In this document: positions 1 through 64,000 of the stretch, one piece after another | How positions within the stretch are numbered: position 1 is the first letter of the stretch | Layout: each line of letters opens with the position of its first letter | From: an uncultured Prevotellaceae bacterium | Lineage (GTDB): Bacteria > Bacteroidota > Bacteroidia > Bacteroidales > Bacteroidaceae | Assembly: GCA_902785945.1 (NCBI GenBank) | Contig: CADAAR010000002.1 | Location: 71,743 to 135,742 of the forward strand | DNA: 64,000 bases | Direction: 5' to 3' | Position numbers and translations under genes: made by a program | The notes under the pieces: generated by a model | Databases searched by the model: none | What the model was told of the DNA's origin: nothing | Seen by the model: the letters and a program-made list of their open reading frames with translations, nothing else

Positions 1-330
1 AATATTAGTTTCAACAGCCTGCATCGGGAAGAACTCGCAACTCGGCACCTGTTTCAGTGCAGCTGCGGAGAAAACGTAATCCACACCTCCACGCATGGCA
101 ATGTCTATACTCTGGCGATTACGAACATCACCGATATAGAACTTGACTTTCTTCGATGCTTCAGAATATAGTGTCTGTAGATGGTGGCGCATATCATCCT
201 GCTTCTTCTCATCACGACTGAAGATTCGAATCTGCTTAATATCGCTCTCCAAAAAACGCGTTAGCACCATATTGCCAAAGCTACCTGTACCTCCTGTTAT
301 CAGAAGAGTTTTGTCTTTGAATATTGACAT
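1..330 (-). CDS. UDP-GlcNAc 4,6-dehydratase/epimerase, FnlA/Cap5E-like (runs off window start; absent from ORF track)
   Basis: Manual translation from ATG at 330: MSIFKDKTLLITGGTGSFGN...IRIFSRDEKKQDDMR...YIGDVRN...AAALKQVPSCEFFPMQA. Confidence 0.85.
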   Translation of the reverse strand, partial: MSIFKDKTLLITGGTGSFGNMVLTRFLESDIKQIRIFSRDEKKQDDMRHHLQTLYSEASKKVKFYIGDVRNRQSIDIAMRGGVDYVFSAAALKQVPSCEFFPMQAVETNI

Positions 331-480
331 AACAAATTATATTTAAGAGTAAAATCAGAGGTCATTGACATCGTTAGGATACATGTTATCTGGGCTTCTG
401 AATTAATCCTCGACAAAAACCAGTGACTGTTTTTGTTTTACATTTATTGCATTTTGTTGCTCATTAATATGCGTTCACGT

Positions 481-1158
481 TTATATCATCTCCCCATTAT
501 ACCACATCTTTTTACCAAGGACTGTACAAAAAATCATCTGGATATCCTTGAGGAATGAGTAATGCTTCAGATAATAGAGGTTGATTCTCACTTTATCAGG
601 ATAAATCACCTGATCATTATACCAAAGTGCAATCTGTTCATCAGACATTCCACTCAACTCTTCCTTCTTCCATCTTCCATCTTCCTTCTGATTGCGGACA
701 AACTCCGCAATCAATTCTTCTTCTCGCCGATATTTCAACGATGCGGGTCCTGTGACGCCTGGTCGCAGTTCTAGGATCCTTCTATCATCACCCTGCAGCT
801 GATCTGCATAACCAGGCACGTCGGGCCGAGGCCCCACAAAACTCATATCACCCCTCAATACGCACCATAGCTCTGGCAACTCATCCAACTTATACCGTCG
901 CAAGGTCACACCCAACGGCGTGATACGCCCCTCTCCAGATACTGTAACCGAATTTCCTGAGTGTACCTTTTCCATTGTTCTGAACTTATAGATGGTAAAG
1001 AGCTTTCCATGCCTTCCAACCCGTTCCTGACTAAACACGACAGGTCCGTCAGGCATCCTCACCTTAATAAGCAAAGCAACAATAAGCAACACAGGACTTA
1101 ACACTATCAGACCGAATAATGCCATTACTCGATCAAAGATATATTTAAAAAAATTCAT
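481..1158 (-). CDS. Initiating sugar (phosphoglycosyl) transferase, Bac_transf family
   Basis: KYIFDR..., FSQERVG, IYKFRTM, KLDELPEL, MSFVGPRP, RPGVTG motifs. Confidence 0.92.
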   Translation of the reverse strand: MNFFKYIFDRVMALFGLIVLSPVLLIVALLIKVRMPDGPVVFSQERVGRHGKLFTIYKFRTMEKVHSGNSVTVSGEGRITPLGVTLRRYKLDELPELWCVLRGDMSFVGPRPDVPGYADQLQGDDRRILELRPGVTGPASLKYRREEELIAEFVRNQKEDGRWKKEELSGMSDEQIALWYNDQVIYPDKVRINLYYLKHYSFLKDIQMIFCTVLGKKMWYNGEMI

Positions 1159-1943
1159 TTCCTCTTAACATATATAATTTTCTTCGTGATTCCGAAGAAG
1201 ATGTTCACACCAGTCATTAGCAGCGACAACAAAGCATTCATTTTTTCTGCCTGACGGAATAGCTTGTAGTGCCACCTAATCAATGACAAATAACTATGAT
1301 TGCTGATAGAACCCACCCTTATTCTATATTTGGCTAAACATTCATCCAACAGGTAACAGCTAGATTTTCTTGCGACCTTCAGCCACATGGCATAGTCATT
1401 ATTCTTCTTGATGTCCGAAATCTGCACCTCCCCTATCTTTTTCGCATCCCACATGACCGTCAAACATCCAGGCCAACAGAAGGCATACATGCCCAACTTT
1501 GTGATATGCTTGGGGCCTGTGATAAACACTCCCCTTTCTTTGGAATACTGATCTATTTCCTGATAGTTGGTATAAGTATAAGCATATCCATGCTGCTCCA
1601 TAAAGACTACCTGTTTTTCCAGTTTCTGTGGTTCCCATAGGTCATCACTGTCAAGAAACGCCATCCAGCGTCCTTTGGCCTCTCTTAATGCAACATTCCG
1701 CGAAAAGGCTGCGCCACAGTGGTCTTTATTCTCAATTATTCTTATCCTCGCATCATTCTCAGCCAAAGCTCTTACAATACTCAAGGTATTATCTTTGGAG
1801 TTGTCATCTACAAACAACAGCTCCCAGTTATCATATGTTTGTGCCTGCACACTGAGGATACTCTCTTCAACAAATTCCTCACAATTATGTGACGGCATAA
1901 TAATCGAAACTAATTCATTCATTTTTAAAAAAAAGGCGTTCAT
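1155..1943 (-). CDS. Glycosyltransferase family 2 (TuaG-like)
   Basis: VSIIMPSHN, VDDNSKD, AFLDSDD; ATGA overlap with the upstream gene. Confidence 0.9.
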   Translation of the reverse strand: MNAFFLKMNELVSIIMPSHNCEEFVEESILSVQAQTYDNWELLFVDDNSKDNTLSIVRALAENDARIRIIENKDHCGAAFSRNVALREAKGRWMAFLDSDDLWEPQKLEKQVVFMEQHGYAYTYTNYQEIDQYSKERGVFITGPKHITKLGMYAFCWPGCLTVMWDAKKIGEVQISDIKKNNDYAMWLKVARKSSCYLLDECLAKYRIRVGSISNHSYLSLIRWHYKLFRQAEKMNALLSLLMTGVNIFFGITKKIIYVKRK

Positions 1944-3415
1944 TTAATACAGACATTGGTAGTTATCCGTTTCTTAAAACCAATCACCTTATCAGACAAA
2001 AATATTTTGGTATTAATTAGATGGCCCTCATTATTAACAACTCTCATATTATTCACTTTCACATTGTTGATATGTCCTATTTTTACATCCTTCCTTGACT
2101 TAGTCCGACACCCATATAGATACAATTCATCAACATTTTCAGGAACAATCACTTTCATATTACTAACAAAGAGATTTGGCCAGTTTTTTTCTTTTAACTC
2201 CTCTCTTTCATTATCTTTACCAAATGGATTACCAACCTGAATTAAATATCTTTGTCCCTGTTTAAACTGCCATGTACAGTCCTTAAAAAAAAGATCAAAT
2301 CCTGTATAGGCATTATACGAGGATTCAAATAGAACTGGCAAGAAATCCATAAATTGGCAATGATCAAACATAACCTTACCATATACAGAGCTAAACTGGT
2401 TATAGAGGTTTCGGAATGTGCAATTCTTAAAGCAGACATTTCTCCCATAGCAATGAATGTCAAAGCGATTAATGTCACAATTCACTAATGTTGCCATATT
2501 CACATTATTATTTCCAAACACCCCCCAGTTCCCGTTTCCGGTCAAATGATCAAACGATACATTCCACACATTATTCATAGAGATGCCATACCCAAATTTA
2601 CTATTCTGAGAATATGTCCTATTAATCGTGACATCTTTTACCCTGATATTGGTACAATTCGTAATACTAATAGCCGCATCACCAAAGAGATTCCCTCCTG
2701 ATGGCGTATTGATAGTAACGTTTTGTATCTCTATATCATTTTGATTCTCTATGGAAAATACATTGGTTATATATATCGAAGCCGCATCGCGGTTAATCGT
2801 CAAGTTCTTAATCTTCTTAACGTTCTTAGTTATCTCACATCGTGAGAACTTGGGCTTTGAACTTGCTGTCCCATACGATGACACTACTTTATTCTTTATT
2901 TGACCATCTTTCACTAATAAGAGATCTTTTCGTGTATGTCCATAATTGTAACCAATCCTATTTTTCACCCAGGGTTCTTGGTCCTCAATGATAATAAGAT
3001 AATCTCGATGCCTATCGGGGATATTTCCTTTGACGATTTGATTCCACGTAACATCCAACGGCTCTGTCTGTTGCGTCATTTGAAATAACACCATTTTTTT
3101 CTGCAGATTCTTGACATTCAAAACCAAGCCACCAAAGTTCGTGTTGTCTGTCAAAGGCAGTGGCTCTGCATCACGTGGAATTTCTATATTGATAGTGTCA
3201 ATACTTGAATAATCCACCCCACAACCCTGTTTTAGAGCATCATTATGTACTTCTTGTAGCACATAATAACGTTGTATGTCTGATATACAATCTTTCAGTC
3301 CATAATCCAATGGCGAGAGTGTTTGATTCCCGCCCCACAGTAATACTGACCGTACTAATAGTATAGCCATTATTATCGCGCGATAAAATGTTCTTTCACT
3401 ATCAACAGATCTCAT
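1940..3415 (-). CDS. Exported right-handed beta-helix (pectin-lyase-like fold) protein
   Basis: N-terminal hydrophobic segment; Asn/Cys/Ile-rich coil repeats (ISITNCTNIRVKDVTI, FKNCTF, FDHCQF, FKDCTW). Confidence 0.6.
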   Translation of the reverse strand: MRSVDSERTFYRAIIMAILLVRSVLLWGGNQTLSPLDYGLKDCISDIQRYYVLQEVHNDALKQGCGVDYSSIDTINIEIPRDAEPLPLTDNTNFGGLVLNVKNLQKKMVLFQMTQQTEPLDVTWNQIVKGNIPDRHRDYLIIIEDQEPWVKNRIGYNYGHTRKDLLLVKDGQIKNKVVSSYGTASSKPKFSRCEITKNVKKIKNLTINRDAASIYITNVFSIENQNDIEIQNVTINTPSGGNLFGDAAISITNCTNIRVKDVTINRTYSQNSKFGYGISMNNVWNVSFDHLTGNGNWGVFGNNNVNMATLVNCDINRFDIHCYGRNVCFKNCTFRNLYNQFSSVYGKVMFDHCQFMDFLPVLFESSYNAYTGFDLFFKDCTWQFKQGQRYLIQVGNPFGKDNEREELKEKNWPNLFVSNMKVIVPENVDELYLYGCRTKSRKDVKIGHINNVKVNNMRVVNNEGHLINTKIFLSDKVIGFKKRITTNVCIK

Positions 3416-4550
3416 TTGATGGATTAAGTCTATTGACCAATGCCTTTTCGTAAATCTTTTTATATCTTCCCGCTATTTTCTCCCAGCGGAACTCATCAAA
3501 GTCAATGATATTATATGGATGATATGCAGATGGCTGTTCAAAATATTTTTTCAGACCATTCTCAATGGATTTTATTGATTGTGGATTAACAGCTTCTCCT
3601 ACACTTCGATCAAACATACCATCAACGCCCTGTCCTCTTGTGTAAAGAATTGCCAAGTTTTGAGATAATGCTTCAATATAGACCAATCCAAACGTTTCAT
3701 GAATGCTCGGCATAGCAAAAATGCTGCATTGTCTGTACAATTCTTTTAGTTTATCTTTGTCACTTATTTGTCCCTGGTAGAATAAGCAATCAGGATGATT
3801 ATCAATCATTCTTAGAACTTCTCTCTCTTTGGATCCCCCTCCCCCAACTAAGTGCAGTCTGAGGTCTGGGAATAATTGTCTGAGATTCAAAACCGCCTTT
3901 ATCAGTCTGACTACATTCTTATTTCTATCAAATCGACCCACATAAATCACATTATAGGAAATAGTCCTTTCAATTCTATTAATATTGTTCAGCCAATAGT
4001 CATCAATTCCATTGGGTTGTAAGACAAACTTATTCTGAATATCAGGAAGGATCCTTCTGATGGCAATATGCTTGCAGAATTTTCCCTGAAGGGCCTTGGA
4101 AATAAAAATGATACGTTGGGCATTTCTCAGAATCTTCAACCCCATCAACCAAGTGTGTGGAGCTATGCCTAAAAAAGTATTGACATCAGTATTCCGAACA
4201 GTAACAATGTAGGGGAGGTTAAATTCTTTGTGTAATTGATAAGCGATGGCTCCATCACTAAACAATGTTGTCGCATGAATTAAATCATAATCCAAAGGAA
4301 TAATCTCCTTTTTTAGTTCAGAATAAACTTTTCTAATCTTGAGGTGATAAAACAATCTATGCCATATTCTTAATATTCCCTTATATATAAAAGATGTATG
4401 TAGGGCTTCAAATTGATTCTTCTCTTCTTTTCCGGTACCTCTATAATATGTAAATATCGTTTGTTCGACATTCAATTCATCCAATCTTTTATACAGATTT
4501 GCATGCACTTTACTTCCGCAGAAGTCATTACAGATATGCAGGATACGCAT
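3402..4550 (-). CDS. Glycosyltransferase family 4
   Basis: YVGRFDRNKN and PSIHETFGLVYIEA (EX7E) motifs. Confidence 0.9.
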   Translation of the reverse strand: MRILHICNDFCGSKVHANLYKRLDELNVEQTIFTYYRGTGKEEKNQFEALHTSFIYKGILRIWHRLFYHLKIRKVYSELKKEIIPLDYDLIHATTLFSDGAIAYQLHKEFNLPYIVTVRNTDVNTFLGIAPHTWLMGLKILRNAQRIIFISKALQGKFCKHIAIRRILPDIQNKFVLQPNGIDDYWLNNINRIERTISYNVIYVGRFDRNKNVVRLIKAVLNLRQLFPDLRLHLVGGGGSKEREVLRMIDNHPDCLFYQGQISDKDKLKELYRQCSIFAMPSIHETFGLVYIEALSQNLAILYTRGQGVDGMFDRSVGEAVNPQSIKSIENGLKKYFEQPSAYHPYNIIDFDEFRWEKIAGRYKKIYEKALVNRLNPSNEIC

Positions 4551-4561
4551 GTTTGATTTAC

Positions 4562-5839
4562 TTATAATCGCCCATCAACGGTCTCTCGTGGCAATACACC
4601 CTTTACATCATATACGACACCATTGTCCTTTAAATAATCTTTCACATTTAAATCCATGAATTCTTTATGTGCAACAGCCAGTATCACTACGTCATACCTT
4701 GAACTTTCAGGATTTACTTTTAAGTGTTCAACAGGTATGCCATATTCTTTCTTTACAGACTCTACATCCGCCCAAGGGTCATAAATGATAATATTTGGTG
4801 TGTATTCTAGCAGCGTATGATAGATGTCTACAACCTTGGTATTGCGTATATCCGGACAATTATCTTTAAAGGTAATGCCAAGGATAAGAATCTTGGAGTC
4901 CTTAACCATTACCCCTTTCTTATTCATAAGTTTAATGACTTGATTAGCCACATACTCCCCCATACCATCATTCAATCGTCGTGCATTACTCATAATGCGT
5001 GGTAACACACCATAAACTTGTGCCTTTTGTATCAGATAATAGGGATCCACGCTGATGCAATGGCCACCGACCAGTCCTGGACTAAGCTTGATAAAATTCC
5101 ATTTTGAGGAAGCAGCCTCAATGACATCATGCGTATCAATACCCATCGCATTGAAGATTTTTGCCAATTCGTTCATGAAAGCGATATTCACGTCTCGTTG
5201 GGCATTTTCTATGATTTTCGAAGCTTCTGCCACTCTTATGCTAGGTGCCTTATGGGTGCCATTGACCAAAACAGAGTTATAGACTTGGTCTACAATATCT
5301 GCGACCTCAGGAGTAGAGCCTGATGTCACCTTTTTAATTTTCTCTACTGTATGGAGCTTGTCTCCAGGATTAATCCGCTCTGGCGAGTAACCAGCAAAGA
5401 AATCCACATTGTATTTCAACCCACTGACACGTTCTACTACAGGCAGGCATTCTTCTTCTGTTACCCCAGGGTAAACTGTCGATTCATAAACAACAATATC
5501 ACCTTTAGAGATGACCTTGCCAACCGTCTCACTAGCACCTATAAGCGGTCTTAAATCTGGACGGTTGTTCGCATCAACCGGCGTAGGTACTGCCACAATA
5601 TAAAAGTTACAATCTCTAATCTCGTCTAATTGAGTCGTACACTTGAACCCATTCTTTTCAATGGCATCCTGCAACAATTCATCGCAGACCTCTTTGGTAC
5701 AATCATATCCCCTAATTAATTCGTCCACACGTTGTTGATTCATATCAAACCCTATTGTAGGGTACTTTGTTGAATATAGTCTGGCTAATGGTAAACCAAC
5801 ATAACCAAGACCTATCACACAAACTCTAATACTTCTCAT
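4562..5839 (-). CDS. Nucleotide-sugar 6-dehydrogenase (UDP-HexNAc, WbpO/TviB-like)
   Basis: GLGYVG, YESTVYPG, SPERINPG, GGHCI motifs. Confidence 0.92.
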   Translation of the reverse strand: MRSIRVCVIGLGYVGLPLARLYSTKYPTIGFDMNQQRVDELIRGYDCTKEVCDELLQDAIEKNGFKCTTQLDEIRDCNFYIVAVPTPVDANNRPDLRPLIGASETVGKVISKGDIVVYESTVYPGVTEEECLPVVERVSGLKYNVDFFAGYSPERINPGDKLHTVEKIKKVTSGSTPEVADIVDQVYNSVLVNGTHKAPSIRVAEASKIIENAQRDVNIAFMNELAKIFNAMGIDTHDVIEAASSKWNFIKLSPGLVGGHCISVDPYYLIQKAQVYGVLPRIMSNARRLNDGMGEYVANQVIKLMNKKGVMVKDSKILILGITFKDNCPDIRNTKVVDIYHTLLEYTPNIIIYDPWADVESVKKEYGIPVEHLKVNPESSRYDVVILAVAHKEFMDLNVKDYLKDNGVVYDVKGVLPRETVDGRL

Positions 5840-5844
5840 TGTTT

Positions 5845-7017
5845 TTATTTTTTCTTCAATAATTGTACTTTTGATAAAAAGCGCATGTTTGGACTGTATC
5901 TTATTCTTAGCAGATATCCCATCAGCAGTGCAAAACTATACGATATCAAATAACTATTGGATACCATCAGTGGAACAACACCATAAAGTAGCATAATTGT
6001 TAACATTGCCCTTCCCCCTTGGTGAACGATAAAGATCTGATTCATAAAACAACTTACTACAAGAATGATGAAGCCTATTATCAAGAATGCTGTGACAACA
6101 ATACCATAGTGAATTGCTAATTCCAAAAACAAGTTATGAGCATAGCCTTTGATGAACTTTCTGTCAGCCCCAATCCCCCATCCTGTCACGGGATGTTCTC
6201 TGATCTTCGCAATAGCCTTGGTTGTGATTATATCCCGCCCAGAATTATGTGAGAGAAATTCACCCCGTTGATAAAGCCATACTGTTCTTGAAGACTGTAT
6301 ACTTAAAACATCACCTAAACCTCCATAAGCAAGAAGGCCAACCAGTACCGTTGCAACTATCTGCTTCCAAAGCACAGAAGACTTCGTAAACCATATTAAA
6401 TGGATGACATAATATGATGCAATAACCACAACTGGTCCGCGAGAACCGTCTAAAATAATTAGCAAAAATAATACAAAACCTAAAATCTTATCAGTGATAT
6501 CAGTCTGACGGAAAAGAAACAATGCAGGCAATAATAATGAATAACCAAACGACATGCTATATTTATAGCTTTCTACACTAACAGGTAATAGTTTTGTAGC
6601 CCATATATAGACTATTGCCAACAAAATCGATACTCGGCTGGCCCACAACAAAACTTTAAAAAAATAGTCAAAACATCTAATAGTTATAACGATGATTGCT
6701 GTCATGATGGCAATAGGAGTCAACGTTACAGCTTGACGGCTTTCGAGAAAGGCATGAGAATCTGGGAAAAAAGCATAGTTAAAAAGCGCAACTACGCCAT
6801 ATACGACAAAAGGAAATATAAGCAGGCTAAAATTCCTTCTCATAATAATAACAGCAGCGGGAAGATATGTTGCTATTGTAGAATAAACTCTAAAAGTAGC
6901 AGCCTGCTCAATTGTTGATAATCCAAGCAATGGTAGCAATTGTTGAATAATCACCACTAGCATTTGAAAAAGCAAAACAAATGAAAGATAATAATCTTTA
7001 TTTATAATTATTCTCAT
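5845..7017 (-). CDS. wzy: Wzy/O-antigen polymerase-ligase family membrane protein
   Basis: Multiple TM segments, GSRG motif, GWGIG...AHNLFLE loop; lies inside the polysaccharide locus. Confidence 0.75.
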   Translation of the reverse strand: MRIIINKDYYLSFVLLFQMLVVIIQQLLPLLGLSTIEQAATFRVYSTIATYLPAAVIIMRRNFSLLIFPFVVYGVVALFNYAFFPDSHAFLESRQAVTLTPIAIMTAIIVITIRCFDYFFKVLLWASRVSILLAIVYIWATKLLPVSVESYKYSMSFGYSLLLPALFLFRQTDITDKILGFVLFLLIILDGSRGPVVVIASYYVIHLIWFTKSSVLWKQIVATVLVGLLAYGGLGDVLSIQSSRTVWLYQRGEFLSHNSGRDIITTKAIAKIREHPVTGWGIGADRKFIKGYAHNLFLELAIHYGIVVTAFLIIGFIILVVSCFMNQIFIVHQGGRAMLTIMLLYGVVPLMVSNSYLISYSFALLMGYLLRIRYSPNMRFLSKVQLLKKK

Positions 7018-7122
7018 ATATAATCAACAGTAAAAAGCGTTATGAAGAGCTTCTATCCTTTGTCTGCCATATTCTATATCGGATTCAAATTGACCTTCTC
7101 ATCAATATCTCTCATAATAATG

Positions 7123-8112
7123 TTAAATACACAATGTATAAAAGTACATCTTTAAAAAAAATGCATTAATAATCCTTTTTATCTTTCTCACATAATTATA
7201 TGGACTTAAATATCTCGAATATTTATGTAGAAAGGATGCCCATTTTGAACCATCTGATTTACAATATAACTGAAGCGTTTTATAATAAAGATAACCATCC
7301 CAAGCTAATAAATAATGAGATTCCTTCAGGAGATCTTTAAACGGAAAATCAAAATAGAACTGAGAAAGAGATAATTCAAGCCTTTTATTCCTGAGGCCAC
7401 TTTTATTTCGAAAATGTGACATTGAATTTAAAGAAAAACGATACCTAACCAGTTTTTTATCAATAGCGAAAATTCTATTTCCACTTTTCAATACCTTATA
7501 AGCAAAAGGCCATTCTTCTCCATTTCCATAAGATATATTAAAACCTCCAATTTCATCAAACAGTTCTCTACTATAGAAAAAAGATGGACCTACAAATACA
7601 TTTTTTTGTAATACCTGAGTAAGTTGCTGTTGATATATTGCACGCTCTTTATCAAAATAAACATCATAACTTTTCTTTAGACTCTCAGGGACCTCGCAAT
7701 CTGTCGAAAAGCATTCCACGTCACAAACACACATCCTTACTTTCTCAGCATGGTTCTTAACAAAATATACATATTCTTCTATAGCGGTTGGTATCAACAA
7801 ATCATCACCCGCAATGGATTTGATCCACTCACCCTTTGATTGAAAAATACCACGATTAAAATTTCCTGACACACCAGTATTTTGGAGTGTTGTAACAAGT
7901 TCTGAATGGACAAAATAATTCTTATTTTCACTTAACCACTTCTGACATATTATCACAGTATTGTCTGTTGAGCAATCATCTGTTACAATCAACTCAATAT
8001 TCTGGTATGTTTGGTTCTTTATACTCTCTAAAGTTTCTATCACCGTAGCTGAAGAGTTATATGTTGCCACGACAACGGATACCAAAGGAGATGTTGAATT
8101 ATTGATATTCAT
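7123..8112 (-). CDS. Glycosyltransferase family 2
   Basis: VSVVVATYN, TDDCSTD, IAGDD motifs. Confidence 0.9.
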   Translation of the reverse strand: MNINNSTSPLVSVVVATYNSSATVIETLESIKNQTYQNIELIVTDDCSTDNTVIICQKWLSENKNYFVHSELVTTLQNTGVSGNFNRGIFQSKGEWIKSIAGDDLLIPTAIEEYVYFVKNHAEKVRMCVCDVECFSTDCEVPESLKKSYDVYFDKERAIYQQQLTQVLQKNVFVGPSFFYSRELFDEIGGFNISYGNGEEWPFAYKVLKSGNRIFAIDKKLVRYRFSLNSMSHFRNKSGLRNKRLELSLSQFYFDFPFKDLLKESHYLLAWDGYLYYKTLQLYCKSDGSKWASFLHKYSRYLSPYNYVRKIKRIINAFFLKMYFYTLCI

Positions 8113-9127
8113 AATTACCCACTGTAAATGAATTCAATTTGCTTATAATTGGCTTTATAAACAATTGGCAAAGTTTATCATAGATGATGCTGAATATGAA
8201 AGTCATCATAATTACACCCACAGAACCAATAAGATAAATGCCATAAGAATTCTTAATAAGTAGCTGATTTTCAATATTTACCAAAAGTTCGCGCAAAGGA
8301 CTTGTTATATGAATAATATAAACCGCAAATGTACTACTCGCAATCCAATTGATAACTCGGTTATAGTAAGTATGATAGAGGAAAGGCATAAAGGTGCATA
8401 TTGCTGAGAGGAGTACCAATGGGTTGGAGTATGCAAAAGTCCACTTTACTCCAATGAAATATAAAAGAAAAATAAAAACAGTACAAATAATATATCCAAT
8501 AATCCAATACACCTTTTTAATCTTTAGCAAATCTTCTTTATACAATGCCAGACAACGAGCTACCATATATACTAACACAAAATGCATGATAGAATACCCC
8601 CCTCCAAAAGCCAGGCAGTCCAATTGTTTGATGTTGTCAAACCAAAACTCAATCAAGATAAACGCAAGTGTCCACAGCAAGATACGTTTCCCCTCCTTTT
8701 CTACGAAAGCGTTAAAGACAGGAGACAGAAACATCAACAGTAAATAGCACTGGACAAAGAAACCAGCCCTGGACAACACAAATAGTTTGCTTATAAGTTC
8801 TCTTGTATTATATGAACCCTCAACTACTGACTGAATAAGATAAAATGGCACAAAAATAAATAAAAGCAACAAACTGATTTTTAGTATAGAAGACCATTTC
8901 AAATGAATACCAAAATAACCAGAGATAAGCAAGAACATATTAACGCATATACAAGTTGCAGACTCAATGAGTGCTTGTCCTATCCGGAAAGATGACGGAT
9001 TCAAAATATCAAGTTTTTCAGGCATCCCTATGAACCACCCGTTAAAATGTACAATTAGAACTGCCAATGTAGCTATAATACGGTAAAGTTCTATACTTGA
9101 ATTCCTGAATTTCTGATTATTTATCAT
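8099..9127 (-). CDS. Membrane acyltransferase family 3 (polysaccharide O-acyltransferase)
   Basis: RNSSIELYRII, VH, FLLISGYF, TFAVYIIH; about 10 TM segments. Confidence 0.85.
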   Translation of the reverse strand: MINNQKFRNSSIELYRIIATLAVLIVHFNGWFIGMPEKLDILNPSSFRIGQALIESATCICVNMFLLISGYFGIHLKWSSILKISLLLLFIFVPFYLIQSVVEGSYNTRELISKLFVLSRAGFFVQCYLLLMFLSPVFNAFVEKEGKRILLWTLAFILIEFWFDNIKQLDCLAFGGGYSIMHFVLVYMVARCLALYKEDLLKIKKVYWIIGYIICTVFIFLLYFIGVKWTFAYSNPLVLLSAICTFMPFLYHTYYNRVINWIASSTFAVYIIHITSPLRELLVNIENQLLIKNSYGIYLIGSVGVIMMTFIFSIIYDKLCQLFIKPIISKLNSFTVGNYEYQ

Positions 9128-10252
9128 TCAACTGAATTGATTAACAATATCTATAACGTAAATTACTTCCTTCATGGAAATTGCAGGTCCTATAGGAAGG
9201 CTGAGTTCACCTTTCGCCAAATATTCTGTGACGGGCAATGATAATGTTGGTACATTCCATTCTGCATTCCTATAACATTCCTGTTGATGCGGAGCTATAG
9301 GATAATGACAAACACTGCCAATTCCATTCTTTTCCAAATAGTCACGCAAAGCATTACGCATACCGTTACCTACTAAGATTGGGAACAAGTGATATACATT
9401 TTGCTCATCAGGCAAGAAGTCTGGTAGAGTAATCCATGGATTCCTGATATGTTCATAATAATAGTGTGCCACTTCCTGGCGATGCCTGTTATCTTCTATA
9501 AGATATTTCAGTTTCACATCCAGTACAGCAGCTTGAATCTCATCTAAACGACTGTTACGACCAGTATATATAAAAACGTATTTTTTCTGAGATCCGTAGT
9601 TTGCAAGAGCTCGTATGGCTGTAGCCAACTCTTTGTCGTCAGTGGTAACGGCTCCTCCGTCACCAAGGGCCCCAAGGTTCTTGCCAGGATAGAAACTATG
9701 ACCAGCTGCATCACCTATACTACCTGTCATTCTACCATCATTAAACTTGCATCCATGAGCCTGAGCATTATCTTCCACTAGTTTCAAGTTATATTTCTTA
9801 CATAGATCACCTATCTTTTTTGTATAGGCACAACGACCATACAGATGTACAACAACAATAGCTTTAGTCCTTGATGTTATCAAACCTTCTATGAGCTCGT
9901 CATCAATCTCCAATGTATTTAGCTTTGGTTCGCAGAGCACAGGCTTAAGACCATTTTCTGTGATCGCTAAAATCGTAGCTATATATGTGTTGGCTGGCAC
10001 TATCACCTCGTCACCAGGTTGCATCACACCCATCTCTATATACGCACGGAATATCCATATCAGCGCATCTAATCCATTGCCACAACACGCACAATATTTT
10101 GTTCCTATAAAATCTGCATAGTTTCTTTCAAACCTCTCATTCTCTTTACCCTGCAAGTACCACCCACTGTTCACAACGCGACTAACAGCCTTGTTAATTT
10201 CTGGGCCATGTAATGCTGTCACATCTTCTAAGGAGAGAAACGATATATTCAT
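9128..10252 (-). CDS. fdtB: DegT/DnrJ sugar aminotransferase (FdtB/QdtB-like)
   Basis: [33 protein letters not shown]; next to the fdtA pair; ATG at 10252 preferred. Confidence 0.85.
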
Positions 10253-10265
10253 AGAAACCAAACCA

Positions 10266-10724
10266 CTATTTCTTTATTATTCTCGCAGGATTTCCATATA
10301 CTATAGCATTTGCTGGCACATCCTTGGTAACTACACTCCCGGCGCCAACTTTTGCATTTTCACCAATGGTAATTCCTGGTAATATGGTAGAACCAGCTCC
10401 AATGACAGCACCTTTGCAGATGTGTGTACGTTCCAATATCCAATCTCTATTTCCTGAACGGGGATGACGATCGTTTGTAAAGGTAACATTTGATCCAATG
10501 AAGACATCGTCTTCTATTGTCATACCATCCCAAATCTGGACGCCACACTTGATTGTGACGTTGTTGCCAATCTTCACTTTATTTTCTACCAATACATGTG
10601 AGCAAATATTACAATTCTGACCAATAACAGCCTCAGGGAGTATAACACAGAACTGCCATACTCTTGTTCCATCGCCAATCATTTGAGATTGACAGTCTGT
10701 TAAGGGATGAATAAAGTTAGCCAT
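10266..10724 (-). CDS. Hexapeptide-repeat N-acetyltransferase (FdtC/QdtC role)
   Basis: Left-handed beta-helix repeats, WQF, FTND, GNPAR. Confidence 0.85.
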
Positions 10725-11136
10725 TATTCTTGTAATCTAAAAATTCATTATAATCACGTATATAGTCCTCTTTATCATACTTATGGGAGGCCAGGACCAT
10801 ACAAACACTACCTGAAGAGAAATCATCAAGAGTACGCCAGATACCAGGAACCACCAATAATCCTTGATAAGGACGATTGAGCAGAAAAGTACGCTTCACC
10901 TCACCATCATCCAAAGTAACAGAAAAACTCCCACTGGCAGCAATAATCAACTGATATAACTCCCTATGGGCATGAGAACCACGACTTTCACCTCCTGGTA
11001 CGTCATAAAGATAGTAAACCCGTTTAATATCAAAGGGGATGTCCTGTCCGTTTTCCACAACAGATAAATTTCCCTGAAGAGCATGATGTTTGCTCAGCTC
11101 AATCATTGTGCAGTCATAAACCCTACTTGCTTTCAT
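10717..11136 (-). CDS. fdtA: dTDP-4-keto-6-deoxyglucose 3,4-ketoisomerase (FdtA/QdtA cupin)
   Basis: [27 protein letters not shown]. Confidence 0.88.
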
Positions 11137-11530
11137 TTTTTAAACGTAAGAAGCTCTCATGATCACGGATATAATCATTCACATCGTATTTGGTAGATGC
11201 CAAAACCAAAGCCAACGAGTTGGTTGAAAAGTTATCCATTTCGCGCCATAATCCTTCAGGAATATAGAGTCCATAATACGACCTATTAAGATGAAATGTC
11301 TTTTTCTCCTTGCCATCGTATAGATGTACATCGAAACTACCAGACATTGCAACAATGAATTCCTGATTTTTACGATAGGCATGTCCGCCACGAGCCTCAC
11401 CGCCAGGAACATCGTATATCCAATAGGCTCGCTCTATCTTAAAAGGAATATCCTTGCAATCCTCGATAACAGACAGATTTCCTCGAGGATCTGAAATCTT
11501 AGGAAGTTGAATCAACTTAGCTTCATTCAT
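11123..11530 (-). CDS. fdtA: Second FdtA/QdtA cupin
   Basis: DPRGNLSVIE, RGGHAY, YIRD. Confidence 0.85.
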   Translation of the reverse strand: MNEAKLIQLPKISDPRGNLSVIEDCKDIPFKIERAYWIYDVPGGEARGGHAYRKNQEFIVAMSGSFDVHLYDGKEKKTFHLNRSYYGLYIPEGLWREMDNFSTNSLALVLASTKYDVNDYIRDHESFLRLKNESK

Positions 11531-12974
11531 TTTTATAGATACTTCTTATTTTTATCATCTGATAGAAAGATGAGTAATCAATGACTTTAAATACACAACA
11601 AAAGATGGCATACGATAGCACGCCAACGATACCGCCACCCAATAGTTGCAGCCACAGATTCTCAACCATACAGCAATAGGCATATACGATACAACACATA
11701 AGGCCAACAGACAGAATAATAAATCGCCAATCTTTCAATTGGTCAAAAGCACCATAGCCAAATAGTTTCCCAGGCAGATATGCATTGATAAAAAAGCAAA
11801 TAACGGTTGTTATCACATTACCCCAAACAATTGCCTCTACACTAATAGGTATTGTTATAATCAAAGCTCCGAGAATTAGTGGGGCTTTTGACAAGTCCAT
11901 CCACATAAATAAATCCGACCGTCCGCTGGCATTCAAAACACTAATATTCAACGACGAAAGGGGAGTGAACATCCTGGCAAAGCAATATAATTGCATCATT
12001 AACAGGCAAGGTAACCATTTTTCCGTAAGAAACAAAATAATAAATGGTTTCGATAATATACAAAACAGCATCATCACAGGAAATACAGTCAGGGCTGTTG
12101 TAAACAATGCTTTTTTATACAATCGAAACATATGCTCCTTATCTTCTTTTATTTCACTCATTACAGGAAAAGTAACAGACCCAAGTACTCCCATAATAAA
12201 TGACGATATAGTATTAGGAGTTTGATTTGCCTTAGTATAGTAACCTAAAGCTGTACTGTTATATGTACGTCCTATAAACAACGTACTAATATTACTAATG
12301 ACAACAGAATAAATGTTTGTCACCAAAAGCTTTGAACCATATCCGAAAAGCTCATGGAAAGAATTAGCAGAAAAGTGTATGGATGGTCTCCATCTTGAGT
12401 AAATCGGGAACAGGACGATTCCACAAATTGTTCTAGTAATAGTTTGCCAAACAAGAGACCACACACCATAGCCTGCATAAGCCATAGAGATACCGACAAT
12501 ACCCGATATTATAGTACATGCAACGTTAATCTGAGCCAAAGACTTGAAATCTACCTTAAGGGTAAGCTGCGCTCGATGTACAATATTAAACGCATTTAAA
12601 ACGACATTCAACGCCAACAACCGAGTAATATTCGTTAGTATTGGTTCATGGTAGAAAGCCGCAATATAAGGTGCTGAAACCAATAAGATAATAGCAACAG
12701 CAATAGACATTACCATATTAACAGAGAAGACGGTAGAGAAATCTGACTTTGTACAATTATGTTTTTGAACCAATGCATTTGAAAGTCCACTATCCACAAA
12801 TGCGCTCAACACTAATAGGAACACTGAAAGCATTCCCAAAAGACCAAAATCTGAAGGAGACAACAGACGTGCCAAAACAATGCCTATAAAGAAAGTTATT
12901 CCATGGAGGAGGAACTTCTCTATTGCATTCCAGAATAAGCCATGCACCAATTGCGAACGAACAGATTGTGGCAT
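11523..12974 (-). CDS. wzx: Wzx flippase (WzxC-like)
   Basis: LARLLSPSDFG, DSGLSNALVQ; 12-14 TM segments. Confidence 0.9.
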   Translation of the reverse strand: MPQSVRSQLVHGLFWNAIEKFLLHGITFFIGIVLARLLSPSDFGLLGMLSVFLLVLSAFVDSGLSNALVQKHNCTKSDFSTVFSVNMVMSIAVAIILLVSAPYIAAFYHEPILTNITRLLALNVVLNAFNIVHRAQLTLKVDFKSLAQINVACTIISGIVGISMAYAGYGVWSLVWQTITRTICGIVLFPIYSRWRPSIHFSANSFHELFGYGSKLLVTNIYSVVISNISTLFIGRTYNSTALGYYTKANQTPNTISSFIMGVLGSVTFPVMSEIKEDKEHMFRLYKKALFTTALTVFPVMMLFCILSKPFIILFLTEKWLPCLLMMQLYCFARMFTPLSSLNISVLNASGRSDLFMWMDLSKAPLILGALIITIPISVEAIVWGNVITTVICFFINAYLPGKLFGYGAFDQLKDWRFIILSVGLMCCIVYAYCCMVENLWLQLLGGGIVGVLSYAIFCCVFKVIDYSSFYQMIKIRSIYKNE

Positions 12975-14270
12975 TTAATTACGATAAAGTATTTGATTAT
13001 CTATACTATCAAGAATGTCATCAATAATATTCTGTGAGGGGGAGCCCTTAGGCATCAAGCTTTCATTAATAAACCTTGAGCGTTGCTCTTTCATTGGATC
13101 GACACCACAAATTACATTACGAATGAATTGCTCAACATCCTGTTCTGTAGATGCAAGATAATGCTGGTGAATGCATTGTAAACCAAATGTGTTATACATG
13201 ATCTCAAGTCCTTCCCCATTTAGAGTCCTCATGACTGGTTTATTAAGGTAAAGGTACTCAACGATGAAAGAAGCGCTATCATGAATCATTGCATCGCTTT
13301 CAGTAAATAAATCTACATAATCACCTTCATTAAGAGACATATTTTCACTCTGTTCCCATAAATGGTAATATGCATCTGTGCGCTCCTTTCCCCACAACCC
13401 ATATAATTTATTACGGAGCAATGGATGGGGTTTGAACACGAAGTGTACCTCCTTTTTATATTTTTCAGCCATCTCCAAGAAGAAATCATAATACTTTAGA
13501 AAACATGAGTAGAATATAATGCCAACTGGTTCTATCGTATGATGTGGTGCCCATATGATTCTTTTTCTTGTGGTTTTAGTATTATGATTCTTCAAATGAA
13601 GGAATGGTTCGATGCCTGGATAACCAGTATTCACGACATTAATGCCTTTATTCTTGGCGTATCTAACTGACAACAATCTATGATATTCTGTTTCAGAATA
13701 ACGGCGCCACACAAGATTATGTAATTCAAGATTACATGACATCTTATAATCTTTATTACTATTCATAAAATAGGGGACATAGACTGTCAGTTTCTTTTTG
13801 AATTTTGTGATATAATATCTCTCATCTATGAGTCCTTTATATGGACTAGTATAAAAGATGATATCCGGAGAAAGGTCTTTTTTTAAATCAATATAAGAAT
13901 TAAACTCTTCGTTATAAGCGCGAATAACATTATAACCTTTATTCTTCAGTGCATCATAACAGGCATTCATCCTTTTTATCATATTCTCTTTCCCATAATT
14001 CACAATGGGGCATACCATAATTAATGCCTCAAAGCGGGGATTTGCAGTCATCAGCCGATATACATTATCATATTTCCAGATTTCCTCAAACAATGCCAAA
14101 AAGACACATTTTATAGTTCTTTTATTTTTTAGTTCCTTTAAAGCGAATTTTTGATAATATTGAGATTTTCTAATATTATATTTTTCTTTTATTCTGATAA
14201 TTCCTTCTATGAGGAAAGATGGAATGATTTTCTTTAATAATAACATAAAATAAACTAATAAAGAGGTCAC
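12975..14270 (-). CDS. CDP-glycerol:glycerophosphotransferase (TagF-like) family protein
   Basis: TGYP, IIWAPHHT, FKPHP, SDAMIHDSASF; directly downstream of the phosphonate genes. Confidence 0.75.
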   Translation of the reverse strand: MTSLLVYFMLLLKKIIPSFLIEGIIRIKEKYNIRKSQYYQKFALKELKNKRTIKCVFLALFEEIWKYDNVYRLMTANPRFEALIMVCPIVNYGKENMIKRMNACYDALKNKGYNVIRAYNEEFNSYIDLKKDLSPDIIFYTSPYKGLIDERYYITKFKKKLTVYVPYFMNSNKDYKMSCNLELHNLVWRRYSETEYHRLLSVRYAKNKGINVVNTGYPGIEPFLHLKNHNTKTTRKRIIWAPHHTIEPVGIIFYSCFLKYYDFFLEMAEKYKKEVHFVFKPHPLLRNKLYGLWGKERTDAYYHLWEQSENMSLNEGDYVDLFTESDAMIHDSASFIVEYLYLNKPVMRTLNGEGLEIMYNTFGLQCIHQHYLASTEQDVEQFIRNVICGVDPMKEQRSRFINESLMPKGSPSQNIIDDILDSIDNQILYRN

Positions 14271-14278
14271 AAAGTCAT

Positions 14279-15370
14279 TTACTTAACAATTTGTTCATAG
14301 AGTATTCTTATCGACATATCATCCAACTTCACAGGATTATTTTTCAATCTAATTGGGTTCACAGACGAACTGAGAATATCAATGTCTGAACTAAGATTAT
14401 CTGAAATCGGATATGGCATCTCCATCTCTTTCATTATTCTGCGAAATTTGTTAATGGCTTGCATTGAGTTATCGCAACCCATTGTTGAAGCAATATCATT
14501 GAAAACAGCATTAAGATAATTGGATCCTCGGACATCTATACATTTATTCATATTGTTAATCATAAAGTTCCAAATTATGGGAAGACATATAGCGACAGCA
14601 TGTCCATGAGGGATTTTATAAAGAGAAGTTAACTTATAACTGAATGCATGTGGTGCAGTTGTCTGGGTGATGCAGATGGCTTGACCTGCCATATTAGCAG
14701 CATACATGATTCGCTCAGCTGAGATATCGGTATTACCAAAGATATATTCATGCCACCAATGCATAATGGTTTCTACTGCTTTCTTTGACAACTCTTTGCT
14801 TTCATCTGTTGAATTAACCGACCACCATGACTCTATACCTTGGCATAAGGCATCTAGCATAGTACACTTCTTTTGGTATAAGGGCAGTGTTTTAAGGACT
14901 TTAGGCTCAAGAATCGCTACATCAGGAATAATACTATCGTGAGTTACACTTTGCTTCTTTCCATCATAGTAAATAACTGCATAACGTGTAGATTCTGAGC
15001 CAGTACCTGCTGTTGTTGGGATAGCAATGAGTTTCACGCCAGTATCCCGATACTCTTGATGAAGATATAGTTTATTTCTTTCCATCTTGCAATAGAGTTT
15101 TATACACTTGGCTACATCCATACAACTACCGCCACCAATAGCAAGGAGTGCGTCACATTTGGTGATTTGAAAAAGATCTACACCTTTGCAAACGTCCTCG
15201 TATAAAGGATTTGATGTAAACTGATCAAATATCACATACGGCACGCCCATTTTTTCTATCTCATTTCTAATATTCAGGCAAAAAAAAGATGAATCACATA
15301 CAAGAAGTACTTTGGTTGAACCATCCAATGCTTTCTTTAAAAATGATATGCCGTGACAGATTGTTTGCAT
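14279..15370 (-). CDS. Phosphonoacetaldehyde reductase (Fe-containing alcohol dehydrogenase)
   Basis: GGGSCMDVAK, IPTTAGTGSE, PHAFSY, PHGHA; directly after the decarboxylase. Confidence 0.85.
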   Translation of the reverse strand: MQTICHGISFLKKALDGSTKVLLVCDSSFFCLNIRNEIEKMGVPYVIFDQFTSNPLYEDVCKGVDLFQITKCDALLAIGGGSCMDVAKCIKLYCKMERNKLYLHQEYRDTGVKLIAIPTTAGTGSESTRYAVIYYDGKKQSVTHDSIIPDVAILEPKVLKTLPLYQKKCTMLDALCQGIESWWSVNSTDESKELSKKAVETIMHWWHEYIFGNTDISAERIMYAANMAGQAICITQTTAPHAFSYKLTSLYKIPHGHAVAICLPIIWNFMINNMNKCIDVRGSNYLNAVFNDIASTMGCDNSMQAINKFRRIMKEMEMPYPISDNLSSDIDILSSSVNPIRLKNNPVKLDDMSIRILYEQIVK

Positions 15371-15371
15371 A

Positions 15372-16508
15372 TTATTTATTTAAAAACTCCATAAATGCAT
15401 CTTTATTTTGGATAGGAGTTGTCGTTGGTCGTCCCAAATCATTACGATTTCCTTTCTTTACCTTAACCTCCATGAAGGTTGTACCTTCATGTGTATGGGG
15501 TAAAATGGATGAGGTAAGAACATATTGTAAGTCCTCTTTATTATCCACAGAGAGCACAAGTTTGTAACCTACTGCTTGGGCTATGGCTGGAAGATTGATT
15601 TTTAAACCCACAGTAGGTTGTCCTCCAACGGAATCGTGGGCTCCATTATTAAATATAATGTGAATGAGATTCTTTGGTGATTTCTGCCCAATGATGGCCA
15701 TACTACCCATATGCATAATGGATGCGCCGTCACCGTCGAAACACCAAACTCTCCGGTCATGCTTTTCCATCGCAATACCAAGAGCAATCTGAGAAGCATG
15801 TCCCATGGATCCAACAGTCAGGAAATCTCGATGATGTCCTTCATTCGTAGCTGTACGATATTCGAATAATTCTCGAGAAATCATTCCTGTTGTTGATACG
15901 ACAACATCCTTCTTTCCTATTGATGCAACTACAGTCTGAATAGCCTCTTCGCGTGTGAGTGCCAGATCATTCTTTTCTACATTCTGGAGGGTGTAGGATC
16001 CGAAGGTATCCCTTTCAATTATTAAAGCATAACATTGTTTTGTGGCCTGCATATAGGTAATAGCCTTCATAATCTGAGTTTTAGCTTCATCCTCTTCTTT
16101 TGATAGTATAGTATAGTCTATACCCATAACATTGAGAAGACCTATGGTAACTTTTCCTTGTTTGATATGCTGAGGCTCATCATGAACTCCTGGTTTTCCT
16201 CGCCAGCCGATAACCAATAATATGGGTATCTTATATACTTCTGGGTCGGTTAAAGAAGCCAATGGATTAATGATATTTCCTAGTCCTGAGTTTTGCATAC
16301 AAACAACGGGAATCTGACCTGTTGCCATATAATGTCCAGCGGCTAATCCCACAGCACCACCTTCATTAGCAGCTATGATGTTATGAGTGGCATCTGTATG
16401 GTCAGTGATGTATGCACAGAGGTTCTTTAATAAAGAATCAGGTACACCAGCATAGAAATTGATGCCACAAGTGGCAAGGGTGTCATAGAAGAACTGAGGT
16501 CTTATCAT
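15372..16508 (-). CDS. aepY: Phosphonopyruvate decarboxylase
   Basis: [52 protein letters not shown]. Confidence 0.95.
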
Positions 16509-17815
16509 TTTGTTCCAGGAATTAGTTCTAATATCTCTTTAATTGGCATACAAATGTTATCTGCCTCATAAGATCGTCCATGTGCCAAAATTGATCTCGC
16601 ACACTTTACCATGGCTGGATAAGCAGCTCTGAGCATGTGGTTAGCATAAATAACCACGTTGACACCCCATTCTGTCAATTCATCCTCTGTTATCTGATTG
16701 TATGTTGTAGGAACAACAATGAGTGGAGTTACCTTATCATCTTTGCGGAATCGCAGACAAAACTCCCTAATATCATCACCAGATTGTTGTCTACTATGAA
16801 TCATGATGCCATCTGCTCCAGCTCTAACATATGCAGAAGAACGCTCAAGGGCCTCTTCAATGGTATGGCCTGCTATCAAACTTTCACAACGCGCAATGAT
16901 CATAAAATCCTGAGTGATTTGTGCATGCTTCCCCGCCTGGATTTTATAGCAGAAATTCTCCACTGTATCTTGCATTTGAGAAGCCTCCGTTCCCAACAAT
17001 GAGTTTTTTTTCAATCCAGTCTTATCTTCTATGATAATAGCAGATACCCCCAAACGTTCTAAAGTACGGACAGTAAAGACAAAGTGCTCTGGTTTTCCGC
17101 CCGTATCCCCATCATAAATAATGGGTTTGGTCGTCACTTCCAGAGTATCATTCAAGTCATGAAGACGTGTTGTTAAATCAACGGCCTCTATATCTGGTTT
17201 CCCCTTTGATGTACTGTCTGTCAGAGAACTAGCCCACATACCATCAAACTCGTGTTTAACGTTATTAATAGTTACGAAAGTGTGTTCTATAATCAGCCCT
17301 GTCAAGCCACTATGAGATTCACATATACGGACAATTTTCTTCGCATTGATCAATCGACGCAAACGTTTCAATCTCACGTCAGGGGTCGTGCCAATTTCTT
17401 TTAGTCTTTCATTGAGCATGGTAGAGGAGATTCCTTTGGTATATGGAACATCAATCACGCTGCCTCCCCATTCTGCCAATTTCTCTATTACCTGCTGACG
17501 TGTCTTAGCCTGGACACCCTCTATCCAATCGTCACCATGAACCACATAGTCAGGATGAAGTTTCTCTAGGTTTGGTCGGTAGTCAAGTGTTAATTGTGGA
17601 ATAACTTCTGATACACCCTTTAACTCTGCAACTACCATTGCACGCTGCTCATAGGTCAGATAAGGCAGACGTTTATAGCTGGCAATAGCCTCATCAGTCA
17701 ACACCCCGACAATGACTCGCCCATATTTTTGGGCTTCATGTAATATATTTAAATGACCCGGATGAATGATGTCAGCACTCATGCCGATATAAACCAGTTT
17801 TCCTTGTTGATTCAT
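16505..17815 (-). CDS. aepX: Phosphoenolpyruvate mutase with N-terminal cytidylyltransferase domain
   Basis: HPGH and VVHGDDW (cytidylyltransferase); [10 protein letters not shown] (PepM EDKxxxxxNS signature). Confidence 0.96.
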
Positions 17816-18804
17816 ATTATTGAAGAGCTGCTATATAATCGTTTTAAGAAAAAACATATCTTACATAAAGAATAATTACTTATTATCATTCGCTTTAGAT
17901 GATTATTGATTTTTATCGCATTCCAATGTTCTCGATACTCATTTAATATAAGACATATAAATATGTCGTAATATTGCTTTTTGCTTTTATACAGCCATTC
18001 TTTTGCAAAATTATATGTTTCTGAGATTTGTGACTCTTTACACCATCGTTGATATAGCGAATGTTTGTTTTTAAAAAAATCTGAAACAATTTGATATGAA
18101 GTTATTTTTTGTAATTGAAGTCCAACATCGTCGGATTCTTTATTTGTATAAGAATTCATATTTAAACGATTATGATGATAAACAACATCCTCTATACCTG
18201 CTATATTATTGGAATAGTAAACTAATATAGGAAATACCTGAAAATCTTCTAACATGTTTATTCCTTCTTTACAAGAAATATTGTTATTGGAATAAAGGGA
18301 ACGCCTAATGATCCTACGCCATACCGAAGTACTAACTTTACGTTTTAGCAGTTTTTCTAATAAATCATCCTTTCCTAAATTCCAGCCACCAGTTAAATAT
18401 TCTCTTTCTTTATCATCATAATGTTCTGTGGCCTGTCCTGTGATAACATCAGCATCTATTTCTATTTGCTTTGTGACCAATAATTCCACCGCATTTAACT
18501 CCATCCAATCATCGGAATCAACGTGCATTACAAAATCACCTTTTGCATTTTCTACCAAGGTATTTCTAGTTGCAGCTAAACCCTTATTGTATTTATGCTG
18601 TATGATACGAATCTGTTCTGAGCGATGAGGGTAGTCCCTAATTACTTCCTCTAAGATATGCATGCTTTTGTCTGGTGTGCAGTCATCAACAAAGATATAC
18701 TCCAGATTATTGTATGTCTGCTCGAACAGACTTCGTGCACATCGCTCAATATATGGTTCTACATTATAGACAGGAACTAATATGCTGACGAAGGGAGAGG
18801 CCAT
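17812..18804 (-). CDS. Glycosyltransferase family 2
   Basis: [25 protein letters not shown]. Confidence 0.9.
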
Positions 18805-18846
18805 TGAGTTAACTCAGAAAGAAGTGGTCATTCTGACTTTAATTTC

Positions 18847-19641
18847 TTATTTAAGGATGGTGTAAAGGAGGGAGGCGAGGGAGACAAGGATGCTGGTGCC
18901 AGTGAACCAGAGGTTGGTGGTAGAGCCAACACCTGAGTTACGGGCCTTGACCTTATTGGGCTCGACATAGACAATGTCGTTCTGCTGGAGGTAATAGTAG
19001 GGGGAATTGATGATGCTGGCATCGTTGAGGTTGAGGACATGCATCTCCTTTTTACCTGTGGCGTCTTCACGTATCAACTTCACTTTGTCGCGGACACCCC
19101 AAATTGTAAGGTCCCCTGCCTGTGCTAAGGCTTCGAGAATGTTGATTTTCTCATTGTTAACCGTGAACATGCCTGGCTTATTAACTTCACCAAGTACGGA
19201 TATTTTATAGTTGGTCATACGAACCGTGACAATAGGATTCTCGTTCTTGTTCAAGTAAGGAAGTATCTTGGCACGAATCAGCTGTTCACAGTCGGACTTG
19301 GTGAGACCACCCACTTTCAATGTACCAACAATAGGGAAATCGATATGCCCGTCATTATCCACCAAGTAGCTCTGCAGCTGTCCAGTGGTATATAGACTGT
19401 TGTTTGATGAACTGAAGGTTGTAGGTACAGACAGATTAAACGGCTTGGCAGCCTCAGGATTGCTGGTGCTGACGGTGATGCTAAGGATGTCTTTGGGCAT
19501 AATCTTGGCATCGTAGAGCATACGGGACTGCTCGAAGTCAATCTGGTCGGCGTTTTGGAAATAAGCGACGTTCTTGGTGCTGGCACAGCTGCAGAGCAGA
19601 ACGAGCAGGGCTGAAAGAAATAGGATATTATACTTTTTCAT
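18847..19641 (-). CDS. wza: Polysaccharide export lipoprotein Wza
   Basis: Lipobox LCSC, YLVDNDGHIDFPIVG, VLGEVNKPG, LQQNDIVYVEPN. Confidence 0.92.
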   Translation of the reverse strand: MKKYNILFLSALLVLLCSCASTKNVAYFQNADQIDFEQSRMLYDAKIMPKDILSITVSTSNPEAAKPFNLSVPTTFSSSNNSLYTTGQLQSYLVDNDGHIDFPIVGTLKVGGLTKSDCEQLIRAKILPYLNKNENPIVTVRMTNYKISVLGEVNKPGMFTVNNEKINILEALAQAGDLTIWGVRDKVKLIREDATGKKEMHVLNLNDASIINSPYYYLQQNDIVYVEPNKVKARNSGVGSTTNLWFTGTSILVSLASLLYTILK

Positions 19642-19688
19642 AAGAAAATATTTAAAAACAAATAACTATAAATTATTGTCCCACAGCG

Positions 19689-19726
19689 CTCGAGCTCTGC
19701 TCGCTTGCTACCGAAGAGACGCAAGA
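19689..19726 (-). repeat. Short palindromic repeat, family C (intergenic copy)
   Basis: Reverse complement tcttgcgtctcttcggtagcaagcgagcagagctcgag matches 56409-56444. Confidence 0.8.
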
Positions 19727-19751
19727 AATAAAAGAAATTACAGAAATATTT

Positions 19752-20183
19752 TTAGAACTGCCACCAGTGTTTCTTTTGAGGGGAACGGTGGGAATCGAAA
19801 TCTGAGAGAGAGGCTTCTTCGAGGAGGTCTTGCCAGGATTTCTTTTGGCTGATCATGCGGTAGATGGTGCCCCAATCGGGCAGGCCACCGAGGTTACGGT
19901 CGTCGATGAAGATATCGACTTTGAGTTTGCGACTGAAGTGGACGTTACGTTCGACATCCTCCTCGGGGAAGTCGCGATTGACCGCCCAGAACTCCACACC
20001 GCGATCACGGCACCAGGCTATGGCCTCGTCCAGAAGCCTGCCCTGACGGACGGACCATAGTATTAACTGGTGCCGGTCGCGGATAAGCATTTTCAGGGTC
20101 TCGATGGCGAAGGGCTTCTCGGGACCGATATCGGGGTAGCGGTGCTCGACGATGGTACCGTCGAAATCGACTGCGATTGTCAT
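19752..20183 (-). CDS. HAD-superfamily phosphatase-like protein (BT0820-like)
   Basis: AVDFDGT motif I, LWSVR, FIDDRN motif IV. Confidence 0.85.
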   Translation of the reverse strand: MTIAVDFDGTIVEHRYPDIGPEKPFAIETLKMLIRDRHQLILWSVRQGRLLDEAIAWCRDRGVEFWAVNRDFPEEDVERNVHFSRKLKVDIFIDDRNLGGLPDWGTIYRMISQKKSWQDLLEEASLSDFDSHRSPQKKHWWQF

Positions 20184-20201
20184 GATGGAAGAGGGAAGAT
20201 G

Positions 20202-22751
20202 TTAACGTTTGATGGAGTGGTCGTCGGAGGAGCCGTAGTGGGACTGGGCGTAGCGGCCGTAGGAGCCGTAATTGCCGTAGTTGCCATAACCATAACGGCT
20301 ATTGCCGTAGCCGTATTTGCCATAGCCATAACGACCGTATTTGCCGTAATGGCCATAGCCATAGTAGTAGCCATACTTACGCTTCGACATGTCGATGCCG
20401 TTGAGCACGATACAAGGATTGGGCATTTTCTTCTCGTCTGCCAAGGTATTCAGCAGGCCGAAGCTGGACTTGGGCGTATAGTCAGCACGACAGATAAAGA
20501 CGGTGATATCGGCCACACGACCTATCTGCAAGGTATCGCTGACGATGCCCACAGGGGCCGTATCGAGGATGACATAATCGTATTGTTCTCGCAATAGGGT
20601 AAGAACCTTTTCGAAACTCTGTCGCGCCAAGAGTTCCGTGGGATTGGGAGGCGTGGGGCCTGCCAACAGCAGGTCGAGGTTGGGATTAATGCCCGAAGCC
20701 ACTATCTGTTCTTGGAGCATTGGTTGCGTTACCGTATCCTTGGTGAGCAAATGGGTAATACCCTCATGGCGATCTGACATGCCAAAGAGACGACCCAAGG
20801 CGGGTTTGCGGATGTCCAAACCACAGAGGATGACTTTCTTGCCCAAGAGCGCGAATGATACAGCGAGGTTAGCGGCGTTGAAGGTTTTGCCCTCACCAGG
20901 TGAAGAGGAGGTGAAAAGGATGACCTTTTCATTCTGTTTTAACATAAACTGGATATTGGTACGCATGCCACGGAAAATCTCATCAATCTGATTGTTTTTG
21001 TTTTCTTGCACCACAATGCCAGCTGCTGTCTTCACATCATCGCTGGCCACAGGCACGTCGGCCACGATGGGTAATTCGGTAAGCCGAACCACATCCTCGT
21101 GACCTTCTATCTTATAACGGAACAGATTGCGCAAGAAAAGGATGACGGCAGGCAACAGCAAACCAAAGATGATGGCCAGTGCCAAAATAATCATACGACG
21201 CGGACTTACTTGCCCTTCGAACAATGGCTCATCAAGCAACTTGCCCTTATCGGCTGTAGCCGCTAAAGCAATGCTATTCTCCTCACGTTTCTGTAGCAGC
21301 ATGAGATAGACGCTCGACTTTACATCCTGTTGGCGACCAATCTGCGCTAACACGCGTTCCTGAATGGGGGCGGCAGACACCTTGCCCTGATATTTGGCAT
21401 ATTGCGACTGGATACCCTGACGAGCAATGTCTGCTGACTTGCGGGCCTGCAACAGGGCTGCCTGTATGCTGGGCAACATCTCGTTAATGGTAGATGTCAA
21501 AGTCTGCACTTGCGGCGCCTGCTCGCTGACTGCCTTCAACAGGCGATTACGATCCTGGACAGCCTGGTTATAATTATCGATGAGTTTTTTGGAGGCTTCA
21601 TCGGTCAGACCGACATTCGAGGGGATGATATTTTTTGCATTCGCGGGGTTGTTGACATATTCCCGTAGGTAGTCGAGCATCTGAATCTGTGAGTTGGCCT
21701 CTGACAACTGCGCAGAGAACTGGCTTGACATCTGCACGGATGACGAAGCATCAATCGTAGGATCGGTCATCTCATTGCGGCGCTTGAAACTCTCCAAAGC
21801 GCCCTCGGTATTACCCAGTTCCGTATTGATTTTTGCCATGCGCTCGTTGATAAACTCCTCCGTGCGCAGGGCTATTTCGTTTTTGTCGGCATTGGCCTGG
21901 CGGTTGTAACAGAGTGCCAACTGGCTTAAGAAATCAAGGCCGCGCTGCATATTCTTATCTTTCAGCGTCAGTTGTGCTACAGCAGAACCCTGTGCCATAG
22001 CCTCTACTTCTAAGTTTGCCAAGTAACTTGTAGCCACCTGCATAGGCGGGGTAATGGTTATTTCATAGATATTGTTGTCATTCTTCCATTGCTGCCCAAC
22101 ATTGGCAGTGAAGGTCAATACGCCGTAATCCGTCTTGATGGATGTTGGCAACGAGCTAAATTGGTGATTAAATGCTTTTTCTTCTATATCGCCACGCATC
22201 AGGAAACCCTGTACCGTATAAGACTTACCTGTTTTTTTCAGCTCCATCTTGATGCTACGCATACCTGTCAGCAACAGTTTATCGAGGCTGTCAAGTCGAG
22301 TAGGTTCCAGATCAACACTGATTGGCTGTTTTTTATAAATAATATCGTTAATGACCCTGCCCTGGGTACGATACTCCACATAGAGCTTTAAATCCTTTAC
22401 CGCATCACGCATCAACATACGTGAGCGGATGACCTCTATCTCATTGTTAATACCCGATGAATTCGTCAGGTAGCCGAATTCTGCCATTTGTGAGAGTAGA
22501 TCTGAAGCGTCGCTCTTGCTGCTGTTATCCTGTTTAATCAGGATACGTGCTGACATCTGGTAGGTTGGTTCTGTATAGCGCAAATATAGCCAAGCACTAG
22601 CGATAAAGGCGATGAGTGACAACAGGAACCAATGCCAGTTCAACACCAGCATGGCAAACAGATTGGCAAAACTAAAGAATGAGGACTTTTGATCGCTGCC
22701 TTCTATAAGGTCTTCGAGTTCCTCAAGACTGATTTTCTTTTCTTCTATCAT
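20202..22751 (-). CDS. wzc: Wzc chain-length regulator / BY tyrosine kinase
   Basis: Two TM segments, SSPGEGKT Walker A, DIRKP, ILDTAP, C-terminal Tyr cluster; ATG 22751 preferred. Confidence 0.93.
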   Translation of the reverse strand: MIEEKKISLEELEDLIEGSDQKSSFFSFANLFAMLVLNWHWFLLSLIAFIASAWLYLRYTEPTYQMSARILIKQDNSSKSDASDLLSQMAEFGYLTNSSGINNEIEVIRSRMLMRDAVKDLKLYVEYRTQGRVINDIIYKKQPISVDLEPTRLDSLDKLLLTGMRSIKMELKKTGKSYTVQGFLMRGDIEEKAFNHQFSSLPTSIKTDYGVLTFTANVGQQWKNDNNIYEITITPPMQVATSYLANLEVEAMAQGSAVAQLTLKDKNMQRGLDFLSQLALCYNRQANADKNEIALRTEEFINERMAKINTELGNTEGALESFKRRNEMTDPTIDASSSVQMSSQFSAQLSEANSQIQMLDYLREYVNNPANAKNIIPSNVGLTDEASKKLIDNYNQAVQDRNRLLKAVSEQAPQVQTLTSTINEMLPSIQAALLQARKSADIARQGIQSQYAKYQGKVSAAPIQERVLAQIGRQQDVKSSVYLMLLQKREENSIALAATADKGKLLDEPLFEGQVSPRRMIILALAIIFGLLLPAVILFLRNLFRYKIEGHEDVVRLTELPIVADVPVASDDVKTAAGIVVQENKNNQIDEIFRGMRTNIQFMLKQNEKVILFTSSSPGEGKTFNAANLAVSFALLGKKVILCGLDIRKPALGRLFGMSDRHEGITHLLTKDTVTQPMLQEQIVASGINPNLDLLLAGPTPPNPTELLARQSFEKVLTLLREQYDYVILDTAPVGIVSDTLQIGRVADITVFICRADYTPKSSFGLLNTLADEKKMPNPCIVLNGIDMSKRKYGYYYGYGHYGKYGRYGYGKYGYGNSRYGYGNYGNYGSYGRYAQSHYGSSDDHSIKR

Positions 22752-22904
22752 AAACAAAAACACACAAATTTTATGCTAAAATTGCGTAAAAAACACAATC
22801 CTAGCTCGTTACGCCTATTACAAAATATTGATAATCAGGACATTACGTAATTTAAAAGTTTTATATATTAATCACTATGGGATATTTAGTCACCATAGTC
22901 ACTG

Positions 22905-22912
22905 CAAAGGTA
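22905..22912 (-). promoter_or_regulatory. Bacteroidota -7 promoter element upstream of wzc
   Basis: TACCTTTG on the minus strand matches TAnnTTTG. Confidence 0.6.
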
Positions 22913-22958
22913 AGAAAATAAATTGAAAATTGAAAATTGAAAGTTGAAAATTTTATAT

Positions 22959-23837
22959 TTATAGTGTGTTTTTCTTTATTTCGTCGAGTAACTGATCGCG
23001 GAGTTTGCTGGGACGAAGGCGGGAGGCAGCAGTACGGCAACGCTGTAAGGTAGATTCATTGACAGAGCTTAAGACACGCTCTGCTAATAGCAGTGCTAAG
23101 GAGAGTTGAGCTTCGGTGGATGGAATATAGCCTTTACGAGGCAGGAGGCTTTGGTAGAGGCCTTGTATCTCACGATACAGGAGATCCCATTCGTGACGTG
23201 AGGACTCCTTATCTGGTGGGGAGATCAGCATTGTTGTGGAGAGGTGGATGAGTTCTTTGGCATCGCCAAGGATATCGTGACTGGCAGGGCGCTGTTGCGA
23301 GACTACTTCTACAACATCAGGCTTTACGCTGACAGCAGCAACAGCCAGGTCGGGAATGCTGACAACGAGTTGTTTTTCACGCTTTCCCTTCACTTTCACT
23401 AAAACGCCCTCAACACCATCGAATGCACCACCATGGATTCGAATGCGGTCACCTTTTTCCAAGCTGAGCTCGTCTGGACGGAAATACGTCACCGCTCGTT
23501 CTGTCTGCTCTGTGATACGAATGAAGTTTTCCATATCACGGTCGCTGACAACAACTTTTTCACGACGGTTTTTACCCAACACAGGGCGCGTGAGCCAATA
23601 GCATGTCTCACAGAGTTTCATCTTAGCCTCACTGATTTGGTCTTCAGTGCCATAGATAAAGACCAATTCAGTAATGGCTGGCACCAATCGGCGTAACTTA
23701 TGACCTTGCTGCGCCTCCACTTGATAGCGCATAGGCACATAACAACGTAAACCACGACGACGCAAGGCATCACGCACAGCAAGCTCTCTTTTAAAGATGG
23801 CTCGCAGGACGTACCAGTGGATACTATTTGTGTCCAT
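22959..23837 (-). CDS. upxY: UpxY (NusG-family) antiterminator with C-terminal UpxZ-like domain
   Basis: NGN (WYVLR, YVPM, LVFI) and KOW (GDRIRIHGGAFDGVEG); residues ~188-292 contain KGYIPSTEAQLSLALLL and LQRC...LRPSKLRDQLL, resembling UpxZ. Confidence 0.88.
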   Translation of the reverse strand: MDTNSIHWYVLRAIFKRELAVRDALRRRGLRCYVPMRYQVEAQQGHKLRRLVPAITELVFIYGTEDQISEAKMKLCETCYWLTRPVLGKNRREKVVVSDRDMENFIRITEQTERAVTYFRPDELSLEKGDRIRIHGGAFDGVEGVLVKVKGKREKQLVVSIPDLAVAAVSVKPDVVEVVSQQRPASHDILGDAKELIHLSTTMLISPPDKESSRHEWDLLYREIQGLYQSLLPRKGYIPSTEAQLSLALLLAERVLSSVNESTLQRCRTAASRLRPSKLRDQLLDEIKKNTL

Positions 23838-23878
23838 AAAAGAAATCCGCTGCGCAGGGTTTGCGCCTGCGCAGCGGA
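23838..23878 (-). terminator. Intrinsic terminator directly abutting the upxY start codon
   Basis: 13-bp perfect stem tccgctgcgcagg/cctgcgcagcgga, 7-nt loop, tail TTTCTTTT, then ATG. Confidence 0.75.
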
Positions 23879-23908
23879 ATATAAAAGATATAATAGTTAC
23901 ACTACAAA

Positions 23909-26900
23909 TTAGGGAGCTACTACACAGAGGATCTTATCTGTAGCAGTCGGCGAAGCAACCTGAGTAGTACGATACTTATTGACTGTAGCTACAGCCTTAT
24001 CAGCAGCTTTAGTTGCAGCAACAACATTAACGGTAACAAACCAAGTAGTTCCAGCCTTCTCTTCACTGATAGGCAGCGTAGGATGAGTGTAATAACCACT
24101 GTAACCTACCAGACTCTGATTCAGCGTAATTGCATGATAACTGTTGTCAAGAGTTGTAGTTACAAACGTAGCCTTAGCCTTTTCATCGAGTGTACGAGCC
24201 GCTTCTGTGTACTCATTCAAGTTAATGATAACGTTACAAGCCTCTGTAGCAGAAGTTGTTTCAATTCCACCAACAAACTGTCCAATCTTAGCATAGTTGA
24301 TACCATAGTTTGAACTTGACTTCTGCTCAGTAATAGCAACAGCCGATCCATTGCAAGTACCTGTAATATAACTCTTAACAGGTGTACCCGCATCATCAGT
24401 TTTTTGACCGAATGTAAGTTTAGCCGTTTTTGCTACCAGACCTACAATACCACCGAGATTACCATAAGCCTTGATGGTACCTGCAGTTTTAATATTTGTA
24501 AGAGTTGTAAGGTTGGTAGTATTTGTAACCTTACCTAACAATCCACCAACAGAGATAACATTATCAGATGTAGTGGGCTGAACATCCAGACCCTTCACCT
24601 CGATATTATTGATAACAGCATCAGCACCTGTAGCATCCATTTCACCAGCGAGAGCACCAATAATCTCATCTGCAGCAACAGCACCAGAAACCTTCACATT
24701 GTCAAAAACAACATTTGCAATGGCCTCATTAGCAATCTTGCTGAAGAATCCACGATATACGACTGTTCCAACTGTAGTAGCCTTCAACTTCAGATCCTTA
24801 ATAGTTGCAGGGAGAACGTTGGCAGCAGCAAAAGCTTTTGAATCTGTTGGATAAATACGATAGTCACCATTCAAATCGTGAGCAGTCTTAGCTTCCCAAT
24901 CACGATCCTCATTCATGCTAATCTCGCTAGCGAGAATGCGTACAGCACCAGCAGCATTCTTCAACTGGTGAGCAGTTACGGCAGCAGCAGTGATAGCAGT
25001 AGAAGTAGCATCTCCTGTTGAAGCACCAGTGATTGTGGCCAGAGGAGCCATAATAGATCCTGTTTTAGGAAGTTTAGAAGTAAACTTCACCTTCAAGCAG
25101 TTTGCAGCAAAGTCCTTTGTGGCAGCTGTAGTACCAACAGTAGCCCACTGACTAAAGTCAACAGCTTCAATCTGAACATTTTCAGTGTAAATATTACAAC
25201 CAGCAGCGTTTCCACTATAAGTTGCTGACAAATGTGTTTCATCTGCTGCAAACTTAACATTTCCGACCTTACCACTCTTAATATTAACACCCTGACAAGC
25301 GTCCAGTACATACAACTGTTGAGTTGTAGTTGTAGTCACAGCTCTATCAATAACCATCTTACCAGATGTAACGATACTACCGGTTCCCTTAGCAGTCAAG
25401 TGATCATTAGACTTGTTGATCAAAACAGGAATTTCACCATCAAGAATAAGGTCTGTAGCCATTTCTTCGTCAACCAGCACATTAACTTTTTTGGTGGTTC
25501 CCGGAACCTGAGCAATATTCAATGTCAGTTTCTTACCACCAATCTTATGAATCTTCAAAACCTGATTAACATCAACACCTTCAACTGTAGCATTAATTGT
25601 GACATTATGCTTCAACTCATAAGCCTCAGTAATAACATCATCAAACAATCCATAATTGGGAATTGTATTAGAGAAGTCAATCCACTGCTTCTGAGGAGCA
25701 TCATCACTGTTGTTTACCTGAATAGTCTTATTAAAGCTAAGTGTGAAATCACGAGTTGCTTCCTTGTCAGCAGCAATAATAGCCTGAACCATCTGGAATG
25801 GAGAAGTAGCATCGTCATTAATGCGACGGCTGTCATCTACGATACTATAGGTCTGGCCACGATATACGCTCTTGGCAACAGGAGTAGTCACACTATGTCC
25901 CACCTCTGCACCACCACCAGCAGCAGTAAAGTCGATAGTTGTCACAGCATCAGCATTAGAAACATCACCACTCAACATTACTTTGAATAGATGATCAATC
26001 TTCGTAGAAGCAGTCGCACCTGCAGAGATAGGAATATAAACAACGATATCGCCACCAGCACGGCCAATGTTAACCAGAATCTGGTTGTTACAGGTTGCAA
26101 CACCTGTCTTAGGAATTGCATCATAAGTACCTGTATAAGCAACAACATCAGGAGCCACGAGAACAGGGGCCTGAGCCTTCAGACCTGTTGTAGCATTGTC
26201 GGGATCAGCAATAGTAGCTTCGAATGTACCTGTCAGTGCTTTGTTAGATTCAATCAACAACCACTTGCTACTACCTTCTGCTGCAGCAGGAACCTTTGCA
26301 ATATCAAGACGCAGGAAAGCGGTAAGATACTTCAAGGTCATCTTTTGATTAGCAGCAACACCCCACATAGGAACAGGGAATGTATTACTGCTACACTCGA
26401 TACCATTCTTGTAAGCATTACCAGCCTCAAGATTAGAAGGCTGTGCTACGTTTACAGAGAACACTTTCAGAGCATCGAAGTCAAACTCCATAGTCGTACG
26501 ATCCTCATCCATGAACTTACCGAATTTTGTTGCTACGCCTGCTTTCTGGAACTCTGCAGGATAGATACCATAACCTGATTCGTACTCATCTCCAGGAGTT
26601 GGAGCCTGGAAAATGGCAGCATCGCCACCTGCAGCACCATCAGCATTCGTATAATGTACAGATGTCGTACCAGAATAAGTCCAATTCTGTGGACGCCAGT
26701 TGTTGGCATCGTCATAAATCTTAAGTACATCACCAGGGTTGAAGACTGTAACTCTCTTAAGTTTGCCGTCGACCTCAGCCTCAACGAAGCCTGCACGTGT
26801 AGCATCGCCATTAAGATTTTCTACAGTTACGAGCAACTCATTTGACTTAAGGGCAACATTATCTTTGCCAGTCATAAGGTCATCGCTTTCAGAGCAACTA

Positions 26901-26950
26901 GCAAATGCAAAAACTGCTAAAGCTACCGGAAATAGTTTCATTAATTTCAT
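23909..26950 (-). CDS. Large surface lipoprotein, fimbrillin / type V pilin-like N-terminus, GLUG-like repeats at the C-terminus
   Basis: Lipobox FASC followed by acidic SESDD; propeptide ending ATRAG; YGIYPA and PMWG motifs; GGLLG and GGIVG repeats. Confidence 0.65.
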   Translation of the reverse strand: MKLMKLFPVALAVFAFASCSESDDLMTGKDNVALKSNELLVTVENLNGDATRAGFVEAEVDGKLKRVTVFNPGDVLKIYDDANNWRPQNWTYSGTTSVHYTNADGAAGGDAAIFQAPTPGDEYESGYGIYPAEFQKAGVATKFGKFMDEDRTTMEFDFDALKVFSVNVAQPSNLEAGNAYKNGIECSSNTFPVPMWGVAANQKMTLKYLTAFLRLDIAKVPAAAEGSSKWLLIESNKALTGTFEATIADPDNATTGLKAQAPVLVAPDVVAYTGTYDAIPKTGVATCNNQILVNIGRAGGDIVVYIPISAGATASTKIDHLFKVMLSGDVSNADAVTTIDFTAAGGGAEVGHSVTTPVAKSVYRGQTYSIVDDSRRINDDATSPFQMVQAIIAADKEATRDFTLSFNKTIQVNNSDDAPQKQWIDFSNTIPNYGLFDDVITEAYELKHNVTINATVEGVDVNQVLKIHKIGGKKLTLNIAQVPGTTKKVNVLVDEEMATDLILDGEIPVLINKSNDHLTAKGTGSIVTSGKMVIDRAVTTTTTQQLYVLDACQGVNIKSGKVGNVKFAADETHLSATYSGNAAGCNIYTENVQIEAVDFSQWATVGTTAATKDFAANCLKVKFTSKLPKTGSIMAPLATITGASTGDATSTAITAAAVTAHQLKNAAGAVRILASEISMNEDRDWEAKTAHDLNGDYRIYPTDSKAFAAANVLPATIKDLKLKATTVGTVVYRGFFSKIANEAIANVVFDNVKVSGAVAADEIIGALAGEMDATGADAVINNIEVKGLDVQPTTSDNVISVGGLLGKVTNTTNLTTLTNIKTAGTIKAYGNLGGIVGLVAKTAKLTFGQKTDDAGTPVKSYITGTCNGSAVAITEQKSSSNYGINYAKIGQFVGGIETTSATEACNVIINLNEYTEAARTLDEKAKATFVTTTLDNSYHAITLNQSLVGYSGYYTHPTLPISEEKAGTTWFVTVNVVAATKAADKAVATVNKYRTTQVASPTATDKILCVVAP

Positions 26951-26992
26951 AATGCTTGTTTTAAAAGTTAAATAATAAATACATTTTAGAGA

Positions 26993-27133
26993 TTACTGGT
27001 TTAGGTCGATAATCTCCTCGTCCTTTACGTCTTCTTCGGCTGAGCCGGGACTAGTGCAAAGGAATTCCTCCAACTCAGTCTCGATAATCTCCTGAGCGGG
27101 AGCTACATACCATTTTAATTCTTTCTTGTCCAT
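26993..27133 (-). CDS. 46-aa peptide MDKKELKWYVAPAQEIIETELEEFLCTSPGSAEEDVKDEEIIDLNQ; candidate RRE-dependent precursor (absent from ORF track)
   Basis: Manual translation; AT-rich region before ATG; promoter ~65 bp upstream; YxxP motif; adjacent PqqD/peptidase/kinase cassette. Confidence 0.8.
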   Translation of the reverse strand: MDKKELKWYVAPAQEIIETELEEFLCTSPGSAEEDVKDEEIIDLNQ

Positions 27134-27198
27134 AATTTAAAAGTTTTAATAAAATTAATAAATATGTTAATTATCACATTTTTACATAAAATCCGCCG

Positions 27199-27231
27199 CA
27201 AATTTAAGGTAAATATTTGAAACATGCAAGT
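27199..27231 (-). promoter_or_regulatory. Promoter for the peptide and lipoprotein genes
   Basis: TAAATTTG (-7) at 27206-27199 with a TTGC -33-like element upstream. Confidence 0.65.
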
Positions 27232-27492
27232 TTTTCGCTATTTTTTTTATAAAAAACCTCGAAAAAATGCCCATTTTACTACTATTTCCTCAATTTTTCG
27301 CTTCGGAAGCTATAAATTTATTTAAGAGTCATGTCTCAGCATTTGTCCCTTTCAGGACTGCCATAGACAGCATAACAAGGGCGCATGGCTGCTCCCCTAT
27401 ACACGTACCTTATATATAATATATTAAGGCGGATCCTCAAATTTTGGTTCACACATACTCGGTTTATTTGGATTATATGCTTAAAATCGATG

Positions 27493-27525
27493 CAAATATA
27501 AGGATATTTGCTGGAAACTGCAAAT
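27493..27525 (-). promoter_or_regulatory. Second, upstream promoter (long leader)
   Basis: TATATTTG at 27500-27493 and TTTG about 20 bp upstream. Confidence 0.55.
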
Positions 27526-27599
27526 ATTTCACGTGTTTTTTTGTTAAATTGGGTAAAAATGTCTCTTTTCGTCAATAAAGCAAGGACAAAATCTAAGCT

Positions 27600-29246
27600 T
27601 TATAACGAAATCTTTTCATCACAGAGCTCGCAGACGAGCTGGCGGTGGGTGATGAAGATCATGGTTTTTTGGGGATAAGCCTCGAACAGACGGCGGTAGA
27701 GTTCGCGCTCGGTCTGCTCGTCGAGCGAGGCGCTAATCTCGTCAAGAAGCAGGATGCCGCCAGGGCGGAGGAGGCCGCGGGCGATGGCGATGCGCTGGGC
27801 CTGGCCCTCGCTGAGGCCGGCGCCACGTTCGCCACATTCGGTGTCGATGCCCTCTGGGAGCTGGAACACGAAGTCGGCCATGGCGGTATGGAGAACCTGG
27901 TGGAGTTCCTGGTCGGTGGCATCGGGCTTGGCCAACTGGAGGTTGTAGCGGATGGTGCCACTCATGAGAGTGTTACCCTGGGGCACAAAGACAAAGTTGG
28001 AGCGCGTCTTCTCGCTGATATATTCCTTGCCACGGCGACCATAGATGGTCAGGGTGCCCTCGTTGGGCTTGATGAGGGCCAGCAGCAGACGGAAAAGGGT
28101 GGTCTTACCGGCACCTGTGATGCCCATCAGGGCCGTCTTACTGCCAGGATGGAAGTTGTAACTGAAATGGGAGAGAATCTCGCGATCGCCATCGGCATAT
28201 TGGAAAGTGACGTTCTGGACACTGACGCCAAGCGGGGAGGAAGCGCTTGAAGGGCTTAAGGAGCTGGAGGATTCTGAGGGGGACTCTTCTTCGGCCTCTA
28301 TTCGTTCAAGTTCCTCAAGACGGTCGATGCTGGCGGAGGCATGGATGGCCTGGGGCAGCATGTTGAGCATCTGGAGGATGGGCTGCTGAATCTGGGAAAC
28401 CAGCTGGAGGAAGGAGGTCATCACACCAAAGGTAATGGCGCCAGTGCGCAGCTGCATGGCGCCCCAGATGAAGGCAATGATATAACCGAAGCTGAAGCTG
28501 GAGGCAATGAGCAGACGCGAGACCACCGTGAAACGGGCACGACGGTTGATCTTGCCCTTCAGATCCTGCTGCATATCGTCGAGACGGCCCGTCACCCAGT
28601 CGCCACTCTCCAAGGAACGCAACACGGCATTGTGCTCCATGGTCTCCTGCACCAGCATCTGGATGATACTCTCCTGACGGCGGATATCGAGCGTCATCTT
28701 CCGCATCTGACGGGCAAAGAGCTTGCCGACCACGAGGAAGATGGGCGTGAGCAACAGCAGGGCCCAGGCCAGACGGGCGTCCATCATGTTCATGAACAGG
28801 AAAGCACCTAGGAGCTGAACAAGGGTGACAGTGATGTCGGGCACTAGGGAGGTGGTGGCATCGCTCACCACGTCGATGTCCTTCTCCAGACGCGAGGTGA
28901 CATCGCCAGAGTGCAACTCCTTCTGCTCGAACATCTGACGACGGAACAGATGACTGAAGATGCGCAGGCGGATGGACGTGCTCTGGAAAGCACTGGCCTT
29001 GACGCCAAAGTAATAATAGACCTGTCGACAGATGATGCCGCCACTGATGGTGGCCACCAAAGCAGCTATCATCAGCAGGATATCGTCGGAGCTACCTGTC
29101 CGGATGGTGACGTCGATGAACTGTTTGCAGAGCCACACCATCAGCAGTCCGAACGCCACGCGTCCGATGCCCGCCACGATGCGCACCAGCATATTCCACC
29201 GGATGCCCCGCGTGTTCTGCCAGAGCCAGACCAGGTATTTCGTCAT
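27600..29246 (-). CDS. ABC exporter (fused permease and ATPase, no C39 peptidase domain)
   Basis: TM domain, GITGAGKT, LSEGQAQR, LLLDE. Confidence 0.92.
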   Translation of the reverse strand: MTKYLVWLWQNTRGIRWNMLVRIVAGIGRVAFGLLMVWLCKQFIDVTIRTGSSDDILLMIAALVATISGGIICRQVYYYFGVKASAFQSTSIRLRIFSHLFRRQMFEQKELHSGDVTSRLEKDIDVVSDATTSLVPDITVTLVQLLGAFLFMNMMDARLAWALLLLTPIFLVVGKLFARQMRKMTLDIRRQESIIQMLVQETMEHNAVLRSLESGDWVTGRLDDMQQDLKGKINRRARFTVVSRLLIASSFSFGYIIAFIWGAMQLRTGAITFGVMTSFLQLVSQIQQPILQMLNMLPQAIHASASIDRLEELERIEAEEESPSESSSSLSPSSASSPLGVSVQNVTFQYADGDREILSHFSYNFHPGSKTALMGITGAGKTTLFRLLLALIKPNEGTLTIYGRRGKEYISEKTRSNFVFVPQGNTLMSGTIRYNLQLAKPDATDQELHQVLHTAMADFVFQLPEGIDTECGERGAGLSEGQAQRIAIARGLLRPGGILLLDEISASLDEQTERELYRRLFEAYPQKTMIFITHRQLVCELCDEKISL

Positions 29247-29247
29247 C

Positions 29248-29517
29248 TTAGAGAATCAGTCCGATCTCTTTCCAATTAGCGACAATCTTCTTAATGTCAC
29301 TCAAGGCCTGCGACTTCTCCACATCGTACTCCTTGCAGATGGCGTCGGCCAACTGCTCTTCGGTGAAGTCGCCCAGTTCTGCAGCCTTCTCCCAGAGCCA
29401 GGCTGCGGTATCGTTCAGGCTGATGAGCTTACCGAAATTCACGGTCTCGAGACCTTCGCCTACAATCACTTTCTCGCCGCACACCTCGCGCAGCACAAAT
29501 CCTTTTTTCTGTTTCAT
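29248..29517 (-). CDS. PqqD-family protein (RiPP recognition element)
   Basis: FVLREVCGE, ISLNDTAAWLWE, LADAICKEYDV...ALSDI; 89 aa stand-alone. Confidence 0.88.
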   Translation of the reverse strand: MKQKKGFVLREVCGEKVIVGEGLETVNFGKLISLNDTAAWLWEKAAELGDFTEEQLADAICKEYDVEKSQALSDIKKIVANWKEIGLIL

Positions 29518-29518
29518 C

Positions 29519-29989
29519 TTATATATGTATATTCAGTTTCAATAATGACCTACGGTAGATGGCCAGAATCCAACGCCTGACAGGCAGCAGCCTGCTCCAG
29601 AAACGGGAGAAGCGAAGCCTTTGGGGGGTATAAAGATACCGCCGCTTGCCATTCGGGGCAATGACATACTCCGCACGCGCCTTCACATCGCTGAGCGGGC
29701 AGTACTCGTCGGCAGTGATGTTGCCATCGCCCATAAGCTGGACCTGGTCGTCGTTGATACGGATGATACGGTGGACCACAAAGCGACAACCATTGATCCA
29801 CGCCAGCACCACATCGCCCACAGCCACGGTCTCAGGCTTGACAAGCTCTACACTCTCCCGACCGCCAATGATAAACGGCAGCATGCTATTGCCCTTTACA
29901 GGCAACACCACCCGCTGGCCTTCATTCACCAGTTGAATGAGATCGCGTAAAATCTCATTATTGGGCAGGACTTTATGTACAACTTCCAT
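29519..29989 (-). CDS. S24/S26-family peptidase, soluble, Ser/His type
   Basis: KGNSMLPFI, GDVVL, VVHRI, MGDGN; no N-terminal TM segment. Confidence 0.85.
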   Translation of the reverse strand: MEVVHKVLPNNEILRDLIQLVNEGQRVVLPVKGNSMLPFIIGGRESVELVKPETVAVGDVVLAWINGCRFVVHRIIRINDDQVQLMGDGNITADEYCPLSDVKARAEYVIAPNGKRRYLYTPQRLRFSRFWSRLLPVRRWILAIYRRSLLKLNIHI

Positions 29990-30011
29990 GACTGATTCTT
30001 AATTTCGGCTG

Positions 30012-30122
30012 CAAAGGTACGAAAAAAAGTGAAGAGTGAAGAGTGAAGAGTGAAAAATTTGCTTCCGCTTGAATGATTTTCAATTTTCAATTTTCAATTT
30101 TCAATAAAAATAACTACCTTTG
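30012..30122. promoter_or_regulatory. Divergent promoter pair for the peptidase-PqqD-ABC operon and the kinase gene
   Basis: TACCTTTG on minus (30019-30012) and on plus (30115-30122). Confidence 0.65.
30028..30080 (+). repeat. (GAAGAGT)n plus AATTTGCTTCCGC unit, copy 1
   Basis: Direct repeat of 31001-31056; related inverted copies at 56397-56474 and 56921-56964. Confidence 0.85.
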
Positions 30123-30143
30123 CACACAAATTTGAAAAATGAG

Positions 30144-31022
30144 ATGAAAGAATATTATTATAAGGTGGCGGAGCATGTGTTTTCGCTGGATATGGGAACA
30201 AAAGGCGATCTGGTCTGTGACTTGCGACAATACGAGGGGTTCGTGACAGATCCGACGGAAGACGTGGTGTTTAGCATGCAGATTGTGGATATGCCTTTCT
30301 CAACGGAAGGTTTCAACGATGAGATGCACCAGGAAGAAGAGGGGCAGGAGATCATTGCCGGCCATCTGCCAACAGGTGAGCCTTACTTTGAATTTCTGCT
30401 GAAAGGCAAGCGTTCTGCTGTGCTCATCAGCAGTCAGGACTACCGACAGGCCCGTCTCAGTCTGGAGGAATATCCGCAGTTTGGCGTGAACAACGCCCTG
30501 ATGGTGATGTATGCCCTGGCCACTGCCAACAAACGGACAGCCATGTTCCACTCGTCGGTGGTGAGCTATCAAGGAAAGGGGTATATGTTCCTCGGCCAGA
30601 GTGGCACCGGCAAGAGTACACACTCCAGCCTGTGGCTGAAACATATTGAGGGCACAGAATTGGTGAATGATGACAATCCTGTAGTCAGAGTCTTAGAGAA
30701 TAACGAGGTGCGGGTATACGGCTCTCCATGGAGTGGAAAGACGCCTTGCTATCGGAATGTGAGCTATCCTGTAGGGGCCATCGTCAAACTGAGTCAGGCA
30801 CCTTTTAATAAGATCGAACGTCTGAAGGGTATCAAGGCCTATGCGGCTGTGGTGCCTTCCATCTCGGGTAAGCGCTGGGACAAGGAATTGGCCGAAGGTC
30901 TGCATGAGACAGAGAACCTGATTGCCCAGCATGCTAGCGTCTGGCATTTAGACTGTCTGCCCGACGAGGCCGCCGCGCAGCTCTGCTGTAAGACAGTTGA
31001 AAGAGTGAAGAGTGAAGAGTGA
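30144..31022 (+). CDS. HPr kinase / PEPCK-like P-loop kinase
   Basis: FHSSVV, LGQSGTGKSTHS, LVNDD, GSPWSGK; ATG 30144 lies just after the promoter. Confidence 0.8.
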   Translation: MKEYYYKVAEHVFSLDMGTKGDLVCDLRQYEGFVTDPTEDVVFSMQIVDMPFSTEGFNDEMHQEEEGQEIIAGHLPTGEPYFEFLLKGKRSAVLISSQDYRQARLSLEEYPQFGVNNALMVMYALATANKRTAMFHSSVVSYQGKGYMFLGQSGTGKSTHSSLWLKHIEGTELVNDDNPVVRVLENNEVRVYGSPWSGKTPCYRNVSYPVGAIVKLSQAPFNKIERLKGIKAYAAVVPSISGKRWDKELAEGLHETENLIAQHASVWHLDCLPDEAAAQLCCKTVERVKSEE

Positions 31023-31056
31023 AGAGTGAAGAATTTGCTTCCGCTTGAAGATTTTT
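31001..31056 (+). repeat. (GAAGAGT)n plus AATTTGCTTCCGC unit, copy 2 (supplies the kinase stop codon)
   Basis: Direct repeat of 30028-30080. Confidence 0.85.
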
Positions 31057-31124
31057 GCACAGTAGGGACTTTGTAACAAAGGGATGTAACGACACATTAT
31101 TTATTTATCAACTAATTATTATTT

Positions 31125-31784
31125 ATGAAGAAATTGTTAATCCTCATGCTGATGATGGCTACCACAGTGGTGTCATCGGCGCAGACAAAGAAAGTGTCGG
31201 TCTTGGGCGACTCGTATTCCACATTCAAGGGCGTGGGCCCTGCTCATTACGCACCGTTCTATCCCAACGACCGTAACGATTGCAAGGCCGTAGAGCAGAC
31301 TTGGTGGGACCTTTATATCAAGGCCAAGGGCTATGTGCTGGAGAAGAACGATTCCTGGGGCGGCACCACCATCTGCGGCACAGGCTACGGTCGTATGGAT
31401 GCCTCGCGCAACAATTTCATTTCGCGTGTCGACAGTCTGGGTAATCCCGATATCATCTTCGTGTTTGGCGGCACCAACGATGCTTGGGCCAACGTTCCCA
31501 TAGGCGAATATCAGTATGCCGACTGGACGAAGGATGACTGCAAGAACTTCCGTCCTGCGCTGGCCTGCCTGCTCGACATGCTGCAGAAGCGTTATCCCAA
31601 GGCCAAGCTCTGCTCCATCCTCAATTCGGAGTTGCGAGAGCCCATCAACGAGTCGATGCGCGAGGTGTGCAAGCACTACAACGTCCAGCTCGTAGAGTTG
31701 CATGATATTGAGAAACAGAACGGTCACCCGTCGGTCAAGGGCATGAAGAGCATCTGCGACCAACTTCTGGAAGCAGGACTGTAG
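31125..31784 (+). CDS. Secreted SGNH/GDSL hydrolase
   Basis: Signal peptide, GDSYS, GGTND, GHP. Confidence 0.88.
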   Translation: MKKLLILMLMMATTVVSSAQTKKVSVLGDSYSTFKGVGPAHYAPFYPNDRNDCKAVEQTWWDLYIKAKGYVLEKNDSWGGTTICGTGYGRMDASRNNFISRVDSLGNPDIIFVFGGTNDAWANVPIGEYQYADWTKDDCKNFRPALACLLDMLQKRYPKAKLCSILNSELREPINESMREVCKHYNVQLVELHDIEKQNGHPSVKGMKSICDQLLEAGL

Positions 31785-31798
31785 TCATCAGTTGGCAC

Positions 31799-31833
31799 AA
31801 AAAAAAAGCGGGCCTTGCGGCTCGCTTTTCTTT
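31799..31833. terminator. Bidirectional intrinsic terminator
   Basis: aaaagcgggcc-ttgc-ggctcgctttt between convergent genes. Confidence 0.7.
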
Positions 31834-31852
31834 GTGTGAGAGAGTGAGGTGA

Positions 31853-34021
31853 TTACTCCCAACGAAAGACTGCACCGTTTCTGCGAGCAGGGTCTGAACC
31901 GGTGTAGTCCATCGAATAGGGACTGCCCGTGGTGGGGCTCTTGCCAATGTAACGATGCGTGCGCATCGACATGAGCATAAACTCATGATTCAGATAATCC
32001 TGCCACATAAAGACTTCGGCCTTCGACTCATCGGTTGTCAGCCGTACATCGCCGGCAATGCCAAAGCCTGACACGAAGACATAGCGACCGTCTTCGCACT
32101 GGAGAATGACCTGACCCTGTCCCTTGTCGATAAGACGGAAACGCGTCTGAGGGCTCTTGTCAGAGGCCTCTGTATCGTAGAGCAGTCCATGAGGCAGGGC
32201 GATGGCGGGTTTTCCTGTGGCAAGGTTGATCATGCGAAACCAGCGGTCGGCGGCCGAAGGGGAAGCCAAGGTCTTGCCATAAGGGATGTTCCCGCTACGG
32301 TCGGCCTGAGGCTCCTCAACGGTGAAGTTGTCGAACTCTGCATAACCGCCCTTCTGCCCCTTATGATTGAAAGCGAAGAGAGCATGGCGTGAACCTTGGA
32401 AAGATATGAGCTGATAAGAGAGCGGCATCTCTCGGCCCACCTGATGATAGACCTCTCCATCGAGCGAATACTCATAGTGCGCACAGTCGTGGTCATAGTC
32501 GCCCACCATGCGGAGCCAAACTTTTTTGATGGCCCCATCTGTTGCGGCAATACCTAAGGTCACGGTGTCGTTGATGGCTTGCTCGAAACAGCGCAGATGC
32601 AGGCGTGCGTCGTCCTTGGTGATGCCAATCCATGAACACGGCACATTGATATTGCCCAGTCCTGCCACATCGCCATCCTTCAGGCCCTTGGTGTACAACT
32701 CAACGGTAGCGATAGAGGTTGGACCTATCACGCGCTGAGTGAGGGTGTTGCGAGCCCACATCAGTTGTTCAGCAGGCATCGACTGCAAACGAAGACGACC
32801 GTTCTTCAGGCTCCACTTGGTATCATCGGGGTTGTGGTTCCATTGCCAGATACGGCCAAGGGACTTGCCATTGAAATCCTCATTGCGATTGTAGGGAGCT
32901 TTAGGAAGACTAGGCAGACTAGATGGACTAGAGACATTAGGCTTCAGCCAGGTGCGGGGGGCGCGGCCTAAGTTGCCTTCGAGGCCGAGCATGGGCCAGC
33001 CGTCCTTCCAGGTGATAGGCGCAAGGGTAACGGTACGGCCGATAGAGTGGAAGTCCATCATCAGAAGGGCCCACCACTGACCACTCTGATCCTCGACGAT
33101 GCCACCCTGATGGATATTGGTACAGGCAGTGGCATCCTTGTCTACCTCGGGAATACCAAACTTTGCACCATCTTGTCCGATGCGGTATTTCTCGCCACGA
33201 GGCACCTGCGTCAGTGATGCCGCATGATAACCAAACGTCTCATCGGCGGTGATGGTGATGGTCTCGTAGGGTCCCCAGATACTTTTCGCACGTGAACAGA
33301 GGGTACGACCATTAGGACGGTAGTCGGTGGAAATGAGGTAATACATACCGTTGATCTTATACATATGATGACCCTCGCCAACGGCATTGCCCTCAGGGAT
33401 GATCGTACGCTCCGTCTCTTCGATAGGACCGCACATGTCAGACTTCAGTTCCGTACACTTCACCTCGCCATAACCATGAATGGCATAGATCTTCCCGTCA
33501 TCATCGAAAAGTACACTGAGGTCGTAGATACGGCCTTGCATATTATGATGCTCCCACGGACCACGGATATCCTTCGAGGTGTAGCACTGAAGACCCTTGC
33601 CATTGATATTGGTAAAGACATAGAACTGCCCATTGGCATATCTGATAGCAGGAGCCCAGACGCCCTGGCCATAGATCTCCTGATGGTTCTTCAACGAGAA
33701 GGCGTCGTCAGCAAAATCAAAGCGATCGAAACAGTATGAGATGTTCTCCCAGTTCACCAAGTCCTTCGAGTGCAGGATGACCAGACCTGGCACGGTGTGC
33801 ATGGTGGTTCCTGCCAGATAGTAATCATCGCCGACACGCAGAATATCGGGATCGGAGAACTCATCATAGAAGAGCGGATTCGTGAATGTGCCGTTGCCGT
33901 TATCTGCTGTCCATGACTGACCGTAACACGGACTCATAAAAAAGTGAAAAGCAAAAAGAATATGTATTGCTATTAACCAACTATTTCTAACTAACTTATC
34001 ATTTCTTACATTTTCACACAT
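31853..34021 (-). CDS. GH43 glycoside hydrolase (xylosidase/arabinofuranosidase type, with beta-sandwich and extra C-terminal domain)
   Basis: SDPDI, WAP, EGHH, HQGG, WQWNHNP; start at 34021 (signal peptide) rather than 34294, which overlaps the next gene. Confidence 0.88.
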   Translation of the reverse strand: MCENVRNDKLVRNSWLIAIHILFAFHFFMSPCYGQSWTADNGNGTFTNPLFYDEFSDPDILRVGDDYYLAGTTMHTVPGLVILHSKDLVNWENISYCFDRFDFADDAFSLKNHQEIYGQGVWAPAIRYANGQFYVFTNINGKGLQCYTSKDIRGPWEHHNMQGRIYDLSVLFDDDGKIYAIHGYGEVKCTELKSDMCGPIEETERTIIPEGNAVGEGHHMYKINGMYYLISTDYRPNGRTLCSRAKSIWGPYETITITADETFGYHAASLTQVPRGEKYRIGQDGAKFGIPEVDKDATACTNIHQGGIVEDQSGQWWALLMMDFHSIGRTVTLAPITWKDGWPMLGLEGNLGRAPRTWLKPNVSSPSSLPSLPKAPYNRNEDFNGKSLGRIWQWNHNPDDTKWSLKNGRLRLQSMPAEQLMWARNTLTQRVIGPTSIATVELYTKGLKDGDVAGLGNINVPCSWIGITKDDARLHLRCFEQAINDTVTLGIAATDGAIKKVWLRMVGDYDHDCAHYEYSLDGEVYHQVGREMPLSYQLISFQGSRHALFAFNHKGQKGGYAEFDNFTVEEPQADRSGNIPYGKTLASPSAADRWFRMINLATGKPAIALPHGLLYDTEASDKSPQTRFRLIDKGQGQVILQCEDGRYVFVSGFGIAGDVRLTTDESKAEVFMWQDYLNHEFMLMSMRTHRYIGKSPTTGSPYSMDYTGSDPARRNGAVFRWE

Positions 34022-34058
34022 AACTCTTTTACTTTTCACTTTATATTTTTTTGCTTTT

Positions 34059-35186
34059 TTATCTTCCCAACGTCGGCCAGCCATCGGCTGTCCATATAAC
34101 AGGGCGCTGAATAAGAATAGAAGCGCCTTGGTGGGCGATGCTATAGCCATGACAGATAAAGATGTCCTGACCATCAAAACGGTATACAGCACAATGGCCG
34201 GCGGCCTCAAACTCTTTTTTGTCACCTTCGAGGAAGAGATTTCCACCACCATACCGCATGTCGATACCCTTACTGTCGAGATAGGGGCCATCAACCGTCT
34301 TGCTGCGACCTACGGCCACACGGTAGTTACTCTTGCTACCTTGGCAACAGTAGTCCCAGGATACAAAGAGATAATACCAGCCATCGTGCTTGAAGATAAA
34401 GGGTGCCTCGATGGCATTGGGGCCTGCATAATCGGAGGTCGGGTTCTTCGGAGGATTGACCTTCGGTCGAGCCTGCTCACGCTCAGCAGAATTCAAGCCT
34501 ACTTGATTCTGCTTTCGCTCAATCGCAGCCTTTGGATTAATCGGGAGAGCCGCCTTGGCATCCTTGCTATCCAGATTATACCGACGAGCAATCGTACGGG
34601 GCTTTTCACCTTTGGCAATATGCATCGTCGTATCGAGACGGACCAACTGAATACCATCCCAAAAACTACCCCAAACCAGCCATGGCTGATCTTGATCGTC
34701 AATCACAAAATTAGGATCAATGGCATTCCAGTTGTCACGCTTCTCTCTGGAGGTCACAATACATCCTTCATCATCCCACAGACCTTGGGCCAGGGAACGA
34801 CAGGAGAGCAGACCGATAGCAGAACCGTTCTTACCAAAGGTTGAACAACTGTAAGCGAGCCACCAACGGCCGTGCCACTGAATGATGTCCGGCGCCCAGA
34901 CATGATTGCGGAATCCGGGTACAGAATCATGCGTCCATTTCGGAATAACGCTCATCACCGGCTCAGCATGAACCGTCCAGCTCTTACGGTCTTTCGAGGT
35001 CATCTTCTGGATACCCATGCCTGTAGCGAAAAGATAATAGGTACTGTCCTCGTAGGCCATCACAGGGTCATGCACCATCGGCATATCGGTGACGAATGGT
35101 AAGTTCCTCCTGGGATGCCGTTGCCCCTGCGCCAACAATGTGACACACGAGGCTAACAGCACCAAGGAAATGACTGTTTTCCTCAT
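34059..35186 (-). CDS. GH43 endo-1,5-alpha-L-arabinanase
   Basis: VHDP, WAPD, NAIDPN, GSFWDGI, IEAPF, WDYCC, AGH. Confidence 0.9.
   Translation of the reverse strand: MRKTVISLVLLASCVTLLAQGQRHPRRNLPFVTDMPMVHDPVMAYEDSTYYLFATGMGIQKMTSKDRKSWTVHAEPVMSVIPKWTHDSVPGFRNHVWAPDIIQWHGRWWLAYSCSTFGKNGSAIGLLSCRSLAQGLWDDEGCIVTSREKRDNWNAIDPNFVIDDQDQPWLVWGSFWDGIQLVRLDTTMHIAKGEKPRTIARRYNLDSKDAKAALPINPKAAIERKQNQVGLNSAEREQARPKVNPPKNPTSDYAGPNAIEAPFIFKHDGWYYLFVSWDYCCQGSKSNYRVAVGRSKTVDGPYLDSKGIDMRYGGGNLFLEGDKKEFEAAGHCAVYRFDGQDIFICHGYSIAHQGASILIQRPVIWTADGWPTLGR
34456..34532 (-). repeat. Structured ~77-bp repeat, family A, in frame inside the arabinanase
   Basis: Aligns with 58441-58514. Confidence 0.85.
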
Positions 35187-35211
35187 TTATACTATGATTT
35201 AGTAGTTTGTT

Positions 35212-36987
35212 TTATCTGACGATAAATTTCTTTCCATTTTTAAGATAGATACCGGGCTTCTTCAGAGATGAAACAGGTCTGCCTGAGAGGTCATAGACCC
35301 CATTATCCATTGTCCATTGTCCATTATCCATTGTCATAATACCTGTAGCAGCCTTGGTCTGATAAGCCCATGCTGTGACACCGGTCTTACTGGCCAGACC
35401 TGTAAAGGCTATCGTTTTCTCATCTTTCGGTTCGAGCGTCTGCTCAACCATGACGCCTCTATAAGCCGTACCACTGATGACAAAGTTCACATACGACGTA
35501 CCTGCTGTTGCAGCCCAAGTACCAGTAGCTCCACCACTGATCTTTCCATCGGCAGAAAGGGTGATCTCAACAGGCTTGGCGGCTTCCTTCTGAGTGTGGT
35601 CTAGTCTGTATTTGTGAATCAGAAGTTGATAGGTTCCTGGGATACGGTCGGTGCTCACCTGCTGCGAACTGGCGATATCAGCACTCTTTACCTCCTCACC
35701 GGTATATTCGAACGGGGCAGCAACCAACCATCCGTCTTTGTTCTGGAACACCTGATGAACGCGCACCTGATGACCTTCACCTGCATTCTGGAATCGGGTG
35801 TGATAAACCAGATAGGTACGTCCATCCTCGGCAGCAATGATGCTATTGTGTCCCTGAGAGCGCTCACCATAGTTGCCCTTCGTCTGATTGCCCCAGTCTG
35901 TATAAGCCCCAAAAATATTCACGCCACGGTCGCTGTTGGCCTTGGCGCCGAAATTAAGTTGGTAACTATTGTAGACAGCACTGATATTATTAGAATCTTT
36001 ATAGGGACCGTCAGGCTTTTCAGAACGGAATACACGCATCTGGTAGCCACCGTTATTGTATTCGTTAGGATTACCACCAGCAGCCAGACCGCCATAGCTC
36101 ATGAACAGGAAATAATAGCCTCCGATATACTCGATATACGAAGCTTCGCCTGATACATAGTAACCACCAGCAATCTTCTTACCGAAATAAGGGTCTTCAG
36201 TGATGCCATTGCCAGTACCAGTCAACGAATATTCCACATCATAGTCACGCAGGCCGGTATTCTCGTCGAGCTCCAGCATCCAGATGCCACCGCTCCAAGA
36301 ACCATAAGACATCCACAGCTTTCCTTCCTCGTCGTAGAAAACGCATGGGTCGATGTTATTGGGCCAGCGATCACCCCATTTACTACCTGTGGCATAGCGC
36401 GAAGGCAGAGTGCTCTGCGAACCAATAACAAGTTCAAGGTCAGTATCCTTAAACTCCGTACCATTCTTAAAGCCGCTGATGACCACCGGAGCCTGATAAC
36501 GATAAGGTCCAGTAATTTTATCAGCAGTCAGAAGAATGATACTTGAATACCACGAGTCACCATTAATGCTTAAATACATACACCATTTATTCATGACCTT
36601 GTTGTAAATGACATCGGGAGCCCACATGTTTCCGTCTACATTATAACTCTTACCCCCCTTTGCAGACCAGTTAACAGCATTGAACTGCGGCAGGTTTACA
36701 TCTACACCGCCTTTCTTGACCGTTGTGACCTGTGGAGTGGTAAAGGCATCCTTATTAGCAGCATTGCTGCTCGATGCGGTGGCCCAGGGCACAGTGACTT
36801 TGGTCCATCTCATCATGTCACTTGTCTTGGCATTATCTCTGTGAGAGCCGAAGATATAATAGGTCTTGGACTCTGGATCCCAAACGACACTTGGGTCATG
36901 AACTGTCACATGCTGCAGCGATACCGCAATGGATATCGCTGGCAGCATAAGCGACAGAAATAATGGTATGAATCTTTTCATCATCAT
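35212..36987 (-). CDS. GH43 arabinanase with C-terminal beta domain and T9SS-type tail
   Basis: VHDPS, WAPD, IDP, YGSWSGG, SGEAS, QGHNS; tail YDLSGR...GIYLKNGKK. Confidence 0.88.
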   Translation of the reverse strand: MMMKRFIPLFLSLMLPAISIAVSLQHVTVHDPSVVWDPESKTYYIFGSHRDNAKTSDMMRWTKVTVPWATASSSNAANKDAFTTPQVTTVKKGGVDVNLPQFNAVNWSAKGGKSYNVDGNMWAPDVIYNKVMNKWCMYLSINGDSWYSSIILLTADKITGPYRYQAPVVISGFKNGTEFKDTDLELVIGSQSTLPSRYATGSKWGDRWPNNIDPCVFYDEEGKLWMSYGSWSGGIWMLELDENTGLRDYDVEYSLTGTGNGITEDPYFGKKIAGGYYVSGEASYIEYIGGYYFLFMSYGGLAAGGNPNEYNNGGYQMRVFRSEKPDGPYKDSNNISAVYNSYQLNFGAKANSDRGVNIFGAYTDWGNQTKGNYGERSQGHNSIIAAEDGRTYLVYHTRFQNAGEGHQVRVHQVFQNKDGWLVAAPFEYTGEEVKSADIASSQQVSTDRIPGTYQLLIHKYRLDHTQKEAAKPVEITLSADGKISGGATGTWAATAGTSYVNFVISGTAYRGVMVEQTLEPKDEKTIAFTGLASKTGVTAWAYQTKAATGIMTMDNGQWTMDNGVYDLSGRPVSSLKKPGIYLKNGKKFIVR

Positions 36988-38921
36988 TACTCAAAGATCA
37001 TGTGACAACCGTCAACCGTGAAGCGGAACCAGAGGTTATCCCCGTCAATAGGACTGATACCGATATAGTCCTGATAGTAGGTCTCACCGTCATTGCCTTC
37101 CATGACACACTTCACATCAGCAGAACCACCATTGTTGGTCACGGATACGGTTACCATCGCCTCATCCATAGCCTTAAGCCATGCACCCCAGTCGAGCTGA
37201 CCACCACTTGGCAGACAAGCACCATAGCTGTCACCCCAACCATAGTTGTCGGCACGGACGACAGCATATTCACTATTGTCCTCACGGGTCAGCACAACCA
37301 CAAAGTTGTTCCAGTTGTTGGCGCCATTGGTGAAGTTCTTGATGCGGGTAGTAACGGTCTTACCAACAGGCACATTGTACATATCAGAATGAGCACCCCA
37401 CCAACCGGTAGAGTTATCTTCTGCACCAAGTACGCTATCGAACTCCAGGTGGCAGTTGTCAACAGTAAAGCGGAAGTAGAAGTCTTCCGGATCAACCGTG
37501 TTGATGCCATTGTACTCCTGCGTATAGACCTCACCGTTTGTGCCCTGCATCACGGCCTTCACATCAGCGGTACCATCACCGTTGTTAGTAACGGCTACAG
37601 TCACCTTGGCACCGTCCATAGCAGCAAGCCATGTACCCCAGTCACCCTGGGTTCCAATCGGCGTACAAGCACCATAACCATCACCCCAGCCATAATTATC
37701 GGCACGGACTACGGCATACTCTGTATTATCAGCACGACAGAGAACCACGACGAAGTTGTTCCAGTTGTTGGCACCACTAGTGTAGTTGGTGAAGCTGCTC
37801 ACAAAGGTCTCATTCGGGCCTACCTTGATATTCTCAGAATGAGCACCCCACCAACCAGTAGAATTGTCGGTAGCACCAAGGCTCGTGTACATCTTATCAA
37901 CAACCTCGAACTCTGCAGTTCCGATGATAGGTGCATTGGCAGCCTCACCTTTGTAGGTCTTGGCATAGGCAGCCACGAGGGTCTTCTTGCCCAATGAATA
38001 CATATCAGGAACAGTCTGAATGGCCAAGTCAGTTATTTTCACAGTCGCAGAAACCTCCTGCTCAAACTGGATGGTTGCAGTAACATTAGCAAAGGCTTCA
38101 GCCAGATCAGTGCCCTGAAGCACCTTCTTGGGTACGCCGTTGAGCGTCATTGACAGTGGCTGCTTGTCCTCCTTAGAAGTGAAACCGCCGATAGGCTCGA
38201 TGGTTGAACCAAGGAAATTAATGAATGAACCCTCAGGAACCAAGAAAGCACGGATAGTGGTGTTCGATGCATCCGCATTCAGATTCACCAGAGGCGAAGT
38301 CTGAGTATAGGTCTTCGTCACCTTACCATTGGTCATAGTGACAACCAGACCACCACTGGTGCGGTCAATCGTCAGAGTGACTTTACCACCCAACTTATCA
38401 ACACCAGCATCAGTATCAGTAGCAAACTCGAGGTCGCTGGTTGCGAGGCTACGGTCGATATAATCACCCCACTCTGAGTTACCACTCGGTTGGAAATCAT
38501 AACGGATAGCACCGTACTCCTTATAGTTGGCAGCACCACGATCCTCATCATTGGTGATGATAAGGGCATAGTTCTTATAGGTATTCGATGCACTGGGATT
38601 GATGTTCAGATTGAACTGGGTAATCCACTTGCCACCTTCAGGAATCTGATAATACTTGGAGAACACAGCCCACCAGCCAGAGCTATAGTCTGTAGCGCCA
38701 ACGGTGTAAACGTCCTCTTCCAAACCTTCAATTTCTTCTTCACCGCCCTGATTCTTGGCCTTTTCAGCAGCGATGGAGTCTGCCTTAGCAGAAATCCAGT
38801 CGGGTGAGTCGATGCCATACAGGTCGCCACCCTCACAGGAAGTGACAAAGAGGTAAGAGGTAAGAAGTAAGAGGTAAGAGAATACGCCTACAACTACCTT
38901 ATTATATCTATTTGTTTTCAT
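36987..38921 (-). CDS. Surface glycan-binding lipoprotein with three internal repeats
   Basis: Lipobox VTSC; three GAxDxSxGWW repeats; immediately downstream of susD. Confidence 0.75.
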   Translation of the reverse strand: MKTNRYNKVVVGVFSYLLLLTSYLFVTSCEGGDLYGIDSPDWISAKADSIAAEKAKNQGGEEEIEGLEEDVYTVGATDYSSGWWAVFSKYYQIPEGGKWITQFNLNINPSASNTYKNYALIITNDEDRGAANYKEYGAIRYDFQPSGNSEWGDYIDRSLATSDLEFATDTDAGVDKLGGKVTLTIDRTSGGLVVTMTNGKVTKTYTQTSPLVNLNADASNTTIRAFLVPEGSFINFLGSTIEPIGGFTSKEDKQPLSMTLNGVPKKVLQGTDLAEAFANVTATIQFEQEVSATVKITDLAIQTVPDMYSLGKKTLVAAYAKTYKGEAANAPIIGTAEFEVVDKMYTSLGATDNSTGWWGAHSENIKVGPNETFVSSFTNYTSGANNWNNFVVVLCRADNTEYAVVRADNYGWGDGYGACTPIGTQGDWGTWLAAMDGAKVTVAVTNNGDGTADVKAVMQGTNGEVYTQEYNGINTVDPEDFYFRFTVDNCHLEFDSVLGAEDNSTGWWGAHSDMYNVPVGKTVTTRIKNFTNGANNWNNFVVVLTREDNSEYAVVRADNYGWGDSYGACLPSGGQLDWGAWLKAMDEAMVTVSVTNNGGSADVKCVMEGNDGETYYQDYIGISPIDGDNLWFRFTVDGCHMIFE

Positions 38922-38961
38922 AATAATTTCATTTTTTCATTTTTTCATTTTTTCAATTCTC

Positions 38962-40713
38962 TTAGAGGTTCACCACAGGATGTACCGTCCAACCCTTGCT
39001 GGCGAAATAGTCAGCATTGCTCGTACTGCTATTGGCAGAGTTGCCTACGAGGTTGGGGTTATCGTTCAACGTACCCTGATAGATGGGGAAGAACTCATGA
39101 CCCTGGATCCAGGAGTCGTATGAACTCTTCAACTCAGAATCGACACCTACCTCAGCATAGCTGACAGGTTCCTTCACCCTGCTACGATCATTAGTACGAC
39201 GGAAAGTGCCGTGTTCCTTAATCTGCTGCAGACGGTCGGCACTATAGAAGAAGCCCCAGCGCAGGAGATCGAAGCCACGACCGAACTCACAACCGAACTC
39301 CTTCGGGCGCTCCACATTGGCAATCTGCTCGAAGAGTTTGTCTTTTGAGTTGAAATCAGCAAGATTGAGATTGGCCAGTCCAGCACGGTTACGCACCTGA
39401 TTGATCCAGTCGATAGCCTGCTGGGTAGGACCATTGACCTCGTTCTCGCACTCAGCAGCACGAAGCAGCACATCGCTGTAACGCATCATACGGAGGTTGA
39501 TACCACAGTGCAGACCGGTTACCACCTTGTCGTAGATACCCGTGCGGAGATTGGTGTTCTTTGCGATAGGCAGACCACCATAGTTATTGTTTGTCACCAC
39601 AGGGGCATCAGCAGTCATCGGCACAGTATAGCAGACATTGCCATACTCAAAGCCTTCCCATTCGGGCTCGTAGGTACCGATGGTCCAATAGAGACGGGGG
39701 TCGAGTGAGCCACTGGTGGTCTTCTCAGCCTTGAAGAGCTGATAGAGCCAGGGCGAGGCAGAGAGGTCTGCCCATCCACCGAAATCACCAGGTCCGTAGT
39801 TACTCTCGATAGCGTGGCCCTGTGTCGCATTCGGGCTGGTATTCACTGGCGTCCACTCATCGTCGGTTCCCTGTGAACCATAGTCCAGGTATTGAACCTC
39901 GAACAGGCTCTCGTCATTGTTCTCATAGGCCGGTCCCTCACGGAAGTTATCTCCATAATTAGCCATCAGCTTATAGGTACCATACTGACCATTAATGATA
40001 GCTTTCAGCACCGTGAGCGCCTCACTATACTTGTGGCGCATCATCAGTGCACGGGCATAATAACCAGCGGCTGCACCACAGGTGGCACGACCCTTGGCCC
40101 ACTCTCCGCCTTCATTACGGCTGGGCAGCAATGTCATGGCCTCAGCAAAGTCCTTCTCCACCTGATCCCAAGCCTCGTCATAAGTGCTGTTAGCACCATA
40201 CAGACCATCGAGCGTAGAATAGGTGGCATAATCGGTAATCAAAATCGGGTTCTGATAGTAGCCGGTGAGGTTATAGTAAGCCAGACCACGTAGGAACAGC
40301 ATCTGTCCCTTGATGCGCTTCATGGCTTCTGAGAGTACACTATTATCTTCTCCACAGCGAGAGAGCGTATAGTTTGTCACGTTGATGGTGTAGTACCAGT
40401 CACGCCATGACCACTGACCAATCTCGTCGGTGAAGGGGGCATTCAGATCATCAAAAGGCATGTACCATACCTGTGAGGAATTCCACACCTCATCACCACG
40501 GCACACGTCGAGGGTATAACCGACACGGGCGTAAGTACCCTCCATACGAATGTGGTTGTAAGCGGCAATCACATTCTCCTCCAGATCTTCGGCGGTATTG
40601 CCGAACGTGGAGGTCGTCTGCTGGTTGGGGTTCGACACGTCCAACTTATCTTCACACGACGTCATCATGCCAAGACCCAGCAAAAGAGCGAAGGAAATTT
40701 TATATAGTTTCAT
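38962..40713 (-). CDS. susD: SusD/RagB lipoprotein
   Basis: Lipobox TSC, FLRGLAYY, GRAT, RYSDVLL, INQVRNRAG, EF...DLLRWG. Confidence 0.93.
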   Translation of the reverse strand: MKLYKISFALLLGLGMMTSCEDKLDVSNPNQQTTSTFGNTAEDLEENVIAAYNHIRMEGTYARVGYTLDVCRGDEVWNSSQVWYMPFDDLNAPFTDEIGQWSWRDWYYTINVTNYTLSRCGEDNSVLSEAMKRIKGQMLFLRGLAYYNLTGYYQNPILITDYATYSTLDGLYGANSTYDEAWDQVEKDFAEAMTLLPSRNEGGEWAKGRATCGAAAGYYARALMMRHKYSEALTVLKAIINGQYGTYKLMANYGDNFREGPAYENNDESLFEVQYLDYGSQGTDDEWTPVNTSPNATQGHAIESNYGPGDFGGWADLSASPWLYQLFKAEKTTSGSLDPRLYWTIGTYEPEWEGFEYGNVCYTVPMTADAPVVTNNNYGGLPIAKNTNLRTGIYDKVVTGLHCGINLRMMRYSDVLLRAAECENEVNGPTQQAIDWINQVRNRAGLANLNLADFNSKDKLFEQIANVERPKEFGCEFGRGFDLLRWGFFYSADRLQQIKEHGTFRRTNDRSRVKEPVSYAEVGVDSELKSSYDSWIQGHEFFPIYQGTLNDNPNLVGNSANSSTSNADYFASKGWTVHPVVNL

Positions 40714-40764
40714 ATCTTGATTCGTTTTACTTTATTACCTTTTTACTTTTTTACCTTTTTACCT

Positions 40765-43700
40765 TTAGAAAGTAAAGTTCAGACCGGCCATAAAGCTACG
40801 TGCTGTAGGATATGAGCAGTAGTTATAGCCCGGGGTGAACGTACCACCGGCATAGTCCACATTGTAACCCTTGTAACCAGTGATGGTAAAGAGGTTCTGG
40901 GCAGAGACATACACACGGACACCAGTGACATAATTGGCGAACCACTTGTTGGGGAGGTTACAGCCAAGTTCGACATTAGCAATCTTCCAATAGGCAGCAT
41001 TCTGGATCTGACGGTCACAGAACAAATCGTTCCAGGCTAAAGTAGCACTGTTCGACAGATAGGTACGGGGGATGTTGCTCACATAGGTTCCACCATCCCA
41101 CTGGTTGGCATTGAGGATATTCACATCCTTGTTACCGTAGCCATAGCTGGAGTTCAGCGTATTGTACAGGTAGTCGGTCACATGGTAGCCAAGCGCACCG
41201 AAGGTAGAAATGCTCAGGTCGAAGATCTTGTACTCCAGGTGAGCACTCAGACCGAAGTTCACCGCAGGCAGACCGCTACCGAGAACAGTCTGGTCGTCAC
41301 CATTGATCTGACCATCACCATTGATATCGCGGTAGTAGCAATCACCAACCTGTGCTCCAGGCTGATACTCAGCAAATCCCTTTTCCTGGGCGATGGCATT
41401 CAGCTGATCAAGCTGCTCCTGAGTACGGATAATGCCCTGATAGTCCCAACCATAGAACTTACCTACCTCCTCACCTACTTCAGTAATATAGGCACCAGTG
41501 ATGTATTTTTCTGTTCCGAAACCAAGTGAGGTCACCTTGTTCTTCAGCGTGCTCAGGTTGGCACTGATCTCATGCTTCAAGGCGTGGTCGCGATTACGAT
41601 AGGTGACCGAGAACTCAAAACCACTATTCTCTAATGAAGCGGCATTCATCGTCACAGTGGTGTTGGCCACACCGGCACTGGCCGGAACGGGAACATTATA
41701 AAGCAGGTCCTCCGACTTGTTCTTATACCACTCAGCAGTAAACTCAATGCGATTATTGAAGAAGGCCAGGTCAAGACCAACGTTCATGGTCTTTCTCTTC
41801 TCCCAAGCAAGGTTTTCGTTGACGAAGGTCGAAACGGCAGAACCGCTGATGGGCTGATTACCAAAGCTGTAGGTCATGTTATTACGGGCCATCGTGGCAT
41901 AGATGGCATAGTCACCCACGGAAGCCTCGTTACCAAGCTCACCATAGCTGGCACGGAGTTTGAACATATTCACAATGTCACGGTCGATGGGGAAGAACTT
42001 CTCCTTATCGAAACGCCATCCCAAGGAGATAGAGGTAAAGGTATCCCAACGGATATCCTTGGTCAGACGGGAACTACCATCACGACGGATGATACCAGAG
42101 ATGAGGTATTTGCCGTCGTAGTCGTAGTTCAGACGGGCCAGATAAGAAGCCAAGGTATGCTTGTACTCATAACTTTCGGCACTCCAGTCACTGGCATTCT
42201 GCAACTGCAGGAAGTAGGGCTCATTAAGCATAACACCTGTTGCAGACAGTGTGCTGGGGGTCTCTTGCTCGAAGGTCTGACCAACCACAAGGTTAACATG
42301 GTGGAGACCAATGGTTCCATCATAGGTCAGCGTATTCTCAATCAGGGCATCGGTATACTTGCGATGGGCCTTGGTCAGACGCTCGTTCTCCTTGGCCAAG
42401 TACACACGGTTACTCTGTATCCAGGCAGGAATCCAGGTCTTGTCATTGCAAGAGGTGGTACTGTAGGAGAGGTTGATCTTATAGGTCAACTGATGGTTCT
42501 TGCTCTTGATGCCAACCATACTCAGCAGGTCGACATCGGCAGAGGCAGTACCCAAGAAACGGTCAACAACCGTATTACGGGTCAGCATCTCGTTAACCAA
42601 CAGGGGGTTCATGGCAGAGATATCACCATGGATGGTGTCGTAATACACACCATAGCCGTAGGCATCGTAACGGTAAGCACTGGCACTACCCACCTTGTCG
42701 TCGAGTACCCATGTGGAACTGTCGTATGCCTTGATAGTCGGCTGCATGTTCAGCACACCGCCAAGCACATTGCCCAAATTACCATAAAGTCCCTGAACGT
42801 ATTCATTAGCATTTGATACAGCAAGGTTGTCCTGATTCGAATGTGAGTACACAAGGCTAGTGCGGAATTTGATGAACTTGACATCCATCGTATTGTTTAC
42901 ACGAGCCGTGTAACGTTCAAAATTAGGACCAGCACCCTCAAGGGTTCCCTTCTGCTTATAATAATCAAGACTGATATTATAGGTATTATTCACGCCTCCA
43001 CCACTGAGGTTCACACTGTGGTTCTGACGAATACCCGTCTTGAAGGCTTCACTGAGCCAGTCGGTGTCAGTATTATCCATAAAATGGTATTTACCGTCAG
43101 CACCCTTGCTATATCCACCAGGAAGAGCAGAGATACCGACATTCTCAGCAGCAATGCCGAGATACTGACTGTACTGCTCGGCATTGGTCAAGTCGTAGAC
43201 ATCCTTCTGAATCTGGTCGATACCGAAGTAGCCTTTGTAGTCCACCTTCAGAGGCTGCTCTTTCTGACCGCTCTTGGTCGTGATGATAACCACACCATTG
43301 GCGGCACGCGAACCATAGATAGCACCTGCCGAAGCGTCCTTCAACACCTGGATGGTCTCAATATCGTTCGGAGAGAAATCGCGAATAGAGGTACCCATGG
43401 GCACGCCGTCGATGACATACAGAGGAGCCTGGTTTCCGTTCAGGGTACCGATACCACGGATACGAACCAATGGGTCGGCACCGGGCTGTCCGTCAGAGGT
43501 AATCTGCACACCGGCTACCTTACCTTCCAACATCGTGGAGATATTGGAGTGCGACACGCGCTTCAACTCATCGGCATTCACAATCGATACCGAACCGGTC
43601 AGGTCGGCCTTCTTCTGAACACCATAACCCACAACGACCACTTGGTCGAGCATCTGTGAGTCTGACTCTAACTGAATCTGATTAAGGATCGCGCGTCCGC

Positions 43701-43986
43701 GTACGGCAATCTCACGATCTTTGTAACCAACATAACTGATTACGAGCGTCGCATCAGCAGGAACACTCAACTCAAAGTTACCATCAAAGTCGGTAATAGC
43801 ACCTGATTGAGCATCCTTCACCTTGACAGTGGCACCAATAAGCGCCTCACCGTCCTGGTCAACAACCTGACCACTGACCTTAATGGTCTGTTGGGTCACA
43901 GATGCCATCATTGGTGTCGGGCAGACGGAAAGTCCACCTAACATCCCCAAGGATAGCATCACAGAGAATAAAGTTTGTTTTCTCAT
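40765..43986 (-). CDS. susC: SusC/RagA TonB-dependent transporter
   Basis: VVVGYG, PLYVIDG, LKDASAGAIYGSRAANGVVIITTK, terminal F. Confidence 0.96.
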   Translation of the reverse strand: MRKQTLFSVMLSLGMLGGLSVCPTPMMASVTQQTIKVSGQVVDQDGEALIGATVKVKDAQSGAITDFDGNFELSVPADATLVISYVGYKDREIAVRGRAILNQIQLESDSQMLDQVVVVGYGVQKKADLTGSVSIVNADELKRVSHSNISTMLEGKVAGVQITSDGQPGADPLVRIRGIGTLNGNQAPLYVIDGVPMGTSIRDFSPNDIETIQVLKDASAGAIYGSRAANGVVIITTKSGQKEQPLKVDYKGYFGIDQIQKDVYDLTNAEQYSQYLGIAAENVGISALPGGYSKGADGKYHFMDNTDTDWLSEAFKTGIRQNHSVNLSGGGVNNTYNISLDYYKQKGTLEGAGPNFERYTARVNNTMDVKFIKFRTSLVYSHSNQDNLAVSNANEYVQGLYGNLGNVLGGVLNMQPTIKAYDSSTWVLDDKVGSASAYRYDAYGYGVYYDTIHGDISAMNPLLVNEMLTRNTVVDRFLGTASADVDLLSMVGIKSKNHQLTYKINLSYSTTSCNDKTWIPAWIQSNRVYLAKENERLTKAHRKYTDALIENTLTYDGTIGLHHVNLVVGQTFEQETPSTLSATGVMLNEPYFLQLQNASDWSAESYEYKHTLASYLARLNYDYDGKYLISGIIRRDGSSRLTKDIRWDTFTSISLGWRFDKEKFFPIDRDIVNMFKLRASYGELGNEASVGDYAIYATMARNNMTYSFGNQPISGSAVSTFVNENLAWEKRKTMNVGLDLAFFNNRIEFTAEWYKNKSEDLLYNVPVPASAGVANTTVTMNAASLENSGFEFSVTYRNRDHALKHEISANLSTLKNKVTSLGFGTEKYITGAYITEVGEEVGKFYGWDYQGIIRTQEQLDQLNAIAQEKGFAEYQPGAQVGDCYYRDINGDGQINGDDQTVLGSGLPAVNFGLSAHLEYKIFDLSISTFGALGYHVTDYLYNTLNSSYGYGNKDVNILNANQWDGGTYVSNIPRTYLSNSATLAWNDLFCDRQIQNAAYWKIANVELGCNLPNKWFANYVTGVRVYVSAQNLFTITGYKGYNVDYAGGTFTPGYNYCSYPTARSFMAGLNFTF

Positions 43987-44029
43987 TGTAAATTGTAGAA
44001 TTAGTTATTAAATGAATAAAAAACTGCCG

Positions 44030-44090
44030 CAAAAGTAGTCGTTTATTCATTTTACATGGTGGACAAAACAATTTATAAGGTGGACAAAAC
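44030..44090 (-). promoter_or_regulatory. susC promoter with tandem operator
   Basis: TACTTTTG at 44037-44030; GGTGGACAAAAC at 44058-44069 and 44079-44090 (21-bp period). Confidence 0.75.
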
Positions 44091-44148
44091 GATATTACGG
44101 CCACCAAGGCTGTTTTTTCCACCTCTTGAGATAAATCAATGACAAATA

Positions 44149-47088
44149 TCAATTGCCACTATAGGCACTGGGACTGACCCCATACATCTTCGTAAAGCAA
44201 CGGGTAAAGTATTTGGGATCATTGAAACCGACTGCATAGGCTATCTCGGTGATGTTACGGTTGCCGGTCTTTGTAGAAAGCAACTCTTTAGCCATGTTCA
44301 GACGGTAGTTACGGATAAACTGCCCTGCCGGGAGTCCGGCTTCTGCATTCAGGTGCTTACTGGCCACACTACGACTCATGCCTAAGGCATCACAGAATTC
44401 CTGAACACCGAATTCGGAGTCCATATAATGCTGCTCCATAATAGCCATCACACGTTCCATAAACGGCTTCGTGTTTTTCATCACTTCTTCCTGATCGGCC
44501 TCCACACTCCTGGTCACACTCTTCTGATAACGTGCCTGATTGTCGAGGATGTTGCTGATGCGCTGCTGCAACTGCTTGGGATCCTTCGACTCTTCCAACA
44601 CTTTACGGATGGGCTGCATCAACTGCTCGGCCTCACGACGCTTCAACTCAGTAACCCACCTATTATATATATGAATAATAAGCACCACGAACAAGGCTGA
44701 CAGCAACAGACGGAACCACCAACTATTCCAGAAATGTGGCTTCACCACAATTTCTATCGAGATGGTCTCTGCCTCCACCGTCGACAAGGCGGATTCATAT
44801 TTTACCTCAAAGGTGTAATCGCCTACGGGCAGAGCACTGTATCTCACAGAGTGCTGACCTGACTTCAGAAGGGTCCACTCACTGTCAAAGCCTTTCATCC
44901 GGTAACTGAAAATACCCTGGGTCTCATAGCCGTAGTTCAAGGCCGAGAAGTCAATAGAGAACGAACGGTTACCCTCACTAAGCCGGATGACCTTGGCAAT
45001 CGAGATGTCTGCATCAAGATAGTCACTGCCGGCCATGATGTCCTGATTGTCTACCATCAGACGGGTGAAGACAAGATGACCTTGACGGGCGGCCTCGGGA
45101 TTCTCACCCGTCACCTCTATCACACCGGCCTCACTGCCCAGATAGATGGTTCCTGAAGGGGCTATCACTGCAGAGTTCCAATAAAACTGCGAACTGACAA
45201 GACCGTCGGCCTGCGTATAGTTGGTAAAGGTCTTCAGGTGTGGGTCATAGACAGAGAGACCGTTCTGCGTGGTAATCCACAGCCGACCATTACGGTCTTC
45301 CACAATGCCCTTCACAGCATTGTTCACCAGACCATCTGCCTGTGTCAGCACTTCAAATCGCTCTTTTCCGTCCTTATCCACCATCCTTCGGTAAAGGCCA
45401 TAGCCGTTACTACCCAACCAAAGGGTACCATCACGACTCTCACAGAAGGAGGATATTTTCTCATAGATACGGGAATCGGGATCATCCAACCGATACATCA
45501 GATTACGATAGCTAAACTTTCCCCCTTTTTTCGATTTCAGGTCGACAGCACAGACACCACGCATACAACCCATCCAGAGTACGCCGTCCTTGTCGATCAC
45601 CGAACCGATACAACCGCGGATCAGGTCACATCCTTCAAAAGGCTCCATCAACCGACCGGTCTTCAGGTCATAGAGGAAAATACCATCATTACTGCCAATC
45701 CATAGGGCATCATTATAAGAATCATAAGCCAAAGCACCGATGTAAGTTGTCAATCGGGCCTGCTGTTCAGACATCTCCACTTTATGAACGGTCTGCGAGG
45801 CAAGGTCCACAACATTCAATCCCCCGCCCCAGGTGCCAGTCCACAAACGTCCTTTATCATCAGCCACCAAAGCTGACACACTATTATGCGACAGCGACGA
45901 ATCCTCTTTTGTCAAATGCACAAACTCTTCCACCTTCCCTCTTCCTTCTTCCCTCTTCCTTCTTACATTCAGTCCGCCCTCCACGGTGCCCACCCAAAGC
46001 GTACCATCCGGCTCCACATACATGGCATTCACGGGATTAGGAGAGAGGGATGCCGACGAGGCTGTATGAACATAGTTCTGCAACAACAACTGACGGGGCA
46101 CCAACTTGGCAATACCACCGGACTCCGTACCGACCCATATCAGACCTTTGTCCACCAGAAGACAATGCACGAAATCACTCTTCAAAGGCGGGTTGCTGGC
46201 GGTATTCCAGACAGAAAAACCATCGGTGGCATCATCATACACATTGACACCCGACAGGGAACCGACAAGCAACCGGTTGTCTGAGGTCAGGGCCAGACTG
46301 GAAAGGAAGTCATGGGACAGTCTGTAGACCGTCATCTGCTGCTGATAGGGATCATATCTGAACAGACCGTGGTTCGTGGTAATCCAGATATAATTATCAC
46401 GCTTCATCATGTCCGTGATGTACAGACCATTTAAAACCCGGAACTGCGGCGAGATCTCCTCACGCACGAGTTTGCCGTTTTTCTCTACCAAACGGAAAAG
46501 ACCACCATCAACACCGATCCAGGGCCGACCGTTGCCTTCCACGTCCCGGATACTGACATCCGGCGTATTCCCATAATAGGCATAGGAACAGATTTTAGCC
46601 ACATGACCTTTTTCGTCGAAGGTCAGCATATTGACCGTTGAATAGGTTACCAGCCACAGACGACCCATCGCGTCACAATAGGTCTTGGTACTCGACTCCG
46701 ACAACAACTGCTGAAGATGCTTGTCTAAGGTCTCAGGGAAAACACCCGACATCGTTCGCAGGTCAATGATGTTCGTCCCTTCGTCAAAAGCCACCCAAAG
46801 CCGCTTGAAACGATCTTCAGCGATGCTCTTGCAGGAATTGCTCTTCAACCACATCACAGGCGACATCATACCGTAGCCGTCATAACGCACCAGACCGCCA
46901 CCATAGGTTCCTACCCACAGAAAACCACTGGAGTCCACGAAGATAGAACTGACATTATTATGGGGCAGACCGTTCTTCAAGTCAAGATACGACACATTGT
47001 AACGCTCTGTCAACATCGTTGCTGATGTACCGACACTAAACAGCAGCAACAATAAACATAACACGATATGACGACATCCACGACTCAT
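44149..47088 (-). CDS. Beta-propeller sensor / Y_Y_Y / TM / AraC regulator lacking kinase and receiver domains
   Basis: Many LWVGT propeller repeats, YRMKGFD (Y_Y_Y), PHFWNSWWF TM, short linker, IAYAVGFNDPKYFTRCF. Confidence 0.88.
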   Translation of the reverse strand: MSRGCRHIVLCLLLLLFSVGTSATMLTERYNVSYLDLKNGLPHNNVSSIFVDSSGFLWVGTYGGGLVRYDGYGMMSPVMWLKSNSCKSIAEDRFKRLWVAFDEGTNIIDLRTMSGVFPETLDKHLQQLLSESSTKTYCDAMGRLWLVTYSTVNMLTFDEKGHVAKICSYAYYGNTPDVSIRDVEGNGRPWIGVDGGLFRLVEKNGKLVREEISPQFRVLNGLYITDMMKRDNYIWITTNHGLFRYDPYQQQMTVYRLSHDFLSSLALTSDNRLLVGSLSGVNVYDDATDGFSVWNTASNPPLKSDFVHCLLVDKGLIWVGTESGGIAKLVPRQLLLQNYVHTASSASLSPNPVNAMYVEPDGTLWVGTVEGGLNVRRKREEGRGKVEEFVHLTKEDSSLSHNSVSALVADDKGRLWTGTWGGGLNVVDLASQTVHKVEMSEQQARLTTYIGALAYDSYNDALWIGSNDGIFLYDLKTGRLMEPFEGCDLIRGCIGSVIDKDGVLWMGCMRGVCAVDLKSKKGGKFSYRNLMYRLDDPDSRIYEKISSFCESRDGTLWLGSNGYGLYRRMVDKDGKERFEVLTQADGLVNNAVKGIVEDRNGRLWITTQNGLSVYDPHLKTFTNYTQADGLVSSQFYWNSAVIAPSGTIYLGSEAGVIEVTGENPEAARQGHLVFTRLMVDNQDIMAGSDYLDADISIAKVIRLSEGNRSFSIDFSALNYGYETQGIFSYRMKGFDSEWTLLKSGQHSVRYSALPVGDYTFEVKYESALSTVEAETISIEIVVKPHFWNSWWFRLLLSALFVVLIIHIYNRWVTELKRREAEQLMQPIRKVLEESKDPKQLQQRISNILDNQARYQKSVTRSVEADQEEVMKNTKPFMERVMAIMEQHYMDSEFGVQEFCDALGMSRSVASKHLNAEAGLPAGQFIRNYRLNMAKELLSTKTGNRNITEIAYAVGFNDPKYFTRCFTKMYGVSPSAYSGN

Positions 47089-47098
47089 AGACAGTACA

Positions 47099-47578
47099 CT
47101 ATTGGCCTTTCTCCTTCAAATATTTGGCAAAAATCCTGGCCGCACTCTCTACCTTGGCAGCACAGGGACGGGTTTTATAGTATTCCGCCGTACGGGCAGA
47201 GGCCACATAACTGTTCGGGGCCTTCTCGTAACCTTCAATACCCAAGATCTCAGCACAGATCAGACTGCCGTTCTCGGCCTTCGACTGTGCCAGAAGATCC
47301 TGAACGACCTTGTAACAGGCGGACTTGCCCTCACGGTCGCTACCTTCCGTCTGACCGCAGTCCAGACCAACGAGCATCACAATACCCGACACGGCCCCGC
47401 ACATCATACGCAAACGACCGACACCACCGCCAAAACCGGCTGCAATACGCTTCGCCATCACCTCGTCCAAACCATAGAGATCGGCAAAAGCAGCTACCAC
47501 ACTCTGACAACAACCATAGCCGGCCATGAAATTATCAACGGCTCGCTGTACCCTCATTTCTAACTCCAAATCTGACAT
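47099..47578 (-). CDS. C_GCAxxG_C_C family putative redox protein
   Basis: YGCCQSV, MCGAVSG, LICAEIL, PC. Confidence 0.85.
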   Translation of the reverse strand: MSDLELEMRVQRAVDNFMAGYGCCQSVVAAFADLYGLDEVMAKRIAAGFGGGVGRLRMMCGAVSGIVMLVGLDCGQTEGSDREGKSACYKVVQDLLAQSKAENGSLICAEILGIEGYEKAPNSYVASARTAEYYKTRPCAAKVESAARIFAKYLKEKGQ

Positions 47579-47755
47579 AGTTTGCTCTTTTTAGGTTACA
47601 AAATTACAAAAAGAAAACACAAACACGCCCTTATCGACATTTTTTTGATGTTAATTATTTCTAATTGGGTATCATAAGACTTGGCTTATTCAAATAAATA
47701 GCGTAATTTTGTGCCACATTTAACGTTTTTAGTTTAAAGTTTATAGTTTAAAGCA

Positions 47756-48457
47756 ATGATTTATTCAAAAGAAGTTGAGAACATGTGTAGCGTTTGCAAA
47801 GGCGCTTATCATGGACCTGCACCTATTCCCGAGGAGGGCAAGTGGGTTGCAGTGAAGGAAATCAAGGAGATTTCTGGTTATACCCACGGTATCGGTTGGT
47901 GCGCACCTCAGCAGGGTGCCTGCAAGCTGAGCCTGAACGTGAAGGACGGTATCATCCAGGAGGCTCTCGTAGAGACCATCGGTTGCACCGGTATGACACA
48001 CTCAGCTGCTATGGCTTCTGAGATTCTGCCCGGTAAGACCATCCTCGAGGCGCTGAATACCGACCTCGTTTGCGATGCTATCAACACCGCTATGCGCGAG
48101 CTCTTCCTGCAGATTGTCTATGGTCGTACACAGAGTGCTTTCTCTGAGGGCGGTCTGGCTATCGGTGCTGGTCTGGAAGACCTGGGTAAGGGTCTCCGTT
48201 CACAGACTGGTACACTCTATGGCACTGTTGCCAAAGGTACACGTTATCTGGAACTGACTGAAGGTTACATCACCAAGCAGTATCTCGATGCCAACAACGA
48301 GGTTTGTGGTTACGAGTATGTCCACCTCGGCAAGATGATGGAGGCCGTGAAGAACGGCATGGATGCCAATGAGGCTCTGAAGAAGTTCACCGGCTCTTAT
48401 GGTCGTACAACCGAGGAGCAGGGTGCAGTGAAAGCTATTGACCCACGTAAAGAATAA
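47756..48457 (+). CDS. IscU/NifU-like Fe-S scaffold-family protein (partner of GGGtGRT)
   Basis: GWCAPQQGACKL, ETIGCTGMTHS, DLVCDAIN. Confidence 0.8.
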   Translation: MIYSKEVENMCSVCKGAYHGPAPIPEEGKWVAVKEIKEISGYTHGIGWCAPQQGACKLSLNVKDGIIQEALVETIGCTGMTHSAAMASEILPGKTILEALNTDLVCDAINTAMRELFLQIVYGRTQSAFSEGGLAIGAGLEDLGKGLRSQTGTLYGTVAKGTRYLELTEGYITKQYLDANNEVCGYEYVHLGKMMEAVKNGMDANEALKKFTGSYGRTTEEQGAVKAIDPRKE

Positions 48458-48471
48458 AGGAGGATACGACT

Positions 48472-49448
48472 ATGATTAGAAAAGTACAGTTTGAGAGTCA
48501 GGAGCGCCGTATCAACCAGGTTCTTGCTGCTCGATTTGTGAAAAGGCTGGTATCGACCCCTATCAGATGTGTGAGGACACTCAGCTCATCTGCTTCGAGA
48601 ATGCCAAGTGGGCATACGTCTGTGGTGCTGCTATCGCCATCAAGAAGGGTGTGAAGACAGCTGCCGAGGCTGCTGAGGCCATCGGTATCGGTCTGCAGAG
48701 CTTCTGTATCCCCGGATCAGTAGCCGACGATCGTAAGGTAGGTATCGGTCACGGTAACCTCGCCGCTCGTCTGCTCCGCGAGGAGACTGAGTGCTTCGCC
48801 TTCCTGGCTGGTCACGAGAGCTTCGCTGCTGCCGAGGGTGCCATCAAGATTGCTGAGATGGCCAACAAGGTACGTCAGAAGCCCCTCCGCGTGATCTTGA
48901 ACGGTCTTGGTAAGGACGCTGCTCAGATCATCAGCCGTATCAACGGTTTCACCTACGTACAGACCAAGTTCGACTATTTCACTGGCGAACTGAAGGTGGT
49001 GAAGGAAGTGCCTTATGGCAACAACCCCAGCCGTCTGAAGGTGAAGTGCTATGGTGCCGACGATGTTCGTGAGGGTGTAGCTATCCTGTGGAAGGAGAAC
49101 GTTGACGTTTCCATCACTGGTAACTCTACCAACCCCACCCGTTTCCAGCACCCCGTAGCTGGTACGTATAAGAAGGAGCGCGTGCTCGCTGGTAAGCCTT
49201 ACTTCTCAGTAGCTTCTGGTGGTGGTACTGGTCGTACCCTGCACCCGGATAACATGGCTGCCGGTCCCGCTTCTTACGGTATGACTGACACGCTGGGTCG
49301 TATGCACTCAGACGCTCAGTTCGCAGGTTCTTCTTCAGTACCTGCTCACGTAGAGATGATGGGCTTCCTCGGCATGGGTAACAACCCGATGGTAGGTGCT
49401 ACCGTATCTGTAGCCGTTGCCATCGACCTGGCTATCAACAAGAAGTAA
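48472..49448 (+). pseudogene. GGGtGRT protein, frame disrupted near 48531
   Basis: MIRKVQFESQERRINQVLAA in one frame; ICEKAGIDPYQMCEDTQ...SGGGTGRTLHPD in another. Confidence 0.75.
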
Positions 49449-49457
49449 ATCCTCTTT

Positions 49458-49488
49458 TCTCACAAAGGGGACGGTCCCTTTTGTGAGA
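49458..49488. repeat. Single REP-like unit of the GGGGACGGT family
   Basis: tctcacaaaggggacggtcccttttgtgaga; core shared with the rluA copies. Confidence 0.65.
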
Positions 49489-49495
49489 TTCGAAT

Positions 49496-49524
49496 AATCC
49501 CCGCCGGTTGGCGGGGATTTTCTT
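49496..49524 (+). terminator. Intrinsic terminator hairpin
   Basis: aatccccgcc-ggtt-ggcggggatt followed by a T-rich tail. Confidence 0.7.
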
Positions 49525-49830
49525 TTAGATCTCAAAGTCGAGACAGCTGCGCTGCACGGTGTAGGGGCGAACCTTACCGTTGGCCACAGCCACATGCTCC
49601 GGATGAACGGCGTAGCCTTTGAGTGCTTCTTCACTCTCAAGGGTGCTGTCGAGCATCACGTCGGCATTCGACGAGGCCAGACGACCGTCAATATGAACCT
49701 TGACATCGAGGAGTCCGGGAACCTTCCCCACGAGTCCTTCCAAACCGGCCTTAATACCGGCCTTCACTTCCTGCTTCTCTGCTTCAGAGAGTTCTGGATT
49801 CAATGTCCAGAGAATAATGTGCTTAACCAT
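49525..49830 (-). CDS. Dabb family protein
   Basis: MVKHIILW, VPGLL, YAVHPEH, CLDFE. Confidence 0.88.
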   Translation of the reverse strand: MVKHIILWTLNPELSEAEKQEVKAGIKAGLEGLVGKVPGLLDVKVHIDGRLASSNADVMLDSTLESEEALKGYAVHPEHVAVANGKVRPYTVQRSCLDFEI

Positions 49831-49832
49831 AA

Positions 49833-51236
49833 CTAAAATATTTTAGAGAGTTCAAAATGTAATCGTTTTCCTGTGACAGGATGGTCGAAGGCAATGGCCT
49901 GCGCCTGGAGATAAAGGCGATCGGCCTTCTTTCCATACAACTCATCCCCAACAATCGGACACCCCAGTCCCTCCGGATGCGCACAGTGCACCCTCAACTG
50001 ATGCGTCCGTCCGGTATGCGGCCATAACGCCACCAATGTGTAACAGGGGGACGGTTCTTTTGTTACATCGCCGGTGTAACAAAAGAACCGTCCCCCTGTT
50101 ACACTCGTCAACGTCCGATATTCTGTGATGGCTCGTTTTCCGTGCACTAAGTCTACTATCTGCAGCGGCCGGTTCAACGGATCACTGCTCAGCGGCAGGT
50201 CTATAACGCCATGCTCTTTCTGAGGTACGCCCTCCACCACAGCAAGGTACTTCTTCTTCACAGTCCGCGCCTCAAACTGCGCCTGCAACTGATGATAGGC
50301 CTCCATCGTTTTAGCCACAAGGATAATGCCCGATGTCCACATATCCAAACGGTGAACGAGCATCGCACCCGGCCATTTCTGCTGTGCCCACGTGACGACG
50401 GAATAGTCTTCAATCCGCCCTGGGGTACTCAAAAGACCAGCGGGCTTGTTAAGCACAGCCATGCTATCGTCTTCGTAGACCACCGCTGGTACAAGATGAG
50501 GGAAGCCTACCTCCTCAGGATTAGGGTCGACATCCAACCCCTGTAACATCCATGCCAACACAGGCTTACACTTTCCACTACAGGCGGGATAGAACTGTCC
50601 ATGATGACGGATCAGGCTCTTCGGACTCTCTCCCCACCAGAACTCGGCCATACAAACAGGCTTCAAGTCATGCTGATAAGCATACTGCAACAGCTTCGGG
50701 GCGCAACAGTCACCCGTACCTCCCGGTGGTAAAGGATATTTCTCACGGATACGAGGCGCACTATGATAGTCCTGCCAAATCTCCACCAAGTCCTTCGTTT
50801 CGCCTTTGGCATTCAGCAACCGATACTGATGAAAGAGCCATAGCTGCAGGTCCTGAGACATTTTTCTTGATTCTTCGTTAATAAGCTCTGAGATCTCCCG
50901 TTCCTTGGTCTTGAAATAGCCATCCGGCTGCTGGGCATCATACACCGGTGGTACGAAATAGTCCCAGTCATTCCTGCCCTCCAACAAACCCGAATACGCC
51001 GCCAGGAATGACACAGGGGAACGGTTCTTTTGTGATATTGTCGATGTCACAAAAGAACCGTTCCCCTGTGTCACAACCAACACCCCAAACATCTTTCCCT
51101 CCTTGGGTCCGATCCTCTCAATTTCCTTCTTCACCTCCTCCACGGCCATCAGACACAACGGATGGGGCTCATAGCAGAACGGATACGTAAACCGCTCCGG
51201 CTTCGGGATATCAGATGACAACGGATGAATCCTCAC
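49833..51236 (-). CDS. RluA-family pseudouridine synthase with Bacteroidota N-terminal extension
   Basis: NKPAGL, VHRLDMWTSG, TGRTHQLRVH, GDELYG. Confidence 0.9.
   Translation of the reverse strand: MRIHPLSSDIPKPERFTYPFCYEPHPLCLMAVEEVKKEIERIGPKEGKMFGVLVVTQGNGSFVTSTISQKNRSPVSFLAAYSGLLEGRNDWDYFVPPVYDAQQPDGYFKTKEREISELINEESRKMSQDLQLWLFHQYRLLNAKGETKDLVEIWQDYHSAPRIREKYPLPPGGTGDCCAPKLLQYAYQHDLKPVCMAEFWWGESPKSLIRHHGQFYPACSGKCKPVLAWMLQGLDVDPNPEEVGFPHLVPAVVYEDDSMAVLNKPAGLLSTPGRIEDYSVVTWAQQKWPGAMLVHRLDMWTSGIILVAKTMEAYHQLQAQFEARTVKKKYLAVVEGVPQKEHGVIDLPLSSDPLNRPLQIVDLVHGKRAITEYRTLTSVTGGRFFCYTGDVTKEPSPCYTLVALWPHTGRTHQLRVHCAHPEGLGCPIVGDELYGKKADRLYLQAQAIAFDHPVTGKRLHFELSKIF
50038..50104. repeat. REPIN-like inverted repeat (30-bp perfect arms) in frame in the rluA gene
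   Basis: gtgtaacagggggacggttcttttgttaca, 7-bp spacer, exact reverse complement. Confidence 0.9.
51009..51073. repeat. REPIN-like inverted repeat (27-bp perfect arms) in frame in the rluA gene
   Basis: tgacacaggggaacggttcttttgtga, 11-bp spacer, exact reverse complement. Confidence 0.9.
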
Positions 51237-51263
51237 TATTCACTATTCACTTTTCACTATTCA

Positions 51264-52076
51264 CTACAACAGGTCCAGGCACTTCTCCACAGGAATACCC
51301 CTGTTCTTATCCTCCGTATCACGATAACGGTCAATCATACGGAACACAGTGTCCATCGCCGTACGGGTAGAGACCTTCAACGACTCCCCATTCAACAGAT
51401 GACCGATCAACACCGCCGAGAAGATATCTCCCGTACCATGAAACAGTCCCGGTATCTCGTGATACTCCAGATGGAAATAGCTATCGTCGAAATGGTTATA
51501 GGCCGCCACGGCATTCTGTCCGTCGATCTTACAGCTTGTGATAATCACCGACTGACAACCTATCCCGCGCAGCTTGTCGAGCAATGTCTTCGTCTCCTCC
51601 CACGTGATACCCTCCATATGAATCGGCGTATCCGTCAGATAACAGGCCTCGGTATAGTTCGGGAAGGTCAGATGGGCCACCGACACCATCTCACGCATCA
51701 GCTCCACCTGGCGATGGGTAACACCATTATACAACCGACCGCCATCACCGAGGATCGGGTCTACAAAAACAATCGTTCCCTGAGCACTCTGTTCCTTGCA
51801 ATAGCCAGCCACCAACTTGGCCTGTTCATCGCTGAACATCAGTCCCGTACAGATGGCATCAAACGAGAAACCGAGCTCTTTCCACACGGGCAGGGTTCCA
51901 CGGATATACTCGGTGGTATCCTGGATATTGAATTTCCCGTAGTCTAGTGTGTTGGACACGAGCGCCGTGGGCAGACTATAAGTAGGCACACCCAGATATG
52001 ACAGGATAGGCAGCATTGCCACCATGCCTACCTTACTATACCCCACAACGTCGTTAATCAATAATATCTGTTTCAT
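51264..52076 (-). CDS. pdxK: Pyridoxal/pyridoxamine kinase
   Basis: LPTALVS, FDAICTG, VDPILGD, PNYTEA, HGTGDIF. Confidence 0.85.
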   Translation of the reverse strand: MKQILLINDVVGYSKVGMVAMLPILSYLGVPTYSLPTALVSNTLDYGKFNIQDTTEYIRGTLPVWKELGFSFDAICTGLMFSDEQAKLVAGYCKEQSAQGTIVFVDPILGDGGRLYNGVTHRQVELMREMVSVAHLTFPNYTEACYLTDTPIHMEGITWEETKTLLDKLRGIGCQSVIITSCKIDGQNAVAAYNHFDDSYFHLEYHEIPGLFHGTGDIFSAVLIGHLLNGESLKVSTRTAMDTVFRMIDRYRDTEDKNRGIPVEKCLDLL

Positions 52077-52093
52077 TTCTTTCTATTTGGGTG

Positions 52094-52122
52094 CAAAGAT
52101 ACAAAATAATTTCGTAACTTTG
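52094..52122. promoter_or_regulatory. Back-to-back -7 promoter elements
   Basis: TATCTTTG (minus, 52101-52094) and TAACTTTG (plus, 52115-52122). Confidence 0.6.
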
Positions 52123-52133
52123 CATCCGAAACG

Positions 52134-54095
52134 ATGGGAAATCAACAATCATCGCCAATATTGGCACTCCAGCAACAGCGCCTGCTCCTCCAGATGGAAT
52201 ACGCCGCTGAGAAAGAAACCTACCGCAAACAGACCGAGTCGATGGGTCTGCAGCGGCAGATCAAACGCGGCGATGCCTGGTTCCCCCTCAAACTGGGCAA
52301 GACCTACTACAACTCCCTCAACCAACTCGTCATCGAGCTCTTCCGCCAACCCGACGATAACGACATCGAGCATAACTTCGAGTTCGGCCGTCCCGTGACC
52401 TTTTTTACGAGTCTGACTACTCAGAGTAATCGGAATAATCAGAGTACTCCGATAAAATACTTCCCCTTCACGGCCTCTGTAAGCTACGTCGATGGCGATC
52501 GCATGGTTGTCGCCCTCCCCGATAACGCCCCCCTCGTCGACCTCCAGACCGCCGAAAACCTTGGCATCCAGCTCTTCTTCGACGAGACCTCCTACCGCAC
52601 AATGTTCGAGGCCCTCGACCGCGTCATCAAATCAAAAGGTCGCTTGGGCTACCTCCGCGACCTCTTCTATACCCCCGCCATGAAGACCGAGTCGTTCACC
52701 TTTGCCCCCTTGCACTTCCCTTATCTGAACCGCACGCAGGAAGATGCTGTCAATAAGGTGTTAAGAGCCAAGGACGTGGCGATCGTTCACGGTCCTCCAG
52801 GCACCGGCAAGACCACCACCCTCGTCGAGGCCATTTACGAGACCCTCCGTCGCGAGAACCAGGTATTGGTCTGTGCCCAGAGTAACATGGCCGTCGACTG
52901 GATCTCGGAAAAACTTGTTGACCGTGGTATCAACGTCTTGCGCATCGGCAACCCCACCCGCGTCAACGACAAGATGCTCTCCTTCACCTATGAGCGTCGC
53001 TTCGAGGCCCACCCCGACTACACCCTCTTGTGGAGCATCCGCAAGGCCATCCGCGACCTCCGGAGTCACCGTAAACGGGGAGATGAGCGGTTCCACCAGA
53101 AATTGGAACGCCTCAAGGAACGCGCCACAGAACTGGAGGTCCGCATCAATACCCAACTCTTCGGCGAGGCCCGTGTCATCGCCTGTACCCTCGTGGGCTC
53201 GGCCAACCGTCTGCTCGAAGGTCAGAAATTCGGCACGCTCTTCATCGACGAGGCGGCACAGGCACTTGAGGCCGCCTGCTGGATTCCCATCCGACGGGTG
53301 TCGCGCGTCATCTTCGCCGGTGACCATTGCCAGCTGCCGCCTACCATCAAGAGTTTCGCAGCCCTGAAGGCGGGTCTTGGCAAAACACTCATGGAACGCA
53401 TCGTGGAAAACCACCCCGAAACGGTCACCCTCCTCAAGATGCAATACCGCATGAACGAGGAGATCATGCGTTTTTCTTCCGACTGGTTCTATGGCAACCA
53501 GGTCGAATCGGCCCCCGAAGTGAAATATCGCTCCATCCTCGACCTCGACATCCCCATGACCTGGATAGACACCTCAGAGTTTATGAACGAAGAGTTGAAA
53601 ACTCAGAGTAATCATGACTCTTCACTCTTCACTCTTCACTCTTCACTTTTCAAAGAGGAATTCGTCGGCGAGTCCTTCGGCCGCATCAACAAAGCCGAAG
53701 CCGAACTCACCCTCCTCGCCCTCGAACAGTATTTTAAGAAGATCGGCAAAGCCCGCATCCTCGACGAACGCCTCGACGTGGGTGTCATCTCCCCTTACCG
53801 CGCCCAGGTGCAATACCTCCGCCGACTCTTCAAGAAACGAGAGTTCTTCAAACCTTACCGCCACCTCATCAGCGTTAACACCGTCGACGGCTTCCAGGGC
53901 CAGGAACGCGACATCATCCTCATCTCCCTCGTCCGCGCCAACGACGAAGGACAGATTGGTTTCCTGCGCGACCTCCGCCGCATGAACGTGGCCATCACAC
54001 GCGCCCGTATGAAACTCATCATCCTCGGCGATGCATCCACCATGACACGCCATCCTTTCTACAAAAAACTCTACGAATACATCGACGCACTCTGA
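52134..54095 (+). CDS. SF1 helicase, Upf1/DNA2/IGHMBP2-like
   Basis: HGPPGTGKT, IDEAAQ, GDHCQLPP, QYRM, TVDGFQGQE, RMNVAITRAR. Confidence 0.92.
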   Translation: MGNQQSSPILALQQQRLLLQMEYAAEKETYRKQTESMGLQRQIKRGDAWFPLKLGKTYYNSLNQLVIELFRQPDDNDIEHNFEFGRPVTFFTSLTTQSNRNNQSTPIKYFPFTASVSYVDGDRMVVALPDNAPLVDLQTAENLGIQLFFDETSYRTMFEALDRVIKSKGRLGYLRDLFYTPAMKTESFTFAPLHFPYLNRTQEDAVNKVLRAKDVAIVHGPPGTGKTTTLVEAIYETLRRENQVLVCAQSNMAVDWISEKLVDRGINVLRIGNPTRVNDKMLSFTYERRFEAHPDYTLLWSIRKAIRDLRSHRKRGDERFHQKLERLKERATELEVRINTQLFGEARVIACTLVGSANRLLEGQKFGTLFIDEAAQALEAACWIPIRRVSRVIFAGDHCQLPPTIKSFAALKAGLGKTLMERIVENHPETVTLLKMQYRMNEEIMRFSSDWFYGNQVESAPEVKYRSILDLDIPMTWIDTSEFMNEELKTQSNHDSSLFTLHSSLFKEEFVGESFGRINKAEAELTLLALEQYFKKIGKARILDERLDVGVISPYRAQVQYLRRLFKKREFFKPYRHLISVNTVDGFQGQERDIILISLVRANDEGQIGFLRDLRRMNVAITRARMKLIILGDASTMTRHPFYKKLYEYIDAL

Positions 54096-54169
54096 ATAAA
54101 ATGCGCAGTGCACTCGGAAAAACTCAAAAAAATTTGGATTTTCTCTCGTTTATTCGTAACTTTGCACCA

Positions 54170-55309
54170 ATGATTAAAATCAAACGCGTTGAAACGAAAC
54201 GGGAACTGAAACAGTTCATCCAGTTTTACTACGACCTCTATCGCCATAACGATTGTGCCGTACCTTTCCTTTATTCCGACGAGATGGCAACGCTCCGTCG
54301 GGATAAAAACCCCTCGTTCGAATGCTGTGAGGCAGAGTATTTCATGGCCTTCAAAGACGGACAGATGGTAGGACGCGTGGCGGCTATCATCAACCGCCGG
54401 GCCAATGAGCGATGGAACCGCAAGGCCGTCCGCTTCGGATGGTTCGACTTCATCGACGACCCCGAGGTGTCTGCCACCCTGCTGAAAGCGGTCGAAGACT
54501 GGGGAAAGGCCAAAGGCATGAACGAGATAGCCGGACCGCTGGGCTTCATCGACACCGACCGCGAGGGCATGCTCATCGAGGGCTTCGACCAACTCTCTAC
54601 CATGTACATCAACTACAACGCCCCCTATTACTCCCAACACATGGAACAGATGGAGGGTTTCCAGAAAGACAACGACTATGTGGAGTGTAAGGTGAAAGTG
54701 CCGGAGGTCGAGCCCGAGAAGTTTGCCAAGCTGACGGAGATGGTACGCAAGCGTTACGGATTGAGGGTACACAAGTTCACGCGCCACGAACTGATCCAGG
54801 AGGGCTATGGCCAGAAGGTCTTCGACCTACTCAACGCCACCTACAAGGATCTCTACGGCTTCAGCCAACTCTCACAGAAACAGATCGACAAACTGGTCAA
54901 CGACTATATCAAGATAGCCGACCTCAACCTCGTCACCGCCATCATGGACGGCGATAAGATGGTGGGTTTCGGCATCACCTTCCCCTCGTTCTCACAGGCG
55001 TTGCAGAAGACCAACGACGGACGTTTCCTGCCCTTCGGCTGGTGGCATCTGCTGAAGATCCTGAAATGGCACAAGACCGACACCGTCGACCTGCTGCTTA
55101 TCGGCGTTCTGCCCGAGTACCGTGGCAAGGGCGCCAACGCCTTGATCTTCGACGACCTCATCCGTCAGTTCCAGGCCTATGACTTCAAATGGGCCATCAC
55201 AGGTCCACAGATGGAGTCCAACGAGGGTGTCCTCTCTCAGTGGCAGTACCTCGAATCCACCATCATCCGTCGCCACCGCTGCTACAAGAAAGAAATTATT
55301 AATTATTGA
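54170..55309 (+). CDS. GNAT-fold protein (YghO-like)
   Basis: VGRVAAIIN, RFGWFDFIDD, YNAPYY, GVLPEYRGKG; ATG 54170 follows TAACTTTG at 54157. Confidence 0.75.
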   Translation: MIKIKRVETKRELKQFIQFYYDLYRHNDCAVPFLYSDEMATLRRDKNPSFECCEAEYFMAFKDGQMVGRVAAIINRRANERWNRKAVRFGWFDFIDDPEVSATLLKAVEDWGKAKGMNEIAGPLGFIDTDREGMLIEGFDQLSTMYINYNAPYYSQHMEQMEGFQKDNDYVECKVKVPEVEPEKFAKLTEMVRKRYGLRVHKFTRHELIQEGYGQKVFDLLNATYKDLYGFSQLSQKQIDKLVNDYIKIADLNLVTAIMDGDKMVGFGITFPSFSQALQKTNDGRFLPFGWWHLLKILKWHKTDTVDLLLIGVLPEYRGKGANALIFDDLIRQFQAYDFKWAITGPQMESNEGVLSQWQYLESTIIRRHRCYKKEIINY

Positions 55310-55358
55310 TTATTATTTATTATTTATTATTTATTAGTTATTAGTTATTATTTATTAT

Positions 55359-55811
55359 ATGGATATGACTTGGGAATTTATCTTGCGCATTTTCGTGGCA
55401 GCCCTCTTGGGCGGTGCCATCGGTCTGGAGCGCGAATATAGGGCCAAGGAAGCCGGTATGCGTACCCACTTCCTCGTAGCCTTAGGCTCTGCCTTGTTTA
55501 TGATTGTCTCTGCCTACGGCTTCGAAGGGGCCATGCATACCCCCGAACACCGCTGGGACGTGTCGCGTGTGGCTGCTCAGGTGGTATCGGGCATCGGTTT
55601 CATCGGCGCAGGCACCATCATCTTCCATAAGAGCGAGAATGTGGTTCGCGGACTGACCACAGCCGCCGGTCTCTGGGTGACAGCAGCCATCGGTCTGGCG
55701 TGCGGAGGAGGCATGTACATCCTCTCGGCAGCCGCCACCTTCCTCGTCCTAGTAGGTCTAGAAGCCTTCAACTACTTCCTCAAGAAATTCGACAAGCATC
55801 GCACCACATAG
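55359..55811 (+). CDS. MgtC/SapB family membrane protein
   Basis: IGLERE, AGMRTH, RVAAQVVSGIGFIGAG, GLTTAA. Confidence 0.9.
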   Translation: MDMTWEFILRIFVAALLGGAIGLEREYRAKEAGMRTHFLVALGSALFMIVSAYGFEGAMHTPEHRWDVSRVAAQVVSGIGFIGAGTIIFHKSENVVRGLTTAAGLWVTAAIGLACGGGMYILSAAATFLVLVGLEAFNYFLKKFDKHRTT

Positions 55812-55814
55812 GTT

Positions 55815-57965
55815 ATGAAAAAAAGCATATTGTCCTTATGGGCACTGCTACTCACACTGGTAGTCAATGCCCAGATGATGAACCCTGTTCACTTCACGTC
55901 ACAGCTTAAGACCGGTAAAGGGGCAGAGGCGGAGATCATCTTCCACGCCACGATCGACCGCGGTTGGCACGTCTATTCCACCGACCTCGGCGACAACGGT
56001 CCTATCGAGGCCACCTTCAACGTCACGAAGATGGAGGGTGCGGAACTCGTTGGCAAACTCACTCCGAAGGGTAACCTCATCAAGAAAATGGACAAGATGT
56101 TCAACATGGAGGTAAAGTACTTCGAAAACGAGGCCACCTTCGTCCAGAAGATCCGCTTCACCAAACCCGATTACGACATCGACTGCTACCTCGAATACGG
56201 CACCTGCAGCGACGAAAGCTGCCTGCCCCCCTCCGAAGCCGCTTTCAAACAATCCGGCAAAAGCCCCGTTGTAGAAGGGAAGATGGATGATGGAAGAGGG
56301 AAGATGGAAGAAGGAAGAAGGAAGATGGAAGAGGAAGCGCCCCCTGCAGAGCCCATCGCGGCTGTCCCTTCCGACACCACTGCCTCTGACACTGCCGCGG
56401 TAGCAAATTCTTGCGTCCCTTCGGTAGCAAGCGGCAAAGCCGAGTCTTCACTCTTCACTCTTCACTCTTCACTCGATACCGCCCTTTGGGCCCCAATAAC
56501 TTCGGAACTCTCCACCTTCGCTTCTGCATCCGACATCGCAAGTCACTCCCTCCTCTGGCTCCTGCTCATGGGCTTCGTAGCTGGTCTGCTGGCCGTCTGC
56601 ATGCCTTGCATCTGGCCTATCATCCCCATGACCGTCAGCTTTTTCCTGAAGCGCGCCAAGGACGATAAGAAAAGAGGCATCCGCGAGGCCTTTACCTACG
56701 GCCTGTCCATCATCGTCATCTACCTGGGCCTGGGTCTGCTGGTGACTGCCCTCTTCGGCTCCGACACCCTCAACGCCATGTCGACGAATGCAGTATTCAA
56801 CATCTTCATCTTCCTGTTGCTCATCGTCTTCGCCCTCTCCTTCTTCGGCTGGTTTGAGATCCGCCTCCCCGACTCCTGGGCCACCGCCGTCGACAAAAAG
56901 AGCGAAGAGCTCTCCTCCAAAGCGGTAGCAAATTCTTCACTCTTCACTCTTCACTCTTCACTCTCCATCTTCCTGATGGCATTTACGCTAGTGTTGGTTT
57001 CCTTCTCCTGCACCGGCCCCATCATCGGCATGCTGCTCGTACAGACCACCACCTCCGGCAACTGGCTGGCACCGGCAGTCGGTATGTTTGGTTTCGCCCT
57101 GGCCCTGGCTCTGCCCTTCACCCTCTTCGCCATGTTCCCCTCATGGCTGAAGTCGGCACCGAAGTCGGGTTCATGGATGAACACGCTGAAGGTCGTGCTC
57201 GGCTTCATCGAACTGGCCTTTGCCCTGAAATTCCTCTCCGTAGCCGATCTGGCCTACGGCTGGCATATCCTCGACCGCGAAGTCTTCCTCTCCCTCTGGA
57301 TCGTCATCTTCGCCCTCCTCGGCGCCTACCTCTGTGGCTGGCTCAAGTTCCAAAGCGATGTAATCAACGGAGAATCGGAGCCCATGCCCGTCGTCTGCAT
57401 CATGGGCGGCCTCATCTCCCTGGCCTTCGCCGTCTATATGGTTCCCGGCCTGTGGGGCGCTCCCTGTAAGGCCGTCAGTGCTTTCGCACCCCCGATGAGC
57501 ACCCAGGACTTCAACCTCAACCCCACCATCGTCGAGGCCGAATACAATGACTATGATGCCGGTATGGCAGCCGCCCGCGCCCAAGGCAAACCCGTCTTCA
57601 TCGACTTCACCGGCTTCGGCTGCGTCAACTGTCGTAAGATGGAGGCCTCGGTCTGGAACGATGCCCGCGTGGCCGACATCCTGAAGAAAGACTACGTGCT
57701 GATTTCGCTCTACGTCGACGACAAGACGCCCCTGCAGGAACCGATGGTCGTTACCGATGCCCAGGGCCAACAGAAGACCCTCCGCACCGTAGGTGCCAAG
57801 TGGAGCTACCTACAGAGTCACAAGTTCGGTGCCAACGCCCAACCCTTCTACGTGGCCCTTGACCCCGCCACCGGCAAACCCCTCACCGGCAGCCGCGGTT
57901 TCAGCGAAGACATCCCCGCCTACCTCGACTTCCTGAACCAAGGTCTTTCAAACTATCGGAAATAA
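55815..57965 (+). CDS. dsbD: Thiol:disulfide interchange protein DsbD
   Basis: N-domain CSDESC, TM domain PCIWP and SCTGP, thioredoxin GCVNC. Confidence 0.9.
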   Translation: MKKSILSLWALLLTLVVNAQMMNPVHFTSQLKTGKGAEAEIIFHATIDRGWHVYSTDLGDNGPIEATFNVTKMEGAELVGKLTPKGNLIKKMDKMFNMEVKYFENEATFVQKIRFTKPDYDIDCYLEYGTCSDESCLPPSEAAFKQSGKSPVVEGKMDDGRGKMEEGRRKMEEEAPPAEPIAAVPSDTTASDTAAVANSCVPSVASGKAESSLFTLHSSLDTALWAPITSELSTFASASDIASHSLLWLLLMGFVAGLLAVCMPCIWPIIPMTVSFFLKRAKDDKKRGIREAFTYGLSIIVIYLGLGLLVTALFGSDTLNAMSTNAVFNIFIFLLLIVFALSFFGWFEIRLPDSWATAVDKKSEELSSKAVANSSLFTLHSSLSIFLMAFTLVLVSFSCTGPIIGMLLVQTTTSGNWLAPAVGMFGFALALALPFTLFAMFPSWLKSAPKSGSWMNTLKVVLGFIELAFALKFLSVADLAYGWHILDREVFLSLWIVIFALLGAYLCGWLKFQSDVINGESEPMPVVCIMGGLISLAFAVYMVPGLWGAPCKAVSAFAPPMSTQDFNLNPTIVEAEYNDYDAGMAAARAQGKPVFIDFTGFGCVNCRKMEASVWNDARVADILKKDYVLISLYVDDKTPLQEPMVVTDAQGQQKTLRTVGAKWSYLQSHKFGANAQPFYVALDPATGKPLTGSRGFSEDIPAYLDFLNQGLSNYRK

Positions 57966-58009
57966 TTATAATTGCATAAAATATTTTGTGCACAAAATTT
58001 AAAATAGTT

Positions 58010-58043
58010 AAGGTGTCCACCAGGGATGGTCGGCACCTTTTTT
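58010..58043 (+). terminator. Intrinsic terminator after dsbD
   Basis: aaggtg...cacctt stem with T tail. Confidence 0.6.
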
Positions 58044-58086
58044 GTTTTAGACAGAATAACATATTAACATATTTATCCTAATGACA

Positions 58087-58304
58087 ATGAAAAAGAATTA
58101 TGAGTCGCAGCTACAGCTGCAAAAAGTGATGTGGGAAAAAACATGAATTGTGAAGAACTCGCTCAGCTGGTAGGGATCTCACATCAGGCCATGAGCAAGT
58201 TTATTAGTGGTCAGAAAGACCCGTCACTCTGGCGATTGCATACCATTGCAGATGCACTAGGCGTGTATGTCAGCGAGCTTTTTCTGAAGGCCCGCAACCA
58301 ATAG
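58087..58304 (+). pseudogene. XRE-family HTH regulator with a frameshift in an A6 tract (or a 53-aa ORF from 58143)
   Basis: One extra A at 58136-58141 gives MKKNYESQLQLQKVMWEKNMNCEELAQLVGISHQAMSKFISGQKDPSLWRLHTIADALGVYVSELF. Confidence 0.7.
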
Positions 58305-58401
58305 GTTGCTAAATCACGCTGCGCTGCAAATTAGTGATGTGAAAACTTGCACGTGCCGGCTTCTTTCCGTAACTTTGCGGTGATAACATATCTTTTTGCC
58401 G

Positions 58402-59880
58402 ATGAAAGAATCAGAAGAGAAACCGAAAAAGAAACGCAAGAAGGCTCCGATTAAGCGAGAGCCATCAAGTTCGCTTGAAATGGCCGAGCGTGAGGAGACT
58501 CGACCGAAGGTCAAGAAAGCCACAGAGAATGATAGCGGCGAGAAGGCGCACAAGCCGAATTGGCGGGAGACGCATGCCTCGAAACAGGACATCACGGCAT
58601 TCCTCAACGACGTGATTCTGCTCAGGCATAATGTGATTACGGACAAACAGGAGTTCCGGGTGCCGGACAGTGACGAGTTCGAGTCCCTCGGCATGACGTA
58701 CCCCACGGGTAAGACACCGCTCGACGAATGGCGCGGGTGTAAGGAGTGGCAGACGGTGAACGACCGACTAGTGAACTCGCTGTGTAACATGCTGGGTATG
58801 CAGAAGGAGACGCGGGGGAGGGATATCTGGGACGTGATCGGTTCCGACTTCGTGCCGCTCTACAATCCTTTCGTCAACTACCTCCACCGCCTGCCACCGT
58901 GGGACGGGGAAAGCAATCCGATACTGGAACTGTCGATGTCGGTCACGGTGAAGGGCGATACCGAGGAACAGCTGTTGTTCTACTGCTGCCTGCGCAAGTG
59001 GCTCGTGGCGATGATAGCGGGCTGGCTCGAAGAGGGAAAGGTGAACCAGGAGATTCTCGTATTCGTGGGTCGCCAGGGTATCTTCAAGACCACCTGGTTC
59101 GGGCATTTGCTACCTCCCGAGCTGCAGCCTTACTTCCACTCGAACACCAGTTTCGGCAACATGACGAAGGATGAGGTGCTGAAGCTATCGCAGTACGGAC
59201 TGATCTGCTGCGAGGAGCTCGACACGATGAAACCCTCGGAGATGAACCGCCTGAAATGGGCGGTCACCACCACCGTGACCGACGAGCGGAAGCCTTATGC
59301 CCATAGCTCCGAGCGTCGTAAGCATATCGCCACCTACTGTGGCACGGGTAATAACATCCGTTTTATCGACGATGACACAGGTACGCGCCGCTGGCTGCCG
59401 TTCGAGGTGGAGAGCATCGAGAGTCCGCATGAGCATCCCTTCGACCATGAGGCGGTCTTCGCCCAGGCGTATGGCCTCTATCGGAGGGGCTTCCGCTACT
59501 GGTTCAACGACCGGGAGATGCAGCTGATGGCGCGCCACAACGAACGATTCGAGGTGGCGAAACCAGAACGTGAGCTGATCAGTAAGTACTACCGTCTGCC
59601 CCGTCAGGACGAAAGGGGTGAGTTTGTCAGTTCTGCGGAGATCCTGCAGACCGTCGGCGGCAACCTGATACCGCGACTGACGATGAACAAGCTGGGCCGG
59701 GCCATGACCGCCCTGGGCTTCGAAGGTGTGCGTTCGCATGGTCAGCGCGGCTATCTGGTCGTGGCGTATCAGGCTGACGACATCAAGGCGAACCGTTCGG
59801 TGCTGGCCTACGATGCCCGGCCGGAGTCGGAGGCCTCGGCAGTATCGGTTGAGGGCGTGTTTGACGAAATGACACAATAA
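58402..59880 (+). CDS. VapE/VirE-like P-loop ATPase (primase-helicase related)
   Basis: YNPFVNYL...WDG, GRQGIFKTT, CEELD, RKPY, GTGN, DDTGTRRW; promoter TAACTTTG at 58370. Confidence 0.85.
   Translation: MKESEEKPKKKRKKAPIKREPSSSLEMAEREETRPKVKKATENDSGEKAHKPNWRETHASKQDITAFLNDVILLRHNVITDKQEFRVPDSDEFESLGMTYPTGKTPLDEWRGCKEWQTVNDRLVNSLCNMLGMQKETRGRDIWDVIGSDFVPLYNPFVNYLHRLPPWDGESNPILELSMSVTVKGDTEEQLLFYCCLRKWLVAMIAGWLEEGKVNQEILVFVGRQGIFKTTWFGHLLPPELQPYFHSNTSFGNMTKDEVLKLSQYGLICCEELDTMKPSEMNRLKWAVTTTVTDERKPYAHSSERRKHIATYCGTGNNIRFIDDDTGTRRWLPFEVESIESPHEHPFDHEAVFAQAYGLYRRGFRYWFNDREMQLMARHNERFEVAKPERELISKYYRLPRQDERGEFVSSAEILQTVGGNLIPRLTMNKLGRAMTALGFEGVRSHGQRGYLVVAYQADDIKANRSVLAYDARPESEASAVSVEGVFDEMTQ
58441..58514 (+). 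repeat. Structured repeat, family A, in frame in the VapE-like N-terminus
   Basis: Aligns with the reverse complement of 34456-34532. Confidence 0.85.
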
Positions 59881-60019
59881 TCTGAGACTTCCTCACGCGT
59901 ACTGCGCCCGCCTGTACGGTACGCACGAGAAAGTTCTATTTTAATCTGTCAATGTGGCAAGGAAGGAGAGAAGGAGTAAAGGAGAGAAGGAGTAAAGGAG
60001 TAAAAAGAAAAAAGTAGAT

Positions 60020-60214
60020 ATGAAAGCAATGTCAAAACAGCAGCTGGCAGAGATCGCAGGGGTCACGACGAAGACGCTGATGACTTGGTGCGAGCCGTTC
60101 CAGAAGGAACTGGAGGCAATGGGCATGCAGCCCCACATGAAAGTTCTGCCTCCCCATATTGTCCGCTTCATTACCGAGAAATTCTGCATCGATGTGAAGG
60201 ATGTCAGCGTGTAA
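60020..60214 (+). CDS. Small HTH-like protein (DUF4248-like)
   Basis: MSKQQLAEIAGVTTKTLMTW...LPPHIVRFI; position between VapE and HU. Confidence 0.7.
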   Translation: MKAMSKQQLAEIAGVTTKTLMTWCEPFQKELEAMGMQPHMKVLPPHIVRFITEKFCIDVKDVSV

Positions 60215-60240
60215 ATCGGGAATAACGGGAAGAATGTGGA

Positions 60241-60460
60241 GGAAACGGGAGTAAACGGAAGGAAACGGAAAGTGACCTTCCGTTTTTTCGTATCTTTGTA
60301 TCTGGTAAGCAAGACGAACCGAAGGGCTATCTTCCACGGTTTGTTCAGATATCTCGGACGACTCATTCAGATTATTTCCATACCCTTATAGGGATTATCT
60401 GAACACGTCATAGAGACTATCCGGATAGCACGAAGAGACTATCTGAACGACGCGTAGTTG
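60241..60460. repeat. Phased repeat arrays around the HU-gene promoter
   Basis: 10-bp period GGAAACGG-like x3 (60241-60270); TATCTTTG at 60291; TTCAGAT at 60344 and 60366; ATCYGRA at 60397, 60419 and 60441 (22-bp period). Confidence 0.7.
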
Positions 60461-60527
60461 ACCCCTCCTTTTTGCCTCGGCTGCCCAAAATTGTAAATGG
60501 TAAATTGTAAAATGGTACATTAACATT

Positions 60528-61391
60528 ATGAGTCAGAAGTACATTAAATCACAGAACAAGAATTCGCACAATGCGAAGAGCTACGGCAAGTACTACGCGA
60601 CTGCCGTGTATGACAATCATTTCATCGGTACGGAGGAGCTGGCCGACTTCATCCAGCAGCAGGCCTCGGTGAAGAAGTCTGACATCAAGGCCGTGCTCGA
60701 CGAACTGGGCGCTGCCATGAAGCACTACTTCGAACTGGGCCAGAAGGTGAAGCTCGACGGCATCGGCATCATGAAGGTGGGCTTCTCGTCGATTGGCGTT
60801 GCCAAGATCGAGGACTGCACCTCGGCTACGATCACCACGCGTCGCGTGCTGTTTCAGCCGGAGACGGAGCGCGTCGTGGTGGGTCAGGAGAAGAAACCCG
60901 ACGGCAGCGTCAAGCAGAAGTACGTGAATGCCATCACACTGCTGAAGGATGTGGTCTTCGAAGAGACCCACGACAACTCCATGAACGCAGAGCCGGAAGG
61001 CTCAGAAACTGAGGGCAACGGCTCAGGAAGTGGCAATGGCAGCTCGCAGAATTCCGGAAATTCCGGCCAGAGTCAGCAGGGTGGCGACAGCCAGAATCAG
61101 TCGACAGGCTTTGCCCTGACCATCTCGAAGACGGGTACGGGCTCCGCCAGCGTCACCATCAATGGTAACGCCGTTTCATCAGGCTCTAGTCTGAGTGAGG
61201 ATGATGAGGTGGCAATCAGCATCACACCGACTGAGGGACAGGTACCGACGGCGACCATCAACGGCTCGGAGATTGAGCTCACTGAGGACGGCGGTGTCTA
61301 CACCGGCAGCTTTGCCATGCCTGGCCAGGCCTCGACCCTGATCATCAACACCGGCGAAGGCGAAGACGACGACTATGATCCGAATGCGTAA
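60528..61391 (+). CDS. Bacteroidota HU/IHF-like DNA-binding protein with Gly/Ser linker and extra C-terminal beta domain
   Basis: YGKYYA, ELADFI, SDIKAVL, GQKVKLDGIG, FQP. Confidence 0.85.
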   Translation: MSQKYIKSQNKNSHNAKSYGKYYATAVYDNHFIGTEELADFIQQQASVKKSDIKAVLDELGAAMKHYFELGQKVKLDGIGIMKVGFSSIGVAKIEDCTSATITTRRVLFQPETERVVVGQEKKPDGSVKQKYVNAITLLKDVVFEETHDNSMNAEPEGSETEGNGSGSGNGSSQNSGNSGQSQQGGDSQNQSTGFALTISKTGTGSASVTINGNAVSSGSSLSEDDEVAISITPTEGQVPTATINGSEIELTEDGGVYTGSFAMPGQASTLIINTGEGEDDDYDPNA

Positions 61392-61410
61392 GCACTAAAA
61401 ACAGAAGCGT

Positions 61411-61509
61411 ATGACAAAGAAAGAAGCAGCAAAGTTTATTGTGCAGATCATTGCATCGATCGCGACAGCGATACTGACCGCACTGGGTGCTGTTAGTTGC
61501 ACGGTTTAG
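61411..61509 (+). CDS. 'Smalltalk'-type 32-aa hydrophobic peptide MTKKEAAKFIVQIIASIATAILTALGAVSCTV (absent from ORF track)
   Basis: Manual translation; QII.SI.TA..T.LG..SC pattern; lies between the HU and amidase genes. Confidence 0.8.
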   Translation: MTKKEAAKFIVQIIASIATAILTALGAVSCTV

Positions 61510-61523
61510 TTAAGCGTTCAGAG

Positions 61524-61952
61524 ATGAGAACCATCACATTGTTAGTCATTCACTGTTCTGCCGTGAAGCCCGACCAGACCAGCTCGGCCGCTCAGATAGA
61601 CACGTGGCATCGCAAGGATAACCATTGGAAATTTGGTATCGGCTACCACTACGTGATCCGACGAGACGGAACGATAGAGCCAGGCCGTCCTGAGTGGATG
61701 GTCGGTGCCCACTGTCTGAACCACAACGCCCACTCGTTAGGCATCTGCTACGAGGGCGGGTTGGACATCAACGGTGAATATGACGACACGCGCACGCCGG
61801 CGCAGAAGGCTGCCATGCGCACATTACTTGAAGAGCTCCACGCGCGTTACCCCCGCGCCGTGATTGTAGGGCACCACGACCTCGACCCCCGGAAACCGTG
61901 TCCCTGCATCAAGGACGTCGCCCATGAATTCGCTGACCTGCAGCCGAAATAA
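61524..61952 (+). CDS. N-acetylmuramoyl-L-alanine amidase (T7 lysozyme-like, Amidase_2)
   Basis: VIHCSA, IGYHYVI, GAHC, GICYEGG, GHHD, KPCPC; no signal peptide. Confidence 0.92.
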   Translation: MRTITLLVIHCSAVKPDQTSSAAQIDTWHRKDNHWKFGIGYHYVIRRDGTIEPGRPEWMVGAHCLNHNAHSLGICYEGGLDINGEYDDTRTPAQKAAMRTLLEELHARYPRAVIVGHHDLDPRKPCPCIKDVAHEFADLQPK

Positions 61953-61987
61953 AGTAATCCCCGCCGAATGGCGGGGATTACTTTATT
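61948..61987. terminator. Bidirectional terminator
   Basis: aataaagtaatccccgcc-gaat-ggcggggattactttatt perfect inverted repeat between convergent genes. Confidence 0.8.
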
Positions 61988-64000
61988 CAGTTTTCTTTTC
62001 ACCAATGATAACCTCCGAATCTTTCTTCACCATACCAGCATCACCGCCACCGAAGACATTACCCTGGACATCGGCCCCCTCCTTGATATGTACTTTCGTC
62101 CAAACAGAAGTGGCAATCTGGGTGTTGTCGCTCGACAGACCACGGCTGGCTCCATAGACCTCACCGCCATAGTGTGCCTGATAATCCGTCGGCGTTCCAA
62201 TTGTACCCGAAATATTGACGGTACACTGCGACTGCCAACCTGTTTTACCATCATGCGTGGTGGTATCATCCTTCTTGTCGGCCAAGTCTGTTCTTGTCGG
62301 CGGAATGGCAGGAGGACCTACGCTGGCGAACGAGCCACCACCATAGACATTACGATGGATGGTGCCACCCTTGATATCAACCGTCGTGAAGCAGGTCACA
62401 GAACCGGCAGAGGTACTATAATCCTCTTCCTTGATGGCATTGCCATGATAAGTAATTCCTTCAACGGTGTCGTCTATCTTATTGTCATAGTTGAAGTCAT
62501 ACTGATACTTACTGATACCTGAACCAGCACCAAAGACATTACCTCGATACAACCACTGCGGGTCATCGAGCTCCTGACTGAGAGTCTTTCCTGTGGTATT
62601 GAAAATACCCCTGTTCGTGCTATTAAAGGCCAGGCCTATCTCACCCTTATTAATAATCACATGAGCGTCTCGACGCACGTGACCATCCTGACCACCGCCA
62701 TAGACGGAGCCTAAGATGGTGGGACCCGTGTAATTCTCATCATTTATCTTGGTCTCATCACCAATAATCACTTCCGTCTCGTTGGCATAGCCTACGAAGA
62801 ACTCAGGACAGTAAAGATAGCGTGGAGACTCGGTGATGTTGGGTGCAGACTCACCACGACAACCGCCAAAGACGTTTCCATAAGGCAGGCCATCCTTTAT
62901 ACTCTTTGATGGATCTGAAGCGACATAGCCCACGGTACCGCCTGTAATCTTGACAGTACATTTACCGCTATTCAAGAAATGCCATGCATTATCACCTTCG
63001 CTCGAACTGGTCCATAATGACCCATTGAGTGCTTCTCCATAGCCATTATATTGCTTACCATTGGCAAACACGTACGAATAGTCATCTGTACCGCCGGCAT
63101 AGTTACCCTTACCTACAGATCCCAAGGTACCTCCGCCAAAGACATTACGCACGACATAACCACCGCTCATCTCGACATTTGTATTGCCAAATACTTTGCC
63201 GGCGGTGATACTGTAGATATCGCTGGTATAGTAGTCATCATTATTATCGGAGCCAGAAGTCTTTCCAATCTTTAATAATCTTGTACTGAATTTAGACTTA
63301 CCACTACCACCGCCGTAGAGAGCATGACCAATGAGACCATTTTCCAGTTTCACCTTAGTGTCACCCATGACGTGGCCGTTCTCAGCACCGCCATAAACGG
63401 CACCTGCAATGCAGTCAACCTTATCTTCATCTTTCATAAAGTTCTCGGGCGTTGCATTGTTGCTATCAGGATACTTGATAGTTATCTCAGCAGAACCCAC
63501 GTTCGCACAGAAAATATAGTCATTGAAGTCGCCGACAAGACCCTTACCGCCGCCGTACACATCACCATTGTCTGTTCCTATGTCATCACCCTCAGTGCAA
63601 CCAAGACGTCCGCCAGTGATGTTAATCTTTGTTGTACCAACATAGCTAGGGAAGTACTCGAACTTATACGGCCAGCTCAGGGCAAAGCTATTAGTCTCAT
63701 CAGCGTGTTTCACAATATTCTGATAAACTGTGTACCTATTGGTTTTGGGGTTCTTTCGGAATATCACCTTATCGTCAGGAACAGCAGCCTTGGTGTCAAA
63801 CTCATCACTACTCAGTACATTGTTGATGACGCCTACTGATGCCATCTCGCCACCGCCATAGACATGCTTTTTCACCTGGCCGCCCTTGATATTCACTTCG
63901 GTTCCTTTACCTACGCAGCCAGCCCATTGCATTGGCGAATAGCCAAAGACGAGTGTGTTAGTGCCGTCTGAGGACGTCACAGTAGCCTTGTAGTCATCAG
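61983..64000 (-). CDS. C-terminal part of a very large V[YF]GGG-repeat (beta-solenoid-like) protein; frame open to the window edge
   Basis: More than 10 repeats of IxGG...V[YF]G[GA]G; no stop codon upstream of 63980. Confidence 0.75.
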   Translation of the reverse strand, partial: DDYKATVTSSDGTNTLVFGYSPMQWAGCVGKGTEVNIKGGQVKKHVYGGGEMASVGVINNVLSSDEFDTKAAVPDDKVIFRKNPKTNRYTVYQNIVKHADETNSFALSWPYKFEYFPSYVGTTKINITGGRLGCTEGDDIGTDNGDVYGGGKGLVGDFNDYIFCANVGSAEITIKYPDSNNATPENFMKDEDKVDCIAGAVYGGAENGHVMGDTKVKLENGLIGHALYGGGSGKSKFSTRLLKIGKTSGSDNNDDYYTSDIYSITAGKVFGNTNVEMSGGYVVRNVFGGGTLGSVGKGNYAGGTDDYSYVFANGKQYNGYGEALNGSLWTSSSEGDNAWHFLNSGKCTVKITGGTVGYVASDPSKSIKDGLPYGNVFGGCRGESAPNITESPRYLYCPEFFVGYANETEVIIGDETKINDENYTGPTILGSVYGGGQDGHVRRDAHVIINKGEIGLAFNSTNRGIFNTTGKTLSQELDDPQWLYRGNVFGAGSGISKYQYDFNYDNKIDDTVEGITYHGNAIKEEDYSTSAGSVTCFTTVDIKGGTIHRNVYGGGSFASVGPPAIPPTRTDLADKKDDTTTHDGKTGWQSQCTVNISGTIGTPTDYQAHYGGEVYGASRGLSSDNTQIATSVWTKVHIKEGADVQGNVFGGGDAGMVKKDSEVIIGEKKTE

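Follow-up and report, generated by a model that had tools for sequence, protein, structure and literature searches.

In gut Bacteroides, expression of one capsule per cell depends on UpxY and on UpxZ, which blocks recruitment of UpxY to RNA polymerase. To our knowledge, the two have been studied only as separate proteins. Saba et al. 2024 (PMC11685472) report that UpxZ binds UpxY directly, that modelled UpxZ covers the RNA polymerase-binding face of the UpxY NGN domain, and that binding occurs at ~0.9 nM for non-cognate and ~88 nM for cognate pairs, i.e., ~100 times tighter non-cognate binding. In the parts accessible to us, none of the four papers searched (PMC11685472, PMC7593976, PMC7819879 and PMC3547664) mentions a natural UpxY-UpxZ fusion.

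Here we describe a protein that shares with the UpxY family (UpaY-UphY of B. fragilis) the NGN and KOW domains and an adjoining Wzc/Wza operon, but differs from it by ~110 extra C-terminal residues. It is encoded in the window, i.e., the whole 64,000-nucleotide stretch of DNA that was analysed, which derives from an uncultured Prevotellaceae bacterium.

Results

A UpxY-family protein with a helical C-terminal tail

The host is a rumen Prevotella-like bacterium, and the gene adjoins its capsule locus. It reads as one uninterrupted frame from an ATG start, with no internal stop, and is laid out as follows.

22959..23837, minus strand: whole gene of the UpxY~UpxZ-like fusion, 292 amino acids plus stop (open reading frame list and translation)
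23493..23819, minus strand: NGN, the RNA polymerase-binding module, residues ~7-115 (Pfam NusG 4.6e-09; NF033644 1e-38)
23298..23465, minus strand: KOW domain, residues ~125-180 (NF033644 match extends to residue 175)
22962..23279, minus strand: five-helix domain, very probably homologous to UpxZ, residues 187-292 (equivalent to 4epz residues 2-115, out of 154 in the crystal model)

The first-pass annotation had described complete NGN and KOW domains followed by a helical extension with two motifs, and both descriptions were borne out. NF033644, the NCBIfam UpxY model with a curated cut-off of 100 bits, matched residues 8-175 with 132.9 bits over profile positions 1-163 of 164, which places the protein in the UpxY family by sequence. 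In an AlphaFold2 model built with 82 relatives in the alignment (mean pLDDT 83, pTM 0.72), the NGN superposes on that of RfaH (8pen_P; VIA-align Z 11.4, rmsd 2.3 Å, 100 residues). KOW structures match the model at Z 8-9 (e.g., 4ytl_A, rmsd 1.0 Å over 50 residues), in a region where pLDDT is just 55-74. The extension folds into five helices at residues 189-291 (pLDDT 86-97) and runs to residue 292, with the motifs KGYIPSTEAQLSLALLLA at residues 235-252 and LQRCRTAASRLRPSKLRDQLL at residues 264-284.

The same tail is common to 71 protein clusters (59-100% identity, mostly 285-295 aa) in a collection of 5.8 billion proteins clustered at 90% identity, and is therefore not an artefact. The sole named record among the relatives comes from an uncultured Prevotellaceae MAG (43% identity). 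Database names of fusion proteins in the collection include 'ribosomal protein L24' and 'NusG', and several gene calls begin late (220-272 aa), so that the architecture is hidden in public annotation.

The tail is very probably a UpxZ homolog

Direct searches with single sequences returned little. The tail alone scored 14.4 bits (E 0.05) against the Pfam UpxZ model PF06603, failing its gathering cut-off of 21.2 bits, and the whole protein gave no match. At genome scale, the fusion frame matched with E 0.6, where unrelated frames turn up as well. Such scans are at noise level and are alone insufficient for a UpxZ claim. An ESM Atlas look-up with the tail yielded no usable match, and an exhaustive phmmer search with the tail retrieved NusG-type proteins only, mostly of 333-337 aa and with tails ~45 residues longer; the four short matches begin part-way through the KOW domain, their gene calls being truncated.

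Profile-profile comparison was far more informative. Local hhalign of the long relatives' tails against 57 free UpxZ sequences, drawn from Bacteroides-like genomes and the protein collection, gave 98.3% (E 2e-14; 143 co-linear columns, positions 3-153 of 158), compared with 80.5% (E 1e-05; positions 3-108) for the window's short clade alone, 97.8% for all tails pooled and 0.1-0.5% for four reversed-sequence controls. A second hhalign comparison, using independent alignments (A1 against A4), scored the full-length relatives at 94.8% (E 5.4e-08), with 139 co-linear columns from S186 onwards. The relation holds in both directions: E-values were 1e-05 to 1e-12 for long fusions searched with the UpxZ HMM, and 1e-05 to 1e-13 for free UpxZ searched with the tail HMM. 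Both UpxZ signatures, the acidic EEEA...CLALL.GY helix and the L.R...L..LP.SLLK..LL helix, lie in register with the tail motifs. The first-pass annotation had given these signatures for UpxZ; they are indeed present in the UpxZ consensus and in 4epz, the crystal structure of UpxZ from Bacteroides uniformis.

The structural searches converged on this same entry. Foldseek assigned 4epz a probability of 1.00, and it was the only chain other than NusG, Spt5 or RfaH among the 50 matches listed. VIA-align, where helical bundles may reach a Z of up to ~13 by chance, ranked 4epz first both for the whole fusion model (Z 12.5, rmsd 1.9 Å, 101 residues, 24% identity) and, with a Z of 16.1 that is above this chance level, for P0074, the closest of the long relatives at 333 aa, where 140 of the 154 residues align (chain 2-153). 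Residues 187-292 of the fusion model align to 4epz chain residues 2-115. The next matches of P0074 were the RfaH NGN at Z 11.2 and, as the next helical fold, one at Z ~10.

The sequence evidence does not depend on the structural match. Collectively, these data leave little doubt that the tail is homologous to UpxZ, with which it shares the fold of helices 1-5, the motif register and the position right after the UpxY coding sequence. Unlike UpxZ, it is not a separate protein, falls below the Pfam cut-off and has no equivalent of 4epz residues 116-154. The proposal of a UpxY-UpxZ fusion therefore stands as regards the profile and structure match, but the UpxZ part is incomplete and comprises helices 1-5 only.

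A truncated short form alongside full-length relatives

The seven-helix fold of 4epz is incomplete in the window's domain, in which ~40 C-terminal residues are absent; all seven helices are present in the long sister proteins (329-337 aa). More widely, the long relatives (329-349 aa: P0074, P0077, L090, L075 and L083) have the NGN-KOW-Z order of the window's protein with a complete seven-helix Z part, and the window's clade stops ~40 residues sooner; L075 and L083 belong to a fused clade apart from that of the window. The two lengths are sharply separated: all 63 aligned short-type relatives end 0-19 residues from position 285, and the 19 long-type rows all extend 40-59 residues beyond the short-type end. 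Within the short clade, mean pairwise identity is 78% in the Z part versus 62% in the NGN, which indicates that the truncated domain is under purifying selection rather than decaying. A search for remnants of the missing helices 3' of the stop codon found none (tblastn matches were noise, and the three frames are full of stops), so the truncation is not a recent nonsense mutation. The window's Z domain is a derived, truncated form of UpxZ.

A quick maximum-likelihood tree, computed on the NGN-KOW part, groups P0074 and the short forms in one clade (SH-aLRT 98), which lies beside other long forms with a weaker support of 81. Housekeeping NusG was not found in the window's assembly (88% complete); the tree is for that reason unrooted, and does not give the order of fusion versus fission. 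One metagenomic relative, L090 (57% identity, 329 aa, full-length tail), conserves the synteny of the window, from a large surface-protein gene through the fusion to wzc. In L090, a 40-codon acidic frame (2807-2929, plus strand) separates the fusion gene from the surface-protein gene (909 aa).

The fusion occurs in few genomes, none of them with a detectable free UpxZ

A survey of long UpxY proteins in 301 sampled genomes of the family recovered UpxZ-tailed forms in five. Three are clear (the window's genome, G660 and G581, with tails at 95-96% against the UpxZ profile) and two are probable, namely G651 (85%) and G607 (58%). G660 and G581 constitute a second supported fused clade. None of 15 other sampled species of the window's genus carries the fusion. 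A 324-aa UpxY of G634 (L085 2663-3637, minus strand) was rejected: its tail scored 0.6% against the UpxZ profile and hence represents a different kind of extension. This 145-aa tail contains a GMNGAS-type Gly/Asn repeat.

UpxZ above the Pfam cut-off was found in 7 of 151 sampled genomes of the window's GTDB family and in 0 of 401 sampled across the order; all significant frames were free-standing, at 124-194 aa. No fusion-bearing genome has a Pfam-detectable free UpxZ. In both G581 and G607, the fusion is accompanied by several plain UpxYs but by no free UpxZ. In G660 and G651, the housekeeping NusG is the only other NusG-family protein detected, at completeness values (88% and 81%, respectively) that could let a further paralog be missed; no target for action in trans was therefore detected there. 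At genome level, a single fusion thus goes with no free UpxZ and with few or no further UpxYs. There are at least two fused clades.

The window's genome conforms to this pattern. The absence of a separate upxZ, claimed earlier for the locus alone, extends to the assembly (88% complete), where searches with PF06603 and with the UpxZ alignment found no free upxZ and the sole PF06603 match, in window and assembly alike, was the fusion frame itself. The assembly encodes one other, plain UpxY, on contig 18 (199 aa, 124 bits), followed directly by Wza and Wzz genes and with no UpxZ there. It belongs to a distant clade, grouped with Bacteroides UpxYs that have Z partners. In this second UpxY locus (L087 2753-5754, minus strand), the Wza-like gene that comes after the UpxY gene appears split into frames of 601 and 176 aa, perhaps through a frameshift or an error in the assembly.

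The fusion gene heads a capsule locus with candidate regulatory elements on both sides

As expected of a UpxY-family member, the fusion gene opens a locus for polysaccharide biosynthesis and export. It is followed, in the same orientation, by genes for Wzc, a small HAD-like protein, Wza, a GT2 glycosyltransferase, a PEP-mutase phosphonate module, a TagF-like protein and a flippase. The elements nearest to the fusion gene are the following.

23838..23878, minus strand: 13-bp GC hairpin with U-run, ending on the base before the ATG (-29.4 kcal/mol, z -5.9)
22905..22912, minus strand: TACCTTTG, a match to the -7 motif TAnnTTTG between the fusion gene and wzc (pattern search)
22793..22849, minus strand: conserved leader block of ~57 nt upstream of wzc (alignment A2 of the window, L090 and L093)
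20202..22751, minus strand: wzc-type gene, the first of the capsule operon, encoding Wzz, GNVR and tyrosine-kinase ATPase domains (Pfam Wzz, GNVR, AAA_31); its ATG at 22751 was set by homology to L090

TAnnTTTG is the -7 promoter motif of Bacteroidota, and the form TAnCTTTGCA is invariant in three relatives. The leader block stands out by long runs of invariant columns within a spacer that has otherwise diverged between the window, L090 and L093, and it is a candidate site for antiterminator recruitment. The block also includes GGCGTAACGAGC, which resembles the RfaH ops element of E. coli. With a promoter-like TACCTTTG and the leader block lying after the fusion gene, the capsule operon may start 3' of its regulator gene. 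In this the fusion is unlike UpxY, for which such elements precede the gene, and the regulator gene here may not be part of the operon under its control.

A hairpin occupies the same place before the start codon in L090 (2959-2990), L092 (734-759) and L093 (908-943), with unrelated stem sequences. According to Saba et al. 2024 (PMC11685472), ops pause hairpins of B. fragilis likewise lie just upstream of upxY, the class-2 start codon being at +9. By this likeness, the strong hairpin of the window may be a site of pausing and recruitment as well as a terminator, that is, an ops-type pause hairpin instead of or besides the terminator of the upstream lipoprotein gene.

Two further features were noted in the surroundings. 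Tandem TTTTCAA-type heptamers follow the stop codon of the fusion gene (~22918-22950, minus strand), and a similar run occurs just before wzc in L090 (~4298-4330). In addition, a small protein starting M(T/I)IAVDFDGTIVEHRYP, with no Pfam match (window 19752-20183, minus strand; L075 2614-3090; L086 4217-4681), is found again next to UpxY genes in several genomes; its gene follows wzc in the window and comes directly after the fusion gene in G660.

Discussion

Masking of the protein's own NGN is the tentatively preferred role of the tail

The account that best fits the data overall, to which we give somewhat less than even credence, is that of a locus-specific UpxY antiterminator of the adjacent Wzc/Wza operon with a UpxZ-derived, self-masking tail. 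The fusion protein, a UpxY-family paralog of NusG, would serve as antiterminator of the neighbouring capsule operon, while its tethered Z-like domain would cover in cis the polymerase-binding surface of its own NGN. Such an autoinhibited factor would open, much as RfaH does, only at its cognate leader site. In addition, the plain UpxY of contig 18 may be a target of the Z-like domain in trans.

The central step, autoinhibition of the NGN in cis with relief at the cognate site, we regard as possible but not yet probable. With a covalent tether, the local concentration is higher by orders of magnitude, and even cognate-level affinity should then suffice for the self-masked state; it is on this ground that we favour action in cis. 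The occurrence of the fusion in G660 and G651, where no other specialised UpxY was detected, supports it. Two models reach pTM values of 0.72 and 0.71 despite a loosely placed KOW domain, which hints that NGN and Z part are positioned relative to each other. A complex prediction of NGN (1-118) with tail (185-292) scored 0.01 and speaks neither for nor against binding. On the other side, the window's domain is without the last two UpxZ helices, a permanently self-inhibited antiterminator needs a release trigger, and the second UpxY of the genome makes a role in trans possible, which counts against action in cis alone.

The likeness to E. coli RfaH concerns the proposed logic only, in which a C-terminal helical element masks the NGN until recruitment at an ops pause. 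In RfaH the mask is the refolded KOW domain itself; the KOW of the fusion is modelled as a normal beta-barrel, and the candidate mask would be an added, unrelated domain. That a UpxZ-derived domain became a built-in lid on the UpxY NGN, giving an RfaH-like switch evolved from an unrelated protein, is a doubtful extension of the argument.

Inhibition in trans and other explanations

The main rival, which we consider unlikely, holds that the tail binds the plain UpxY of contig 18 and not its own NGN, so that expression of one locus silences the other. This would amount to a minimal two-locus hierarchy with an obligate 1:1 stoichiometry. The genome is suited to it, with exactly one further UpxY (124 bits), set next to Wza and Wzz and related to Bacteroides UpxYs that have Z partners, and with no free UpxZ; G581 and G607 are similar in having a fusion plus several plain UpxYs, without a free UpxZ. 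The ~100-fold tighter binding of Bacteroides Z to non-cognate Y, as given in PMC11685472, points the same way. Nevertheless, G660 and G651 have the fusion but no other specialised UpxY, and, given the tether, only a very low cognate affinity would easily prevent occupancy in cis. Roles in cis and in trans are not mutually exclusive and can coexist.

We give still less weight to a re-purposed helical domain, i.e., a UpxZ descendant that would no longer bind the NGN and would contact instead, for example, NusA, a nascent RNA hairpin, the ribosome or the capsule machinery. Its high conservation despite the absence of the last two UpxZ helices, its divergence beyond the reach of the Pfam UpxZ model, and a conservation higher than in the NGN, possibly the mark of an invariant partner instead of this variable domain, are all compatible with a new function. 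However, both UpxZ signature motifs are retained in register, the long relatives keep the complete fold, and none of the results suggests an alternative partner.

An unrelated helical bundle that resembles UpxZ merely in helix arrangement is highly improbable: single-sequence Pfam matches at noise (E 0.05 for the tail, 0.6 genome-wide, where weak matches are common) and a Z of ~13 attainable by helical bundles without kinship would allow it, but profile-profile values of 95-98% over the full length against 0.1-0.5% for reversed controls, the first rank of 4epz for two models (for P0074, with a lead of 5 Z units over the second match and of 6 over the best other helical fold), a structure-based identity of 24% and a location exactly where upxZ normally lies all contradict it.

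Implications for capsule control

The fusion provides a tethered pair for mapping the Y-Z interface, and the short form, truncated in nature, offers a test of which UpxZ helices are important. If the tail does act as a lid on its own NGN, the five-helix version would define the minimal NGN-masking module, and the NusG family may have taken a second, independent route to RfaH-style autoinhibition. As a conserved natural fusion, it means that the Y-Z pair can work, or was re-used, as one polypeptide in Prevotella-like bacteria with few capsule loci.

Follow-up and report, generated by a model that had tools for sequence, protein, structure and literature searches.

The locus described here probably encodes a Bacteroidales-type linear phosphopeptide pathway (an LPP-like RiPP pathway), with an unannotated 46-aa ORF as one of its precursors. 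It would be a rumen Prevotella version of the LPP pathway, which was described in 2026 only from Bacillota. The known linear polyphosphorylated peptide (LPP) clusters, lppA-K-B-S-D-N, come from Paenibacillus alginolyticus DSM5050 and other Bacillota, and the pathway was called Bacillota-restricted (Popov et al., Nat Commun 2026, PMC13381572). Our reading is built on observed gene identities, conserved catalytic residues, the peptide family with its motifs, and genomic linkage. The adjoining kinase, peptidase, RRE and exporter most likely have this peptide as their substrate. The features of the window, that is the whole stretch of 64,000 nucleotides analysed, are as follows:

23909..26950 (-): 1013-aa lipoprotein, recognised by its lipobox and the acidic residues after Cys
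26993..27133 (-): ORF of the 46-aa candidate precursor peptide, from the ORF call, family alignments A1 and A2, codon pattern and relatives
27199..27206 (-): putative promoter TAAATTTG, a match to TAnnTTTG read from the sequence
27600..29246 (-): ABC exporter, MsbA-like half transporter (Pfam ABC_membrane and ABC_tran; NCBIfam MsbA-related and type I secretion models)
29248..29517 (-): stand-alone PqqD-type RRE (PF05402, E=1.1e-14)
29519..29989 (-): TM-less S24/S26-type serine peptidase (NCBIfam/Pfam, alignment A4)
30144..31022 (+): HPrK-like P-loop kinase of the ScmC family, transcribed divergently from the peptidase operon (listed ORF 30120-31022)

The first-pass annotation had placed the 46-aa ORF beside an S26 peptidase, a PqqD/RRE, an ABC exporter and a divergent HPrK-like gene, and all five genes lie where it put them. 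It had also described the exporter as lacking C39, and rightly: the protein consists of a TMD and an NBD in 548 aa, Pfam found no C39 peptidase domain in it, and because ABC_membrane and ABC_tran are the only domains in this length, there is no space for one.

The peptidase has no N-terminal hydrophobic anchor. In alignment A4 its residues S35, H73 and D88 are invariant and there is no invariant Lys; the catalytic residues of LppS are S29, H68 and D93 (PMC13381572). The best NCBIfam match was TIGR02228 (archaeal-type signal peptidase I, E=7.5e-8, below its cut-off). The protein carries one helix N-terminally and two basic helices C-terminally; it was modelled by AF2 with pLDDT 89, its fold matched LexA, UmuD and signal peptidases including SipA (4n31), and by profile SpsB and SEC11A/C matched better than LexA. 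SipW-type signal peptidases (SipW of Bacillus subtilis, which serves TasA/TapA, and SipA of Streptococcus pyogenes, which serves pili) share this archaeal/ER-type S26 fold and the Ser-His chemistry, and are likewise associated with surface-structure and biofilm genes. But those enzymes are membrane-anchored and cut Sec signal peptides outside the cytoplasm, whereas the peptidase of the window is anchorless and coupled to a cytoplasmic RRE and kinase.

The kinase motifs SGTGKST (161-167), NDD (183-185) and GxPWSGK (201-207) are invariant in 30 homologues. The gene matched ScmC, HprK_rel and Hpr_kinase_C weakly; its scores against the SynChlorMet (SCM) ScmC and HprK-related models (TIGR04249, TIGR04352, TIGR04355, PF27840) fell well short of the curated cut-offs. 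The relative of this gene on L013 is assigned to Pfam PF27840 ScmC. SCM-type families also occur beside PqqD-type proteins, but SCM cassettes carry radical SAM/SPASM maturases and there are none here. TAnnTTTG is the consensus of the Bacteroidetes/Bacteroides promoter element. Since the listed kinase start, a TTG at 30120, lies inside such a promoter-like motif and the homologues start at a Met equivalent to the ATG at 30144, the latter is probably the true start. The kinase gene is divergent from the peptidase gene in the window and co-directional with it in relatives. A nucleotidyltransferase is missing from the cassette of the window; PF14907 was detected in five cassettes of other Bacteroidales families (E 1e-31 to 1e-39).

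The PqqD protein is the sole RRE found in this genome (88% complete), in single copy. Its best NCBIfam matches were lasso-B1 models, below cut-off, and its profile matches were TfuB1 (4.8e-6), PbaB1 (0.0094) and LppB (0.081), so in this respect it differs from the LPP system, being no nearer to LppB than to lasso B1 proteins. Among solved and curated proteins the nearest RRE relatives are lasso B1 proteins, YxxP is the lasso leader motif, and HPrK-like kinases decorate paeninodin-type lasso peptides (PMC7533575; PMC13381572), all of which would suit a degenerate or split lasso-peptide cluster with its cyclase and B2 protease elsewhere in the genome. We consider this extremely improbable. As the first-pass annotation had stated for B2, cyclase and radical SAM, PF13471 was not found anywhere in this 88%-complete genome, and the neighbourhood has no cyclase or radical SAM gene. 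In 30 of 30 cassettes examined the S26 peptidase replaces B2, an adjoining cyclase occurs in none, and the very variable cores lack a conserved Asp/Glu at 7-9 paired with Gly/Ala/Ser/Cys at position 1. The phosphorylated lasso peptides (paeninodin, pseudomycoidin and Bsf types) likewise have a YxxP/WxxP leader to which a discrete B1 RRE binds and an HprK-like kinase phosphorylating Ser, and nucleotidyltransferase and ABC exporter are common in them. However, they depend on a macrolactam cyclase and on a B2 cysteine protease, and neither was found here; by analogy, an S26 serine peptidase would cleave in this system, giving a product expected to be linear.

The small unannotated gene is, judging from sequence comparison, real and beyond a chance ORF, because it has homologues (15 in the database), paralogues in the genome, 1,963 relatives, a coding-like codon pattern, and an excess of regex matches over the reversed genome. 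Compared with L017, its first 28 codons have eight synonymous and four amino-acid-changing differences. The regex scan it had proposed, run with an adapted YxxP regex, gave seven matches in the genome, five of them true members, against two in the reversed genome. In the 46-aa peptide the leader covers about residues 1-25/26 with Y9 and P12 invariant, F24-L25-C26-x-S28 is conserved, and residues 29-46 form a variable acidic tail.

The peptide belongs to a large family that lacks a name, with 1,963 cluster representatives (HMMER, 50% identity, E<=0.001), every one of 38-100 aa. The N-terminus is conserved: Y and P of YxxP are invariant across 44 sequences of the family alignment, the leader continues after YxxP to [hydrophobic][hydrophobic]-[C/A/V]-x-S, and Ser stands at Y+18..20 in 51 of 52 members. 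The acidic tails vary in sequence, and the core sequences split into subfamilies that track lipoprotein families.

The ORF starts 466 nt 3' of the stop of the exporter gene, and the lipoprotein gene starts 42 nt past the ORF stop. The TAnnTTTG match TAAATTTG, 66 nt 5' of the peptide ATG, suggests that the peptide and lipoprotein genes are driven by their own promoter. The ORF stands ahead of upxY and the capsule operon, and four rumen RNA libraries gave contigs of at least 90% identity over 27081-27278, including the 5' region of the ORF. Such a position and transcript would suit a cis-acting leader (a regulatory uORF or a conserved RNA element at the 5' end) acting on expression of the lipoprotein and capsule genes and yielding no stable peptide. 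This seems very unlikely to us: conservation is at the protein level, as the eight to four ratio indicates, about one third of the members lie 3' of their partner gene, where a uORF cannot act, and Rfam gave no match for the region. Moreover, arrest peptides are conserved C-terminally, but here the C-terminus is the variable part.

The first-pass annotation took the peptide to adjoin the cassette. This holds for the window and its close relatives L013, L014 and L016, but not as a rule of the genus, where such adjacency is the exception and most precursor genes are distant; this genome has seven dispersed precursors and one cassette, and six of the seven sit far from it. Within the genus the kinase-peptidase-RRE triad is near-core, and most cassettes follow rpoD with neither a peptide gene nor an ABC gene close by. 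In three other families of the order, which with the window group make four separate lineages, L080 has two peptides 5' of the kinase, L081 has one 5.6 kb from the cassette, and L082 has one 39 nt 5' of a kinase-peptidase-RRE-NTP-transferase run on the same strand, as its first gene, and a second 11 kb off. By our own estimate, the chance of at least 3/5 such adjacencies is about 3e-5.

Co-occurrence of the motif family with the cassette, also proposed as a check, was found at two levels. In the genus, the peptidase was present in 26/26 high-quality peptide-positive genomes, against 0/11 without peptidase (Fisher p=0.005), and in the order the kinase occurred in 5/8 peptide-positive genomes against 21/192 others (p=0.001), both p-values being overstated because the genomes are related and not independent. 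The peptide HMM was positive in 49 of 151 genomes of the genus and the peptidase was present in 121 of them; the gap means either that numerous precursors have diverged beyond detection or that the triad works on other substrates.

The suggested model of the RRE with peptide residues 1-36 reached ipSAE 0.43 (best control 0.02), a weak pass of complex prediction in a band (mark reached at <=0.60) that holds only 7/80 solved complexes and both passing mismatches; 58/80 solved complexes and 2/110 mismatched pairs reach the mark itself. At least 90% of the contacts are shared between runs, and the partner pLDDT is at least 55. Since RRE-leader complexes are already solved, the pass may reflect mere likeness to them. 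Adjacency, co-occurrence, the sole RRE and this predicted binding together tie the peptide family to the cassette at the comparative level.

The constant neighbour of the family peptides is a large surface-protein gene and not the capsule locus. Among 40 sampled precursor genes, 37 directly adjoin a gene whose product is a large secreted protein or lipoprotein, about 25 lying 5-100 nt 5' of that gene and about 12 directly 3', some with overlapping stop/start codons. By the same token, the paired surface protein of the 46-aa precursor is the 1013-aa lipoprotein; it had no Pfam or NCBIfam match, and ESM Atlas gave a lead, and only a lead, to fimbrillin-like clusters (score 0.89). Because of this neighbour, partnering of a pilin-like protein fits better than anchoring of a glycan, and a peptide function independent of the cassette could be conceived. 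In the latter case the peptide would be a small accessory protein of the lipoprotein or pilin-like protein (chaperone, strand donor, assembly or sorting factor), its adjacency coincidental, and the cassette would mature another substrate that escaped detection. Besides the neighbouring genes, the six distant members in this genome, the cores tracking lipoprotein families and the peptide-free triad beside rpoD in most genus genomes favour such a role, which we nevertheless regard as unlikely. It leaves unexplained the invariant YxxP, a known RRE-binding motif, and the Ser at LPP spacing, and it is opposed by peptides beside or heading the cassette in four lineages, by genome co-occurrence and by the sole RRE. 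The two readings are also compatible, as the lipoprotein could still be what the phosphopeptide acts on once matured.

In the preferred phosphopeptide pathway, binding, phosphorylation, cleavage site, export and step order are modelled on the Paenibacillus lpp system, in which LppK polyphosphorylates core Ser3, the phospho-Ser lies at Y+18, and LppS with LppB was shown experimentally to take off the leader (PMC13381572). The PqqD protein would bind the leader via YxxP in the manner of lasso and LPP RREs, with the leader added as a beta-strand. The kinase would phosphorylate the near-invariant Ser just past the leader (S28 here), possibly several times; the cytoplasmic Ser/His/Asp peptidase, aided by the RRE, would remove the leader within F24-L25-C26-T27-S28; and the half-transporter would export an acidic core of about 18-21 residues. 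A single cassette may serve all seven precursors, each co-expressed with a large surface protein. This LPP precedent lends support to the non-lasso logic proposed in the first-pass annotation (RRE binding, S26 cleavage near FL-C-T-S, Ser phosphorylation, export of a linear acidic core), and makes its remark that no characterised product was known outdated.

Both systems have an HprK-like kinase (LppK), a discrete PqqD RRE (LppB), a TM-less SpI/S26 Ser-His-Asp peptidase (LppS) and an MsbA-like exporter (LppD), and in both the cyclase is absent. They also share a conserved N-terminal YxxP leader with Ser about 18 residues past Tyr, variable C-termini, and a place beside capsule loci, frequent for LPP clusters and seen in the window; the PF14907-type nucleotidyltransferase is shared by the other Bacteroidales cassettes but not by that of the window. 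The present system differs in belonging to Bacteroidales instead of Bacillota, in its strongly acidic cores, in the several dispersed precursors per genome that each abut a large surface-protein gene, and in a near-core triad usually 3' of rpoD. The LPP leader has VLxHQxIxFETxxS after YxxP, whereas here nothing matches beyond YxxP and Ser.

RRE-linked SpI homologues outside the LPP cluster are listed in Supplementary Data 1 of PMC13381572, in SSN clusters 4 (Dehalobacter, Anaerocolumna) and 8 (Paludibacter, a peptidase-ABC fusion), with their RREs counted as 'others' and their precursors as 'ND'. Judged by eye, the proteins of SSN cluster 4 resemble those of the window.

The first-pass annotation drew attention to an unannotated 46-aa ORF with a YxxP motif beside genes for an S26 peptidase, a PqqD-type RRE, an ABC exporter and an HPrK-like kinase. 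This set is present as stated, and the ORF is a member of a real gene family. The genome (3.1 Mb, 88% complete) is from a large Bacteroidales genus, in which Hoylesella (formerly Prevotella) marshii DSM 16973 is a sampled congener. The genes of the region are arranged as follows.

Features of the cassette region in the window
23909-26950, minus strand: gene for a 1013-aa lipoprotein, 42 nt beyond the 46-codon ORF and followed by upxY and the capsule locus
26993-27133, minus strand: 46-codon ORF, 466 nt after the ABC gene
66 nt upstream of the small ORF: TAAATTTG motif, read from the sequence
27600-29246, minus strand: ABC exporter gene, MsbA-like by Pfam and NCBIfam
29248-29517, minus strand: stand-alone PqqD gene, 89 aa (PF05402, E=1.1e-14)
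29519-29989, minus strand: S24/S26-type peptidase gene, overlapping or abutting the PqqD gene
30120-31022 as listed (likely start ATG 30144), divergent from the minus-strand run: HPrK-like kinase gene

The kinase gene likely starts at ATG 30144, because homologues begin at the corresponding Met and the TTG given as start is part of a TAnnTTTG-like motif. Rfam models gave no match between 26500 and 31500 (E<=1), and a scan for sigma-70 promoters and terminators was discarded as unsuited to Bacteroidetes. The UpxY-family antiterminator (22959-23837) is encoded after the lipoprotein gene, not at the head of the capsule operon. It has 292 aa, of which the NF033644 model (164 positions) spans residues 8-175 only, and its C-terminal extension of about 115 aa is without model match.

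A word-indexed search found 15 homologues of 41-56 aa, in which the N-terminal 28 or so residues are nearly identical and the acidic tails are unrelated. There are seven members in this genome, and 40 more were drawn from other genomes of the genus. Y9 and P12 were the only invariant positions in an alignment of 44 sequences. In 51 of 52 members a Ser follows the Tyr at a distance of 18 to 20 residues (mostly Y+19 or Y+20), and it is preceded by two hydrophobic residues, then Cys, Ala, Val or Leu, then one variable residue (the stretch [FLIM][LIM][CAV]x). The tails are 26.5 aa long at the median; Asp and Glu make up 32% of their residues, Lys and Arg 4%. When 1.84 billion cluster representatives were searched by profile, 1,963 proteins scored E<=0.001, and the 150 matches listed of these were all 38-100 aa in size. 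The family thus comprises about 2,000 clusters at 50% identity. Their label in the source databases, where any, was "hypothetical protein", and the peptide and 10 relatives had no match to a Pfam or NCBIfam family. Over the first 28 codons the peptide differs from its relative L017 by eight synonymous and four non-synonymous changes. This codon pattern, the 1,963 relatives and the seven members in one genome led us to reject a chance ORF. The six members outside the window are listed below.

Further members of the peptide family in the genome, outside the window
C1:81967-82104, minus strand
C1:82116-82247, minus strand
C2:266890-267039, plus strand
C12:91068-91214, minus strand
C20:16551-16709, plus strand
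C43:9151-9312, minus strand

Three of these six are close to genes for proteins of 719-1201 aa, either shortly ahead of a lipoprotein or shortly after a secreted protein. The C1 pair is arranged in tandem, and its second member has a basic tail, not an acidic one. One subfamily in other genomes of the genus (L045, L047, L055, L059 and L072) has a conserved core of approximately TSVxPxxPG[ST][ST]EE[DE]W...GGEFE, with additional conserved Ser/Thr residues and an aromatic-acidic C-terminus. Many tails in the family close with W, F or L and then acidic residues. These patterns suggest that the core may have a second motif, for recognition or modification.

The enzymes of the cassette look active as judged from their conserved residues. 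The peptidase keeps S35 (GxSMxP), H73 (HR) and D88 (GDxN) invariant among 29 homologues, with no invariant Lys, and its best model was TIGR02228 (E=7.5e-8). It is of the SpI-like S26 Ser-His-Asp type without membrane anchor, and is encoded beside a discrete RRE. Its AF2 model (pLDDT 89) has an N-terminal helix, an S24/S26 beta core and two C-terminal helices, and the fold matched LexA, UmuD and signal peptidases. A single-sequence query of the PDB gave no match for the peptidase and a profile search was needed; by profile it is closer to signal peptidases (SpsB 4.4e-5, SEC11A/C about 2e-4) than to LexA (about 0.5). The kinase-like protein has an SGTGKST P-loop, NDD and GxPWSGK invariant in 30 homologues, and it aligns to the HPrK P-loop and LVxDD of 1ko7. 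The closest solved relatives of the PqqD protein are lasso B1 RREs. Each cassette gene is single-copy in the genome, where the PqqD gene is the sole PF05402 match. The MsbA-like exporter was found in the window's clade and several other families, and is missing from the rpoD-linked triads (kinase, peptidase and PqqD) of the genus.

Relation of the PqqD protein to lasso RREs brings up a lasso peptide cluster. We rejected it, since the B2 protease (PF13471) had no match in the 88% complete genome. Neither an Asn-synthetase-like macrolactam cyclase nor a B2 protease was found near the window's cassette or in the 30 cassettes examined.

A closer counterpart is the linear polyphosphorylated peptide (LPP) pathway of Bacillota, which was first described in May 2026 (Popov et al., Nat Commun 2026, PMC13381572). 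LPP clusters encode an HprK-like kinase LppK, an RRE LppB, an exporter LppD, an NTP-transferase LppN and a SipW-like peptidase LppS (S29/H68/D93), and their precursors bear YxxPxVLxHQxIxFETxxS (PMC13381572). In a heterologous host LppK adds up to four phosphates on core Ser3, and LppS cuts after Thr-1, for which LppB is required; removal of the leader also depends on the kinase (PMC13381572). The clusters are often within capsule loci and were published without an assigned final product or role; the discussion calls them restricted to Bacillota, and the main text does not mention Bacteroidota (PMC13381572). A supplementary table includes, among RRE-linked homologues outside the LPP cluster, two Bacteroidales peptidase-ABC fusions that were not analysed (PMC13381572). 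The first-pass annotation had proposed a non-lasso route in which the RRE delivers the peptide for cleavage, phosphorylation and export. This is in essence the LPP pathway of PMC13381572, and the interpretation is supported.

Points of likeness are the SpI-like peptidase lacking a TM segment, the discrete PqqD RRE, the HprK-like kinase with an intact nucleotide site and the MsbA-like exporter, all of which are present, together with a precursor having an N-terminal leader with YxxP and distal Ser and a variable C-terminus. There are also differences. The LppB clade is monophyletic in the published tree (PMC13381572), whereas a profile of 27 Bacteroidales RREs matched TfuB1 (6jx3_B, 4.8e-6) better than PbaB1 (9x90_B, 0.0094) and LppB (9x8z_B, 0.081), which by E-value would place them outside that clade. 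The peptides share YxxP and the distal Ser with the leader consensus of LPP precursors, not the full consensus, and the window's cassette has no PF14907 (LppN-type) nucleotidyltransferase. Moreover, the Bacteroidales triad is near-core in its genus. The most striking difference is that the Bacteroidales precursors are tied to large surface-protein genes. On this comparison, we class the system as a Bacteroidales variant that would work like LPP.

The gene directly after PqqD was PF14907 in all five cassettes tested from other Bacteroidales families (E 1e-31 to 1e-39), so the Bacteroidales cassette has the complete LPP gene set. The sole PF14907 match in the window's genome is an unlinked 248-aa ORF on another contig (C1:144213-144959; NTP_transf_5, 36 bits including in-frame neighbours), shorter than the cassette-linked versions of about 340-375 aa in other Bacteroidales. 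This ORF could represent a remnant, or an LppN-like gene that has become detached.

The peptidase is present in 121 of 151 genomes of the genus (62 of 73 high-quality ones), and the triad is usually next to rpoD. At 20 cassette loci compared within the genus, the order is kinase-peptidase-PqqD-ABC in the window's clade. At the other loci rpoD comes first, then a gene of about 150 aa and kinase-peptidase-PqqD with no ABC gene. The window's arrangement is retained in close relatives from metagenomes. At eight loci in other genomes of the genus (L031-L037 and L039; for example L033:7662-10731) an rpoD-like sigma factor (287 aa) is followed by a secreted protein or lipoprotein and then the triad with no ABC gene; the protein in between is about 140-200 aa and has the motif FGFAASFNDSTVYFTDIQ.

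The peptide profile matches 49 of the 151 genomes. A genome has at most 13 copies, and almost all copies are distant from the cassette, so neighbourhood in the genus alone is insufficient to tie the peptide to the cassette. They are nevertheless connected by four lines of evidence: the synteny kept in the close relatives, adjacency in the order, co-occurrence and a complex model. Across the order, five genomes have both features, and in three of them a peptide gene lies no more than 11 kb from the kinase gene. At one such locus, L082, the end of the peptide ORF is separated by 39 nt from the kinase gene, which is downstream in the same orientation and followed by the peptidase, PqqD and PF14907 nucleotidyltransferase genes. 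By our own estimate, the probability that so many adjacencies arise by chance is about 3e-5. Peptide family and cassette co-occur in the genus (Fisher p=0.005) and in the order (p=0.001), p-values which are overstated as related genomes are non-independent.

A complex model of the RRE with residues 1-36 of the peptide gave weak support, with a score of 0.43 against 0.02 for the best control; the runs shared at least 90% of contacts, with partner pLDDT of at least 55. Among solved complexes 58 of 80 attained the mark for such models, as did 2 of 110 mismatched pairs, and passing scores of 0.60 or less came from only 7 of the 80 solved complexes and from both passing mismatches. RRE-leader complexes have already been solved, so the pass may reflect likeness only. 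Taken together, we consider it probable that the peptide is a substrate of the cassette. The full set of steps, in which S28 would be phosphorylated, the chain cleaved within FLCTS and the product exported by the ABC protein, has in our judgement about even chances.

Precursor genes were commonly paired with genes of large surface proteins. About 25 of 40 sampled precursor genes lie 5-100 nt upstream of a lipoprotein or secreted-protein gene (388-923 aa), and about 12 of the 40 directly follow a large ORF, whose stop codon in some cases overlaps the start codon of the precursor gene. The three window-type paralogues in the genome sit ahead of lipoproteins of 1013, 843 and 878 aa. The partners are diverse and mostly without Pfam match, and one group is Mfa_like_1 fimbrillin-like (E=1e-14). 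The N-terminus of the window's lipoprotein fell in fimbrillin-like clusters of the ESM Atlas at 0.89, which is under the 0.9 line and a lead only; tblastn found no paralogue of this 1013-aa protein in the genome. Two partners (L056:1432-3435 and L063:1490-3229) have Sec-type and not lipoprotein signals, and contain DUF6359 in one and Fn3_assoc/CHB_HEX_C_1 in the other. Their likeness is confined to a domain of some 64 aa at the C-terminus (48% identity), which may serve in sorting.

The peptide cores form subfamilies that track the partner families. This would be expected from duplication of two-gene units, whether their products interact or not. A more speculative reading, which we regard as possible and not as the probable one, is that the phosphopeptides would be dedicated co-evolving partners of individual cell-surface proteins, and not free antibiotics or signals. 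Each gene for a large lipoprotein, fimbrillin-like protein or secreted adhesin would come with a RiPP-type precursor of its own, in many cases under translational coupling, and one housekeeping kinase-peptidase-RRE module would mature all precursors. The acidic phosphorylated core might then associate with, prime or decorate the cognate surface protein or the capsule. If true, such dedicated partners would be a new use of RiPP machinery, for cell-surface accessory subunits in dominant gut and rumen Bacteroidales.

Searches of the literature gave no description of the cassette in Bacteroidales, and a RiPP survey of Bacteroidales (PMC10352776) is silent on it. The results indicate that an equivalent of the LPP pathway, said to be restricted to Bacillota, is widespread in Bacteroidales. 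The pairing of precursor and surface-protein genes gives a concrete and testable hypothesis of function, beyond what the Bacillota work could offer. Carriers are abundant gut, oral and rumen bacteria, including the cultured H. marshii DSM 16973 with 13 copies. The results also mean that Prevotella has a near-core enzyme module whose probable substrate genes are missed by standard annotation.

Contigs at least 90% identical over 27081-27278 were detected in four rumen metatranscriptome libraries from three studies, which tells presence only and not transcription, strand or level. The RNA libraries with near-identical sequence were from sheep and cattle gut. These runs were kept as metatranscriptome contigs with small shares of sampled words, and uncovered parts are uninformative. 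One contig runs from the leader region into the start of the lipoprotein gene, with a different core in between.

Short tandem-repeat blocks (GTGAAGA units, then TTTTCAA units) flank the kinase gene at 30028-30110 and about 31005-31056. In four rumen RNA libraries the repeat bins had depths of 170-1,700 with many loose ends, compared with mostly 0-15 and at most about 56 elsewhere, so the repeat element occurs commonly across many other organisms or loci. Kinase and peptidase genes point the same way in relatives, so the kinase gene of the window may have been inverted between the flanking repeats. One RNA-library contig joins 30056 to 31014, skipping the kinase gene.
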